Notes: generated from the letters alone by a model not told the origin. DNA of 51,039 nucleotides from Deltaproteobacteria bacterium (GCA_016218805.1 JACRCW010000106.1:1-51039), one strand, 5' to 3'; shown: positions 1 to 51,039, numbered from the stretch's first letter. Translations and numbers: made by a program.

Positions 1-143
1 CACGCGCCCGGCACGGCCGGTGCCGCTGGCGACTCGAGCACCTGCGTCTGGGGATGTGGCTTGGGCGGCGGCGGCGGCGGCGCGGGCGGCGCGGCGGCGG
101 GCGGCGGCCCAACTGATGGCCGGCCTGTAGGGCGCGGACGCAT
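1..143 (-). CDS. Possible N-terminus of a proline-rich protein running off the window edge (MRPRPTGRPSVGPPPAAAPPAPPPPPPKP...)
   Basis: Open frame on the minus strand from ATG at 143 to the window end; divergent from the gene at 230; truncated, so unverifiable. Confidence 0.35.
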   Translation of the reverse strand, partial: MRPRPTGRPSVGPPPAAAPPAPPPPPPKPHPQTQVLESPAAPAVPGA

Positions 144-229
144 ACCCGGCAGAAGCGGACAGCACCGGCGCGGCCGGAGTACACCTGCGCGGACCAACGG
201 GCGTTTCCTTGCCCGGCCGGAGTGCCGCC

Positions 230-2482
230 ATGCGCTTGAACCGTGTCCTTGTGTCGTTGCTTCCCTTTGTCCTGGTCACCGCCTGTGACGGTTGCCAGGA
301 GCCGCAGACCAATGAGGATGCGGGCAGCAGCGGCTCGTCCGGCCACCTGCAACACCCCGACGCCAGCGTGCAGGACGGCGGCGGCAGCAGCAGTTCGTCG
401 TCGTCGTCGTCGGAGGACGCCGGCCTCCCGGACCACAAGGTCATCACGTTCACCGGAAGCCCGCCCATCACGGTGCATTACGGGGATGGCGCGGACCTGG
501 CGTTCTCGCTGACCAACAACGGCGTGGCGCTACCCAGCACGCTGGTGCAGTTTGCGCTGACGGGCAACGGCGGGTCCCTGTCCGTCACGGCCGCCCAGAC
601 CAACAGCCAGGGCGCGGTGTCCACGCGGTTCCTGGCGGGCAGCGCGGACGCAGACCTGGTGGTCACGGCGTCCTCCGCCGGTGCCACGCCGGCCACCGTG
701 GCGGTGCGCGTGCGGGCGCAGCCCAGCGGCAACATCAACCTGTCCGTGACGGCGCAGACGCGCATCCCGGTGACGCGCGCGGAGGTGTGGCTCTACCAGG
801 GCGTGGGCGGCGCGGTGCCCACGTGCGCGGCGCTGATGGCGTCCGCCACGCCCACCACCACGCCCCACACCGGCACGCTCACCGCCGTCCCCGGCAGCAA
901 GCAGTTCAATGACCTGCCCTCCGGCGCGGGCCTGGCGGCGCTGGCCCGCGGCTACACCGCGGCGGGTGACTACGTGGCGCAGGGCTGCACGGAGGGTGGC
1001 GTCGTCGTGGGCGGGGTGACCTCCACGGTGACGGTGGCCATGAACCAGCTGCCGTCCATCCTGGCGGGTGACTACGACGTGCTGATGCAGCTGGACCTGG
1101 CCAACGCGCTGCCCGCGCCGTACGACGCGTACGTGGACCAGGTGACCACCATCCTGTCCCAGCCCGCCGAGGTGATGGCCTACTACGTCCTGCAGATGGC
1201 GGACGCGCAGCTGTCCAGCACGTTCCTGGAGATTCCCGGCTCCAACCCGCCCGCCCAGGCCACGCTGCAGGAGGTGCTGGCCAACCAGACGGCGTACGGG
1301 ACCTGGAACCTGCTGCGGAACTTCATTGACGGGCAGGCCACCACGCTGCTGGGTTCCGGCTACACGGACCTGGTCACGGTGGGCACGGACCTGCGCGGCC
1401 TGGTGAGCAGCTTTGAAGTGGGCTCGCGCTTCCACGTGACGGCGGTGCAGGGGTCCAGCGCGTCGCTGCAGGTCACTGAAACCTGGCAGGCCATTGTGTA
1501 CAGCTGGCAGCTGTCCTGCCCGGGCGGGGACCTGGGCTGCGCGCGGCGGCCCATTCTGCTCGCCAACACCAGCTATTCGCCCATGAGTGAGATCTACAAC
1601 GCCGCCTACACGCATGAGCCCATGACGGGCGCCAACGCCATCACCGAGCGCTTCCGGGTGGTCACCGACGGGCACCCCATGCCGTTCAGCTACGGCAACC
1701 TGTTGCTCATTGCCATCAACGAGGTGCTGGTGGGCCAGGTGGCCCCCAGCTGCACCACCTCCACCGGCGCGGAGTGCCACGACCTCAACGACCTGATGGC
1801 GTACATCGTCAACTGCCCGTCGGTGGGGACGTGGCTGGCAGGCCAGACCAGCGGGCTCATCTCTGAGGCCAACGGCACCGCGTTCTGCGGGCAGGCCATC
1901 TCCACGGTGGTGGGGCTGGTGGAGGCGCGCGCGGCGCAGCTGGTGGTGGGCGGGCCCAGCGGGACCAACCCCAAGGACGCCAAGGGCCTCAATGGCTCCG
2001 GGACGTTCTACCTGGTGGACAAGAACCGCGATCTCACCACGGAGCTGTTCAGCGACTACACGGCGGTGGTGCAGTGGCGTGACCCGCAGGACCCGCAGTT
2101 CACCCAGGACGTCACCGCGCCCATCACCGGGCACGGGCGCACCGCGGCCAGCGGCTGCGCGTTTGATGGCCACTGCACGGCGGCCGGCACCACCTGCCAG
2201 CCCGTCCCGCACTACCTGGAGGTCGCCCGGGTGGAGCTGACGTGCGCCCACAACGTGGGCACCGGGGCGGGCGGCTCCGCGTGCCTGGCGCACGGGCAGT
2301 GCGCGTCCGGCATCTGTGTGGGGTTTGCCGGCACGCAGCCGGGCGCCTGTTTCCACGCGTGTGAGAACGGGCCGCAGTGCGGCGGCGGCGGCGCGGTGTG
2401 CGTGGCCGATAGGACCACGTTGGACCTGGACCCGGTCCGGCAGGGCCTGGGTGAGGTGGGCGTGCAGGGCTGCAACCCGTGA
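230..2482 (+). CDS. Large secreted lipoprotein with Ser-rich linker, Ig-like (Big-1-like) domain and Cys-rich C-terminus
   Basis: ATG 230; signal peptide with lipobox VTA-C; poly-Ser linker; beta-rich 'AQTNSQGAVSTRF' segment; repeated C-x3-C motifs at the C-terminus; strong GC3 codon bias. Confidence 0.75.
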   Translation: MRLNRVLVSLLPFVLVTACDGCQEPQTNEDAGSSGSSGHLQHPDASVQDGGGSSSSSSSSSEDAGLPDHKVITFTGSPPITVHYGDGADLAFSLTNNGVALPSTLVQFALTGNGGSLSVTAAQTNSQGAVSTRFLAGSADADLVVTASSAGATPATVAVRVRAQPSGNINLSVTAQTRIPVTRAEVWLYQGVGGAVPTCAALMASATPTTTPHTGTLTAVPGSKQFNDLPSGAGLAALARGYTAAGDYVAQGCTEGGVVVGGVTSTVTVAMNQLPSILAGDYDVLMQLDLANALPAPYDAYVDQVTTILSQPAEVMAYYVLQMADAQLSSTFLEIPGSNPPAQATLQEVLANQTAYGTWNLLRNFIDGQATTLLGSGYTDLVTVGTDLRGLVSSFEVGSRFHVTAVQGSSASLQVTETWQAIVYSWQLSCPGGDLGCARRPILLANTSYSPMSEIYNAAYTHEPMTGANAITERFRVVTDGHPMPFSYGNLLLIAINEVLVGQVAPSCTTSTGAECHDLNDLMAYIVNCPSVGTWLAGQTSGLISEANGTAFCGQAISTVVGLVEARAAQLVVGGPSGTNPKDAKGLNGSGTFYLVDKNRDLTTELFSDYTAVVQWRDPQDPQFTQDVTAPITGHGRTAASGCAFDGHCTAAGTTCQPVPHYLEVARVELTCAHNVGTGAGGSACLAHGQCASGICVGFAGTQPGACFHACENGPQCGGGGAVCVADRTTLDLDPVRQGLGEVGVQGCNP

Positions 2483-2571
2483 GCTGCCCCGCCGCTGCGC
2501 CCCCCGGCCCGGTGTGCCGGCGTTCGCAACCGCCCTGGTCCTGCGCCCGGGCGCGGCGGATCCGGGCCCGC

Positions 2572-2599
2572 TTGCATAAACGAACGGTCGTGCTATTAT
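2572..2599 (+). promoter_or_regulatory. Sigma70-like promoter (TTGCAT-16bp-TATTAT) overlapped by a putative TetR operator; probably a leaderless transcript
   Basis: -35 at 2572-2577, -10 at 2594-2599, ATG 7 nt downstream, no Shine-Dalgarno; operator-like 18-mer at 2580-2597. Confidence 0.65.
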
Positions 2600-2605
2600 T
2601 CGCCC

Positions 2606-3193
2606 ATGGGCAAGGGCGCACAGACGCGTGAGACCATCCTGGACGAGGCGCTGCGCGCGGCGTCACGGGACGGGCTGGGCGGGCTGAGCATTGCCGGGCT
2701 GGCGGACGCGGTGGGGATGTCCAAGAGCGGGCTGTTTGCGCATTTCCGTTCCAAGGAACAACTCCAACTGGAAGCGCTGCAGCGCGTGGCGGACCTGTTT
2801 GTGGAACACGTGGTGCGGCCGGCCCTCAAGTCCCCCCGCGGCGAACCGCGCCTGCGCACCCTGTTTGACCGCTGGCTGGCCTGGGACCGGGACGCGTTTC
2901 CCGGCGGCTGCGTCATCCAGGCCGCCAGCGCGGAGTTTGATGACGTCCCCGGCCCCGTGCGGGACTTCCTGGTGGACACCCAGCGGGATCTCAAGGACAC
3001 GCTGGGCAACATGGTGCGCGCCGGCGTGGAGCACGGCGCGTTCCGCAAGGACCTGGACGTTGAGGGATTTGCGTTTGAGCTGCTGGGCCTGGTCCAGGCC
3101 TACCGGCACCACGCACGCCTGCTGCATGACCCGCGCGCGGAGACGCTGGCCCGCGCCGCCCTGGAGCGCCTGTTCAACCACGCCCGCGCGTGA
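2606..3193 (+). CDS. TetR/AcrR family transcriptional regulator
   Basis: N-terminal HTH 'LSIAGLADAVGMSKSGLFAHFRSKEQL'; C-terminal 'PGGC' motif. Confidence 0.95.
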   Translation: MGKGAQTRETILDEALRAASRDGLGGLSIAGLADAVGMSKSGLFAHFRSKEQLQLEALQRVADLFVEHVVRPALKSPRGEPRLRTLFDRWLAWDRDAFPGGCVIQAASAEFDDVPGPVRDFLVDTQRDLKDTLGNMVRAGVEHGAFRKDLDVEGFAFELLGLVQAYRHHARLLHDPRAETLARAALERLFNHARA

Positions 3194-3221
3194 GCGCGGC
3201 AAGCACACGGAGGAGGACCTC

Positions 3222-4103
3222 ATGGGCACCCACAATAGCACGACCGTTCGTATCATGAACGCGCTCCGCCCGGCGGTTTCCGCCACGGGCCGCCTGGCAC
3301 CCGGGCTGGCCGGGGATGCGGCCGCCCGGCTGTTCCTCACCACGCGGCGCCCGCCGGTGGCGCCGGAGGCGGCCGCCGTGCTGGCGCGTGCGCGCCGGGT
3401 GACGCCCGCGCCGGTGACCCACCCGCTGGTGGCGCATGAATGGCCAGGAGGCAGCCGCACGGCGCTGCTGGTGCACGGCTGGAACGGCCACGCGGGACAG
3501 TGGCACGCCTGGGTGGAGCCCCTGCGCGCGGCGGGGTTCACCGTGGTGGCGCTGGATGGACCGGGGCACGGGGGAAGCCCGGGGAACACCAGTTCGCTGG
3601 GGCACCTGGCGCGCGCGGTGCGCGAAGTGGCGTCCTGGGCGGGGGGTGTGGACGTCGTGGCGGGGCATTCGCTGGGCGGGGCCGCGGTGCTGCACGCGCT
3701 GGCGGGCGGGCTGGGCGCGGAGCGCGCGGTGCTGCTGGGCACTCCGGCGCAGCCCGGCCGGTACATCCAGCAGTTCCTGGACCTGCTGGGCCTGGGCGGC
3801 AGCGCGCGCACGCACGCGGTGGCGGGCATTGAGCAGCGCGCGGGCTACCCGCTGCGGTCCTTTGACCTGCCCGCGCTGGCCGGCAGAGTGACCGCGGAAT
3901 TGTGCCTGATCCATGACGAGACGGACCGCAACGTGCCGCCCGGCGAAGCGGTGGCGCTGGCGGGCGCCTTCCCGCGCGCGCGCCGGCTGACCACCCGCGG
4001 CCTGGGCCACCACCGCCTGCTGCGGGACGGCGGCGTGGTGCGGGACGCGGTGGCGTTCCTCGACGGCGCCCCCGCGACGGGCATCCTGCCCCGGGCTGCC
4101 TGA
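3222..4103 (+). CDS. Alpha/beta fold hydrolase
   Basis: RBS GGAGGA before ATG 3222; motifs HGW, GHG, GHSLGG nucleophile elbow, HDETD, GLGH. Confidence 0.9.
   Translation: MGTHNSTTVRIMNALRPAVSATGRLAPGLAGDAAARLFLTTRRPPVAPEAAAVLARARRVTPAPVTHPLVAHEWPGGSRTALLVHGWNGHAGQWHAWVEPLRAAGFTVVALDGPGHGGSPGNTSSLGHLARAVREVASWAGGVDVVAGHSLGGAAVLHALAGGLGAERAVLLGTPAQPGRYIQQFLDLLGLGGSARTHAVAGIEQRAGYPLRSFDLPALAGRVTAELCLIHDETDRNVPPGEAVALAGAFPRARRLTTRGLGHHRLLRDGGVVRDAVAFLDGAPATGILPRAA
3234..3251. promoter_or_regulatory. Second putative TetR operator inside the hydrolase coding sequence
   Basis: AATAGCACGACCGTTCGT is the exact reverse complement of 2580-2597. Confidence 0.7.
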
Positions 4104-4175
4104 GACAGGCGCCTGCAGGTTCGCCAACGGGGTGGCACGCGCTAGGATGCGCGCTCCTTTCCGGGTGCGCTGCGG

Positions 4176-5777
4176 ATGACCTCCTACGTCGGCCGGTACC
4201 AGCTCGTGCGCTGCATCGGTTCCGGCGGCATGGCTGAAGTGCACCTGGCGGCCACCACGGAGGCCGGCGCCATCCGCTGGGTGGTGGTCAAGCGCATGCT
4301 GCCGCACCTGCGCGGGCGGTCTGAATACACGCACATGTTTGTGGACGAGGCGCGCGTGGCCAGCCGCCTCAACCATCCCAACGTGCTCAAGGTGTACGAC
4401 TACGGCGAGGACCACGGCGTCCCGTTCATGGTGCTGGAGTACGTGGACGGCGTGCACATGGGCGCGCTGCTGACGCACCTGCTGGCGCGGGACCAGGTCA
4501 TCCCCATCCCGTACGTGGTGCACATGGTGGCGCAGGCCTGCCGCGGCCTGCACTACGCGCACGAAGCCACCGACGAGCACGGGACGCCGCTGGGCATCAT
4601 CCACCGCGACGTCAGCCCGCAGAACGTGATGATGAACCGCCTGGGCGAGGTGAAGCTGCTGGACTTTGGCATTGCCAAGACGGCGCTGCAGTCCAGCCAG
4701 ACGCAGACCGGCGTGCTCAAGGGCAAGCTGGGCTACATGGCGCCGGAGCACTGCAGCGGCGAGACGCTGGACCGCCGCGCGGACGTGTACAGCATGGGCG
4801 TCACGCTGCATGAGATGCTCACGGGCGCGCGCCTGTTTCCGGAGGCCAACCCGTTGGAGGTGGTACGGCGCATCACGCAGGAGGACATCCCGCCACCGTC
4901 ACGGACCAACCCGGGCGTGCCCCGGGAGATTGACGAGATTGTGCAGTTTGCCACCGCGCGCCAGCCGCGCGCGCGCTGCCCGGATGCGCGCACGCTGGCG
5001 GACCGGCTGGAGGGCTGGCTGTTCAACCGGCGTGACCGGCCCACGCCGGAGATCCTGGGCGCCTGGCTGGACCGCGTGGCGGCGGAGATCCTGCCGCCGC
5101 CGCTGCCGTTGCTGCAGGGCGTGGCCAACGCCAGCCAGGTGCCGCCGGTGGTGACGGGAACTGCGCTGGCAGAGCCGCCGGTGTCCGTGACCCAGGCCAC
5201 CCGCGTGCTGGCACCCCGCGTGGCCACGCCCGCGCCGCCCGCGCACGCCGCCGCCGGGCTGGGCGCCGTGCTGCACAGCCCCGCCGCGGGTGAGGCCACG
5301 CGGTTCACCTCTGAGCTCAACCAGATGTTCGCTGACACCGTGACGCTGCACGAACAGCCGGCACCGGGCACCGGGGAGGCACCGGTGTCATCCCGCGCGT
5401 GGCGGCGGCACGGCACCAACCCGTTCATCCGCCAGGTGGCCGTGGATGACAGCGCGCGCACCGCGCACTTCTATGAGCGCCTGTTTGCCGCGGTGGGCCA
5501 GGCCACCGGCATCCGCGGCGGGCAGCAGTTGTACGTCTCCCACGGCCCGGTCACCGGCCAGGTCCCGGTGCCGGGGGCGCAACCGGCCACCGGCCGCTGG
5601 GTGCCGTTCATCCACCTGGACGCGCTGGACCCCATCCTGCTGCTGGTGCCGCAGCTGGGCGGGCGGGTGGTGCAGGCCACCACGCGCGTGGCCACCGGGT
5701 CGTTTGCCATCATCCAGGACCCCGTGGGCGGCCTGCTGGGCCTGTTCTCCAACCACGACGCCGCCGCGGCCAGCTGA
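4176..5777 (+). CDS. Hanks-type Ser/Thr protein kinase with C-terminal VOC/glyoxalase-like domain
   Basis: IGSGGMAEV, VVKRM, HRDVSPQN, DFGIAK, GYMAPE; C-terminal 'W.PFI.L..LD....V.QLGG.V....G.FAII.DP.G..LGL'. Confidence 0.92.
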   Translation: MTSYVGRYQLVRCIGSGGMAEVHLAATTEAGAIRWVVVKRMLPHLRGRSEYTHMFVDEARVASRLNHPNVLKVYDYGEDHGVPFMVLEYVDGVHMGALLTHLLARDQVIPIPYVVHMVAQACRGLHYAHEATDEHGTPLGIIHRDVSPQNVMMNRLGEVKLLDFGIAKTALQSSQTQTGVLKGKLGYMAPEHCSGETLDRRADVYSMGVTLHEMLTGARLFPEANPLEVVRRITQEDIPPPSRTNPGVPREIDEIVQFATARQPRARCPDARTLADRLEGWLFNRRDRPTPEILGAWLDRVAAEILPPPLPLLQGVANASQVPPVVTGTALAEPPVSVTQATRVLAPRVATPAPPAHAAAGLGAVLHSPAAGEATRFTSELNQMFADTVTLHEQPAPGTGEAPVSSRAWRRHGTNPFIRQVAVDDSARTAHFYERLFAAVGQATGIRGGQQLYVSHGPVTGQVPVPGAQPATGRWVPFIHLDALDPILLLVPQLGGRVVQATTRVATGSFAIIQDPVGGLLGLFSNHDAAAAS

Positions 5778-5819
5778 GCGCCGTTGCGTGCCGTGCGGCC
5801 CGCTCGTATGTGGCCCAAC

Positions 5820-6245
5820 ATGCTGCGCCTTCTTGTGCTTCCCCTTGTGCTTGCGTTCTCCATGCCCGCGTATGCGGAGACCCCCGCCCCGGCGCCAGCC
5901 CCGGCCAAGAAGGCGCGCAAGCCGCCCCGGGGTCCACTGGTGGGCGGGCTGGTGGCGCTGGCGGTGGGCGTGCCCCTGGGCGCGGTGTCCACCGCCGGGC
6001 TGTGCGTGGGCAGCGCGCTGATGGGCATTGTGCTTTTGCGCGTGCAGGACTGGGACACCGGCGAGTTCAAGCTGGAGGAGGACCCGCCCAGCGCGGACCT
6101 GGTCACCGTCACCGACCAGCGCGCGTGGAAATGGAGCCGCAACGCATTCCCGTTCTTTGTGGTGGGCGCAGGATTGGGGGCCATTGCCACCGCCATTGGC
6201 ACCACACTGCTGTTGAGCAGCGTGCTGGTGGGCGGGCGCGAGTAG
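5820..6245 (+). CDS. Hypothetical exported/membrane protein
   Basis: Signal peptide ending AYA, Pro/Ala linker, two hydrophobic segments; alternative start 5808. Confidence 0.6.
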   Translation: MLRLLVLPLVLAFSMPAYAETPAPAPAPAKKARKPPRGPLVGGLVALAVGVPLGAVSTAGLCVGSALMGIVLLRVQDWDTGEFKLEEDPPSADLVTVTDQRAWKWSRNAFPFFVVGAGLGAIATAIGTTLLLSSVLVGGRE

Positions 6246-6393
6246 GCAGCGGCCTCCGGGTAGGAGCGTCATCCGCGGTGCGCGTTCCTGCGCGGGTAGC
6301 TCCGCACCCCCGCACGCCTGACCGGCTTGGTCTGCCCGGGGCTGTCTGGTAGTCCGCGCGCGGCCCAAGGGTTGACGGGCCGGGAGGCGTTCG

Positions 6394-7041
6394 ATGTGGC
6401 TCGACCGCGCGATCAAGTGGCTGCTGCCCCGCGAAGACCACTTCTACGACCTGTTGGAGAAGGGCGTGGCGTGTACCGTGGGCGCAGGGGAGATCCTCAT
6501 TGATTGCTGCCGCGCATCCACCGAGCCCGAGCGCGCCGCGCTCATCCAGAAGCTGCGGGACGCCGAACACGCCGCCGACCGCGTCATCCTGGAAGTGTAC
6601 GAGGCCTTGAACCGGACGTTTGTCACGCCGCTGGATCGTTCGGACATCTACGCGCTGGCCACGGAACTGGAGAACGTGGTGGACCGCATGAACTCCACCG
6701 GGTCGCAGTTCAACGTGCACGCCCTGGCGGAGCTGCCGGAAGGCGCCATGGAGCTGGCCACGTTCATCCAGCGCGCCACCGGCCACATGGAGGGCGCGGT
6801 CAAGGAACTGCGGCAGCTCCGCAACCTCAAGTCCATCACGGACCAGTGCAACGCCATCCACAAGCTGGAGAGCGACGGGGACCGCGTCTTCCGCGAACGC
6901 ATGCAGGCGCTCTACCGCAACGAGAAGGACGCCATCCGGCTCATCAAGCACAAGGAGTTCCTGGAGGAGCTGGAGTACACGCTGGACGTGTGCGCGGACG
7001 TGGCCAACGCGCTTGAGAACGTGGTCATCAAGAACGCCTGA
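6394..7041 (+). CDS. DUF47 (PhoU-like) phosphate transport regulator
   Basis: 'EHAAD', 'LNRTFVTPLDRSDIYAL', 'LESDGD' motifs; directly upstream of pit. Confidence 0.92.
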   Translation: MWLDRAIKWLLPREDHFYDLLEKGVACTVGAGEILIDCCRASTEPERAALIQKLRDAEHAADRVILEVYEALNRTFVTPLDRSDIYALATELENVVDRMNSTGSQFNVHALAELPEGAMELATFIQRATGHMEGAVKELRQLRNLKSITDQCNAIHKLESDGDRVFRERMQALYRNEKDAIRLIKHKEFLEELEYTLDVCADVANALENVVIKNA

Positions 7042-7047
7042 GGAGCC

Positions 7048-8061
7048 ATGGAAAGCCTCCCGCTCGTCCTGTTGGCGGTGGTCCTGGTGGCCCTGGTGTT
7101 TGACTACATCAACGGCTTCCATGACACCGCCAACGCCATTGCCACCGTGGTGTCCACCGGCGTGCTGCCCATCCGCACCGCGGTGCTGCTGGCCGCGGCG
7201 CTGAACTTTGCCGGCGCGCTGACGGGGACCGCCGTGGCTGGGACCATTGGCAAGGGGCTCATTGTCCCCGCGGAAGTCACCCAGGTGGTGGTGCTGGCGG
7301 CCCTGCTGGGAGCCATCTTCTGGAACCTGTTCACCTGGTACTTCGGGATACCGTCGTCCTCGTCCCACGCGCTGGTGGGCGGGCTGGTGGGCGCGGCGGT
7401 GGCCCGCACCGGTCTCACCGCGGTCCAGGGTGACGGCCTGCTCAAGACCGTGCGTGCGCTCATTGTGAGTCCGCTGGTGGGGTTCACCTTTGCGTTCCTC
7501 ATCATGCTGGGCATCCTGTGGGCGGTGCGGCACGCCGTTCCCAGCCGGGTGAACCGGTTGTTCCGGCGCCTGCAGATGGTGTCCGCCGGATTCATGGCGC
7601 TGTCCCACGGCAGCAATGACGCCCAGAAGACCATGGGCATCATCACCATGGCCCTGGTGGCGCACGGGACGCTCACCGCGGAAGGCGGCAAGTTCCCCGT
7701 CCCGCTGTGGGTGGTCATGGCGTGCGCCACCGCCATGGCCGCGGGCACCGCCGCCGGCGGCCTGCGCATCATCAAAACCATGGGGACCAAGATCATTGAC
7801 CTCAAGCCCATCCACGGATTTGCCGCGGAGACCGGCGCGGCCATCACCATCCTCACGGCGTCCGCCATGGGCCTGCCGGTGTCCACCACGCACGTCATCA
7901 GCGGGTCCATCATGGGCGTGGGCGCCTGCCAGCGCGTGTCCGCGGTGCGGTGGGGCGTGACCACGCGGATCCTGTGGGCGTGGCTGCTGACCATCCCCAT
8001 CAGCGCTGGCGTGGCCGCGCTGGCCTACCTGGTGGCGGCGGCCGTTGGGCTGGGCAGATGA
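7048..8061 (+). CDS. pit: Inorganic phosphate transporter (PiT family)
   Basis: 'NGFHDTANAIAT', 'GIPSSSSHAL', 'HGSNDAQK', 'PVSTTH' signatures. Confidence 0.95.
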   Translation: MESLPLVLLAVVLVALVFDYINGFHDTANAIATVVSTGVLPIRTAVLLAAALNFAGALTGTAVAGTIGKGLIVPAEVTQVVVLAALLGAIFWNLFTWYFGIPSSSSHALVGGLVGAAVARTGLTAVQGDGLLKTVRALIVSPLVGFTFAFLIMLGILWAVRHAVPSRVNRLFRRLQMVSAGFMALSHGSNDAQKTMGIITMALVAHGTLTAEGGKFPVPLWVVMACATAMAAGTAAGGLRIIKTMGTKIIDLKPIHGFAAETGAAITILTASAMGLPVSTTHVISGSIMGVGACQRVSAVRWGVTTRILWAWLLTIPISAGVAALAYLVAAAVGLGR

Positions 8062-9035
8062 GCCAGCCGGAGGGCGCGCTGACGGAACTGGCGCGCCTGC
8101 TTGCCAGCGGAGCCGTGACCACGCCCCCGGGCCGGTGGGCGTTCCGCCTGGACACCTCCGAGTGGACCCTGGTGCACGACGACGGCGCCACCGCACTGCT
8201 GCCCGGCCGCGCGCCGGGCACGGGCGGCGCGCTCATCACCGACGGGGACACACTCCACCGCATGGTGCACGGCGAACTGGACGCCATGACCGCCTCCGCG
8301 CTGGGCCTGCTGGGGTTTGACGGACCGGACCGGGAGTCCATCCCGGTGGTGACGCTGCTCATGCAGGTGCACAACGCCCGGCACCTGGCGCCGCCGTTTG
8401 TGGACCACGTGCTGGGACGGCTGCTGGCGCAGGGGCGCGTGCCGGACCGGGAGGGAAACCCCGTGCCCACGGGCGGCTGGTGCCTGCCGGCAGACGTGTG
8501 CCTGGGGTTGTACCGCCTGGTGCGCGAGGGTGGCCTCGGGCGGACTCTGGAAGTGGGCCTGGGATTTGGCGCCTCCGCCCTGGCCATCTGCCAGGCCCAC
8601 GCTGACGCGGGCCACGGGAACCACGTGGCGGTGGACCCCTGGCAGCAGGGAGAGCTGTTCGGCGGCGCCGGGGTGCACCACCTGCGGGAGGCCGGGCTGG
8701 AACGGTTCTTTGAACTGCGCCACGCGCCCGACCACGTGGCCCTCCCCGGCCTGGTCAACGAGGGGAACCGGTTTGACCTGGTGCTGATAGACGGGCTGCA
8801 CATGCTGGACTACGCGCTGCTGGACATCCTGTACGCGGACCTGTTGCTCCCCGTGGGAGGCCTGCTGGTGCTGGATGACATCTCCCTGCCGGCGGTGGCG
8901 GACGCCCTGGGCTACACGCTGGCCAACCGGGCCTACTGCGAGGAACGGCGCTTCGGTGCCCGCGCGGCCGTGCTGAAGAAGCTGCGCGAGGACGACCGCG
9001 CCGCCCACGACGTCACCTTCCACGTCCGCTGGTGA
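8058..9035 (+). CDS. Class I SAM-dependent methyltransferase (Methyltransf_24-like) with N-terminal SCP2-like domain
   Basis: ATGA overlap with pit; 'TLEVGLGFGASA', 'FDLVLIDGLH', 'GGLLVLDD'; N-terminal 'DTLHRMVHGELDAMTA..LG.L..DG'. Confidence 0.8.
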   Translation: MSQPEGALTELARLLASGAVTTPPGRWAFRLDTSEWTLVHDDGATALLPGRAPGTGGALITDGDTLHRMVHGELDAMTASALGLLGFDGPDRESIPVVTLLMQVHNARHLAPPFVDHVLGRLLAQGRVPDREGNPVPTGGWCLPADVCLGLYRLVREGGLGRTLEVGLGFGASALAICQAHADAGHGNHVAVDPWQQGELFGGAGVHHLREAGLERFFELRHAPDHVALPGLVNEGNRFDLVLIDGLHMLDYALLDILYADLLLPVGGLLVLDDISLPAVADALGYTLANRAYCEERRFGARAAVLKKLREDDRAAHDVTFHVRW

Positions 9036-9056
9036 ACGGGTGAGCGGACCCCGGGC

Positions 9057-10100
9057 CTAACTCGGCGTGGTTGTCGTCGTGGGTTCCATGGCCGCCGGTG
9101 CGCGGCCCGCGCCGCCGCGGAACCGCAGGTACACCAGCCCGCCCACCGCCCCCACCAGAAACCCGTTGAGCGCAAACAACGTGAACACGTCCGCGCCGCG
9201 TTCGCTCCCCGCCAGGCGCACCAGGAACAGGAACGCCGCGTGCCCGGTGCCCAGCCCGCCGGGCGCCACGGGGATCATGGTCACCAGGAACGCCAGCGGC
9301 ACGCTGGCGTACACCTGCAGCGGCATGAGCTGCCGCTCGCCCATGGCCCACGCAAAGCTGGTGGACGCCAGGCCCACCACCAGGTGAATGCCGCAGCTGA
9401 CCACCATGGCCCGCAGCACCGCCCACGGCCGGTGATGGTACGCGCGCATGCCCAGGTAGAACTCACGCAGCGCCGCCACCTGGTGCACCCGCCGCTCCAG
9501 CGCGGCAAACACGCGCAGCACCAGGTCCCGCTCCTCCGGAACCAGGAACAGATAGGTGAAGAAACCCACCGTCCCCACCGCGAGCACCACGGTGAACGCG
9601 CGCAACGCCTCCAGCACCGCCGGCGGGCCCGTCAGCGTGGCGCCCACCACCTGCGCTCCGGCCACGACGATGATCAACGACGCCAGCCCCAGCACCCGGT
9701 CAAAGAAGATGGCACCGAACGCCCGCGCGCGGCGGCCCTCCACGTCCTGGCCGATGTAGTAGGCCTTCACCAGGTCTCCGGTGACCGCGCCCGGCAGCGC
9801 CACGTTGAAGAAGTTGCCAATGAACCCCAGCGCAAGCGTGCGCCGGAACGGCAACACAATGTCCTGCGCGCGCAACACAATCTGCCAGCGCCAGATGCTC
9901 AGGATGGTGGCGCTGGTCAGCAGGACGTGGCCGCCCACCGCCCAACCCAGGCCGTCCCCGTACGCGCCGCTGATCTCCTCCCAGGACAGAAAGCCCTTCT
10001 GGGCCAGGTAGTACAGCAACACGCCCACCAGCGCGGTCTTCACGGTGGCGGACAGCACGCGCCGGGCGGGCGACGCGGCAGGCAGAGCGGGAGCGTTCAT
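9057..10100 (-). CDS. Lysylphosphatidylglycerol synthase TM-domain (flippase-like) membrane protein
   Basis: 'RWQIVL', 'FIGNFFNVALPGAVTGDLVKAY', 'DRVLGL', 'IPVAPGGLG'. Confidence 0.9.
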   Translation of the reverse strand: MNAPALPAASPARRVLSATVKTALVGVLLYYLAQKGFLSWEEISGAYGDGLGWAVGGHVLLTSATILSIWRWQIVLRAQDIVLPFRRTLALGFIGNFFNVALPGAVTGDLVKAYYIGQDVEGRRARAFGAIFFDRVLGLASLIIVVAGAQVVGATLTGPPAVLEALRAFTVVLAVGTVGFFTYLFLVPEERDLVLRVFAALERRVHQVAALREFYLGMRAYHHRPWAVLRAMVVSCGIHLVVGLASTSFAWAMGERQLMPLQVYASVPLAFLVTMIPVAPGGLGTGHAAFLFLVRLAGSERGADVFTLFALNGFLVGAVGGLVYLRFRGGAGRAPAAMEPTTTTTPS

Positions 10101-10235
10101 GCGGCCGCGCACCCTAGTACGGCGGTGCCGTGGCGCGTACCGCGGTGGCGGCTCGACGGGGGGCTTCCACCGGGGTTGGCTGGGTTGCTAGAGACCGCGG
10201 GCGCCCGCGGGACGTTCCCGTGGGGCGGAGGTGGC

Positions 10236-11099
10236 GTGGGCGGGTCCAGGCTGTCCGGTGCTGTGTGCGCGTGGCTGGGCGTCCTGCTCTGGGCGGCTTG
10301 CCCCGGCCCCGGCTACCCGCGTTGCGAGCAGGACCGGCAGTGCGCGGACCGCGGCGAAGTGTGCGTCTACGGCGCGTGCCACGCGTGCGCGCTGGACAGC
10401 CACTGCGCCGCTGACAAGGTGTGCCGCCGCTACCGCTGCGAGCCGCGCGTGCAGTGCCAGGCGGCCACCGACTGCGCGGAGGGCCTGGTGTGCCGGGACC
10501 ATCGCTGCGCACCCGAGTGCCAGCTGGACAGCGAGTGCGCGGAGGGCCGGGTGTGCAAGGACCGCCGCTGCGTGGACCAGGAGGCCCGCTGCACCGCGGA
10601 CGCGGACTGCGGCGAAGGCCTGCATTGCACGGACGCGCGCTGCGTGCCCCTCCCGCCACCGGCCGAGCCGGGCTTCACGGCGGAGTACGGGACGCCGGAG
10701 AGCCCCACCAGCGGCGTGGACCCCGCCGGGGGACGGTTGTTGTGCGGGGAGGAGCTGCGCGTGTACTTCGCGTACAATGAAAGCGCGCTCAGCGACGAGT
10801 CCCGCGCGAACCTGGCGCGCGCCGCCACCTGCCTGAAGGCGTCCCCCGCGCTGGAGGTCACCGTCCAGGGCCACACCGATGAGCGCGGGGCCACCGAATA
10901 CAACCTGGCCTTGGGGGAGCGGCGGGCGCTGGCCGTCCGCCTGTTCCTGCGGGACCTGGGGGTCTCCGAGCGGCGCCTGCACCTTGTCAGTGTGGGCGAG
11001 GAACGCCCGCTGGACCCCGGACACGATGAAGCCGCCTGGGCGCGCAACCGGCGAGCCGAGCTGTACCCGCGCCTCCCGAACACAGGAGCACCCCGATGA
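10236..11099 (+). CDS. Pal/OmpA-family peptidoglycan-binding lipoprotein with about four Cys-rich repeats
   Basis: GTG start after GGAGG; lipobox WAA-C; C-x4-C-x5-C-x4-C-type repeats; 'VYFAYN', 'GHTDERGATEYNLALGERRA', 'NRRAE'. Confidence 0.88.
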   Translation: MGGSRLSGAVCAWLGVLLWAACPGPGYPRCEQDRQCADRGEVCVYGACHACALDSHCAADKVCRRYRCEPRVQCQAATDCAEGLVCRDHRCAPECQLDSECAEGRVCKDRRCVDQEARCTADADCGEGLHCTDARCVPLPPPAEPGFTAEYGTPESPTSGVDPAGGRLLCGEELRVYFAYNESALSDESRANLARAATCLKASPALEVTVQGHTDERGATEYNLALGERRALAVRLFLRDLGVSERRLHLVSVGEERPLDPGHDEAAWARNRRAELYPRLPNTGAPR

Positions 11100-12052
11100 A
11101 ACGCCCCTCCCCGTTCCACCCGTTCCTTGCGCTGGCGGTGCTGGCCGCACCCGCGTGCGTAACCACCAAGGAGGAGGGCGACCTGATGCGGCGCGACCTG
11201 GGCGCGCTGCGGGACAAGGTGGCCCAGGAGTCCGACGCGGCGGGCGAACGCACCTCTGGCATTGACCGGCGCCTCAAGGACGTGGAGGAGCGCCTGCGTG
11301 AGATGGACCAGTCCCAGAAGCAGCTGGATGAGCGCAACAGCCGCAACAAGGCGGACTTTGGCGCGGAGTTGCAGACGCTGCAGAGCGAGTTTGCCACGCT
11401 CAAGGGGACGCTGGAGACCAAGGAGTACCAGCTGCGCGAGCGCGAACTGCAGTTGGGCGCCAGCCAGGAGCAGGTGCGGGCGCTGGAGTCCCGCATTGGC
11501 GAGTTGGAGAAGAAGGTGCACGACCTGGAGGTCAAGCCCGCCGCCGTGGCCGCCCCCGCGCCGGCGCCCGCCCCCGTCCCCGCCGCGCCGGCCCCGCCGC
11601 CCAAGCCGAACTTCCCCGCGGAACGCCAGGCGCTGTATGACTTTGCCAAGAAGGCGTTTGACGACGGTGACCCCGCGCTGGCTCGCGAGGGCTTTGAGAA
11701 GTTCATCAAGGCATTCCCCAAGGACAAGGACCTGCTGGACAACGCGTACTTCTGGGCCGGTGAGACGCACTACGCGCAGAAGGCGTACGACAAGGCCATC
11801 CTCAGTTACCAGAAGGTCATCACGGACTTTCCCAAGAGCGAGAAGGCGGATGCCGCGCTGTTCAAGATGGGCCTGAGCTTCTCCGCGCTCACCTACGACG
11901 ACGACGCGCGCGTGTTCTTTGAGGAGCTGCTGCAGAAGCACCCCAAGAGCCCGCTGGCCAAGGACGCCAAGGCCAAGCTGGATGAGCTGGCCAAGCGCAA
12001 GAAGGCCGCACCCAAGCCGGCCCCCAAGCCCGCACCGGCCAAGAAGAAGTAG
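11096..12052 (+). CDS. cpoB: Tol-Pal-associated cell division coordinator CpoB/YbgF (coiled coil + TPR)
   Basis: ATGA overlap with the Pal-like gene; lipobox; coiled coil; 'NAYFWAGE', 'DFPKSEKADAALFKMG'. Confidence 0.85.
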   Translation: MKRPSPFHPFLALAVLAAPACVTTKEEGDLMRRDLGALRDKVAQESDAAGERTSGIDRRLKDVEERLREMDQSQKQLDERNSRNKADFGAELQTLQSEFATLKGTLETKEYQLRERELQLGASQEQVRALESRIGELEKKVHDLEVKPAAVAAPAPAPAPVPAAPAPPPKPNFPAERQALYDFAKKAFDDGDPALAREGFEKFIKAFPKDKDLLDNAYFWAGETHYAQKAYDKAILSYQKVITDFPKSEKADAALFKMGLSFSALTYDDDARVFFEELLQKHPKSPLAKDAKAKLDELAKRKKAAPKPAPKPAPAKKK

Positions 12053-12110
12053 GCCGCGGCGTGCTCCGGGCTGCGCCTCACGCCGCTTCCCGCTGACTCA
12101 CCGGGGGCGC

Positions 12111-13301
12111 TCACGGGTCCGCGGCGTGGTCCAGGTTCCACGAGTAGAACATGTGGTGGAACAGGTGGAAGTAGACGCGCGCGGCGACGAGCAGCGCGGT
12201 GCCCCACAGCAGGACCCCGCCCGCGCGGGGCAGGTAGCGCGCCCACAGCGGACCCAGCCGGTCCAATCGCAGCGCCGGCGGCGCCACCGCCACGGCCAGC
12301 AGCGGGTAGAGGCTGAAAACGTAGCGGCTGGCGCGCCGGTCAAACATGGAAAAGAACGCCACGTACACCACCGCGGCGGCCACGCTGCTCCACAGCGCCA
12401 CGTCCACGCGCCACCCCCGCGCCCGCGCTGACTTCGCCGCGCTCCACGCCCAGGCCAGGCTCCATGGGAAGAACCACCAGAGCACCACGCCTGCGTAATA
12501 CGCCGCATTCCGGAGCTTGCGCACCGGCGAGGCGCGCTCCTGGTCCTGCGCGTACCCCAGGTGGATGTCCAGGTACGCGCGGATGAACGAATGCCCGTTG
12601 GCCGCTGCAAACGCCACCTCATGCAGCCAGGCGGCCAGGAGCATGGCCAGCAGGCCCGCCGCCAGCGTGGCCAGCCGCCGGCGGGAGAAACCCGGCACCA
12701 GCGCCCACACCCCCAGCGCGGGCAGCGCCACCAGGCCAATGACCCCCTTGATGAGGATGCACCACGCGAACCCAGCGGCGGCCACGGCCCCGGCCCACGG
12801 ACGTCGCTCCACTTCGTGCAGCCCCCACGCGGCGGCCGCCACGCCCAGGCCAAGCGCCGTCTCATGGTTGGCGCGCAGCAGGTACTGGAACCCCGCCACG
12901 GACAGCAGGAAGGCCAGCGGGGCCAGCGCCGCGGCCTCCTCCCCGTGCCGCGCCCGCGCCAGCGCCGCCAGGAACAGCAGGGTACCCAGCAGGTAGAGGA
13001 AGTTGGGGAGCAGCGCCGCCGGGACTTCAGGGACGCCCAGGACGCCCAGCGCCGCCATGGGCCAGAAGAACACCGCCGTGTGCTCCTGGAACAGCCCCTC
13101 TTTGTAATAGTGCGCGGGCCAATGGGGACTCAGCCACGCGGACACCGGCTGCTCCGCCATGGCATGCGCCATGCGCGCGTACAGCCGGGAGTCACCGTCC
13201 TTGAACTCAAACCCTGCCAAGGACGCGCTCGCGGCGGCGACCACAAACAGCACCAACCAGGCGGCGATGAGGCGGCGCGTGAACGGCGGGGCGGCGTTCA
13301 T
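12111..13301 (-). CDS. ArnT/PMT-like (GT39/GT83) membrane glycosyltransferase
   Basis: 'DSRLYARMAHAM', 'FQEH', 'LIKG', 'FFPWS', 'RYVFSLYPLLAV'; multiple TM helices. Confidence 0.8.
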   Translation of the reverse strand: MNAAPPFTRRLIAAWLVLFVVAAASASLAGFEFKDGDSRLYARMAHAMAEQPVSAWLSPHWPAHYYKEGLFQEHTAVFFWPMAALGVLGVPEVPAALLPNFLYLLGTLLFLAALARARHGEEAAALAPLAFLLSVAGFQYLLRANHETALGLGVAAAAWGLHEVERRPWAGAVAAAGFAWCILIKGVIGLVALPALGVWALVPGFSRRRLATLAAGLLAMLLAAWLHEVAFAAANGHSFIRAYLDIHLGYAQDQERASPVRKLRNAAYYAGVVLWWFFPWSLAWAWSAAKSARARGWRVDVALWSSVAAAVVYVAFFSMFDRRASRYVFSLYPLLAVAVAPPALRLDRLGPLWARYLPRAGGVLLWGTALLVAARVYFHLFHHMFYSWNLDHAADP

Positions 13302-13345
13302 CCTACCGGCGGCTCATTCCACGCACCCTGAAGCGTGGCAACCCT

Positions 13346-13768
13346 TCATTGCGGGCGGGCGTTCTCAACACGCCAGCCGGTGCCCTCCTTCACCACCTGC
13401 ACCATCCACTTGCTGCCGTCCTTGGCATCCACCCACACGTCGGCGTTTTCGCCCGTGCTGCCCTGGAGCTGGACGGAGGTGGCCACCAGCCCGGGATACG
13501 GGTTGCCGGGCCGTGGCCTGCAGGCCAGCTCCACCGCGCTGGGAACTTGGGCGCGTGCGCCCAGGCGCCGGAACTCGTTCTCAAACTGGTCGCGGCGGTT
13601 GGCGGACAGCATGGCCCAGGCGCGGTCACACTGCCCGCGGTCCAACTGCTCCAGGAACTTGCGAACCGCGCCGTGCGGCGTGGTGTCCGTGTCCAGCTTG
13701 CAGGCGCCCAGCCCCCACGCGGCAAGCAGCGCGGCAGCCGCGGCTACCCTTGGCGTCCTCGTCGTCAT
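13346..13768 (-). CDS. Small lipoprotein, NTF2-like/DUF4878-like
   Basis: Lipobox LGA-C; 'TPHGAVRKFL...GQCDRAWAMLS', 'VKEGTGWRV'. Confidence 0.7.
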   Translation of the reverse strand: MTTRTPRVAAAAALLAAWGLGACKLDTDTTPHGAVRKFLEQLDRGQCDRAWAMLSANRRDQFENEFRRLGARAQVPSAVELACRPRPGNPYPGLVATSVQLQGSTGENADVWVDAKDGSKWMVQVVKEGTGWRVENARPQ

Positions 13769-13804
13769 GCGGGGATGATGGCACGTCCGGTACCGGGGTG
13801 CCAC

Positions 13805-14551
13805 GTGGATGCGCTGTTTGGTCACATTGTGACAATGCACGGCACGCGCCCGTGGGGCCGCGTGCTGGACGCGGGGACGGGCCGGGCGTCACTGCAGTTT
13901 GTGATGGGGCTGCAGACGGAGTCCTGGACCGCGGTGACCGGTGATGACGGCGAGGAGCGCTACCTGGCCCGCGAGCTGGGCGCGCCCGCGCGGCCGGGGG
14001 ACCGCGTGCTGACCGGGCACTGGCGCGACGCCACGCTGCTGCAGGGACAGGTGTTTGACGTGGTGCTGGCGGACTACCTGCTGGGCGCGGTGGACCGCGT
14101 GGACCCGTACTTCCAGGAGCAGCTGCTGGAACGCCTGCGGCAGCACGTCAGCGGGCGGCTGTACCTGGTGGGCCTGGAACCGCTGCCGGACCGCGCGGAC
14201 GGCGAGGGCCCCGCGGCCCTGCGTGAGCTGATGCGCCTGGCGGACGTGACGCGCCTGCTGGCCGGCGAGCGGTTGTACCGGGAGTTTCCGCTGGAGTGGG
14301 TGCAGCGGTCGCTGGTGCGCGCGGGGTTTCACGTCGTCAACGCCACGGTGTTTCCCATTGTCTACCGTACGGCGGCGGTGGACCGGCAGTTGGCGGGCTG
14401 CCGGGACCGCCTGGCGCACGTGGACGCGCCCACGCGCGCCGCGCTGGAGGCCCGCGCCGTGCGCCTGGCGGCCACCGCGCGCGATGCCGCCCGCGCGGGG
14501 GGCATCCGGATGGGGTCGGATTACGTCGTCACGGCGGAGCCTACAGCGTGA
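13805..14551 (+). CDS. Class I SAM-dependent methyltransferase-like protein
   Basis: 'WGRVLDAGTG', 'FDVVLADYLLGA', 'RLYLVGLEP'; start uncertain (13775 or 13805). Confidence 0.8.
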   Translation: MDALFGHIVTMHGTRPWGRVLDAGTGRASLQFVMGLQTESWTAVTGDDGEERYLARELGAPARPGDRVLTGHWRDATLLQGQVFDVVLADYLLGAVDRVDPYFQEQLLERLRQHVSGRLYLVGLEPLPDRADGEGPAALRELMRLADVTRLLAGERLYREFPLEWVQRSLVRAGFHVVNATVFPIVYRTAAVDRQLAGCRDRLAHVDAPTRAALEARAVRLAATARDAARAGGIRMGSDYVVTAEPTA

Positions 14552-16109
14552 AGCGGGCCAGCCACGCGTCCTGCCCGCCCGCGTGCCCCAGGGCAGCTCC
14601 GTCCACGGTGACGCCGGCGGACCACAGCGTCCCGGCCACAAACAGGTGCGTGGCATCCACGGCCACGCCATCCACGCCCACGCGTTGCCCCGCAGCACCC
14701 CACGTGCGCTCCCACACCGGTGCGCAGGCCGCGTCATACCGGTGGACAAACGCGCGCACCGTGGTGGCGGCGGCGCCGGCGGGGGATTCCACGCGGCCCC
14801 CCGCCACGACGCTGTTCTGCCCCGCCACCGCCAGCGCGGTGACCCGCGGTGTGCCGTCCCCGGTGAAGCGGCGCTTGCACAGCAGCGTGCCGTCCTCCGC
14901 GTAGCGCGCCACAAACCCGGACGCCGGGGCCGCGCCAGCACCGTCGCCAAAGTCCACCGTGCCGTCCACGGCGCCGCCCACCCACGTGGCGCCGTCCCCG
15001 TCAATGGCCACCGCCCACGCGCCGTGGAGGCCGGGGGCGCCGGTGCCCAGCGCGCGCGCCCACGTGGGACTGCCCCCCGCCGCCACGCGCGCCACCAGCG
15101 CCGTGGGCGCGCCGTTGGTGGCTCCCATGAGCGTGCCCGTCAGGTCCACCTGGTTCTCAATCACCCCCGTCAGGGACACGCCCCCCAACGGGTGCGCGGC
15201 CAGCGCGTGGATGACCTGCGCGCCACCCGTCCCCCAGCGCTTGTTCCACTGGATGGTCCCCGCGGCGCTCCACTTGGCCAGGAATGCTTCGTCATCATTG
15301 GCACCCACGCGCTGCAGCGGCCCCAGCCCAAGGTCCATGCGCCCGCGGAAGGACCCGCCCACGTACATGGCCCCCGTCCCGTCAACGGCAATGGCCCTGC
15401 CGTCAATCACGCGGTCCCCCGCCTCCGAATGGTACGTGCGCGACCACTGCGGCGCGCCGTCCAGCAGGTAGGAGGCGATGAACAGGTCCCGCGCGCCGGT
15501 GGCGGTGACGGGGAGTTGGCCCAGGTCCGCGGTCCCTTCAAACGCGCCGGCCACGTACAACAGCGCGCCCACGGTGGTCAGACCCAACGCGTCCGGTGGC
15601 CACGGACTGGCGCCGCCTTCAGCGGGGCGGCGGCTCCAACGCCCAAACCCGCTGGCCTCCACGCGTCCCCACACAATGTCCGCAATGGCCGCGGTGGCCA
15701 CTTCCGTGGTGGAGGTCCCCCCCACGCCAAACTGCCCGGACCCGTGGCCCGCCCACAGCGCGCCGCCCGCGCCGTCTGCGCGCAGGGTGTTGAACCGCTG
15801 GTCCGCGCCGTCCCCGTACACGCACACCCAATCCAATGCGGCCGGGCCCGTGGCCGGCACGGGCGGCGTGGTGCAGTGGGCGGGCAGTCCGCCGGATGCC
15901 GTGGAGGTGCCGGATGACCCGCCGCTCCCGGATGAACCGGAGGAGGACAAGCTGCCCGCGGCCGACGAGGCGCCCACGGCGGAGGACGACGCGCCGGTCC
16001 CGGAGGCGACGCCGGATGAGCCGGTGCCGGAGTCGTCGTCGTCATCCGCCGGTGGCGTGGTGCAGCCAACGGTGAGGGCAAGCAGCAGGAGCCGGGCGGG
16101 GTGGCGCAT
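14541..16109 (-). CDS. Secreted lipoprotein with Ser/Gly linker and beta-propeller (SBBP-like) repeats
   Basis: GGAGG RBS; lipobox VG-C; repeats 'AIAVDGTGAMYVGGSF.G', 'AFLAK.S..G...W...G'. Confidence 0.8.
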   Translation of the reverse strand: MRHPARLLLLALTVGCTTPPADDDDDSGTGSSGVASGTGASSSAVGASSAAGSLSSSGSSGSGGSSGTSTASGGLPAHCTTPPVPATGPAALDWVCVYGDGADQRFNTLRADGAGGALWAGHGSGQFGVGGTSTTEVATAAIADIVWGRVEASGFGRWSRRPAEGGASPWPPDALGLTTVGALLYVAGAFEGTADLGQLPVTATGARDLFIASYLLDGAPQWSRTYHSEAGDRVIDGRAIAVDGTGAMYVGGSFRGRMDLGLGPLQRVGANDDEAFLAKWSAAGTIQWNKRWGTGGAQVIHALAAHPLGGVSLTGVIENQVDLTGTLMGATNGAPTALVARVAAGGSPTWARALGTGAPGLHGAWAVAIDGDGATWVGGAVDGTVDFGDGAGAAPASGFVARYAEDGTLLCKRRFTGDGTPRVTALAVAGQNSVVAGGRVESPAGAAATTVRAFVHRYDAACAPVWERTWGAAGQRVGVDGVAVDATHLFVAGTLWSAGVTVDGAALGHAGGQDAWLARFTL

Positions 16110-16127
16110 GAAACCTCCGTGCGTGGC

Positions 16128-16712
16128 TCAGGGGGGCGGCGCGCCGTGCGGTGAGGCGCGGTGCGTGAGCGGCCCGTCATACTGCAGGCAGAAGAACGAC
16201 GGCGTCCGGATGCGCCCCAGCCCCAGGTGGACGTAGGAGAAGCCCAGCAGCAGCGTGCGGCTGCCCGCGTCCAGCGCCACCAACGGGTCCCGCATGGTGC
16301 GCAACGCGTCCCACGGCGCGTTGCCGCCGCGGCCGTAGTCCAACATCAGGCCGCGCGTGATGCCGTAGGGCGCGGCGTATTCCTCCAGCGGGCGCACCTC
16401 AAAGTGGCCAAAGGTGAAGGGTGCACCGTCATGCAGCAGCGGCTGGTAGGGCGGGTCCAGGCCGGTCTGCTGGATGCGGACGTTCCAGCCGCGCAGCGCG
16501 CCCGTCCGCGGGTCCCGGTGGAACGCCTTGCGGAACGTCTTCCAGCTGAGGGCCTCCACCCACGCCGGCAGGCCCAGGCTGATGCCGCGGTATTCGGCGT
16601 CCTCCAGCCACGCCGGGTCAATCGCGTGGCCCGCGCGCAGCAGCGCCAGCATGGCGGGCCGTTTCATGCGCAACAACTCGGGTACGCGCGGGTGATGCGC
16701 CGTCGGGTCCAT
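16128..16712 (-). CDS. Hypothetical protein
   Basis: Globular-looking ORF ('EYRGISLG', 'WKTFRKAF', 'GWNVR', 'LDYG', 'RDPLV') downstream of kup. Confidence 0.7.
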   Translation of the reverse strand: MDPTAHHPRVPELLRMKRPAMLALLRAGHAIDPAWLEDAEYRGISLGLPAWVEALSWKTFRKAFHRDPRTGALRGWNVRIQQTGLDPPYQPLLHDGAPFTFGHFEVRPLEEYAAPYGITRGLMLDYGRGGNAPWDALRTMRDPLVALDAGSRTLLLGFSYVHLGLGRIRTPSFFCLQYDGPLTHRASPHGAPPP

Positions 16713-16759
16713 CACGGAATTCTCCGCCCCGCTCCGCCGGCCCGTCAACGCAGCACGGG

Positions 16760-18685
16760 TCACAGGTCCAGCTGCATGCCCAGCTCCACCACCCGGTCCG
16801 GCGGGATGCCAAAGTACGCCGTGGCCGTGCGCGCGTTGCGGGACAGGAACCCGAACAGCGTCTCCGCCCACACCCCCATCCGCCCGCGCTTGCCCGCAAC
16901 AAACGTCTCTCGCCCCAGGTAGTAGGTGGCGTCATCCAGGCGGAGCGGAAAGCCCAGCTTCTCCTGCGCCTGCTGCAGCAACGCTGGCACGTTGACCGTC
17001 TGCATGAACCCCAGGTGCACGTGCACGCGGTGGAAACCCTTGCCCAGCGCCGTGACGGTGATGCGCTCCGCCTTGGGGATGCGCGGCACGTGTTCGGTGG
17101 TCATGGTGAACAGGATTACCACCTCATGCAGCACGCGGTTGTGGCGGACATGGTGCAGCATGATGGGCGGCACGCCGTCCGCGTTGGAGGACATGAACAC
17201 CGCCAGGCCGGGCACCCGCGTGTGGACCTCCTTGTCAATGTCGCGCAGGAAGTCATCCATCCGGCGGGTGTGGGTGACGATGTATTCGCCCAGGAAGCCG
17301 CGGCCGCGCTTCCAGGTCACCATCACCACAAAGCACAGCGCGCCAATCATCACCGGGACGTACCCGCCGTCCGCAAACTTGAGCAGGTTGGCGCCCAGGA
17401 AGGACAGGTCAAAGGCGAGAAACAGCACCAGCAGCGCGGCGGACTTGTACAGCGGCCAGCGCCACTGGTGCTGCGTGACCACAAAGAACACCACGGAGGT
17501 GATGGCCATGGTCCCCGTCACCGCAATGCCGTACGCGGCGGCCAGCGCGCTGGAGGACTTGAACGCCCACACCAGCACCACGCAGGAAAACGCCAGCGCC
17601 CAGTTCACTTCCGGGACGTAGATCTGCCCTTCCGCTTCGGCGGAGGTGTGCACCACGCTCACGCGCGGGAAGTACCCCAGCTGCACCGCCTGCGTGGTCA
17701 GCGAAAACGCCCCGGAGATGAGCGCCTGCGACGCGATCACCGTGGCGATGGTGGAGAGTGCCACCAGCGCGTAGGTGAGCAACCCGCGCGGCACCATGGC
17801 AAAGAACGGGTTTTCCGCCGCCTCCGGGTGCGCAATGATCAGCGCGCCCTGGCCGAAGTAGTTCAGCACCAGGCACGGCATCACCATGGTGAACCACGCC
17901 AGGCTGATGGGCCGGCGGCCAAAGTGACCCATGTCCGCGTACAACGCCTCGCCGCCCGTCACCACCAGCACCACGCTGCCCAGCACCACAAAGCCCTTCC
18001 ATTGGTGCTCCGCCATGAAGCCCACCGCATGCAGCGGATTGAGGGCGCCCAGCACGCCCGGAAAGTCCCAGATATGCACCAGCCCCAGCACGCCCAGCAC
18101 CACAAACCACGCGGCCATCACCGGGCCAAACACGCGCCCCACCGCTTCCGTGCCGTGGGACTGGATGGCGAACAGTCCCACGAGAATGACGATGGTCACC
18201 GGCACGACGACGGGCTTGAGCGTGTCAGTGGCCACTTCCAGGCCCTCCACGGCGGACAGCACGCTGATGGCCGGCGTGATGACACCGTCGCCGTACAGCA
18301 GCGCGGCGCCAAAGATCACCAGCGCGCCCAGCGGGCCCACAAAACGCGGGTGGCTGCGCTTGAACTGCTCCGGACACAGCGCCAGCAGCGCCAGGATGCC
18401 GCCTTCACCGCGGTTGTCCGCGCGCAGGATGAAACCCAGGTATTTGACCGCCACCACCACGGTGAGTGACCAGAGCACCAGGCTCAGCAGGCCAAGCACG
18501 TTGGCGGCGTTCACGGCCACCCCGTGCGCGGGGTTCACGCATTCCTTGAGCGCGTACAGCGGACTGGTCCCAATGTCGCCGAAGACGACGCCCAGTGCCG
18601 TGAGCGCAAGCACGGGCGTCCGGGATTCTGGAGGGCGCACCGGCATGGGAGGAACGGAATCAAAGCTTCCGGATGCGCTGGACAT
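16760..18685 (-). CDS. kup: KUP/HAK/KT potassium transporter
   Basis: 'GVVFGDIGTSPLYA', 'ADNRGEGG', 'GDGVITPAISVLSAVEG', 'EALYADMGHFG', 'GQIYVP'. Confidence 0.97.
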   Translation of the reverse strand: MSSASGSFDSVPPMPVRPPESRTPVLALTALGVVFGDIGTSPLYALKECVNPAHGVAVNAANVLGLLSLVLWSLTVVVAVKYLGFILRADNRGEGGILALLALCPEQFKRSHPRFVGPLGALVIFGAALLYGDGVITPAISVLSAVEGLEVATDTLKPVVVPVTIVILVGLFAIQSHGTEAVGRVFGPVMAAWFVVLGVLGLVHIWDFPGVLGALNPLHAVGFMAEHQWKGFVVLGSVVLVVTGGEALYADMGHFGRRPISLAWFTMVMPCLVLNYFGQGALIIAHPEAAENPFFAMVPRGLLTYALVALSTIATVIASQALISGAFSLTTQAVQLGYFPRVSVVHTSAEAEGQIYVPEVNWALAFSCVVLVWAFKSSSALAAAYGIAVTGTMAITSVVFFVVTQHQWRWPLYKSAALLVLFLAFDLSFLGANLLKFADGGYVPVMIGALCFVVMVTWKRGRGFLGEYIVTHTRRMDDFLRDIDKEVHTRVPGLAVFMSSNADGVPPIMLHHVRHNRVLHEVVILFTMTTEHVPRIPKAERITVTALGKGFHRVHVHLGFMQTVNVPALLQQAQEKLGFPLRLDDATYYLGRETFVAGKRGRMGVWAETLFGFLSRNARTATAYFGIPPDRVVELGMQLDL

Positions 18686-18827
18686 GCCGGGGGGGATAGA
18701 GCCCGTGCCCAGGACGCGTCAAAAGGCGGCGCGCGCCACACACTTCTTGACGAACGTGGATGTGCCACGGACGGCGGGTTTGGGTAAGACCGCGTGCCGT
18801 CCCGCACACGTCAGGAACGGAACACCC

Positions 18828-20048
18828 ATGCGCCGCATACTCCTGCCCATTGTCCTGTCCCTGCTGGCCTGCCAGCGCCCGCCGGAGGCCCCCACCGGCC
18901 CGGCCCGCGGCGAGGTGGCGCGCCGGCTGGAAGGCCTGCCGCGCGTCCCGGTGGCGACGTCCGCCGTGGAGCAGCAGGAGCTGTCCCGCACGCTGGAACT
19001 GACCGGGTCACTGCAGGCGGAGGACCAGTCCAACGTGGCCACCGTGCTGCCCGGCGTGGTGGCGGACACGCCGGTGGACGTGGGTGACGTGGTGAAAAAG
19101 GGTGACGCGCTGCTGCGCCTGGATGACCGTGACGCGCGGCTGCGGCTGCTGGCCGCGCAGGCGGGGCTCATGCAGGCGCGCGCGCGGCTCAACCTCCCGT
19201 TGGAGGACCCCGCGGACGGGCAGCCGCGGCCGCAGGTGGCCGTGGAGTCCCTCCCGGAAATCCGCATGGCGCAGGCGGGCGTGGAATCCGCGCGGTTGGA
19301 CCTGGAGCGCAACAGGAAGCTGTACGACGAGAAAGCGGTCAGCCAGCAGATGATGGACCTGTCCCGCCTCAAGATGGACCAGGCGCAGGCCGGGCTGGAC
19401 CAGGCGCGCAACGGGATCCTGCAGGCCATGGCGGGGCTGGCCAACGCGGAGGCCCAGGTGCAGATGGCGCGCAAGGCGGTGGCGGACATGACGGTGCGCG
19501 CGCCCTTCCACGGCGCCGTGGTGCGCCGCAACGTCAGCGTGGGGGAGTACGCCGCCCCGCAGGCCCCGGTGGTGCAGCTGGTCCGCTCTGACGTGCTGCG
19601 CCTGCTGCTGGACGTGCCGGAGAGCGCGGTGACCACGGTGATGCCCGGGCTGGACGTGGAAGTGTCCGTGCAGGGCCTGGGCGGGGTCACGGTACGCGGC
19701 AAGGTGGCGCGCGTGGCGCCCGCGGTGGACGGCGTCACGCGGTCACTGCGGGTGGAGGCGCGGGTGGACAACAAGGACGGCCGGCTGCGGCCGGGGATGT
19801 TCGCCACGGCCAAGACGCTGCTGCCCGCGCGGGACCTGGCGCTGTTTGTGCCGCGGGAGGCGGTGATCACGCAGTCCGGTACCAGCCGCGTGTTTGTGGT
19901 GCGCGGGGACCACGTGGAGGAGCGCATTGTGGTCCTGGGCGAAGCGCGCGACACCGCGGTGGAGGTGCGCGGGCCGCTCAAGCCGGGTGACCGCGTGGTG
20001 GTGAAGAACGTGGACAAGCTGGTGGATGGTGCGCCGGTGGAGGGCTGA
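18828..20048 (+). CDS. RND efflux periplasmic adaptor (membrane fusion protein)
   Basis: Lipobox LLA-C; 'VDVGDVVKKGD.L', 'VRAPFHG', 'LRPGMF'. Confidence 0.93.
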   Translation: MRRILLPIVLSLLACQRPPEAPTGPARGEVARRLEGLPRVPVATSAVEQQELSRTLELTGSLQAEDQSNVATVLPGVVADTPVDVGDVVKKGDALLRLDDRDARLRLLAAQAGLMQARARLNLPLEDPADGQPRPQVAVESLPEIRMAQAGVESARLDLERNRKLYDEKAVSQQMMDLSRLKMDQAQAGLDQARNGILQAMAGLANAEAQVQMARKAVADMTVRAPFHGAVVRRNVSVGEYAAPQAPVVQLVRSDVLRLLLDVPESAVTTVMPGLDVEVSVQGLGGVTVRGKVARVAPAVDGVTRSLRVEARVDNKDGRLRPGMFATAKTLLPARDLALFVPREAVITQSGTSRVFVVRGDHVEERIVVLGEARDTAVEVRGPLKPGDRVVVKNVDKLVDGAPVEG

Positions 20049-20052
20049 ACGC

Positions 20053-23000
20053 ATGCAGTGGCTTTCAGAGATCTGTGTCCGGCGGCCCGTGTTTGCCAGC
20101 GTGCTGGTGCTCACGCTCATTGTCGTGGGGCTGTTTGGCTACGGCGCGCTGGGCGTGGACCGCTTCCCCAAGATTGATTTCCCGTTTGTGGTGGTCATCA
20201 CCGTGCTGCCCGGCGCCGCGCCGGAAGAGGTGGAGACGGAGGTGACCGATCTCATTGAGGAGGCGGTCAACACCATCAGCGGGATTGACGAGCTGCGCTC
20301 CAGCTCCGCGGAGGGAGTCAGCCAGATCTACATCCAGTTCAACCTGGAGAAGAGCCTGGACGTGGCGGTGGCGGAGGTGCGGGACAAGCTGGGCACCATC
20401 ACGCGCGTGCTGCCCAAGGGCGTGGACCCGCCGGTGGTCATGCGCATGGACCCGGACGCCATGCCGGTGGTGACGCTGTCAGTGTCATCAGACGCGCCGC
20501 TGCGGGACATCACGGAATACGCGGACCGCGTGCTGCGGCGCCGGCTGGAGAACGTGCGCGGCGTGGGGCAGGTCACCATGCTGGGCGGGCGGCTGCGGCA
20601 GGTGAACGTCACGGTGGACGCCTCCCGCCTGCGCTCCTACGGACTGACCGCGCTGGACGTGCAGCGCGCGCTGGCCAGCCAGAACCTGTCCTTCCCCGGC
20701 GGGACGGTGGACCAGGGCGCCATGCAGTACACGCTGCGCACGCAGGGCCGCGTGGAGAGCGTGGCGGAGCTGGGACAGGTCATCATCACCAACAAGGGCT
20801 CCAACCTGATACGCGTGGCGGACGTGGCCACGGTCACGGACGGTGAGGAGGAGCCCGAAACCGTAGCCATCCTCAACGGCCGGTCCTCCGTGGTGCTCAC
20901 CGTCAAGAAGCAGTCCGGCACCAACACCGTGGAGGTGGTGGACCTGGTCAAGGACCGCGTGAAGGAGCTGGAGAAGCAGCTGCCCGCGGGCACCACCGTC
21001 ACCATTGTCAATGAGCAGGGGCGGTACATCAAGGCGGCCCTCAAGGCGGTGGAGGAGCACCTGGTGTTGGGCAGCCTGCTGGCCGCGCTGGTGGTGCTGC
21101 TGTTCCTGGGCAACTGGCGCTCCACGCTGATTGCCGCCATTGCCATTCCCACCAGTGTCATCTCCACCTTTGCGTTCATGAAGGCCATGGGCTTCACGCT
21201 CAATGTGCTCACGCTGCTGGCCCTCACCCTGTGCGTGGGTATCGTGATCGACGATGCCATCGTCGTGCTGGAGAACATCGTCCGGTTCGTGGAGAAGAAG
21301 CGGATGAAGCCGTTTGATGCCGCCATTGAGGCCACGCGTGAAATCGGCCTCGCGGTGCTGGCCACCACCATGTCCCTGGCCATCATCTTCATTCCGGTGG
21401 CGTTCATGAGCGGCATTGTGGGCCGGTTCATGCACAGCTTTGGGCTCACCATGGCGTTTGCCATTGTGGTGAGCATGGTGGTCAGTTTCACCCTCACGCC
21501 CATGCTGAGCGCGCGCTGGCTCAAGCCCGGCAAGCACGGCCCGGGCACGGCGGACCCCCACGCGCCGCATACCCCGGCTGCTGCCACGTCGGCGGAGGGC
21601 GGGGACCACCCGCGCAACTTCCTGTTTGACCCGATTGAGCGCGCGTACACGGTGCTGCTGCGCTTCTGCCTCGACCACCGCTGGGTGGTGGGCCTGCTGA
21701 TGGTGGCCACGGTGGCCAGCCTGGTGCCCAGCTTCAAGGCGGTGAACAAGAACTTCCTGCCGCTGGACGACGAGAGCCAGTTTGGCGTGTACATCCGCGC
21801 GGCGGAGGGGACCACGCTCCGGCAGACCACGTCCATTGCGCAGAAGGCCGCGCGGGCCATCCAGGGCTTCCCGGAGGTGTCCGACGTGCTGGTCACCATT
21901 GGGGATGACGCGGGTAAGACCGCCAACTTTGCCACGCTGCTGGTGAAGCTGGTGGACGCCACCGAACGCACGGATGACCAGGACACCGTGATGGTGCGCG
22001 TGCGCGACACCGTGCTGCCCGCGCTGTCCGAGCAGTACGGGCTGCGCACCAGCGTGGCGCGGTTTGGCATGGTGGGCGGCGGCGGCAACCAGAACGCGCC
22101 GCTGCAGCTGCGCCTGGCCGGCCCGGAGCTGGACCACCTGGCCAAGCTGTCCGAGACCGCCAAGAAGTTCATCAAGGACATCCCGGGCACCGCGGACGTG
22201 GACAGCACGCTCGTTGTTGGTAAGCCGGAACTGCGCATCAACCTGGACCGCAACAAGGCCGGGGACCTGGGTGTCAGCGTGGCGGAGGTGGCCAGCACCA
22301 TCCAGTTGATGGTGGGCGGATTGGAGGTCAGCCGCTTTGAGGAGAACGCGCAGCAGTACGACATCTTCCTGCGCGCGGGGCCGGACTTCCGCAGCACGCC
22401 AGAGGGCCTGCTGCAGATCACCGTGCCCTCCCGCAAGGCTGGCACCGTGCGCCTGGCGGATGTGGCCAGCCTGGAGAAGACCACGGGCCCCTCCGTCATC
22501 AGCCGCCTCAACCGCCGCCGTCAGGTCACCGTGACCGCCAACCTGCTGCCGGGAACTTCGCAGGCGCACATCATGGACGCGCTGACGGAGAAGATGGCCA
22601 CGGTGCAGCTGGATGCGGGCTACTCGTATGACTTTGTGGGCATGTCCAAGGAGCAGGCGAAGGCGGGCAAGGCCTTCATGATGGCGTTCCTGCTGAGCCT
22701 CATCTTCATGTACCTGGTGCTGGCCGCGCAGTTTGAAAGCTGGATCCACCCCATCACCATCCTGCTGGCACTGCCCCTCACCCTGCCCTTTGCCATCCTG
22801 TCCATCATCCTGCTGCAGGGCAGCCTCAACATCTTCAGCGGCCTGGGAATGCTGGTGCTGTTTGGCGTGGTGAAGAAGAACGGGATCCTGCAGATTGACC
22901 ACGCCAACCAGCTCAAGGCGGAGGGCATGTCCACGTACGACGCCGTGCTGCAGGCCAGCCGGGACCGGTTGCGCCCCATCCTGATGACGACGGTGGCCTT

Positions 23001-23193
23001 TGTTGCCGGCATGATCCCGCTGGCGCTGTCCCGCGGCACCGGCGCTGCCACCAACAAGGCCACCTCCTCCGTCATCATCGGCGGGCAGCTGATGAGCCTG
23101 GTGCTGACGCTCGTTGCCACACCGGTGGCGTACGTGTGGTTTGACAAGGTGCGGAACCTGTTCGCGTCGCGGCGGGCGCGCAAGCACGGTTGA
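20053..23193 (+). CDS. RND efflux permease (AcrB/AcrD/AcrF family)
   Basis: 'RRPVFA', 'GIVIDDAIVVLENI', 'LTPML', 'AQFES', 'GVVKKNGIL', 'RLRPILMT'. Confidence 0.96.
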   Translation: MQWLSEICVRRPVFASVLVLTLIVVGLFGYGALGVDRFPKIDFPFVVVITVLPGAAPEEVETEVTDLIEEAVNTISGIDELRSSSAEGVSQIYIQFNLEKSLDVAVAEVRDKLGTITRVLPKGVDPPVVMRMDPDAMPVVTLSVSSDAPLRDITEYADRVLRRRLENVRGVGQVTMLGGRLRQVNVTVDASRLRSYGLTALDVQRALASQNLSFPGGTVDQGAMQYTLRTQGRVESVAELGQVIITNKGSNLIRVADVATVTDGEEEPETVAILNGRSSVVLTVKKQSGTNTVEVVDLVKDRVKELEKQLPAGTTVTIVNEQGRYIKAALKAVEEHLVLGSLLAALVVLLFLGNWRSTLIAAIAIPTSVISTFAFMKAMGFTLNVLTLLALTLCVGIVIDDAIVVLENIVRFVEKKRMKPFDAAIEATREIGLAVLATTMSLAIIFIPVAFMSGIVGRFMHSFGLTMAFAIVVSMVVSFTLTPMLSARWLKPGKHGPGTADPHAPHTPAAATSAEGGDHPRNFLFDPIERAYTVLLRFCLDHRWVVGLLMVATVASLVPSFKAVNKNFLPLDDESQFGVYIRAAEGTTLRQTTSIAQKAARAIQGFPEVSDVLVTIGDDAGKTANFATLLVKLVDATERTDDQDTVMVRVRDTVLPALSEQYGLRTSVARFGMVGGGGNQNAPLQLRLAGPELDHLAKLSETAKKFIKDIPGTADVDSTLVVGKPELRINLDRNKAGDLGVSVAEVASTIQLMVGGLEVSRFEENAQQYDIFLRAGPDFRSTPEGLLQITVPSRKAGTVRLADVASLEKTTGPSVISRLNRRRQVTVTANLLPGTSQAHIMDALTEKMATVQLDAGYSYDFVGMSKEQAKAGKAFMMAFLLSLIFMYLVLAAQFESWIHPITILLALPLTLPFAILSIILLQGSLNIFSGLGMLVLFGVVKKNGILQIDHANQLKAEGMSTYDAVLQASRDRLRPILMTTVAFVAGMIPLALSRGTGAATNKATSSVIIGGQLMSLVLTLVATPVAYVWFDKVRNLFASRRARKHG

Positions 23194-23196
23194 GGC

Positions 23197-24513
23197 TCAG
23201 TTACCCAGGCGCTCCCGCAGCCAACTGATGGAGTCCTCCGTCCGCAGCTGCGGGTAGGCAATGAACCCGAACGCCACGTCCGTGTGACCACCGCCCTCCA
23301 CTTCCACGTAGTCCACCACGTTGCCGCCCGCGCGCAGTGCCGCCACCAGTTCCCGCGTTCCGCCAACCAGCACCGTCTCGTCCGCCGTGCCCTGATAGAT
23401 ACGCAGCGGGGCGGTCTGCGTGTACGGGCGCACGCGGTTCACATTGAACGCCGTCTGGATGGACGGATAGGCGGCCAGGTCACCGGTGCCGTAGGCCTGC
23501 AGGAAGTCCGCGTTGAAGATGGCGGCGGGGTCGGTCCCCAGCTCGGAGATGAGCGTGGGACCGGAGTTGGCAAACGGACATCGGGTGGCCATCAGGTTGT
23601 CAATCCGCGCCGCCACGTCCGTGGTCCACAGCTGCTCCGGTGACGACGACGGCGCATAGAAAGCATTGAACGCGTACACCAGCATGGCGTGATAGGCCTG
23701 ATGGGCGCCGGGGACCGTCACGCCCGCGGACCAGTGCTCCAGGAACAGGCTGGCCGGGCCACAGGCGGCAAACGCACGCACGTCCAGCGTGGGGGCGTAG
23801 GACCCGTGCAGTGCGGCGGCGGCAAACGTGGCGTGGCCGCCCTGGCTCAGCCCCACCAGCGCCACGCGCCCCGACACCGGCACGCCCAGGTCCGCCGCCA
23901 GCCGCAGCACCGCGCGCGCGGCGTCCAGGCTGGCGGTGCCTTCGACGCGGGAGACCAGGTAGGGGTGCGTGCCCGGCGTGCCCAGGCCCGGGTAGTCCAC
24001 CGCCGCGCCAATGAACCCACGCGCGCCAAAGCTGCCCGCCAGGCCCGCACCCGCCACGGAGTTCCCCACCGCGCACGGATCATCCAGGCCCGCGGTGCCC
24101 GGGTTGTTGACGACGACGTGCCAACCACCCGCCGGCGCTGCCACGCCCAGCGGCACCGTCACGGTGACGCGCGCGGTGCCCGCCTCCGTGCGGTAGGTGA
24201 CCAGGTGGACCGAGTAGCCGTTGTCCAGCACGGTGTTGGCCGCCACATAGGGACGGAGGTCAGCCACGCTGTACGCCCCCAGGTCCGCGCGGGCCGTGAT
24301 GCAGCCCGCGCAGTCCACGCCACCGGACGAGGGGGAGGCGGCGCTGGAGCCGGCACCCGCGGAGGACGCGGCCGGTTGCGACGAGCCCGGGGCGTGCGAC
24401 GAGGAGGAAGCCGCGGCGCTGGAGGACGCGTGGCCGGCGTCTGCCGGGTCACCGCCGGTGGCGGGAGAGGTGCAGGCGGCAGCGGCAAGGACGACGAGGA
24501 TGGGACCGCGCAT
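23197..24513 (-). CDS. Secreted lipase-like (LIP family) alpha/beta hydrolase lipoprotein
   Basis: Lipobox AAA-C; Ser-rich linker; 'DYPGLGTPGTHPYL', 'GLSQGG', 'QGTADETV', 'GGGH'. Confidence 0.85.
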   Translation of the reverse strand: MRGPILVVLAAAACTSPATGGDPADAGHASSSAAASSSSHAPGSSQPAASSAGAGSSAASPSSGGVDCAGCITARADLGAYSVADLRPYVAANTVLDNGYSVHLVTYRTEAGTARVTVTVPLGVAAPAGGWHVVVNNPGTAGLDDPCAVGNSVAGAGLAGSFGARGFIGAAVDYPGLGTPGTHPYLVSRVEGTASLDAARAVLRLAADLGVPVSGRVALVGLSQGGHATFAAAALHGSYAPTLDVRAFAACGPASLFLEHWSAGVTVPGAHQAYHAMLVYAFNAFYAPSSSPEQLWTTDVAARIDNLMATRCPFANSGPTLISELGTDPAAIFNADFLQAYGTGDLAAYPSIQTAFNVNRVRPYTQTAPLRIYQGTADETVLVGGTRELVAALRAGGNVVDYVEVEGGGHTDVAFGFIAYPQLRTEDSISWLRERLGN

Positions 24514-24539
24514 GATGCGCGCAGATAGCACCGGCGCGG

Positions 24540-25568
24540 TCAGGCTGCGACCGCGGCGTCGCCGGGAACCAGCAGGACCTTCCCGTCAGTCATGTCTTGC
24601 GCGTACGCGCGCAGCGCCTCCGGTGCGCGTTCCAGGGGGAAGCGCGCGCGCACGGTGGAGATGAAATCCGGGTCATGCCACTGCTGCACGCGCACCGCGC
24701 CCTTGAGCAGCGTTGGCAGACGGGACGCCTGGAACAGGTCAGACAGCCAGAAGCCCTCAAGGCGCTTGCGCCCGAACAACAGGTCACCGGGGTTGATGGT
24801 GCAGGGGGCCTCGGACAATGCGCCGTAGATGACGAGGCGGCCACCGCGCGGGAGCGCGCGCAGCACGCGGGCGGACATGTCACCGGCCACCGCGTCAAAG
24901 GCGAGCGTCGCCGACAATTCGCGGCACAGCGCAGCCAGCCGCGCGTCAAAGTCAGGCTCGTGCGTGGACAGCACGTGGCGCGCCCCCAGGCCGCGCAGCA
25001 GTTGCACCTGTGCGGGACGCCGCACCACGTTGAGTGTCTCCACGGACAGGCGCTGCCCCAACCGCACAATCATCCGTCCCAGTTGCCCGGCCGCGGCGGT
25101 CTGCACCACCGCCTTGTGGCCATCCGCCCGCGCCAGGTCCACCAGGGCCCACGCGGTCAGCGGGTTCACCACCAGCATGGCGCCCTGCTCGGTGCTCAGC
25201 GACGGCAGCAGCGGAAAACAGGACGACGCGGCCACCGTGACGTACTCCGCCCAGGTCCCGCTGCCCGCACTGGCCGCCACCGCCACCCGGTGACCCATCA
25301 GCGCGCGCCCCGCCGCGCCCCCGCCGTGGCCCACCACCGTCCCCGCACCTTCAAAGCCGGGGATGGCGGGCAGCGGCCGCCGCGTGCCGTACAGTCCGCG
25401 CGTGAACATGGCGTCCGACGGGTTGATGGGCGCCGCCGCGATGCGGACCAGCACCTCCCCGTCGGCCGGCGTGGGTACCGGCAACTCCACAACGTGCAGG
25501 TTCCCGTCGTATTCGTAGAGTTGGGCGGCGCGCATGCGGGCGGGCAGCGTGCTGGTCTCTGAGCCCAT
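24540..25568 (-). CDS. MDR-family NADPH:quinone oxidoreductase / enoyl-thioester reductase-like protein
   Basis: 'AAPINPSD', 'PGFEGAG', 'VNPLTAW', 'GKVLL'; GGAGG RBS. Confidence 0.9.
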   Translation of the reverse strand: MGSETSTLPARMRAAQLYEYDGNLHVVELPVPTPADGEVLVRIAAAPINPSDAMFTRGLYGTRRPLPAIPGFEGAGTVVGHGGGAAGRALMGHRVAVAASAGSGTWAEYVTVAASSCFPLLPSLSTEQGAMLVVNPLTAWALVDLARADGHKAVVQTAAAGQLGRMIVRLGQRLSVETLNVVRRPAQVQLLRGLGARHVLSTHEPDFDARLAALCRELSATLAFDAVAGDMSARVLRALPRGGRLVIYGALSEAPCTINPGDLLFGRKRLEGFWLSDLFQASRLPTLLKGAVRVQQWHDPDFISTVRARFPLERAPEALRAYAQDMTDGKVLLVPGDAAVAA

Positions 25569-25677
25569 GGCGTCCTCCGGGAGGAAGCTCTAACGCGCGG
25601 GGCCGCGTCGTTGCACGCCGCCTTGCACCCGCCGCGCAGGCGGCCGTAGCGTGAGGCGCATGAAGGTTCCGTCGTCA

Positions 25678-25977
25678 ATGGCGGTACTCAACGTCGGCTT
25701 TGGCAACGTGGTCCCCAAATCCCGCGTGGTGGCCATTGTGTCGCCCGCGTCTGCGCCCATGAAACGGCTCAAGGAGGCTGCGCGGGCCGCGGGCAAGCTG
25801 GTGGACGCCACGCAGGGACGGCGCACACGCGGCATTGTGGTGACGGACAGCGACCACGTGGTGTTGTCAGCCATCCAGGCGGAGACCCTGGCCGCGCGGT
25901 TTGCGTCCGATGCGCTGGACCTGTCCCCGGGCGGTGAGGTGGAGGGGGAGGCAGACGCCGGCGAAACCTGGGACTGA
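25678..25977 (+). CDS. remA: DUF370 / RemA-family regulator
   Basis: 'LNVGFGNVV...[15 protein letters not shown]...[30 protein letters not shown]'; alternative start 25660. Confidence 0.9.
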
Positions 25978-26052
25978 GGCCTGCGCTCGCGTTGGCTCCC
26001 CACACTGGGCTAGGCACCGGCGGCCGCGCGCGCGGGCCGGAGGCTGCACCGG

Positions 26053-27033
26053 ATGACCACCGTGGGTTCCCCGTTGATGTGGGCCGGGTTCATCGCGCTC
26101 GTCGCCGCGCTGCTCGCCGTGGACCTGGGGCTGTTCAACCGCAAGGACCACGTCTTTGGTGCCAAGGAGGCTCTGCGCTGGACCGGTGTGTGGGTGACGC
26201 TGGCGCTCGCGTTCGGCGCGGGTCTGGTGCACCTATACGGCTGGAAGGTGGGCCTGGAGTTCTACACCGGTTGGGTCATCGAATACTCGCTGTCCGTCGA
26301 CAACCTGTTCGTCTTCATCCTCATCTTCCGCGTGTTCCGCATTCCCCCGGAGCACCAGCACCGCGTGCTGTTCTGGGGCATCGTCGGCGCGCTGCTGCTC
26401 CGCGTGAGCATGATCCTCGCCGGCGCGGTGCTCGTGTCCCGGTTCCACTGGATCCTGTACGTGTTCGGCGCGTTCCTTGTGTACTCCGGTGTGAAGATCC
26501 TGCTGGGCGTGGGCCAGGAGGACTCGGAGGAGGAACACCCGGAGAAGAACCCGCTGGTGCGCGCGCTGGCCCGCATCATCCCAACCACTGCTCAACTGCG
26601 CGGGCGGGAGTTCTTTGTCACGGAGGAGGGGCGGACCCTGGCCACGCCGCTGCTCATCTGCCTGGTGACCGTGGAGGTGTCTGACGTGGTGTTTGCCGTG
26701 GATTCCATCCCGGCCATCTTTGCCATCACCACCGACCCGTTTGTTGTGTTCACGTCCAACATCTTTGCCATCATGGGCCTGCGCAGCCTGTATTTCCTGC
26801 TGGCGCGCTGGGTGAGCCTGTTCCGCTTCCTGGAGACCGGGCTTGGGATTGTGCTCACGTTTGTGGGCGTCAAGATGCTGGTGGACTACTTTGACATCCA
26901 CCTCCACCCGGCCATCAGTCTGTCCGTGGTGGTGGGCGTGCTGGCGCTCAGCGTGCTCCTCAGCGTGGTCATCCGCCCGCGTGAACCCCCCGCGCCCGCG
27001 CCACCCACCGAGCCCCCCCCACCGGCGGCGTGA
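26053..27033 (+). CDS. terC: TerC/Alx family membrane protein
   Basis: 'EYSLSVDNLFVF', 'QHRVLFWGI.GAL', 'DVVFAVDSIPAI', 'SNIFAIMGLRSLYF'. Confidence 0.95.
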   Translation: MTTVGSPLMWAGFIALVAALLAVDLGLFNRKDHVFGAKEALRWTGVWVTLALAFGAGLVHLYGWKVGLEFYTGWVIEYSLSVDNLFVFILIFRVFRIPPEHQHRVLFWGIVGALLLRVSMILAGAVLVSRFHWILYVFGAFLVYSGVKILLGVGQEDSEEEHPEKNPLVRALARIIPTTAQLRGREFFVTEEGRTLATPLLICLVTVEVSDVVFAVDSIPAIFAITTDPFVVFTSNIFAIMGLRSLYFLLARWVSLFRFLETGLGIVLTFVGVKMLVDYFDIHLHPAISLSVVVGVLALSVLLSVVIRPREPPAPAPPTEPPPPAA

Positions 27034-27074
27034 ACGCCCAGCAGCACGTGACGCGGAATGTTTGAAGGCGGCCG

Positions 27075-27814
27075 GGGGGTCACGGGCACGGGTCAGCCCG
27101 GCAGGCCGTACGCCAAGGAGTGGCCGATATCCGGTCACCGGTGTCCGAAAACCGGCAACGCCCGGCCAGGCAGGCGCGGACTACGTGCGATGCGCCCGCT
27201 TGCGTAAGGCTGGCGCGAGGGTTGCTTCGGCGCCCGCCGTGCCGGGCCACGTCAGTACCCGGGCGGGGGCGCGGCCGCGTCTCAAGTACGCCCGGTGGGT
27301 GGGAGCCAGAGCTGCCCCGGCCAGCCGATGAGGAGACCAGTGTTCGTCTAGATCGAACCTTGACGGGTGACGCGTGGGTGAGCCGTGAAACGGAGTCCAT
27401 GCGAGCGTGGTGCGCAGCCGGTTGGTGTCTGTTGGGACCGGTTGGAGTGGATGCAGAGGCCCACCACGTTGACCGGCGCATGACGCAGGCAAAGCCGGCC
27501 CCGGCGAGCGCAGCGGCAGTCCACGGTCAGAATACGCTGCGGACCAACTGGGTCCGTGGAGGGGAACCCCGTTCCCAAACAGCAAGAAGGGATGAAACGA
27601 AAGGACGGATGAAGGAAGGGGAGGCGGCGGGGCCGCGATGAGCAAACGCGAATGGTGACCATGGCGGGGCAGCGGCGCAGCCCCACGCACCCGTCCGCCC
27701 GCCGTCCGCCCAGCTCCACCGACCGAGCACCGACCGGCGCCACGTCCCTGCTGCCCCACGGCGGGTCGCGGCGCCCTACGGCGCCTGACCCGTCCCCACG
27801 GACTCGTGAGCCTT
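27075..27814 (+). ncRNA. Candidate large structured non-coding RNA (~740 nt), family not identified
   Basis: No credible ORF; terminal helices 27080-86/27803-09, 27088-96/27785-93, 27105-10/27777-82; nested helices 27133-39/27654-60, 27160-66/27241-47, 27259-65/27289-95, 27371-77/27397-403, 27666-73/27750-57; C(UUCG)G tetraloop at 27225-30; G-U pairs favour the + strand. Confidence 0.65.
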
Positions 27815-27817
27815 GCC

Positions 27818-28261
27818 TCACTCTTGCATGCGCTCGCGCACGTTCTTGCTGACCTTGATGCGCTGCTCCGGCGTGAGCAGGCTGTGCAGCTCCACGTAGT
27901 AGTCCGCCAGCGTGTGCCCAATGACCCGGGCCGCCTCCACGCGTTCGTCCACCAGGGCGTGCACGCGTGCCGGGTCTGGGCGGTCGCTGTCCCACTGCGT
28001 GAGCAGTTCCGCGCGCGCGGCGCGCCCATCCTCGTGGAAGCGGCGGCCGTCCTTGAGCAGCTCGCCTTTCATCTCCTGCACGCGCGCGCGTTGGGCAGGC
28101 GTGGCCTCCAGGTCGTCCATGACGTCGTTGACGCGCTCGGTGGCCATACGCTCCACGCGTTCGGGGGTCATGTGGCCCAGGCCGCGGTGGTGGCCCCAGG
28201 GGCGGAAGGCAGCCAGCGCCACCACGGCGCCGGCAAGGATCAGGATTCGACGGGTCTTCAT
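27818..28261 (-). CDS. Spy/CpxP (LTXXQ) family periplasmic protein
   Basis: GGAGGA RBS; signal peptide; 'LEATPAQR' and 'LLTPEQR' motifs; helical. Confidence 0.85.
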   Translation of the reverse strand: MKTRRILILAGAVVALAAFRPWGHHRGLGHMTPERVERMATERVNDVMDDLEATPAQRARVQEMKGELLKDGRRFHEDGRAARAELLTQWDSDRPDPARVHALVDERVEAARVIGHTLADYYVELHSLLTPEQRIKVSKNVRERMQE

Positions 28262-28443
28262 GGTGTTCCTCCGGTCCGGCGGGGCATGCGGCGTCCCGGC
28301 GGATGTTCTGTGCGCCGGAATGTGCGCCGCCCGCGTATGGCGCGGTTGAGGTGGCGGTGAAGAAGTGTCAACGCGGCCAGCGTGACGGGTGCACCGCCGC
28401 TGCGCTACATGTCCGCCACGGGATGCGGGACCACGCCACACAC

Positions 28444-29301
28444 ATGTTGACCCGGGCGCGCCTGGCGGCGGCCGCGCTGCTGTTGGCGCAGGGCTGTGCC
28501 TCCGGCGCGCGGCAGCCGGCCACGCGCGCGCCCAGCGCGCAGGCGGCGCAGCAGGCGCAGCGGCTGTTCCGCGTGACCAGCCTGGGCGCGTCACCTGAGG
28601 ATGAGGTGGTGGTCCACCTGTCCGCCATGGAGGCGGTGGAGGTGGCGCAGCGGTGGGGCGGCCTGCGCGTGCCGGTGAACCTGCGCATCCACCCCACGCA
28701 CCAGGGGTTGGAGGAGGCGTCACGCCAGAGCAACGTGCCGTGGATGCGCGGGTGGGCACGGTTTGACGAGGTGGAACTGGAGGCACCCAGCCGCTGGGGC
28801 GGGGACCGTGCGCCGCAGAACGTGACTGAGTTGCTGAGCCACGAACTCACGCACGTGGTCATGTACCAGCGCATTGGCGAGCGGGACACGTGGATGCACG
28901 TGCAGATCCCGCTGTGGTTCCGCGAAGGCATGGCCAGCGTGACCAGCCGGCAGGGCTACCGGCGCATGACGGGTGAGCAATTGGGCACCTGGCTGCGCCA
29001 GCATCCCTCCGACGACCCGTGGCTGCAGGCCGACGCGCTGGCCCACGGTGCGCAGCCGGTGGTCTACGGCGCCGCGCACCGGGCGTTTGAGCGCCTGCTG
29101 GCGGCGCACGGCGACGAGGGCGTGGGGCGGGTCCTGGACGGGCTCCGGGCGGAGTTGGGGTTTGACCGCGCGTTTGCGGACGGCGTGGGCGTGGAGCCGC
29201 AGGCGTTCCTGGCGAACTTCCGGCGGGAGCTGGAGGTTGCTGCGGGCGCGGGGGCCCGCGGACCGGCGGTGGCCGCGCGCGTGCCGGGCCAACAGGGCTG
29301 A
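28444..29301 (+). CDS. Putative zinc metallopeptidase lipoprotein (peptidase MA-like)
   Basis: Lipobox AQG-C; 'LLSHELTHV' HEXXH followed by 'PLWFREGMA'. Confidence 0.82.
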   Translation: MLTRARLAAAALLLAQGCASGARQPATRAPSAQAAQQAQRLFRVTSLGASPEDEVVVHLSAMEAVEVAQRWGGLRVPVNLRIHPTHQGLEEASRQSNVPWMRGWARFDEVELEAPSRWGGDRAPQNVTELLSHELTHVVMYQRIGERDTWMHVQIPLWFREGMASVTSRQGYRRMTGEQLGTWLRQHPSDDPWLQADALAHGAQPVVYGAAHRAFERLLAAHGDEGVGRVLDGLRAELGFDRAFADGVGVEPQAFLANFRRELEVAAGAGARGPAVAARVPGQQG

Positions 29302-29318
29302 CCACCGGAGAGCGCCAC

Positions 29319-32174
29319 ATGGCACAGCTTCGTCGTCGGGAGTTTCTCAAGGGTGCGGGTATTGCGGTGACCACGGCGCCGCTGGCGGCGGCGGGCGGTG
29401 CCGGTGACGGGGCGGCGGGGAGGACGGATGAGCTGCCGGCGGGTCAGCCGGTGGACCTGGCGCTCAGCGTGAACGGTGAGACGCAGCGCGTGCGCGTGCT
29501 CCCGGAGACGCCGCTGGTGGACGCGCTGCGCGAAGGCTGTGCCCGGACCGGGACCAAGCGGAGCTGCGGTCACGGCGCATGCGGTGCGTGCACCGTGCTG
29601 GTGGATGGGACGCCGCGCGTGGCGTGCCTGTCGCTGGCCGTGGATGCGCCGGGGCACGCCATCCGGACGGTGGAGGGCCTGGAAACGGACGGGAAGCTGC
29701 ACCCGGTCCAGCAGGCGTTTGTGGACGCGGATGCGCTGCAGTGCGGCTTCTGCACGCCCGGCATGGTGATGAGCGGCGTGGCGTTCTTTGAGCGGTACCG
29801 CGCCGCGGGCCGCACGGACACCCCCACCGACACCGAAGTGGGCCACGCCATTGCGGGGAACATCTGCCGCTGCGGCGCCCAGCCGGCCATCATGGAGGCC
29901 ATCCGGTGCGCGTGCCTGGGACGCACCGCGGTCCCGCCGGGCATGCGTGACGGCGTACCCGCGGGCGCGCTGCGCCGCCAGGACGCGGTGGACAAGGTCA
30001 CCGGGCGCGCGCGCTACACGGTGGACGTGCAGCTCCCGGGGATGCTCCACGGCGCCATCCTGCGCGCGCCGCACGGACACGCCGTGGTGAAGAAGCTGGA
30101 CCTGGGGCCTGCGCGCAGGATGCCGGGCGTGCGCGCGGTGGTGGAGCTGCTGCCGCGCGCATCGGGCGGCTGGCTCACCGTGCGCTGGGCGGGGATGGAG
30201 GTGGCCGCGGTGGCGGCAGACACGCTGGCGCAGGCGCGGGCCGCGCTGGCGGCGGTGGACGTCCAGTATGATGTGCGCCCGCCCGTGGTGGACAGGGCCG
30301 CGGCGGAACGCCCGGACGCGCCGGTGATCTTCCCGCGCCAGGCCCGCGGGGAGGCCCGCAAGGCCGCTGAGGGCCCGTCCTTCCCGCACCTGCTGTACCG
30401 CTGGGACGGCAACGTGCGCGGTTCCATGATCTGGCCCATTGACCGCGACAACGGCGCGGACGTGCTGGAACAGGTGGCCGCGCAGCCGGTGCGGGTGGAC
30501 CTGGCCGCGGAGACCGCGGTGCAGGTGCACGCCACGCTGGAACCCCACGCGGTCGTCGCGCATTGGGAGGGTGACCGCCTGACGGTGTACGCGTCCACCC
30601 AGACCACGCAGGCGCTGGCGTCGGATGTGGCGGACGCCATGGATATCCCGGTGGCCCAGGTGCGCGTGCTCGCGGAGCACGTGGGGGGAGCGTTTGGCGC
30701 CAAGGCGGGCCTCAAGATGGAAGGGCTGGCCGCGGTCCGCCTGGCGCGCGAAGCCAAGGCCCCCGTGCGCATCGCAGTGCCCGTGGGAGATGACCTCACG
30801 GCCACGGGCAACCGCCCGGGTACGCGGCACCGCATCCGCATCGGCGCCGACGCGGGCGGCCGCCTGCGCGCCATCCACCATGAAGGCCGCAGCTACTGCG
30901 GCGCCGCCGTGGGCGAGTCCTCCACGCGGATGACGGATTCGCTGTACCACGCGGATGCAAGCTACCGCTGGGACGCCAACGTGGTGACGCACTCCGCGCC
31001 GTCCGTGCCCTTCCGTGCGCCGGGGTTTCCGCCCAACGCCTTTGCGCTGGAGCAGGCCGTGGATGAGGTGGCCGCGCAGCTGGGCGTGGACCCGCTCACC
31101 TTGCGCCTCTATCAGGAGCGCAGCCCGCGCCGCGCCGCGGTGCTGCGCCTGGCGCGCGCCAAGTGGGACGGCCCGCCGCTGGACCGCGTGGCCGCGGACC
31201 GCGGGCGGTATGTGCGGGGCGCGGGCGTGGCCACGGCGGACTGGTTTGTGCTTGTGGGCCCGCAGTGCCGCGTGGAGGCGCGCGCCACGCGGGACGGCCA
31301 CCTCACCCTGTCCACCGCCACCCATGACGTGGGGCAGGGCGCGCGCACGGCGCTGGCGTCCCTCGGCGTGGCGGGGCTGGGCCTGCCGCCCGCGCGCGTG
31401 CACGTCCGCATCGGGGACAGCGCGCTGCCACCCGCGCCGGGGACGTTCGGGAGCATTTCCACCAATTCATTTGCGCCGGCCGCGCTGGCCGCACTGGACG
31501 AACTCAAAGACGCCCTGTGGGACGCGGGCGCGCGCCGCCATCCCGGCGCGCGGCGCGTGGAGCGCGGGCTGGTCACCACGGGCGGGCGGTTCCTGCCGTT
31601 CCAGGAGCTGATGGCTGCGCTCCCGGAGGACCCGTACATCGTGCTGGCGCGCCGCCCACCAGACCGCGGTGGCCTCAAGCTGCCGCCGGCGCCGGTGGAC
31701 CGCATCCCGCTGAGTCCCATTGGCATCAGCCAGGACACCACCAACTCCGTGCAGATTGCCGAAGTGGAGGTGGACCGCCGCCTGGGACGCGTGCGCGTGG
31801 TGCGCGTGCTGGCGGTCCTGGACGCGGGCCGCCTGGTGGCCCCCATCACCTCTGCCAGCCAGGTGATGGGCGGCATCATGCAGGGCGTGTCCTTTGCGCT
31901 GTATGAAGGCCGCCGCCTGGACCCCCACACGGGCCGCAACCTCACGCGTTCGCTGGAGAGCTACGCGCTGCTGGGCGCGGCGGACGCGCCGCAGGTGGCG
32001 GTGCACTTCCTGGACCTGCCCACGGAGCACACGCCCCACGGCGGCGCCGGTCTGGGTGAGAACGCCACCATCGCCACTTCCGGCGCGGTGGCCAACGCGG
32101 TGTTCCGCGCCATTGGCCGCCGCGTGCCGCGCACACCGCTGCGTCCCCAAGACGTCCTGGCCGCGCTGGCGTGA
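29319..32174 (+). CDS. Xanthine dehydrogenase/aldehyde oxidoreductase family molybdo-enzyme with fused 2x[2Fe-2S] domain and Tat signal
   Basis: 'LRRREFLK' Tat motif; 'GTKRSCGHGACGACTV', 'QCGFCTPG', 'GNICRC'; 'KVTGRARYT.D', 'GGAFGAK', 'FRAPG', 'DVGQG', 'GLGE'. Confidence 0.93.
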   Translation: MAQLRRREFLKGAGIAVTTAPLAAAGGAGDGAAGRTDELPAGQPVDLALSVNGETQRVRVLPETPLVDALREGCARTGTKRSCGHGACGACTVLVDGTPRVACLSLAVDAPGHAIRTVEGLETDGKLHPVQQAFVDADALQCGFCTPGMVMSGVAFFERYRAAGRTDTPTDTEVGHAIAGNICRCGAQPAIMEAIRCACLGRTAVPPGMRDGVPAGALRRQDAVDKVTGRARYTVDVQLPGMLHGAILRAPHGHAVVKKLDLGPARRMPGVRAVVELLPRASGGWLTVRWAGMEVAAVAADTLAQARAALAAVDVQYDVRPPVVDRAAAERPDAPVIFPRQARGEARKAAEGPSFPHLLYRWDGNVRGSMIWPIDRDNGADVLEQVAAQPVRVDLAAETAVQVHATLEPHAVVAHWEGDRLTVYASTQTTQALASDVADAMDIPVAQVRVLAEHVGGAFGAKAGLKMEGLAAVRLAREAKAPVRIAVPVGDDLTATGNRPGTRHRIRIGADAGGRLRAIHHEGRSYCGAAVGESSTRMTDSLYHADASYRWDANVVTHSAPSVPFRAPGFPPNAFALEQAVDEVAAQLGVDPLTLRLYQERSPRRAAVLRLARAKWDGPPLDRVAADRGRYVRGAGVATADWFVLVGPQCRVEARATRDGHLTLSTATHDVGQGARTALASLGVAGLGLPPARVHVRIGDSALPPAPGTFGSISTNSFAPAALAALDELKDALWDAGARRHPGARRVERGLVTTGGRFLPFQELMAALPEDPYIVLARRPPDRGGLKLPPAPVDRIPLSPIGISQDTTNSVQIAEVEVDRRLGRVRVVRVLAVLDAGRLVAPITSASQVMGGIMQGVSFALYEGRRLDPHTGRNLTRSLESYALLGAADAPQVAVHFLDLPTEHTPHGGAGLGENATIATSGAVANAVFRAIGRRVPRTPLRPQDVLAALA

Positions 32175-32188
32175 TAGGACCCCCGCCC

Positions 32189-32362
32189 ATGCCCCGCCGC
32201 CCGCTCCCGCGCCCGGACCCTGCCACCGACGCCCCGGCGCGCCCCGCCCATCCGCGCGAGCCCACGCGGTGGGAGGCGGACGACGACCAGGTCCTGCCGC
32301 GGCTGGCCCCGGTCCCCGGGCCGTGGAGCGCCACCGACGATGATGATGACGAAGAGGAGTGA
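32189..32362 (+). CDS. Small Pro-rich protein with acidic tail
   Basis: ATG after AGGA; ends DDDDDEEE; fills the gap between convergent genes. Confidence 0.4.
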   Translation: MPRRPLPRPDPATDAPARPAHPREPTRWEADDDQVLPRLAPVPGPWSATDDDDDEEE

Positions 32363-32365
32363 CCC

Positions 32366-32743
32366 TCAGCGCGGGACCAGGTCCACCGTCAGCGGCTGCG
32401 GCACCACGTGGCAGTTGTCCTGCGTCACCACCACGTTTTCGCGCCGCGCCGTGGCGTAGCCGGTGGCGGTGACCTCCACCGTGAACCGCCCCGGCTGCTC
32501 ATACGCACCCGCGTAGGTGCACGGCTCGCCCATCGCCGTGGGGCGGTCTTCGTATCCCTCCCGCGTGGTCAGCACCACGGTGGCGTTGCACACCGGTGCG
32601 TGGCTGAGGGCGTCCTGCACCGTCACCACAATCCCGGCCACCGCCTCCGTGGTGCACAGTTCCGGCTCGGGACAGCCGGTCAGCGCCAGCAGGGCGGTGA
32701 CCACCCGCCGCTGCACCGGTGTTGGGCGTGGGTGACGTCGCAT
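32366..32743 (-). CDS. Small lipoprotein with carboxypeptidase-regulatory/transthyretin-like beta domain
   Basis: Lipobox LTG-C; 'CTTEAVAGIVVTVQD', 'YEQPGRFTVEVTATGY', 'CHV'. Confidence 0.7.
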   Translation of the reverse strand: MRRHPRPTPVQRRVVTALLALTGCPEPELCTTEAVAGIVVTVQDALSHAPVCNATVVLTTREGYEDRPTAMGEPCTYAGAYEQPGRFTVEVTATGYATARRENVVVTQDNCHVVPQPLTVDLVPR

Positions 32744-32827
32744 GGCGCGCACCCTACCAGCGGCGGGGGCGGAGGCAACCCAAGGGCGTTGGCCGCCGCC
32801 ACGTCGTGCTAGCGTCCGGGCCCCGTC

Positions 32828-34459
32828 ATGTACCGCTTCGAGATCTCCGACGGCACCACGCAGAGCCACTATGACCTGCGCGAGGGCGACACCATTGTCG
32901 GCCGCGCCGAGGGCTGCGGCCTGGTGCTGGACAACAAGGGCGTGTCCCGCCAGCACGTGCGGGTGACCGTGGCCGGCAGCCGCGTCCACGTCACGGATCT
33001 GGGCAGCAAGAACGGGATCAAGATCAACGCCGCCCCGGTCACCGGCGGGGCCCTGCACGGCGGGGACAAGGTGGAGGTGGGGCCGTACCTGCTCACGCTG
33101 GAGGAGGTCACGGACGTCGGGTTTGACCTGTCCGAGGACCACGTGGAGGTGGGGCGGACCGCGGAGCGGCGGATTGCGGACATGGCACGGCAGCTGGCGG
33201 TGGTGGCGCCGGCCGGCGGCAGCGGCAGCGGCGGCTGGGGAGACAGCTCGGAGGAGGTCCTCCCCGGGGCGGGCACCGGTGACGCCTCCAGCAGCACGCA
33301 GATGCTCCGCCTGCTCAACCAGGCGGCGTCGTCGCTGACGGGCGGTCCCAACCAGGAGGCGGTGCTCAACCACGTCATGGAGGTGGTGTTTGAGCACATC
33401 CCGGCGGAGCGCGGCTTCCTCATGCTGTGCGAACCCGGCACCGGCAAGCTCATTCCCGCCGCGGTCAAGCACCGCACGCCGCCGCGGGTGCCGGGCCGCA
33501 TCACCATCTCCAAGACCATTGCGCAGCAGGTCATCCGCACGCGCATGGCCGTGATGACGGCGGACGCCGCCACGGACGGGCGGTTTGAATCCCGGCAGTC
33601 CATCATGCTCAACGCCATCCGGTCCTGCATGGTGGCGCCGCTGTGGAACCGCGAGGAGGTCATTGGCGTCATCCACGTGGACACCTCCCAGCAGGGCGTG
33701 ACATTTGACGCCAAGCACCTGGACCTGCTGTGCGCCATGGCCAACTACGCGGCGGTGGCGCTGGAACGCTCACGCCTGCACGCGCGCGCGCAGGAGGAGG
33801 AGAAGAAGCGCGAACGCCTGGGCCGCTACCTCAGCCCGCAGGTCACCCAGCGCATCCTGGCGCAGGAGGACAGCGCGTCCGGGGGCCTGTCCGTCCCGGA
33901 GGTGCGCGAGGTCACCGTGCTGTTCTCCGACCTGGTGGGGTTCACCACCGTGGCGGAGCTCATGCCGCCCGCGGACCTGGCCGCCATGCTCAACGCGTAC
34001 TTCACCGTCATGGCGGAGGTGATCTTCAAGTACGACGGTACCCTGGACAAGTACATTGGTGACGCGATCATGGCGGTGTTTGGGGCGCCGCTGACGCTGG
34101 AGAACCACGCGTTGGCGGCCGTCATGGCGGCCAGTGAAATGCGGCGCGCGCTGGCGCGTTTCAACGCGGAGCATCCGGGGTGGCCGCCGCTGCGCAGCCG
34201 CCTGGGGATCAACAGTGGCCGCGCCATTGCCGGGGAGATCGGCAGCCCCAACAAGCGGGAGTACACGGTGCTGGGTGACACAGTGAACATCGCCAGCCGG
34301 CTGGAGAGCGGCGTGGCGCGGCCCGGGATGCTCGTCATTGGGCCGCTCACGCACCAGTACGTGGGCGGCCACTTCCGGTGCCGGCCGCTGGGCCCCTTGC
34401 CGTTGAAGGGCAAGGCGCAGCAGGTGGAGGCGTTTGAGGTCCTGGAGGATGACGTCTGA
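32828..34459 (+). CDS. FHA-GAF-class III adenylate cyclase
   Basis: FHA 'VGR...VSRQH...DLGSKNG'; GAF 'IRSCMVAPL..IGVIHVD'; cyclase 'FSDLVGFT', 'DKYIGD', 'YTVLGDTVNIASRLE'. Confidence 0.93.
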   Translation: MYRFEISDGTTQSHYDLREGDTIVGRAEGCGLVLDNKGVSRQHVRVTVAGSRVHVTDLGSKNGIKINAAPVTGGALHGGDKVEVGPYLLTLEEVTDVGFDLSEDHVEVGRTAERRIADMARQLAVVAPAGGSGSGGWGDSSEEVLPGAGTGDASSSTQMLRLLNQAASSLTGGPNQEAVLNHVMEVVFEHIPAERGFLMLCEPGTGKLIPAAVKHRTPPRVPGRITISKTIAQQVIRTRMAVMTADAATDGRFESRQSIMLNAIRSCMVAPLWNREEVIGVIHVDTSQQGVTFDAKHLDLLCAMANYAAVALERSRLHARAQEEEKKRERLGRYLSPQVTQRILAQEDSASGGLSVPEVREVTVLFSDLVGFTTVAELMPPADLAAMLNAYFTVMAEVIFKYDGTLDKYIGDAIMAVFGAPLTLENHALAAVMAASEMRRALARFNAEHPGWPPLRSRLGINSGRAIAGEIGSPNKREYTVLGDTVNIASRLESGVARPGMLVIGPLTHQYVGGHFRCRPLGPLPLKGKAQQVEAFEVLEDDV

Positions 34460-34462
34460 AGC

Positions 34463-35134
34463 TCACGCCAGGCGCCAGTCCACGACGGGAAGTCCCACGC
34501 GCTGCAGCGCGGCGTTGACGGCGCTGAACGGCCGGCTGCCCAAAAACCCCTGGTGCGCGGACAGCGGCGAAGGATGCGGTGCGGTGAGCACAGCGTGGCG
34601 CGCGGGGTCCAGCAGCGCGGCCTTTTTCTGCGCGGGCAGGCCCCACAGCACAAACACCCGCGCGGGGGCCAGCGCTGCCACCACGCGCACCACCTCGTCC
34701 GTGAGCACCTCCCAGCCCTGGCCGCGGTGGCTGTGGGGGGCGCCCTCGCGGACGGTGAGCACGGTATTGAGCAGCAGCACGCCCTGGCGCGCCCACGCCG
34801 TGAGCTCCCCGTCCCCCGGCGGCGCCAATCCGGTGTCCGCCTCCAGCTCCTTGAGGATGTTGCGCAGCGACGGTGGTGCCTTCACGCCGCGGCGGACGGA
34901 GAACGCCAGTCCGTGCGCCTGTCCTGCGCCGTGGTACGGGTCCTGCCCCAGGATGACCACGCGCACGGCTTCCGGGGCCACGTGCTCCAGCGCGGCAAAC
35001 ACCTCCGGCGCCGCCGGGAACACCGCATGGCGTGCGCGCTCCCCGTCCACAAACGCACACAACCGTTGGAACGCGGGCGTGTCCGTGACGGGGCGGAGTG
35101 CGCCCTGCCAGGCGGGGGGGATGTGCTGACGCAT
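34463..35134 (-). CDS. ung: Uracil-DNA glycosylase family 1
   Basis: 'ILGQDPYH', 'PPSLRNI', 'GVLLLN', 'HPSPLS'. Confidence 0.97.
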   Translation of the reverse strand: MRQHIPPAWQGALRPVTDTPAFQRLCAFVDGERARHAVFPAAPEVFAALEHVAPEAVRVVILGQDPYHGAGQAHGLAFSVRRGVKAPPSLRNILKELEADTGLAPPGDGELTAWARQGVLLLNTVLTVREGAPHSHRGQGWEVLTDEVVRVVAALAPARVFVLWGLPAQKKAALLDPARHAVLTAPHPSPLSAHQGFLGSRPFSAVNAALQRVGLPVVDWRLA

Positions 35135-35323
35135 GGCGCCCCATAGCGCGGGTCCCGCACCTGGCCCAGGTCCCCGCGCGCCCTCGCCTGTTGCTGCCGG
35201 TGCTCCGCCCAGCGGCGCGGGCGGTGACCCAGCTCAGCCCCAAGTGCGCAGGCGGTAGTCCTCGTCGCGGTCACCGGCCGGGGTTGCAGCCGGCCCTGGA
35301 ACACGGGCGCGGTTCCCTCGCCG

Positions 35324-36955
35324 TCACGGCGCGGCGGCGGGCTCTTCCGCCGTCACCCTGCGGCGCAGCAGCGCCACCACGGCGGCCACCAGCGCCAGCA
35401 GCAGCAGCGGGGGGATGAGCAGCCACGCCAGCGAGTGGACCGCGGCGGGCGCTGGCGGCGGGTCCTTCACAAACGCTGCCACCCGCGCTTCGCGCGCCTC
35501 CAGCGCGGCCACCCGCGCCGCCAGCCATGCCTCCGCAAACGCCGCCGCGCGCTCCTCACGCACGGCGTCCTCCGCGGCCGCCACGTCACCCTGGTAGCGG
35601 CTGTGCACCAGCCGCACCGCCGTCCCCACGCGTGAAAACGCGCGCGCCTGCAGCCAGTACAGGCTGTCCAGGTGCGCCTTCACGTCGGGCTGCCCCACGT
35701 CACCCAGCGCGGCATCCGGGTCCTCGGCCGCGGGGTCATAGCTTGCCGTGGGAACGTGCAGCCGCGGTGCGCTGGCGCCCAGTGCGTGGCGCAGCACCTC
35801 CGCCCCGTCACGGCTGGCCACGTCCACCAGGCGGCTGGCAACCACGCCCGCCGCGGGCACGTACGGCTTCTTCCCCATCCGCCCCAGCGCCTGGGCCACC
35901 GCCATCTCAATATCCTTGCGGAACTCACCGTCATCCACGGTGAGCGCCGGCACCAACGCGCGCGCGCTCTCCGGCAGCTCCTTGCCCGCCAGGCTGTCCG
36001 CCACCCGGCGGGCGGTCAGCGCGTCCGCCAGCTGCCGGTGGGTCCAGGCCAGCGCCAGCATGGATTCGTCCAAAGGGCGCAGCTCGCCCAAAAAGCCGCC
36101 CGCCGTGCCCAGGCTGCGCTCCCACGTGTACAGCCGCGCCGCCTGGAACAGGTCCCGCGCGCCCACCTGCACGCCGTTCACCGGGTCCCCCGCGTCACAC
36201 AGGAAGTGCAGCGCCTGCCCAAAGAACTGCAGTGACAGCGCCCGGCCGCCCCACAGCGCCGCCAGCACGGCGAGGTCGTAGTGCGCCTGCACGTTCTCCC
36301 GCACGAACCCCTTCACCGGCCCCGCCGGCCATCCCAGCGCCACCGCATGACGGCGCCCGTCCGCCTTGAGCAGCTCCGGGTCCGCGGAGACCGGCACATC
36401 CGCAAACCCGTCATGCGCCCAGCGCTGCGACACGCGCCCCGTGGCCGCGCCAAGGTTGGCCTGCAGCGGGTCTCCGGGAACGGGCCGCCCGTCCGGGAGC
36501 ACCAGCGGCTTGCCGGTGGCGTCCGTGGCCAGCACGTCCTGGTGGCGCTGGTCCAGGTCCGGCTGGCCGGCCCCGAGGGCCACAATCTCCGGCGCGGTGC
36601 CGGCCGCATCCCGCGCGTCATCCACGCCGGCCACCCGGCGCCCCGCCTGGACGCCCAGCAGCGCCTTGAGCAGGGCCGGGGTGAGGCCGGCTTCGCCCGC
36701 GCGGCGGACGTACGCGTCACGCAACTTGGGGTCCGGATGGGCGCGGAAGCGCACGTCCAGCCAGGCGCGGAACGCCGCCAGGTCCGCGTCCGCTGGCGCC
36801 ACCAGCGCGTCCGACTTCAGCCGCGGGTCACCCTGGAGGGCGCGTTGGGCCTGCACGGGGTGGACGGGCGGCTCCCAGGCGTGCACCAGCACCGGGGCGG
36901 CCAGCAGGGGAAGCAGCCAGAAACGGGGTGGGCGCGGTGAAGAAAGGTGACCCAT
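35324..36955 (-). CDS. Exported, C-terminally anchored protein, possibly phospholipase C/P1-nuclease fold
   Basis: AAGGAGG RBS; signal peptide followed by W-x4-H; 'QPD', 'LHFLCD' (HxxxD); C-terminal TM plus RRR. Confidence 0.65.
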   Translation of the reverse strand: MGHLSSPRPPRFWLLPLLAAPVLVHAWEPPVHPVQAQRALQGDPRLKSDALVAPADADLAAFRAWLDVRFRAHPDPKLRDAYVRRAGEAGLTPALLKALLGVQAGRRVAGVDDARDAAGTAPEIVALGAGQPDLDQRHQDVLATDATGKPLVLPDGRPVPGDPLQANLGAATGRVSQRWAHDGFADVPVSADPELLKADGRRHAVALGWPAGPVKGFVRENVQAHYDLAVLAALWGGRALSLQFFGQALHFLCDAGDPVNGVQVGARDLFQAARLYTWERSLGTAGGFLGELRPLDESMLALAWTHRQLADALTARRVADSLAGKELPESARALVPALTVDDGEFRKDIEMAVAQALGRMGKKPYVPAAGVVASRLVDVASRDGAEVLRHALGASAPRLHVPTASYDPAAEDPDAALGDVGQPDVKAHLDSLYWLQARAFSRVGTAVRLVHSRYQGDVAAAEDAVREERAAAFAEAWLAARVAALEAREARVAAFVKDPPPAPAAVHSLAWLLIPPLLLLALVAAVVALLRRRVTAEEPAAAP

Positions 36956-37031
36956 GGTTCCTCCTTAACGCCGGCGCCCGCGTCCGGCCGCGCGGGGTGA
37001 GACAACGCCCGGCGCGGGCCTGTTCCGGGCG

Positions 37032-37910
37032 TCAGATGGCCGCGGCGCGGCCACCCGGCGCGCCGGCGGACAGCCGCCGCGCGTAGTCCGCCCGGTGCGC
37101 GTCGTTGCCCAGCACCGTCCACGCGTCAGTCACCCGGCGGTAGACCGCACGGACCTCGGCCGCCAGGCGGCTGTCACGCAGGGCGGCGGCCAGGTCCGGG
37201 TGGAAGCAGCGGACCAGGGCCAGGTAGGCGGAGAGCACTTCGCGGCGGCCGGCGCTCATGGGCACCCCCAGCACCGCAAAATGGTCCAGCCGGTCCAGGT
37301 CCAACTGCATGAGCCGGTGGCGGCGCAGGTCAGCCGCCTGGGCCGCGGGGTCCACCGGCGCGGGGAACGGGACAGGCGTCAGGGTGCGCGGCCCCGCCGG
37401 CCGGACGTCCACGGGGGGGGCCACGGCCGGCAGGGTGCGCGGCATGGAGACCGCCGCCGCAAACGGCGTGGGCGTGACCACCGGCGCGGCGCGGGCCGTG
37501 CCGGGGCGGAAGCCGTCATCCTGGATGGACTCGCCCAGGGCGGCGGCCAGCAACAGGTGGCCGGGCGCGGGGACGGACAGGTAGCCGTCCACGGCCAGCG
37601 CCATGCGCCCGCCGGCATCCGCCGGCTCACCGCGGGCCACCAGCACCACGCAGCGCGTGCGCCCCTGCGCCATGGCGCCCACCAGGTCCTGCAGTGAGGG
37701 GGCGGACGCCTCCAGCAGCACCTGGCGGGCCAGGAACAGCATGGCCGGGCGCGTCCCGCCCAGGGTGGGCAGCGCCTTGTCCAGTGAATCATGGAGGAAC
37801 AAGCCCGCCGGCAGGCGCGCCGCCAGGTTGATGAACGCCATCCGCGTGAACGGACTGCGCTCCACCACCACGACATCCCGCGGCCCCCCGGCCACTGGCA
37901 CTGTGCTCAT
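37032..37910 (-). CDS. J-domain co-chaperone with degenerate receiver-like N-terminus
   Basis: ATGA overlap with Hsp70; C-terminal 'DHFAVLGV...AY..L...FHPD...AW.VL.....R..Y'. Confidence 0.8.
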   Translation of the reverse strand: MSTVPVAGGPRDVVVVERSPFTRMAFINLAARLPAGLFLHDSLDKALPTLGGTRPAMLFLARQVLLEASAPSLQDLVGAMAQGRTRCVVLVARGEPADAGGRMALAVDGYLSVPAPGHLLLAAALGESIQDDGFRPGTARAAPVVTPTPFAAAVSMPRTLPAVAPPVDVRPAGPRTLTPVPFPAPVDPAAQAADLRRHRLMQLDLDRLDHFAVLGVPMSAGRREVLSAYLALVRCFHPDLAAALRDSRLAAEVRAVYRRVTDAWTVLGNDAHRADYARRLSAGAPGGRAAAI

Positions 37911-39460
37911 GCGGACCTCGCCCGCGTGCGCAACGCATCCATCTCCGCCTCCGTCATGCCGGTGAGCGTCCGCGTGAACGCCCCGTGCACCCGCCCCGTC
38001 TGGAGATCCACCGCCGCCACGTGCAGCATCCCGTCCTGGTCCATCTCCGCGCATACCTGCACGCGCACCTGCCCGGCGGCACCCATGGGCAGGTCCGCCA
38101 CCAGCAGGTGGCCCAGTTCCACGTTGTCCACCGCGCGCGGGGATTCGCCCTGCACCACGGAGAGGCTCAGCGCCCGCTGCCCGTCCCGCGTGGTCCCCAC
38201 CACCGCCTCCGCGTGTGCGGGCACCGGCGTGTTGCGCGCAAACAGCGGCACCACCCCGCCGTCCGGCGCGGCCAGCCCCAGCGGCTGGGGCACCACGTCC
38301 AGCAGCAACCCCGCGCGGCCGGCCCCACCGGCCACCTGCTCGGCCAGCGCCGCGGCGCCCAGCGCCACCGCCGCCGTGGGGTGCACGCCGGGCACGGGCG
38401 GGCGGCCCAGCTCCGCGGCCACCGCCGCGCGCACCGCTGGCACCTGGCTGGTGCCCCCCACCATCACCACGCCGTCCAGCGCCGGCGCGGCCAGCCCCGC
38501 GGCGCGCAGCACCTCCCGCGTCACCGCCAAGGACCGCTGCACCAGCGGCGCCACCGTGTGCGCCAGCCACGCGCGCGTGACGGAGACCGACAGGTGCAGC
38601 GGCACACCGCCGCGGCGGCCCACGTGATTGAGCCGCACGGGCATCTCGTCATGGACCGCCAGGGCGATCTTGGCGCGCTCACAGGCGTGCAGCAGCGTGG
38701 CCCAGGTGGACGGCGTCTCCCGCAGGTCCACGCCGTGCTCCTCCAGGAACTGCTGGCGGATGCGCTCAGCCATGGCGCGGTCCATGTCATCACCGCCCAG
38801 CGCCATGTCCCCGCCGGTGGCAATGACGCGGAACACGTCCGCGCTGCGCTCCAGCACGGTCACGTCAAACGTGCCGCCGCCAAAGTCGTAGATGAGGAAG
38901 GTCCCGTCCGGCAGCGGCGGCGCAATGGAGAGCGCGGCGGCGGTGGGCTCGTTGACCAGCCGCAGCACCTCCAGGCCGGCCTGCCAGGCGGCCACGCGCG
39001 TGGCCTCGCGCTGCGCGTCATTGAAGTTGGCCGGCACCGCAACGACGGCGCGCCGCACGGGCACACCCAGGCGGCGTTCGGCCAGGGCGCGCAGGTGGCG
39101 CAGCACGTCCGCGGACACGGCGGAGGGCGCCACCGTGCCGCCGTGCAGGGAGATGAGCGGGTAGTTCCCGTCCCCCTTCACCACGCGGTAGGGCCGGGCA
39201 CCCACGGCGGCGCGCACCTCCGGGTCCACCCACGCCCGGCCAATGAGCCGCTTGGCAGCGAACACCGTGTGCGCCGGCGCATCAATGAGGAAGGGCACCG
39301 CGTCATGCCCCGCCACGGCCGGGCCGCCCGCCGGGTAGTGCACCACGGACGGGTGGTCCACGCGGCCTTCGTCATCCGGGATGGCCACACACAGGCCACG
39401 CGAGGACCACGCCACCGATGAGCGGCTTGTCCCCAGATCTATCCCGACGACCGGCCCCAT
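37907..39460 (-). CDS. Hsp70 family (DnaK-like) paralog lacking the C-terminal lid
   Basis: 'VGIDLGT', 'VPANFNDAQREAT', 'NEPTAAAL', 'YDFGGGTFDV', 'LGGDD', 'LLLDVVP..LG'. Confidence 0.93.
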   Translation of the reverse strand: MGPVVGIDLGTSRSSVAWSSRGLCVAIPDDEGRVDHPSVVHYPAGGPAVAGHDAVPFLIDAPAHTVFAAKRLIGRAWVDPEVRAAVGARPYRVVKGDGNYPLISLHGGTVAPSAVSADVLRHLRALAERRLGVPVRRAVVAVPANFNDAQREATRVAAWQAGLEVLRLVNEPTAAALSIAPPLPDGTFLIYDFGGGTFDVTVLERSADVFRVIATGGDMALGGDDMDRAMAERIRQQFLEEHGVDLRETPSTWATLLHACERAKIALAVHDEMPVRLNHVGRRGGVPLHLSVSVTRAWLAHTVAPLVQRSLAVTREVLRAAGLAAPALDGVVMVGGTSQVPAVRAAVAAELGRPPVPGVHPTAAVALGAAALAEQVAGGAGRAGLLLDVVPQPLGLAAPDGGVVPLFARNTPVPAHAEAVVGTTRDGQRALSLSVVQGESPRAVDNVELGHLLVADLPMGAAGQVRVQVCAEMDQDGMLHVAAVDLQTGRVHGAFTRTLTGMTEAEMDALRTRARSA

Positions 39461-39579
39461 TTCGCCCCCTCCCCCGAGAGGTGTGCGGCATTATCCCACC
39501 GGCACCAACGCCGCAAGGCGGGGCGGTCAGCCGCGAACCTGGCGAAACCTGCTGGACAGGGGGAGGGTGGGATGTTTCT

Positions 39580-39890
39580 GGGGTCACCCGTGCCTGGGCT
39601 CGGGGGCAGGATGTAGGCGGTGGGGGGTCACGCGTGGGACACGCGGGGGTCACCCGCGGGTCCGGTGGGGGTCACCGCCCAGGCAACTGGGGGTCACCAG
39701 GTAGGCGGAGGGAGGGCACCTGTAGGTGGAGGTGAGGTCCCGGGGCGGCTCCTGGGGGTCACGGAAGGGGCGCCGGGGGTCACGGAAGGGGCGCCTGGGG
39801 GTACGGAAGGGGCCGCCGGGGGGCACGGATGTGGTTCGGGGGGTCACCGGGCGGTCGCCAGGGGCTCACCTACCCACGCCGGGGGGGTAC
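39580..39890. repeat. Phased direct-repeat array: 15 units of GGGGGTCAC-like core with ~13-bp variable spacers, period 21-22 bp
   Basis: Core T (or equivalent) at 39584, 39606, 39628, 39650, 39672, 39694, 39716, 39738, 39759, 39780, 39802, 39823, 39844, 39866, 39888; eight exact GGGGTCAC copies. Confidence 0.9.
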
Positions 39891-39892
39891 CT

Positions 39893-39912
39893 TACCTACC
39901 TACCTACCTACC
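39893..39912. repeat. (TACC)5 microsatellite
   Basis: Five perfect TACC units directly after the array. Confidence 0.9.
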
Positions 39913-40051
39913 CCACCTCCCTCAGCGCCCGCGGGGGGTCGGGGAACGGGCGCGAGGCCCTCGGCAACGCAGCGCCCGTCATGTTCCCAACCCAGAAATG
40001 CGACCGCCGCGGGCACCCGCGTGGGCTGCCATGGGTCCGCTGCCGTGCCCG

Positions 40052-40534
40052 TCAGCGGAAGCCGAGCCGCCAGGTCAACAGCCCCAGGAACTTGTTCACC
40101 GGGTGGCTGCGCGGAAGCCGCGGGAAGGCGGGCGGCCGGCGCAGGCCCACGGTGTCCAGCATGGCGCCCAGTTGGCGGTGGGAAGGGAACCGCGCCACGG
40201 CGGCGCGCAGGTGGTCCACGCAGGCGCCGCGCTCACCGGTGGCCAGCAGCACGCGCGCGGCACACCACTGCACGTCCGCGTCCCCCGGGCTGGTCCGGGA
40301 CGCGGTGGCCACAATCTCCAGGGCGCGCCGCGCCTGGCCGCGCTCCTGCACCAGCAGGACGGCGTAGTGCGCGGCCACCAGGGCGTCCTCCGGCCAGCGC
40401 TGGTTGGCCCACTCCAGCACGCGCAGTGCCTCCAGGGCGTGGCCCAGCCCCTCCCAGCGGCGTGCGTCCTCACAGGCGGCCTGGGGGGTGGCCAGGCGGG
40501 GCGGGACGGAGGGCGCGCGGAGGGGACCGGACAT
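40052..40534 (-). CDS. TPR-like helical repeat protein
   Basis: Amphipathic helix pairs with 'WPED', 'SPGD', 'FPSH' turns; C-terminal 'RRPP.FP.L.RSHPVNK.LG'. Confidence 0.7.
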   Translation of the reverse strand: MSGPLRAPSVPPRLATPQAACEDARRWEGLGHALEALRVLEWANQRWPEDALVAAHYAVLLVQERGQARRALEIVATASRTSPGDADVQWCAARVLLATGERGACVDHLRAAVARFPSHRQLGAMLDTVGLRRPPAFPRLPRSHPVNKFLGLLTWRLGFR

Positions 40535-40618
40535 GCGGCCCGCATTCTAGCCGGGCGCGGCGGATTCCGGGAAGGCGCCGCGTGCCACGGCGGCGGGACG
40601 CGCGGGCGCGCCTGGGCT

Positions 40619-41605
40619 ATGAGGCCACGCGTGCCCCTGACGCATGACGACGAACCGACCGCGGCCCCACGCCGGCGCGGTCGCCCGGGAGACGCCCCAG
40701 CGCCCACGGAGCGGGTGACCCACGTGGTGATGTCCTACAGCCGCGGGTTTGCGTGGCTGCGGGCGGTGGGCCCGGACGGGTTCACACCGGCGCTGTCCGC
40801 CGTGGAGCGGGTCCAGTGCCGCCCGGGCGTCACGTGCGTGGTGGGGGACCGCGTGGAGGTGGCGGGCGGCAACGTGGCCGGCGTGCTGCCGCGGCGGGGC
40901 ACACTGTCCCGCGCAGTGGGTCCGCAGCAGCAGTTGTTGGCGGCACACGTGGACCGGCTGGTGCTGGTGGTGGCGGTGGGGCGGTCCCTGCGCGAAGGGT
41001 TTGTGATGCGCGGCCTGGTGTCCGCCACGCTGCAGGGCCTGGCGCCGCTGGTGGTGGTGAACAAGATGGACGTGGACGACGGGGACGCCGCCGCGCAGGT
41101 GACGGCGTGGCAGGCCCTGGGCATTCCCGTCCAGCCCACCAGCGTGGTGCGTGGCGACGGGATGGACGCCTTGCGCACGGCGCTGGCGGCGGGGACCTCC
41201 GCGCTGCTGGGGCATTCAGGCGTGGGCAAGAGCACCCTCATCAACGCGCTGCGGCCGGGGGCCAACCGGCGCACCGGCGGGCTGGACTGGCAGGGCAAGG
41301 GCAGGCACGTGACGACCATGGCGGAGGCCATCCCCGACGGGAACAGCCTGCTGGTGGACCTGCCCGGCGTGCGGGAGCTGGGGCTGTGGGGCGCCACCCC
41401 GGAGGACATCCTGGACGCGTTTCCGGACGTGAAGGCCGCCATCACGCGCTGCCACTTCCCGGACTGCAGCCATGACGAGGGCACGGCGGGCTGCGCCGTG
41501 CTGGAGGAACTGGACGCGGGGCGGCTGGACCCCGGACGCGTGGAACTGTGCCTGCGCATGCAGCAGAGCGTGGCGCTGGGCCTGGAGGGTGGGGGCCGCC
41601 TGTGA
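40619..41605 (+). CDS. rsgA: Ribosome small subunit-dependent GTPase A
   Basis: 'VVGDRV', circularly permuted G motifs 'NKMD', 'GHSGVGKSTLIN', 'GRHVTT', 'DLPGVR'; Zn knuckle 'CHFPDCSH..GC'. Confidence 0.95.
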   Translation: MRPRVPLTHDDEPTAAPRRRGRPGDAPAPTERVTHVVMSYSRGFAWLRAVGPDGFTPALSAVERVQCRPGVTCVVGDRVEVAGGNVAGVLPRRGTLSRAVGPQQQLLAAHVDRLVLVVAVGRSLREGFVMRGLVSATLQGLAPLVVVNKMDVDDGDAAAQVTAWQALGIPVQPTSVVRGDGMDALRTALAAGTSALLGHSGVGKSTLINALRPGANRRTGGLDWQGKGRHVTTMAEAIPDGNSLLVDLPGVRELGLWGATPEDILDAFPDVKAAITRCHFPDCSHDEGTAGCAVLEELDAGRLDPGRVELCLRMQQSVALGLEGGGRL

Positions 41606-41609
41606 GCGG

Positions 41610-42773
41610 TCAGGCCTCGGCGCGGCCGGCGGCGTCCAGGGGCGCCAGCGTGTAGACCATCACCGGCTCGTCAAAACCCTTCACGGTGGCGCGGCGGCCC
41701 TCGTGCACCTGGACCATGCCGCGCACCGCGTCAAACGTGGGCTGGTCAATGACAATCTCGCCGCCGCGCGCCAGGCCCTGCAGGCGTGCCGCCAGGTTCA
41801 CCGTGGGGCCAATGACGGTGTGGTCCAGCCGCTCGCCGTAGCCAATGGTTCCCAGGATGGCGTGGCCGGAGGTGACCCCCACGCCCACGCCCACGGGCAG
41901 AAACCCGCGCTCAAACCAGTTGACCTTCAGCTCCTCCAGCCGCTCCAGCAGCTGCTGCGCCGCCATCACCGCACGGCGCGCGCTGTCCGGGTGCATGGCG
42001 GTGGCGCGGAAATAAGCCAGGATGCCGTCACCCATGAACTTGTCCAGCACCCCGCCCTCCGCGGCGACGATGCGGTTCACCTCCGGCAGGTAGTCCCCCA
42101 GCAGGTCCACCACGTCCTCCGGCGCGGAAAACGCGCTGGCGTCCGTGAAGCCGCGGATGTCGCTGAACAGCACGCTGATGGGCTGCCGCGTCGGCGGACT
42201 GCCCACCTCGCCGGTCTGGACCTGCTCCAGCACGCCGGGGGACACGTAGCGCGCCAGGACGTTCACCGTGTCGCGCTCGCGCTCCACCGCGCGCTTGAAC
42301 CGGTCCGCGGCCAGCCGCGCGTCCACCGCCTCGTGGTTTGCCAGCGTCGTGGCGTGCCGCGCCAGCGCCAGCGCGGTCAGGGACCGGACCCGCAGCACCA
42401 GGTCGCCGCGGTCCACCCGGCCGCGGACAATGCCGTCGGGGAGAGCATCCAGGGAGCGCGGCAGCGGATCATTGGACTCCACCAGCAGCAGCACCGGCGC
42501 CGCCGCGTCTTCCGGGTGCGGCCGCAGCACGGCCACCGCGTCCAGGCCCTCCTGCAGCTGGCGGGTGAGCACCAGCAGCACCGGCGGCGGCTCGTCAGCC
42601 GGGCGGTCCTTGAGCCACCCGCAGGCGGCGTTGGCGTCATCCAGTGACGTCAGGTGGTGAAACGGGGCCAGGATGTCATGCACATGCCCGCGCACCAGCG
42701 ACGACCCGCCGACCAGCAGGACGCGGACCGTGATGCGCGGCGTGGGTGAGCGTGACGTGGTGTTCGACGACAA
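41610..42773 (-). CDS. Class III adenylate cyclase with degenerate receiver-like N-terminal domain
   Basis: 'FSDIRGFT', 'DKFMGDG', 'HTVIGPTVNLAARLQ', 'VKG'; start uncertain. Confidence 0.9.
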   Translation of the reverse strand: MSSNTTSRSPTPRITVRVLLVGGSSLVRGHVHDILAPFHHLTSLDDANAACGWLKDRPADEPPPVLLVLTRQLQEGLDAVAVLRPHPEDAAAPVLLLVESNDPLPRSLDALPDGIVRGRVDRGDLVLRVRSLTALALARHATTLANHEAVDARLAADRFKRAVERERDTVNVLARYVSPGVLEQVQTGEVGSPPTRQPISVLFSDIRGFTDASAFSAPEDVVDLLGDYLPEVNRIVAAEGGVLDKFMGDGILAYFRATAMHPDSARRAVMAAQQLLERLEELKVNWFERGFLPVGVGVGVTSGHAILGTIGYGERLDHTVIGPTVNLAARLQGLARGGEIVIDQPTFDAVRGMVQVHEGRRATVKGFDEPVMVYTLAPLDAAGRAEA

Positions 42774-42915
42774 GGTTCACCGCCTGGGCCGTGCCATCCT
42801 GCGCCGCGCTCCCGGGGCGGTCAAAGCCGCCGCCACGTCCCGACGGGCTTTCCCGCGGCCCGCCCGGTGCGGTACCCAACCACCCGCGCGCACACCCGCC
42901 ACGGAGACCTTCCCC

Positions 42916-43950
42916 ATGCGCCCTGCCCTGCTTGTTTTGGCCGCGTTCCCGGTGGTGTTCCCGTCCGCGGGCTGCAAGAAGGACGCTGCGCCACCGCCCG
43001 CCGCGGCAGCGGCGCCCGCAGCGCCGGCCGGTCCCAGCGTGGGGCTGGTGTTTGACGTGGGCGGGCGCGGTGACAAGAGCTTCAATGACGCGGCGGACCG
43101 CGGGCTGACGCGGGCGCACAAGGAGCTGGCGGCGCGCGTGGAGGTGGTGGAGCCCGGCGAAGGCGTGGACCGCGAGGCCGCCCTCCGGCAGCTGGCCGCG
43201 CGCAAGCTGGACCTGGTCATTGGCGTGGGGTTCCTGTTCACCGACGACATCAACCGCATGGCGGCGGACTTTCCGCAGCAGAAGTTTGCGTGCGTGGACT
43301 ACACGGTGACGCCGGGCAAGCCCATCCCGCCCAACGTGCTGGCCCTGAAGTTCAAGGAGGAGGAGGGCAGCTTCCTGGTTGGGGCGCTGGCCGCGCTGCT
43401 GTCCAAGGGCAACAAGCTGGGGTTTGTGGGCGGCATGGAAATCCCGCTCATCCACAAGTTCCGCGCGGGCTACACGGCGGGCGCCCGGCACGTGCGCCCG
43501 GACGCGGAGGTGCTGGTGACGTTTGCCGGCGTGACGGGCGAGGCGTTTGCCAACCCCGGCAAGGGCAAGGAACTGGCGCTGAGCCTGTACGGCAAGGGCG
43601 TGGACATCATCTACCACGCGGCCGGATCCACCGGGCTGGGGGTGTTTGAGGCGGCGCGCGCGCAGAAGAAGCTGGCCATTGGCGTGGACAGCGACCAGTG
43701 GGCGGAGGCGCCGGGCGTGGTGCTCACCAGCATGGTGAAGCAGGTGGACGTGGCGGTGTTTGACGCGGTGAAGGCGGTGCAGGACGGGACGTTCAAGGGG
43801 GGCGTGCGCGAATTGGACCTCAAGGGCGGCGGCGTGGACTACATCTACGACGAGCACAACAAGGCGCTCATTCCCGACGACGTGCGGGCCAAGGTGGAGG
43901 CGCTGCGCGCGGAGATTGTGGCCGGGCGCATTGCGGTGCCCAACCAGTGA
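42916..43950 (+). CDS. BMP-family (PnrA-like) ABC substrate-binding lipoprotein
   Basis: Lipobox SAG-C; 'GGRGDKSFN', 'FKEEEGSFLVG', 'AAGSTG', 'IGVDSDQ'. Confidence 0.93.
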   Translation: MRPALLVLAAFPVVFPSAGCKKDAAPPPAAAAAPAAPAGPSVGLVFDVGGRGDKSFNDAADRGLTRAHKELAARVEVVEPGEGVDREAALRQLAARKLDLVIGVGFLFTDDINRMAADFPQQKFACVDYTVTPGKPIPPNVLALKFKEEEGSFLVGALAALLSKGNKLGFVGGMEIPLIHKFRAGYTAGARHVRPDAEVLVTFAGVTGEAFANPGKGKELALSLYGKGVDIIYHAAGSTGLGVFEAARAQKKLAIGVDSDQWAEAPGVVLTSMVKQVDVAVFDAVKAVQDGTFKGGVRELDLKGGGVDYIYDEHNKALIPDDVRAKVEALRAEIVAGRIAVPNQ

Positions 43951-43957
43951 ACGGCGC

Positions 43958-45478
43958 ATGACCGTGACGCCCCTGTTGGAGGCGGTGGAGCTGAGCCGCG
44001 CCTACGGCGCGTGCGTGGCCAATGAGCGCGTCTCCCTGGCGCTGCGCGCGGGCCGCATCCACGCGCTGGTGGGCGAGAACGGCGCGGGCAAGAGCACGTT
44101 GTGCCGGATGCTGTTTGGGCTGGTGCGGCCGGATGCCGGGCGGATCCTGGTGGACGGGCGGGCGGTGACGCTGCGCTCCCCGCGTGACGCCATGGCCGCG
44201 GGGCTGGGGATGGTGCACCAGCACTTCATGCTGGTGGACGAGCTCACCGTGGCGCAGAACGTGGTGCTGGGCCGGGAGCCCCGCCGCGGCGGCCGGATGG
44301 ACCTGGCGCGCGCCGAAGCGGAGACCGCGGAACTGGCGGCGCGGTTTGGGCTGGCGGTGGACCCGCGCGCGCCGGTGGGCGGGCTGGCGGTGGGCGTGCA
44401 GCAGCGCGTGGAGATCCTCAAGGCGCTGCACGGTGGGGCGCGCGTGCTGCTGCTGGACGAGCCCACGGCGGTGCTGACCGCGCAGGAGGTGGACGCGCTG
44501 CTGGCCGTGCTGCGGCGCCTGCGCGATGAGGGACGCGCGATCCTGGTGGTCACCCACAAGCTCCCCGAGGTGATGGCGGTGTCTGACGAGGTCACCGTGC
44601 TGCGGCAGGGCCGCGTGGTGGGCCGCCTGGACACCGCGGCCACCAGCGCCGTGGCGCTGTCCGAGCTGATGGTGGGCCGGCACGTGGACCTGTCCCGGCG
44701 GCCGCGGACGACGACGCCCGCCGAGGAACGCCTGCGCGTGGAGGACCTGGTGGTGCGCGGCCCCGACGGACGCGCGCGCGTCAACGGCGTGTCCCTGTCC
44801 GTCCGGGCCGGTGAGGTGGTGGGCATTGCCGGCGTGGAGGGCAACGGCCAGGCGGAGCTGGTGGAGGGGCTGTGCGGGGCGCGGTCCCCCGCGTCCGGGC
44901 GCGTGGTGCTGTGCGGACAGGACGTGTCGCGGGCCAGCGTCCGCCGCCGCCGGGACGCGGGCCTGTGCCACGTCCCGGAGGACCGCCTGGCGCAGGGACT
45001 GGTGCCGGCCATGGCGGTGGCGGACAACGCGGTGCTGGGCGTCCACCACCGCGCCCCTGCGTCCCGCGGCGGCGTGCTGCGGCGCGCAGGAATCGCCGCG
45101 GCGGCCCAGGCGCTGGTACGCGCGTATGACGTGCGGCCAGCGGACCCGGCGCTCCCGGTGGCGGCGTTGTCCGGAGGCAACCAGCAGAAGGTGCTGGTGG
45201 GGCGCGAACTGTCCGCGGGGCCGCGCGTGGTCATCCTGGCGCAACCCACGCGCGGGGTGGACGTGGGCGCCATGGAGCGCATCCACGCGGCCATCCTGGC
45301 GGCGCGGGACGCGGGGCTGGCCATCCTGCTGGTGAGCGCGGAGCTGACCGAGCTGCTGGCGCTGTCCGACGTCATCCACGTGCTGTATCGCGGGCGCATT
45401 GTGCACACCGTGGACGCCGCGGCCGCCACCGTGGAGTCACTGGGACCGCCCATGCTGGGCGCCGGGGTGGCCGCGTGA
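43958..45478 (+). CDS. Nucleoside/sugar ABC transporter ATPase (CUT2, two domains)
   Basis: 'GENGAGKST', 'MVHQHFML', 'LLDEPT', 'LSGGNQQK', 'QPTRGVDVG'. Confidence 0.95.
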   Translation: MTVTPLLEAVELSRAYGACVANERVSLALRAGRIHALVGENGAGKSTLCRMLFGLVRPDAGRILVDGRAVTLRSPRDAMAAGLGMVHQHFMLVDELTVAQNVVLGREPRRGGRMDLARAEAETAELAARFGLAVDPRAPVGGLAVGVQQRVEILKALHGGARVLLLDEPTAVLTAQEVDALLAVLRRLRDEGRAILVVTHKLPEVMAVSDEVTVLRQGRVVGRLDTAATSAVALSELMVGRHVDLSRRPRTTTPAEERLRVEDLVVRGPDGRARVNGVSLSVRAGEVVGIAGVEGNGQAELVEGLCGARSPASGRVVLCGQDVSRASVRRRRDAGLCHVPEDRLAQGLVPAMAVADNAVLGVHHRAPASRGGVLRRAGIAAAAQALVRAYDVRPADPALPVAALSGGNQQKVLVGRELSAGPRVVILAQPTRGVDVGAMERIHAAILAARDAGLAILLVSAELTELLALSDVIHVLYRGRIVHTVDAAAATVESLGPPMLGAGVAA

Positions 45479-46524
45479 GGCGCGCTGTGCTGCTCGCACT
45501 GCTGCCCGCGGCGCTTGCCGTGACCACGGTGGCCGTGCTGGGCGCCATCATCATTGGCGCGCTGGGCAAGGACGCGCTGGAGGTGGGCGGGCAGGCGCTG
45601 CACGCCACGCTGCTCACCGGCTACGGGTTGAGCCAGGTGTTCTTCAAGTCCACGCCGCTCATCCTGTGCGGGTTGGCCGTGGCCGTGCCCCTGACGGCGG
45701 GGCTGTTCAACGTGGGCGGTGAAGGACAACTTGCGGCGGGCGGCCTGGCGGCGGCGCTGGTGGCGGGCTGGCTGGCTGGCGCCGGCGCAGTGGCGACGAC
45801 GGCGGCGGTGATGGCGGCGGCGTTGGCCGGCGGCGCGGCGGGTGCGGGGTGCGGGGTGCTGCGGCACACCCGCGGCGTGCACGAGGTCATCAGCACCATC
45901 ATGGCCAACTTCATCCTGGCTGCCGGGTGCGGGTGGCTCCTGCACGCGTTTGCCGCGGAGCCGGGGACGTCCCACACGCCGGAGCTGCCGGCGGACGTGT
46001 TGTTCACGCGGCTGGGCAGCGTTCTGGACGCGGTGCAGGGCTCGCTGTTGTCCACGTCACTGCCGCTGGCGCTGGTGCTGGCCGCGCTGCTGCAGTGGGT
46101 GCTGTGGCGGACGGTGTGGGGCTTTGAGCTGCGCGCAAGTGGCCTTGCCCCGCGCGCGGCCGTGCACGCGGGCATCCGCGCCGCCGCCATGGTGGTGGGC
46201 AGCATGGCGCTGGGCGGCGCGCTGGCGGGGTTGGCCGGCGCGCACTTCGTGCTCGGCGCGCGGCGTTTCTTTGAAGAGGGCATGAGCGGGGGCGAAGGCT
46301 TCCTGGGCATCGCCGTGGCGCTCATGGCGCGCTCGCAGCCGGCCGCGGTGGTGCCCGCGGCGCTGCTGTTCGCCGCGCTGTCGCAGGCGGGCCTGTCCAT
46401 GGCGTCGCACGTGCCGCGCGAGCTGGTGCTGGTGCTGCAGGGCGCGGTGGTGCTGGTGCTGGGGGGCACCGGCCCGCTCGTTGACGCGCTGTCCCGCCGC
46501 CGTGCGGAGGTGCGCGATGGGTGA
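45475..46524 (+). CDS. Nucleoside ABC transporter permease 1
   Basis: GTGA overlap; 'GLFNVGGEGQ', 'VHEVISTIM.N', 'GF.GIAVAL'. Confidence 0.92.
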   Translation: MRRAVLLALLPAALAVTTVAVLGAIIIGALGKDALEVGGQALHATLLTGYGLSQVFFKSTPLILCGLAVAVPLTAGLFNVGGEGQLAAGGLAAALVAGWLAGAGAVATTAAVMAAALAGGAAGAGCGVLRHTRGVHEVISTIMANFILAAGCGWLLHAFAAEPGTSHTPELPADVLFTRLGSVLDAVQGSLLSTSLPLALVLAALLQWVLWRTVWGFELRASGLAPRAAVHAGIRAAAMVVGSMALGGALAGLAGAHFVLGARRFFEEGMSGGEGFLGIAVALMARSQPAAVVPAALLFAALSQAGLSMASHVPRELVLVLQGAVVLVLGGTGPLVDALSRRRAEVRDG

Positions 46525-47428
46525 GCTGCTGGCGGTGCTCGCCGGCGCGCTGCGCATCAGCACGCCGTACACGCTGGCCGCGCTGGGTGGGGCGCTCAGC
46601 GAACGCTCCGGCGTCGTCAACATCGCGCTGGAGGCCGGGCTGCTGATGGGCGCGCTTGCGCATGCCGTCGTCGCGCACGCGTCTGGGAGCCCGTGGCTGG
46701 GGCTGCTGGCCGCCATGGCGGCGGGCGTCGCCGTGATGGCGCTGCATGCGGCGCTGTGCCTGCACGCGCGCGCCAACCACATCATCGTCGCGGTGGGCCT
46801 CAATCTGCTCGCCGTGGGGACGGGGCGGTTTGCGCTCAAGGCGCTGTACAACTCCGCGGCCAACGGGCCGCGCGTGGACGGTTTTGAGACCACGTGGTGG
46901 CACGCGGTGCAGGAGCTGCCGGTGGCGGGGACGGTGGCGGGCACGCCGTTGGTGCTGGTGGCCATCCTGCTGGTCCCGGCGGTGGCGTTTCTCGTTGACC
47001 GCACTGTGCTGGGCCTGCGCATCCGCGCGGTGGGCCAGCACCCCGCGGCCGCCGAGACGCAGGGCGTGAACGTGCTGCGCGTGCGCTGGGCCGCGCTGCT
47101 GTTGTGCGGACTGCTGTGCGGCCTGGGCGGCGCGTACCTGGCGGCGGACCAGCACCAATTCACGCAGGGCATGTCGGCCGGGCGCGGGTTCATCGCCGTC
47201 AGCGCGGTGGTGTTCGGTCAGTGGCGCCCGGCGCGCGTGTGGGTGGGCTGCCTGTTGTTTGGCCTGCTGGAGAGCCTGCAGATCAGCCTGCAGTCCTCCA
47301 GCGTGGGCATCCCCGGGCAACTGGTGCAGATGCTCCCGTACGCCATGACGTTGGTGGTGCTGGCCCTTGCCGCGTCCCGCGCCAACGCACCGCGCGCGCT
47401 GGGCCAACCGTGGCCCGCGGGCCGCTGA
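46517..47428 (+). CDS. Nucleoside ABC transporter permease 2
   Basis: 'ERSGVVNIALE', 'GLRIRAVG..P.AA', 'GRGFIA', 'MLPY'. Confidence 0.92.
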   Translation: MGELLAVLAGALRISTPYTLAALGGALSERSGVVNIALEAGLLMGALAHAVVAHASGSPWLGLLAAMAAGVAVMALHAALCLHARANHIIVAVGLNLLAVGTGRFALKALYNSAANGPRVDGFETTWWHAVQELPVAGTVAGTPLVLVAILLVPAVAFLVDRTVLGLRIRAVGQHPAAAETQGVNVLRVRWAALLLCGLLCGLGGAYLAADQHQFTQGMSAGRGFIAVSAVVFGQWRPARVWVGCLLFGLLESLQISLQSSSVGIPGQLVQMLPYAMTLVVLALAASRANAPRALGQPWPAGR

Positions 47429-47432
47429 GACG

Positions 47433-48035
47433 TCAGCGCGCCGTGGACTCCCAGCGCGTGGCGCTGGTCTTCAGGCGCGGATGGGAAACCAGCAGGTGCC
47501 ACAGCACCGCGCACGTCCCCTCCGTGTGCGGCGTGACGTGGTCCTTGTTGACCACGGGGACCAGCACGCACGCGTCCGCCACGTTGGCGGTGTGGCCGCC
47601 GTCCCGGCCGACGATTCCGTAGATGCGCGCGCCGGCGGCCCTGGCCACGTCCAGCGCGCGCACCAGGTTGACGCTGACGTTGCGCACCGCGTCCCCGCCA
47701 CCGACGGAGAACACCAGCACGGCGTCACCCTTGCGCACGCGGCTCACCTGCAGCCAGCTGGCGAACACCGTCTCCCAGCCCTCGTCGTTGGTGCGCGCGG
47801 TCAGCTCGCTGACGTTGTCCGTGGGCGCGTAGGCCTCCATCCCGCAGATCTTCCGGAAGTCATTCACGGCGTGGGACGCATGCCCCGCTGAGCCACCCAC
47901 GCCCAGGATGAACAGGCGCCCACCGTCCGCCCGCACGCGCGCCAAACCGTCGGCCACGAGCTCCAGGCTGGCAGCATCCACCGCGCGCAACACCTCCACC
48001 GCCTCATCCAGGAACGCCCTGCTGAACGACGTCAT
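47433..48035 (-). CDS. gmhA: Phosphoheptose isomerase-like SIS protein
   Basis: 'GVGGSAGHASH', 'TARTNDEG', 'SVGGG..S.N', 'GRDGG', 'E...H'. Confidence 0.85.
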   Translation of the reverse strand: MTSFSRAFLDEAVEVLRAVDAASLELVADGLARVRADGGRLFILGVGGSAGHASHAVNDFRKICGMEAYAPTDNVSELTARTNDEGWETVFASWLQVSRVRKGDAVLVFSVGGGDAVRNVSVNLVRALDVARAAGARIYGIVGRDGGHTANVADACVLVPVVNKDHVTPHTEGTCAVLWHLLVSHPRLKTSATRWESTAR

Positions 48036-48619
48036 CCGGCCCTCCGCACGCCCACCAGCAGCGCGTCCACAAACCCGCCGAGATCCTCGCCCCACCAATC
48101 CGGCTCCAGGCCCCGGTCCGCCAGCACCCGGCACGCGTCACACTTGCGGGGCCCGATGAACCCCGTGCGCGTGCCCGCCGCACGGCCCGCCTCCACGTCA
48201 GTCACGCCATCACCCACCATCCACGCGGCGGACGCGGGGACACCCGAGGCGCGCAGCGCATCCTCCAGCATCCCGGGACGCGGCTTGCGGCACGCGCAAC
48301 CATCCTCGGCGCGGTGGAAGCACACGTGGCTGGAGTGAATCCGCGCACCGCCTGCCGTCACCACCTCCAGCACGCGCGCGTGGACCGCCTCCAGGTTGGC
48401 GCGCGTGGTCTTGCCCTTGGCCGCTGACGGCTGGTTGGTGACGACGGAAAGCAGGTACCCGGCTTCATGCAGGCGCCGCACCAGCACCGGCACCGCCGCC
48501 GGCACCACCACCTGCGCGGGATGCAGCGGGCTGTCTATTGTGCCCTGCTCCGGGTCCACCACAACGGCGTTGAGCACCCCGTCACGGTCCAACAACACGT
48601 GTCCCCGCGGTGAGGTCAC
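48032..48619 (-). CDS. gmhB: D,D-heptose 1,7-bisphosphate phosphatase (HAD IIIA)
   Basis: 'LDRDGVLN', 'VTNQ', 'C.H...C.CRKP.PGM', 'MVGD...D'; overlaps both neighbours. Confidence 0.9.
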   Translation of the reverse strand: MTSPRGHVLLDRDGVLNAVVVDPEQGTIDSPLHPAQVVVPAAVPVLVRRLHEAGYLLSVVTNQPSAAKGKTTRANLEAVHARVLEVVTAGGARIHSSHVCFHRAEDGCACRKPRPGMLEDALRASGVPASAAWMVGDGVTDVEAGRAAGTRTGFIGPRKCDACRVLADRGLEPDWWGEDLGGFVDALLVGVRRAG

Positions 48620-49329
48620 AACCGGAACCCCGCCTTCACGGCGTCGTTGCGGAACATCTTCACGGTATCCAGCGAATACTCCGCGAGGTCCTTCCCGTGC
48701 AGCGCCAGCTTGCCCATCAGGTCCGGCGTGCACGTGATGATGTGGCAGCCGCACGCGTCCGCCTGGAACACGTTGAGGACTTCGCGCGGGCTGGCCCACA
48801 GGATGCGCGCACCCGGCCGGTCACGGAACTGTGCCACCGCGTCCCGCATCAACGGCACCGGGTCCCGGCCGGTGTCCGCAATGCGCCCCGCAAAGATGGA
48901 CAGGATGACGTCATCATCCGGACGGAGAACCGCGTGCAGCGCGTCCAGCTGCGCCTTGGGAAGGATGGCGGTGACGTTGAGCTTCACGCCCGCGTCACAC
49001 AGGCGGCGGATGAGCGGGATGCTGCTTTCCCCGCGGGTGTTGGTGATGGGGATCTTCACGTTGACGTTGCGGCCCCACCCGGCAATCTCGCGCGCCTGGC
49101 GCTCCATCTCGGCAAACTCGTCGTCAAAGACCTCAAAGCTGACGGGCAGGTCCGTGATGGCGTCCAGCACTTGCCGCGCAAAGGCGCGGTAGTCCGTGAG
49201 GCCCGCTTTGGCCATCAGCGTGGGATTGGTGGTGAAACCGCGGATGATGCCGCTGTCCCGCGCGCGCAGCATGTCCTGCAGGTTGGCTCCGTCGGAAAAA
49301 ATGTGCACACGCAGCGTCGGTGCGGCCAT
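48616..49329 (-). CDS. tal: Transaldolase (short TalC/FSA-type)
   Basis: GAGGAG RBS; 'GFTTNPTLM', 'SFEV', 'VKIP', 'NVTA', 'GRIADTG', 'LWASPRE'. Confidence 0.92.
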   Translation of the reverse strand: MAAPTLRVHIFSDGANLQDMLRARDSGIIRGFTTNPTLMAKAGLTDYRAFARQVLDAITDLPVSFEVFDDEFAEMERQAREIAGWGRNVNVKIPITNTRGESSIPLIRRLCDAGVKLNVTAILPKAQLDALHAVLRPDDDVILSIFAGRIADTGRDPVPLMRDAVAQFRDRPGARILWASPREVLNVFQADACGCHIITCTPDLMGKLALHGKDLAEYSLDTVKMFRNDAVKAGFRL

Positions 49330-49431
49330 GGCCTCCTCGAACCCCGTCTGGTGCGGCATGGTGGAACCTGCGCGTGCGGCGGTCAACCCGGGCGCTGGAC
49401 GGAGGCGGGCGCGGACCCCAGGATCGTCGCC

Positions 49432-50058
49432 GTGAATGAAGTGCGCCCACGCTCCACGGTTGCCCGCGCGGCCATCGTCGTCGCCCTGGGGTTGGGCCCC
49501 ACGGCATTGTGGCGCGCGGAGATCGCATGGCGGTGGGGCTGGGAGGGCCTGGCCTGGGTGCGCGGTGGTGTGCCGGGGTCCGCGTTTGCCGCGTGCCTCG
49601 CAGGTGCGGCGGGGCTCGCAGTTGCCGCAACTGGGGCGGGCACGGTCACGCTCGGGCGGCGGCTCGCGTTCGTGGTGACCGTCGCCGCCGTGTTTTCGGC
49701 GGGTTTCCTCGTCGCGCGCAATGCACTGATGGAGGTGGTGGGCAACCGGTTCTTCGGGATGCTGCCGGGAGGCAGCCGGGCGCTGATGGCATCGGGCATC
49801 GTCGTGGCACCCGTGGCCGCGGCGGCAGCCGTGACCGAGTTGCTCCCGCTCTTGGGGCTCCGCCCGACGTGGAAGCACGCGCTGCTGTTGTTGGGCGCAT
49901 TGATGTGCGCGTGGCCCGCGGGGGCCGCACTGATCCACCTCTTCCCCGCCCCAGGCGGCCAGACTGACGAGATCCACGCCGTGAAGGCCGGCCACGCGGT
50001 GTTCTGCGCGGTGGTGTTCCCGGCGGCGGCCATGGCGCTGGCGCACCGCAGCAGGTGA
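49432..50058 (+). CDS. Hypothetical integral membrane protein
   Basis: About six hydrophobic segments; atypical codon usage; start uncertain. Confidence 0.55.
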   Translation: MNEVRPRSTVARAAIVVALGLGPTALWRAEIAWRWGWEGLAWVRGGVPGSAFAACLAGAAGLAVAATGAGTVTLGRRLAFVVTVAAVFSAGFLVARNALMEVVGNRFFGMLPGGSRALMASGIVVAPVAAAAAVTELLPLLGLRPTWKHALLLLGALMCAWPAGAALIHLFPAPGGQTDEIHAVKAGHAVFCAVVFPAAAMALAHRSR

Positions 50059-50221
50059 GTTCAATGCACCCGCGGTTGAGCTTCAGGCATGCCGTGGTAC
50101 CACGAGTGCTGGGGCTGACGACGGAAGGCGCCCCACGCGTAGAGCGCGCGCTGGGCGGCCAGCGCAGCGTGGCGCCTTCAGTCGCCGTCCTGGCCTGATC
50201 CGTGGGAACCAAGCGGGCTGG

Positions 50222-50842
50222 TCAGCGGCGCTTCTGACCGGCCCGCAGGCCCCGGCGGAAGCGCCGCACTGCGTCGTACGTGGTGGGTTCCGCGGCGCAG
50301 CGCACCAGGGCACCCAGGTCCAGACCCGGCAGACACACGCTGCGCTGCACCGGGTGGTAACGGCCGCCTTTGAGACGGTGCACGTCGAGTTTCCCGCCTT
50401 CGAACAGCCAGACTTCCGCGACCCCCAGGGCCGCGTACACCTCAAGCTTGTCCAGGCCCCCGGAGGTGTGGATGACCTCGATTGCCAAGTCAGGACGGTT
50501 CTTGTCCTCACCGATGATGTAACACTCGTCGGGCTCGACGGCCCGGCGGCGAGGGCGCGATTTGAGCGTCCACGACCCCACAGCCGTGAAGCGGATGTCG
50601 TGCTCGAAGCAGTAGGCCTCCACCATGCGCCCAAGGGCGCTCTTGACGGACTCGTGCGCCCTGGAGGGGCTCATCATTTCAAGAACTCCGTCGAGAAATG
50701 TGATGCGCGGCACCGGGGCGTCGCCCTTGAGGCGCATGAACGATTCAAACTGCGACCAACTCAGTCCTCTGAGGAACACCCGCTGGTCGCGCTCCTCGTG
50801 GGCGGCGGCGTACTCGGGGCGGAGGGCAGCGGCGGCAACCAT
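50222..50842 (-). CDS. Uma2 family (PD-(D/E)xK-like) endonuclease domain protein
   Basis: 'LEMMSPS..HE', 'EPDECY', 'PDLAIEV', 'KL..YA.LGV.EVW'. Confidence 0.93.
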   Translation of the reverse strand: MVAAAALRPEYAAAHEERDQRVFLRGLSWSQFESFMRLKGDAPVPRITFLDGVLEMMSPSRAHESVKSALGRMVEAYCFEHDIRFTAVGSWTLKSRPRRRAVEPDECYIIGEDKNRPDLAIEVIHTSGGLDKLEVYAALGVAEVWLFEGGKLDVHRLKGGRYHPVQRSVCLPGLDLGALVRCAAEPTTYDAVRRFRRGLRAGQKRR

Positions 50843-51039
50843 GGTGGCATCATCGGCTCCCGACGGAAGCGGGACAAGGGCACCAGGGGCCCTGGGGCGC
50901 AGGGCGATCGCATTCTGGCTTGGGAACTTGAGAGGGGGGCTGCGTTCCGGAGGGCCGTGAGTCGAGGCAAGGGCGTGTGGCTCTGAAAAAGGTCAGCGGA
51001 AACGATCTGTTGCGTGCGAGGTCAAAGGCGAGTCCTCGA

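What the first reader, a model, noticed from the sequence alone, without database searches (positions are those of the whole stretch)
27075..27814. Candidate ~740-nt giant structured ncRNA between terC and a Spy/CpxP-like gene
Seen: this is the largest gene-free gap in an otherwise tightly packed window, and its two ends pair. TCACGGG(27080-86) pairs with CTCGTGA(27803-09), ACGGGTCAG(27088-96) with CTGACCCGT(27785-93, perfect 9 bp), and GCCGTA(27105-10) with TACGGC(27777-82). Nested inside are GGTCACC(27133-39)/GGTGACC(27654-60) and a multibranch domain closed by GCCCGGC(27160-66)/GCCGGGC(27241-47) that contains a C(UUCG)G hairpin (27219-35). Further helices are CCGGGCG/CGCCCGG(27259-95), GTTCG/CGAAC(27342-58), CGCGTGG/CCATGCG(27371-403, with inner CCG-TGAAA-CGG), CTGTTGGGA(27429-37)/TCCCAAACAG(27573-82) and GGGGCAGC(27666-73)/GCTGCCCC(27750-57). 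Non-canonical pairs are G-U on the + strand, and there are AGUA (loop-E-like) motifs and A-rich joiners. Established: this size and closed architecture match the large bacterial ncRNA classes OLE, ROOL and GOLLD, which are described mainly from other phyla. Inference: a stand-alone large ncRNA, either a new class or a distant ROOL/GOLLD-like relative, in a Myxococcota-like host. I could not see the hallmark motifs of RNase P, tmRNA, SRP or group I/II introns. Caveat: high-GC DNA forms chance helices.
Basis: partly seen in the sequence, partly recalled or inferred. Interest (0 to 1): 0.9.

Follow-up and report, generated by a model that had tools for sequence, protein, structure and literature searches.

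The report
Multi-copy sigma-54-driven non-coding RNA unit
The gene-free gap is not one giant closed RNA but one of at least 13 scattered, nearly identical copies of a 585-base unit that carries its own regulated promoter and most likely makes a non-coding RNA of about 470 bases of unknown job.

Summary
The gap and the complementary segments exist as described, but the reading as one closed ~740-nt RNA fails. The stretch 27120-27704 is one copy of a dispersed repeat. G000 holds 12 further left ends and 11 further right ends, all at contig ends. Folding energy is no better than that of shuffles: z -1.34, 12/150 as good, for the 740 nt; z +0.41 for the conserved core. Rfam gives nothing.

Each unit has four parts: tandem palindromic activator-type sites, an unalignable spacer, a sigma-54 -24/-12 motif kept in 13/13 copies, and a ~467-nt core that becomes near-invariant where transcription should start. 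The core is 96.8% identical between copies; the promoter part is 63.9%. Indels of 1, 2 and 4 nt and empty Pfam scans argue against coding. One hairpin (27371-27403) has two compensatory pairs and plus-strand G-U pairs.

The same site-plus-promoter architecture occurs at only one other place in the genome, in front of a beta-CASP ribonuclease gene.

Best reading: a lineage-specific family of sigma-54-dependent ncRNA genes. No expression data exist and the function is inferred.

The parts
27034..27119 (.). Copy-specific left flank, after the terC stop.
   Evidence: Unrelated among the 13 left ends. The 117 nt upstream of the unit has a mean pairwise identity of 54%, which is background.
27120..27158 (+). 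Two tandem palindromic sites of activator-binding (UAS) type. The family consensus is about TGACCGG-N3-CCGGTCA followed by TGTCCGG-AAn-CCGG(T/A)CA. The first half-site is degenerate in the window copy.
   Evidence: The sites are aligned in 13/13 left ends. An nhmmer profile gives E<1e-3 hits at the 13 units and only two other places: one extra tandem site at C155 and one site at C133. They lie about 80-115 nt upstream of the predicted start.
27159..27207 (+). Variable spacer between the activator-type sites and the promoter.
   Evidence: Unalignable among most copies and about 75-84% identical only within sub-families.
27211..27226 (+). Sigma-54-type -24/-12 promoter TGGCGCGAGGGTTGCT, with GG at 27212-13 and GC at 27224-25.
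   Evidence: GGCRYR-N4-TTGC is kept in 13/13 copies while neighbouring bases vary. The same motif precedes the core in a contig from another study (X5 loose end). rpoN is present, as are about 34 strong activator genes. The consensus TGGCAC-N5-TTGCW is recalled from established knowledge.
27238..27704 (+). Near-invariant non-coding core, the probable ~467-nt RNA. The predicted start at about 27236-27238 is inferred from the -12 element.
   Evidence: The first 122 nt have a mean pairwise identity of 96.8%. Invariance begins at CGTGCCGGG, 12-13 nt after the -12 GC. Indels of 4 nt and 1 nt occur among the copies, and a 2-nt insertion occurs in contigs of other runs. No Pfam family matches any overlapping ORF.
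27371..27403 (+). Hairpin CGCGUGGGU...GAGUCCAUGCG with an inner CCGU-GAA-ACGG. It is the only helix with covariation.
   Evidence: Pair 27375-27399 is U-A in 4 copies and C-G in 1. Pair 27379-27395 is U-G in 3, C-G in 1 and G-C in 1. Pair 27374-27400 is G-U in 1 and G-C in 4. The changes 27375 T>C and 27399 A>G sit together in single contigs of X5, X7 and X8. The G-U pairs fit the plus strand only.
27405..27470 (+). Predicted helix 27405-13/27462-70 that encloses hairpin 27416-24/27435-43.
   Evidence: RNAalifold on 5 copies. The 4-nt indel and most substitutions fall in the hairpin loop. The outer helix never varies, so it says nothing either way. One pair is broken in C159.
27580..27625 (+). 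A-rich variable linker followed by a purine-rich tract with repeated GGA (AAGGGAUGAA / AAGGACGGAUGAA ... GGAAGGGGAGG).
   Evidence: Direct repeat D1. The linker 27580-27598 carries the most substitutions and 1-nt indels of the core.
27666..27704 (+). 3' hairpin GGGGC-loop-GCCCC followed by a C-rich, G-poor tail. This is the end of the conserved sequence.
   Evidence: Variation lies in the loop, and one copy shows G-C changed to G-U. No intrinsic terminator was found. A Rho-dependent end is inference only.
27705..27817 (.). Copy-specific right flank.
   Evidence: Unrelated among the 12 right ends.

Best explanation
Window 27120-27704 is one member of a family of at least 13 self-contained transcription units scattered through this genome. 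Each unit has two palindromic binding sites for an enhancer-binding protein and a free-evolving spacer. These are followed by a sigma-54 -24/-12 promoter and a ~467-nt sequence that is almost identical in all copies and does not code for protein.

The most likely working is as follows. A signal-activated bEBP binds the upstream sites and opens the sigma-54 promoters of all copies at once. This gives a large burst of one plus-strand ncRNA that starts near 27237 and ends near 27704.

The same site-plus-promoter architecture also drives a TTHA0252-like beta-CASP ribonuclease gene. RNA and RNase would therefore belong to one regulon. The RNA is probably a substrate to be processed by that RNase, a partner of it or a decoy for it, or else a trans-acting regulator or sponge through its purine-rich GGA tract.

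What is shown: the repeat family, its borders, the conserved motifs, the lack of coding signal and one covarying hairpin. What is inferred: transcription, the transcript ends, the link to the RNase and any function.
For: Copies:
- 24 further matches at 83-100% identity (the 100% one a 28-nt piece) occur in G000: 23 at contig ends and one weak partial piece beside the C41 end.
- Left-end and right-end contigs overlap across 27287-27591, so other copies are contiguous like this one.

Borders and constraint:
- The upstream flank is 54% identical between copies, which is background.
- The UAS-to-promoter part is 63.9% identical (range 55-84%).
- The core is 96.8% identical (range 91-100%).
- In the closest pairs the promoter part has diverged 16-20% and the core 1-2%.

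Promoter:
- GGCRYR-N4-TTGC is present in 13/13 units.
- Invariance starts 12-13 nt after the -12 GC.
- The upstream palindromes are specific to the units.
- A composite scan for the promoter motif with at least 2 half-sites upstream gave 12 hits: 11 units and the beta-CASP gene.
- rpoN is present, as are about 34 strong bEBP genes.

Regulon partner:
- At C133 the sites are followed by CTGGCGCGCCGGTTGCT, a Shine-Dalgarno sequence and the ATG of a Beta-Casp + RMMBL + Lactamase_B protein.
- The closest solved structure is ribonuclease TTHA0252, E 6e-64.

Non-coding:
- Indels of 1 and 4 nt occur among the copies, and contigs of other runs add a 2-nt insertion.
- There are no Pfam hits.

Strand and structure:
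- Two compensatory pairs and G-U pairs occur in hairpin 27371-27403.
- Substitutions cluster in predicted loops and linkers.

Other samples:
- Contigs from 4 runs of 4 other studies lie on the core at about 90-95% identity.
- One of them carries the promoter motif just upstream.

Precedent: sigma-54 promoters with upstream palindromic activator sites drive the sRNA genes glmY and glmZ (PMC3045617, abstract and passages seen).
Against: - There is no expression evidence of any kind.
- The core folds no better than shuffles: z +0.41.
- On the whole core, covariation does not exceed the shuffled controls. Two pairs changed on both sides against 0.8 expected, and 67/500 shuffles were as high.
- Both compensatory pairs come from one sub-lineage, the C159-like copies.
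- The strict sigma-54 pattern is not enriched genome-wide: 23 hits against 23 in the reversed-sequence null. The canonical TGGCAC-N5-TTGCW occurs only twice. The promoter call therefore rests on conservation and position, not on genome statistics.
- Near-identity of the core could come from gene conversion or recent spread rather than selection.
- The discrete left border at the first binding site looks like the end of a mobile element.
- The family was found in no other genome searched, so long-term conservation cannot be shown.
- The closest beta-CASP relative (G027, 51% identity) has no such sites upstream.
Confidence: 0.55

Rival explanations
1. It is a non-autonomous mobile element or selfish dispersed repeat. 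The near-identity of the core then reflects recent spread or gene conversion, and the RNA, if any, has no cellular job.
For: - At least 13 dispersed copies break the assembly.
- The left border is sharp: the closest pairs are 84% identical inside the unit and 55% just outside it.
- The family is lineage-restricted. It was found in 0 of 60, 0 of 100 and 0 of 400 other genomes, including the one genome of the same family.
- A 10-nt direct repeat, CGCCCGCCGT, lies at 27231-40 and 27696-705.
Against: - The two ends share no terminal inverted repeats.
- No transposase or integrase lies beside any of the 24 ends examined.
- The genome gives no IS110 and no TnpB match, and only 2 weak Y1_Tnp matches that are unlinked to the units.
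- There is no match in plasmids, phages or viral contigs.
- A selfish repeat does not explain why an internal spacer diverges about 10 times faster than the core, nor why only the sigma-54 and palindrome motifs are kept in the promoter part.
- The left copy of the 10-nt repeat lies inside the unit, and repeats of this size are common here: 6 families in 631 nt.
Confidence: 0.25
2. It is a portable sigma-54 promoter with a long leader that acts in cis on whatever lies downstream. It would drive co-directional genes or make antisense RNA against convergent ones.
For: In about half of the 12 copies, a co-directional ORF starts 90-190 nt after the unit. Many neighbours are envelope or export genes: TerC, a SurA-like protein, SppA, PBP1, SLT and YajC-SecDF.
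Against: In the window and in other copies (C78, C11) the next gene is convergent. The neighbours share no common family. A ~467-nt leader kept at 97% identity is not needed for promoter delivery.
Confidence: 0.08
3. One reading: one stand-alone ~740-nt closed, multi-domain structured RNA, either a new class or a distant ROOL/GOLLD/OLE relative.
For: The terminal complementary segments exist and appear in the MFE fold. The tool's 20-shuffle z was -2.06.
Against: - The closing helices lie in flanks that differ in every other copy.
- The 150-shuffle z is -1.34, with 12/150 as good.
- The core z is +0.41.
- No Rfam family reaches gathering score, and at E<=10 there is only noise.
- The 5' 160 nt of the proposed RNA lie upstream of the conserved promoter.
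Confidence: 0.03
4. The core encodes a small protein, for example the mini-ORF ATG 27638-TGA 27658 (MSKREW) behind GGAGG, or another short frame.
For: A GGAGG lies 12 nt before a conserved ATG. One copy has a synonymous AGC>AGT change.
Against: Six codons only, and another copy changes CGC to TTC. All longer ORFs cross frame-breaking indels or run into unrelated flanks. There are no Pfam hits.
Confidence: 0.04

Closest known systems
Sigma-54-dependent sRNA genes with upstream activator-binding palindromes: GlmY/GlmZ with GlrR (PMC3045617, abstract and passages read); CrcZ with CbrB (PMC6296734, search listing only); Qrr with LuxO (recalled)
   Same: A non-coding gene sits behind a -24/-12 promoter with palindromic activator sites about 80-120 nt upstream. 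Paralogous copies are controlled by one activator. The site shape TGWC-N9-GWCA resembles GlrR's TGTC-N10-GACA.
   Different: There is no sequence or Rfam-model similarity. This RNA is about 467 nt, against roughly 100-400 nt. It has at least 13 copies rather than 1-5. The copies have discrete borders like a dispersed repeat. The activator is unidentified and expression is unproven.
Large bacterial ncRNAs ROOL, GOLLD and OLE
   Same: A long non-coding stretch that no other annotation explains.
   Different: No covariance-model match. No excess folding stability. The element is multi-copy and near-identical, the conserved part is about 467 nt, and it is lineage-restricted.
MITEs and other non-autonomous dispersed repeats
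   Same: Many dispersed intergenic copies with sharp ends that break short-read assemblies. No coding capacity.
   Different: No terminal inverted repeats, no clear target-site duplication and no partner transposase found. It carries an internal regulated promoter and an internal hypervariable spacer.
TTHA0252-type beta-CASP ribonuclease (PDB 2dkf and others), the co-regulated gene
   Same: The C133 protein aligns over 20-441 at E 6e-64 and has Beta-Casp, RMMBL and Lactamase_B domains.
   Different: It is a second paralogue in this genome; the other, at C26, is 42% identical. It sits behind the unit-type promoter and next to a defence island. It is not a Cas14: 289.8 bits against a cut-off of 800.

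Membership tests
ROOL / GOLLD / OLE / raiA / HEARO and every other Rfam 15 family | Match to the family covariance model at gathering score | tested here: not met
   There are 0 matches in the whole window at gathering score. At E<=10 on 26900-28000 there are 5 matches, all far below their cut-offs; the best is sR36 at 20.6 bits against 55. That these named families are in Rfam 15 is recalled.
Large structured ncRNA (generic) | Folding energy clearly below dinucleotide shuffles | tested here: not met
   z is -1.34 (12/150 as good) for 27075-27814 and -1.30 (17/150) for 27120-27704. z is +0.41 for the core.
Large structured ncRNA (generic) | Covariation supporting the proposed helices | tested here: inconclusive
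   One hairpin has 2 compensatory pairs. The whole-structure measures are not above the shuffled controls. The copies are 91-100% identical, so the test has little power.
Sigma-54-dependent sRNA gene | -24 GG / -12 GC promoter at the right spacing | tested here: met
   TGGCGCG-N4-TTGCT lies at 27211-27226. GGCRYR-N4-TTGC is present in 13/13 copies. This is a motif-level test only.
Sigma-54-dependent sRNA gene | Upstream activator-binding sites | tested here: met
   Tandem palindromes are present in 13/13 units and are specific to them and to one gene promoter. Protein binding was not tested.
Sigma-54-dependent sRNA gene | Sigma-54 and bEBPs encoded in the genome | tested here: met
   rpoN is at C159:28827-29303. 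PF00158 gives 40 matches, about 34 of them strong.
Sigma-54-dependent sRNA gene | A discrete transcript that depends on sigma-54 and the activator | not testable with these tools
MITE / IS-derived non-autonomous element | Terminal inverted repeats | tested here: not met
   No inverted repeat joins the two ends. I1 is a palindrome inside the left end.
MITE / IS-derived non-autonomous element | Target-site duplication | tested here: inconclusive
   A 10-nt direct repeat lies at 27231-40 and 27696-705 in the window copy. Its left copy is inside the unit, and left and right ends of the other copies cannot be paired because the contigs break.
MITE / IS-derived non-autonomous element | Autonomous partner (transposase) in the genome | tested here: not met
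   No IS110 or TnpB match, 2 weak unlinked Y1_Tnp matches, and none next to any copy. The genome is 92% complete, so absence is not proven.
Protein-coding gene | A conserved open frame or family match | tested here: not met
   Indels of 1, 2 and 4 nt occur. None of the 7 ORFs over the region has a Pfam match better than E 0.11.
tRNA / tmRNA | ARAGORN detection | tested here: not met
   0 genes in 26500-28300.

The most novel reading that the evidence does not exclude
A previously undescribed, lineage-specific family of ~470-nt ncRNA genes that has multiplied as discrete, SINE-like units to at least 13 copies. Each unit keeps its own bEBP sites and sigma-54 promoter. The units form one regulon with a dedicated beta-CASP ribonuclease. 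This would be an inducible, very high-dosage RNA output whose product is processed by, guides or titrates that RNase. It would be a new kind of RNA-based stress or defence module in a bacterium rich in sigma-54 activators.
Probability: 0.35. Interest if true: 0.75.

Novelty: new variant of a known kind. Interest (0 to 1): 0.55.

Why it matters
If transcribed as predicted, this would be an unusually large and unusually multiplied sigma-54-dependent RNA. Thirteen promoters would answer to one activator and share a regulon with an RNA-cleaving enzyme. That would give a concrete system for two questions: how bacteria use gene dosage of regulatory RNAs, and what TTHA0252-type beta-CASP RNases do. 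It also shows a way for RNA genes to spread as discrete units without recognisable transposon ends. On the practical side, this repeat accounts for 23 of the 340 contig ends of this assembly. For the scan, it is a caution: long-range helices in 70% G+C intergenic DNA are not evidence of a closed RNA fold.

Tried and rejected
- Rfam at gathering score on the window and at E<=10 on the region gave nothing usable. Rfam on the C133 locus gave 0 matches.
- CsrA-sponge idea for the GGA-rich tract: no CsrA (PF02599) was found in G000, which is 92% complete. The idea was dropped as a specific claim.
- The exact 20-mer scans of genome contigs (9 loci) and metagenome contigs (16 loci) gave only chance matches of 20-32 nt in unrelated taxa. 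These scans therefore say little about distribution.
- blastn against plasmids and phages gave no match. Two patterns in viral contigs gave 0 matches.
- Homologue searches in other genomes found only G000. blastn found no real homologue in 60 relatives, only 3 chance-level matches of 41-66 nt. Covariance model R1 (111 positions) matched 0 of 100 relatives. blastn matched 0 of 400 genomes of the phylum, with only 2 candidates scored per genome.
- Sequencing runs: no RNA holder was listed. The four runs laid were contigs only. Their lack of cover over 27087-27209 and over most flanks is not evidence.
- RNAalifold on the 23-row alignment of partial copies predicted 0 pairs because of the gaps.
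- Phylogenetic footprint of the activator sites: the closest beta-CASP relative (G027) has a different upstream region without them.
- Target-site-duplication reading of the repeat CGCCCGCCGT: junction variants on the left and right ends look partly alike, but their counts do not match (for example CCACC occurs once on the left and three times on the right). The ends cannot be paired.
- Host phylum: not established here. The protein atlas gave only weak hits labelled Gemmatimonadota (scores up to 0.85).

Full report
**1. The observation.** The region between the terC-family gene (26053-27033, PF03741, E 1.9e-53) and the next ORFs is gene-free. By a crude GC3-based ORF pick it is the largest such gap in the window.

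The thermodynamic signal is weak. The tool's 20 shuffles gave z -2.06. With 150 dinucleotide shuffles, z is -1.34 and 12/150 shuffles fold as well. The minus strand gives z +0.04. Rfam 15 gives nothing at gathering score in the whole window and only noise at E<=10. There is no sigma-70 promoter, no intrinsic terminator, and no tRNA or tmRNA.

**2. The stretch is a dispersed repeat.** A search of the window's own genome found 24 further matches at 83-100% identity (the 100% one a 28-nt piece): 23 at contig ends and one weak partial piece beside the C41 end.
- There are 12 left ends and 11 right ends, so the genome holds at least 13 copies.
- Left-end and right-end contigs overlap across 27287-27591. 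At least some other copies are therefore contiguous like the window's.
- The window copy is the only one assembled whole.

Alignment of all ends with their flanks sets the unit at 27120-27704. Sequence outside these borders is unrelated between copies.

**3. Anatomy of the unit.** From left to right:
- **Activator-type sites.** Two palindromic sites run from 27120 to about 27158. The family consensus is roughly TGACCGG-N3-CCGGTCA followed by TGTCCGG-AAn-CCGG(T/A)CA. An nhmmer profile of this motif gives E<1e-3 hits at the 13 units. The only others are a second tandem site at C155 and one site at C133.
- **Spacer.** About 50 nt cannot be aligned among most copies.
- **Promoter.** TGGCGCGAGGGTTGCT lies at 27211-27226. 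GGCRYR-N4-TTGC is kept in 13/13 copies while neighbouring bases vary. This fits the sigma-54 consensus TGGCAC-N5-TTGCW (recalled) with one mismatch and the right spacing.
- **Core.** From 27238 (CGTGCCGGG...) to about 27704 the sequence is almost invariant.

The jump to invariance lies 12-13 nt after the -12 GC, which is where a sigma-54 transcript should begin.

Pairwise identities (78 pairs):

| Segment | Mean identity | Range |
|---|---|---|
| 117 nt upstream of the unit | 54% | background |
| Sites-to-promoter part | 63.9% | 55-84% |
| First 122 nt of the core | 96.8% | 91-100% |

In the closest pairs, the promoter part has diverged 16-20% and the core 1-2%.

The genome encodes sigma-54 and about 34 strong enhancer-binding-protein genes.

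A caution applies. Genome-wide, the strict promoter pattern is no more frequent than in reversed sequence: 23 hits against 23, with 8 of the real hits in units. The canonical TGGCAC form occurs only twice. The promoter call therefore rests on conservation and position.

**4. An independent use of the same architecture.** The one orphan site, on the minus strand of C133, is followed about 75 nt later by CTGGCGCGCCGGTTGCT. After that come GAAGAGGA and the ATG of a gene.
- The protein has Beta-Casp, RMMBL and metallo-beta-lactamase domains.
- It is most like ribonuclease TTHA0252, E 6e-64.
- It falls far below the Cas14 cut-off: 289.8 bits against 800.

A composite scan looked for the promoter motif with at least two half-sites 30-150 nt upstream. 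It gave 12 hits in 6.4 Mb: 11 units and this gene. The other two units were missed by my half-site expression. The sites and promoter thus behave as a regulatory module that also serves a protein gene. This argues that they are not transposon ends, and it places the RNA units and an RNase in one presumptive regulon.

The RNase gene is followed by a 258-aa protein without any family match and then by a defence island. The island holds a type I R-M system with PDC-M41A/B and an AriA/GajA-like ATPase.

**5. Coding or not.**
- The copies differ by a 4-nt indel (27426-29) and by 1-nt indels.
- Contigs from other runs add a 2-nt insertion after 27388.
- Every ORF of 60 aa or more over the core crosses such an indel or runs into unrelated flanks.
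- None of them has a Pfam match.
- A six-codon mini-ORF behind GGAGG (27638-27658) is conserved but too short to judge.

**6. Structure.** The core folds no better than shuffles: z +0.41 on the plus strand and +0.95 on the minus strand.

On five copies covering 27362-27476, RNAalifold predicts 37 pairs. Two of them have compensatory changes:
- 27375-27399: U-A in 4 copies and C-G in 1.
- 27379-27395: U-G, C-G and G-C.

There is also a G-U to G-C change at 27374-27400. All three pairs lie in hairpin 27371-27403. The G-U pairs fit the plus strand only. The linked changes 27375 T>C and 27399 A>G recur in single contigs of three other studies, but they are probably one inherited variant.

Helix 27429-37/27573-82 pairs in only 69%. 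The window MFE structure reaches 94.0% against 93.7% (1/500), with 2 compensatory pairs (67/500).

Substitutions and indels cluster in predicted loops and in the A-rich linker 27580-27598. The test has little power at 91-100% identity. Local structure is supported in one hairpin, and a global fold is not shown.

**7. Distribution.**
- blastn found no real homologue in 60 relatives, only 3 chance-level matches of 41-66 nt.
- Covariance model R1 matched 0 of 100 relatives.
- blastn matched 0 of 400 genomes of the phylum.
- Nothing was found in plasmids, phages or viral contigs.
- Contigs of four runs from four other studies (aquatic, sediment, soil, groundwater) lie on the core at about 90-95% identity. 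Examples are X5 27237-27480 and X8 27221-27449. One X5 contig continues upstream with TGCTGGCGCGGGTGTTGCT..., which is the promoter motif again.

A 13-copy repeat is the part of a rare relative's genome most likely to be assembled. These contigs show that the family exists elsewhere, not that it was transferred.

**8. Neighbours.** The 24 ends lie between ordinary genes: MnmE, SLT, a SurA-like protein, SppA, PBP1, TGT, L25/Pth, YajC-SecDF, PdxA, Cmk, a POT transporter and others. No transposase or integrase is among them. About half of the downstream genes are co-directional and the rest, including the window's, are convergent. This argues against a pure leader role.

**9. Verdict.** It is not a unique 740-nt closed RNA related to ROOL, GOLLD or OLE.

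It is one copy of a family of at least 13 units. Each unit has activator-type sites, a sigma-54 promoter and a ~467-nt non-coding core under strong constraint or homogenisation. The units share their regulatory module with a beta-CASP RNase gene.

I take a sigma-54/bEBP-induced ncRNA gene family as the best reading (0.55). The main rival is a selfish dispersed repeat (0.25). The discrete borders mean the two readings are not exclusive. Transcription, transcript ends and function are all inferred.

Noticed in passing
G000 C133:70578-71909 (-), locus L069:10579-11910: A TTHA0252-like beta-CASP ribonuclease gene sits behind the same palindromic sites and sigma-54 motif as the RNA units. It is a second paralogue: the other, at C26:71664-72986, is 42% identical. 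The closest relative is in a distant family (G027, 51% identity).
   Followed up: partly
G000 C133:60002-67388, locus L069:3-7389: A defence island lies next to the RNase gene. It holds a type I R-M methylase and specificity subunit interrupted by PDC-M41A/B (DUF5131), and an AriA/GajA-like AAA ATPase.
   Followed up: partly
G000 C133:69712-70485 (-), protein P0001: A 258-aa ORF with high GC3 lies 93 nt downstream of the RNase gene. It has no Pfam, NCBIfam or PADLOC match and may be in the same operon.
   Followed up: partly
G000 C41:12721-12790 (-), locus L021:3222-3291: A second, 78%-identical partial copy of the 3' part of the core (window 27618-27688) lies about 60 nt downstream of a unit's right end.
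   Followed up: no
G000 C155:241-277 (-): An extra tandem copy of the palindromic activator-type site lies just upstream of the regular one in this unit.
   Followed up: no
window 27818-28262 (-): The ORF called 'Spy/CpxP-like' has a signal-peptide-like start and an LTPEQR motif. It has no Pfam or NCBIfam match even at E<=1. An overlapping plus-strand ORF (27912-28349) has similar GC3, so the gene call itself is uncertain.
   Followed up: partly
window 41603-42267: This is the second-largest ORF-free gap of the window (665 nt) by the crude GC3-based ORF pick.
   Followed up: no
flanks of the 24 unit ends (loci L012-L035 and the window): Many neighbours are cell-envelope or protein-export genes: TerC, a SurA-like PPIase, SppA, PBP1, SLT, YajC-SecDF, a PDZ protease, an M50B peptidase and a MacB-like protein. 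No enrichment test was done.
   Followed up: no
G000 C54:78377-78601 and C163:59716-60024: Two weak Y1_Tnp (IS200/RAYT-type) domain matches. Neither is near a unit or near the palindromic motif.
   Followed up: no
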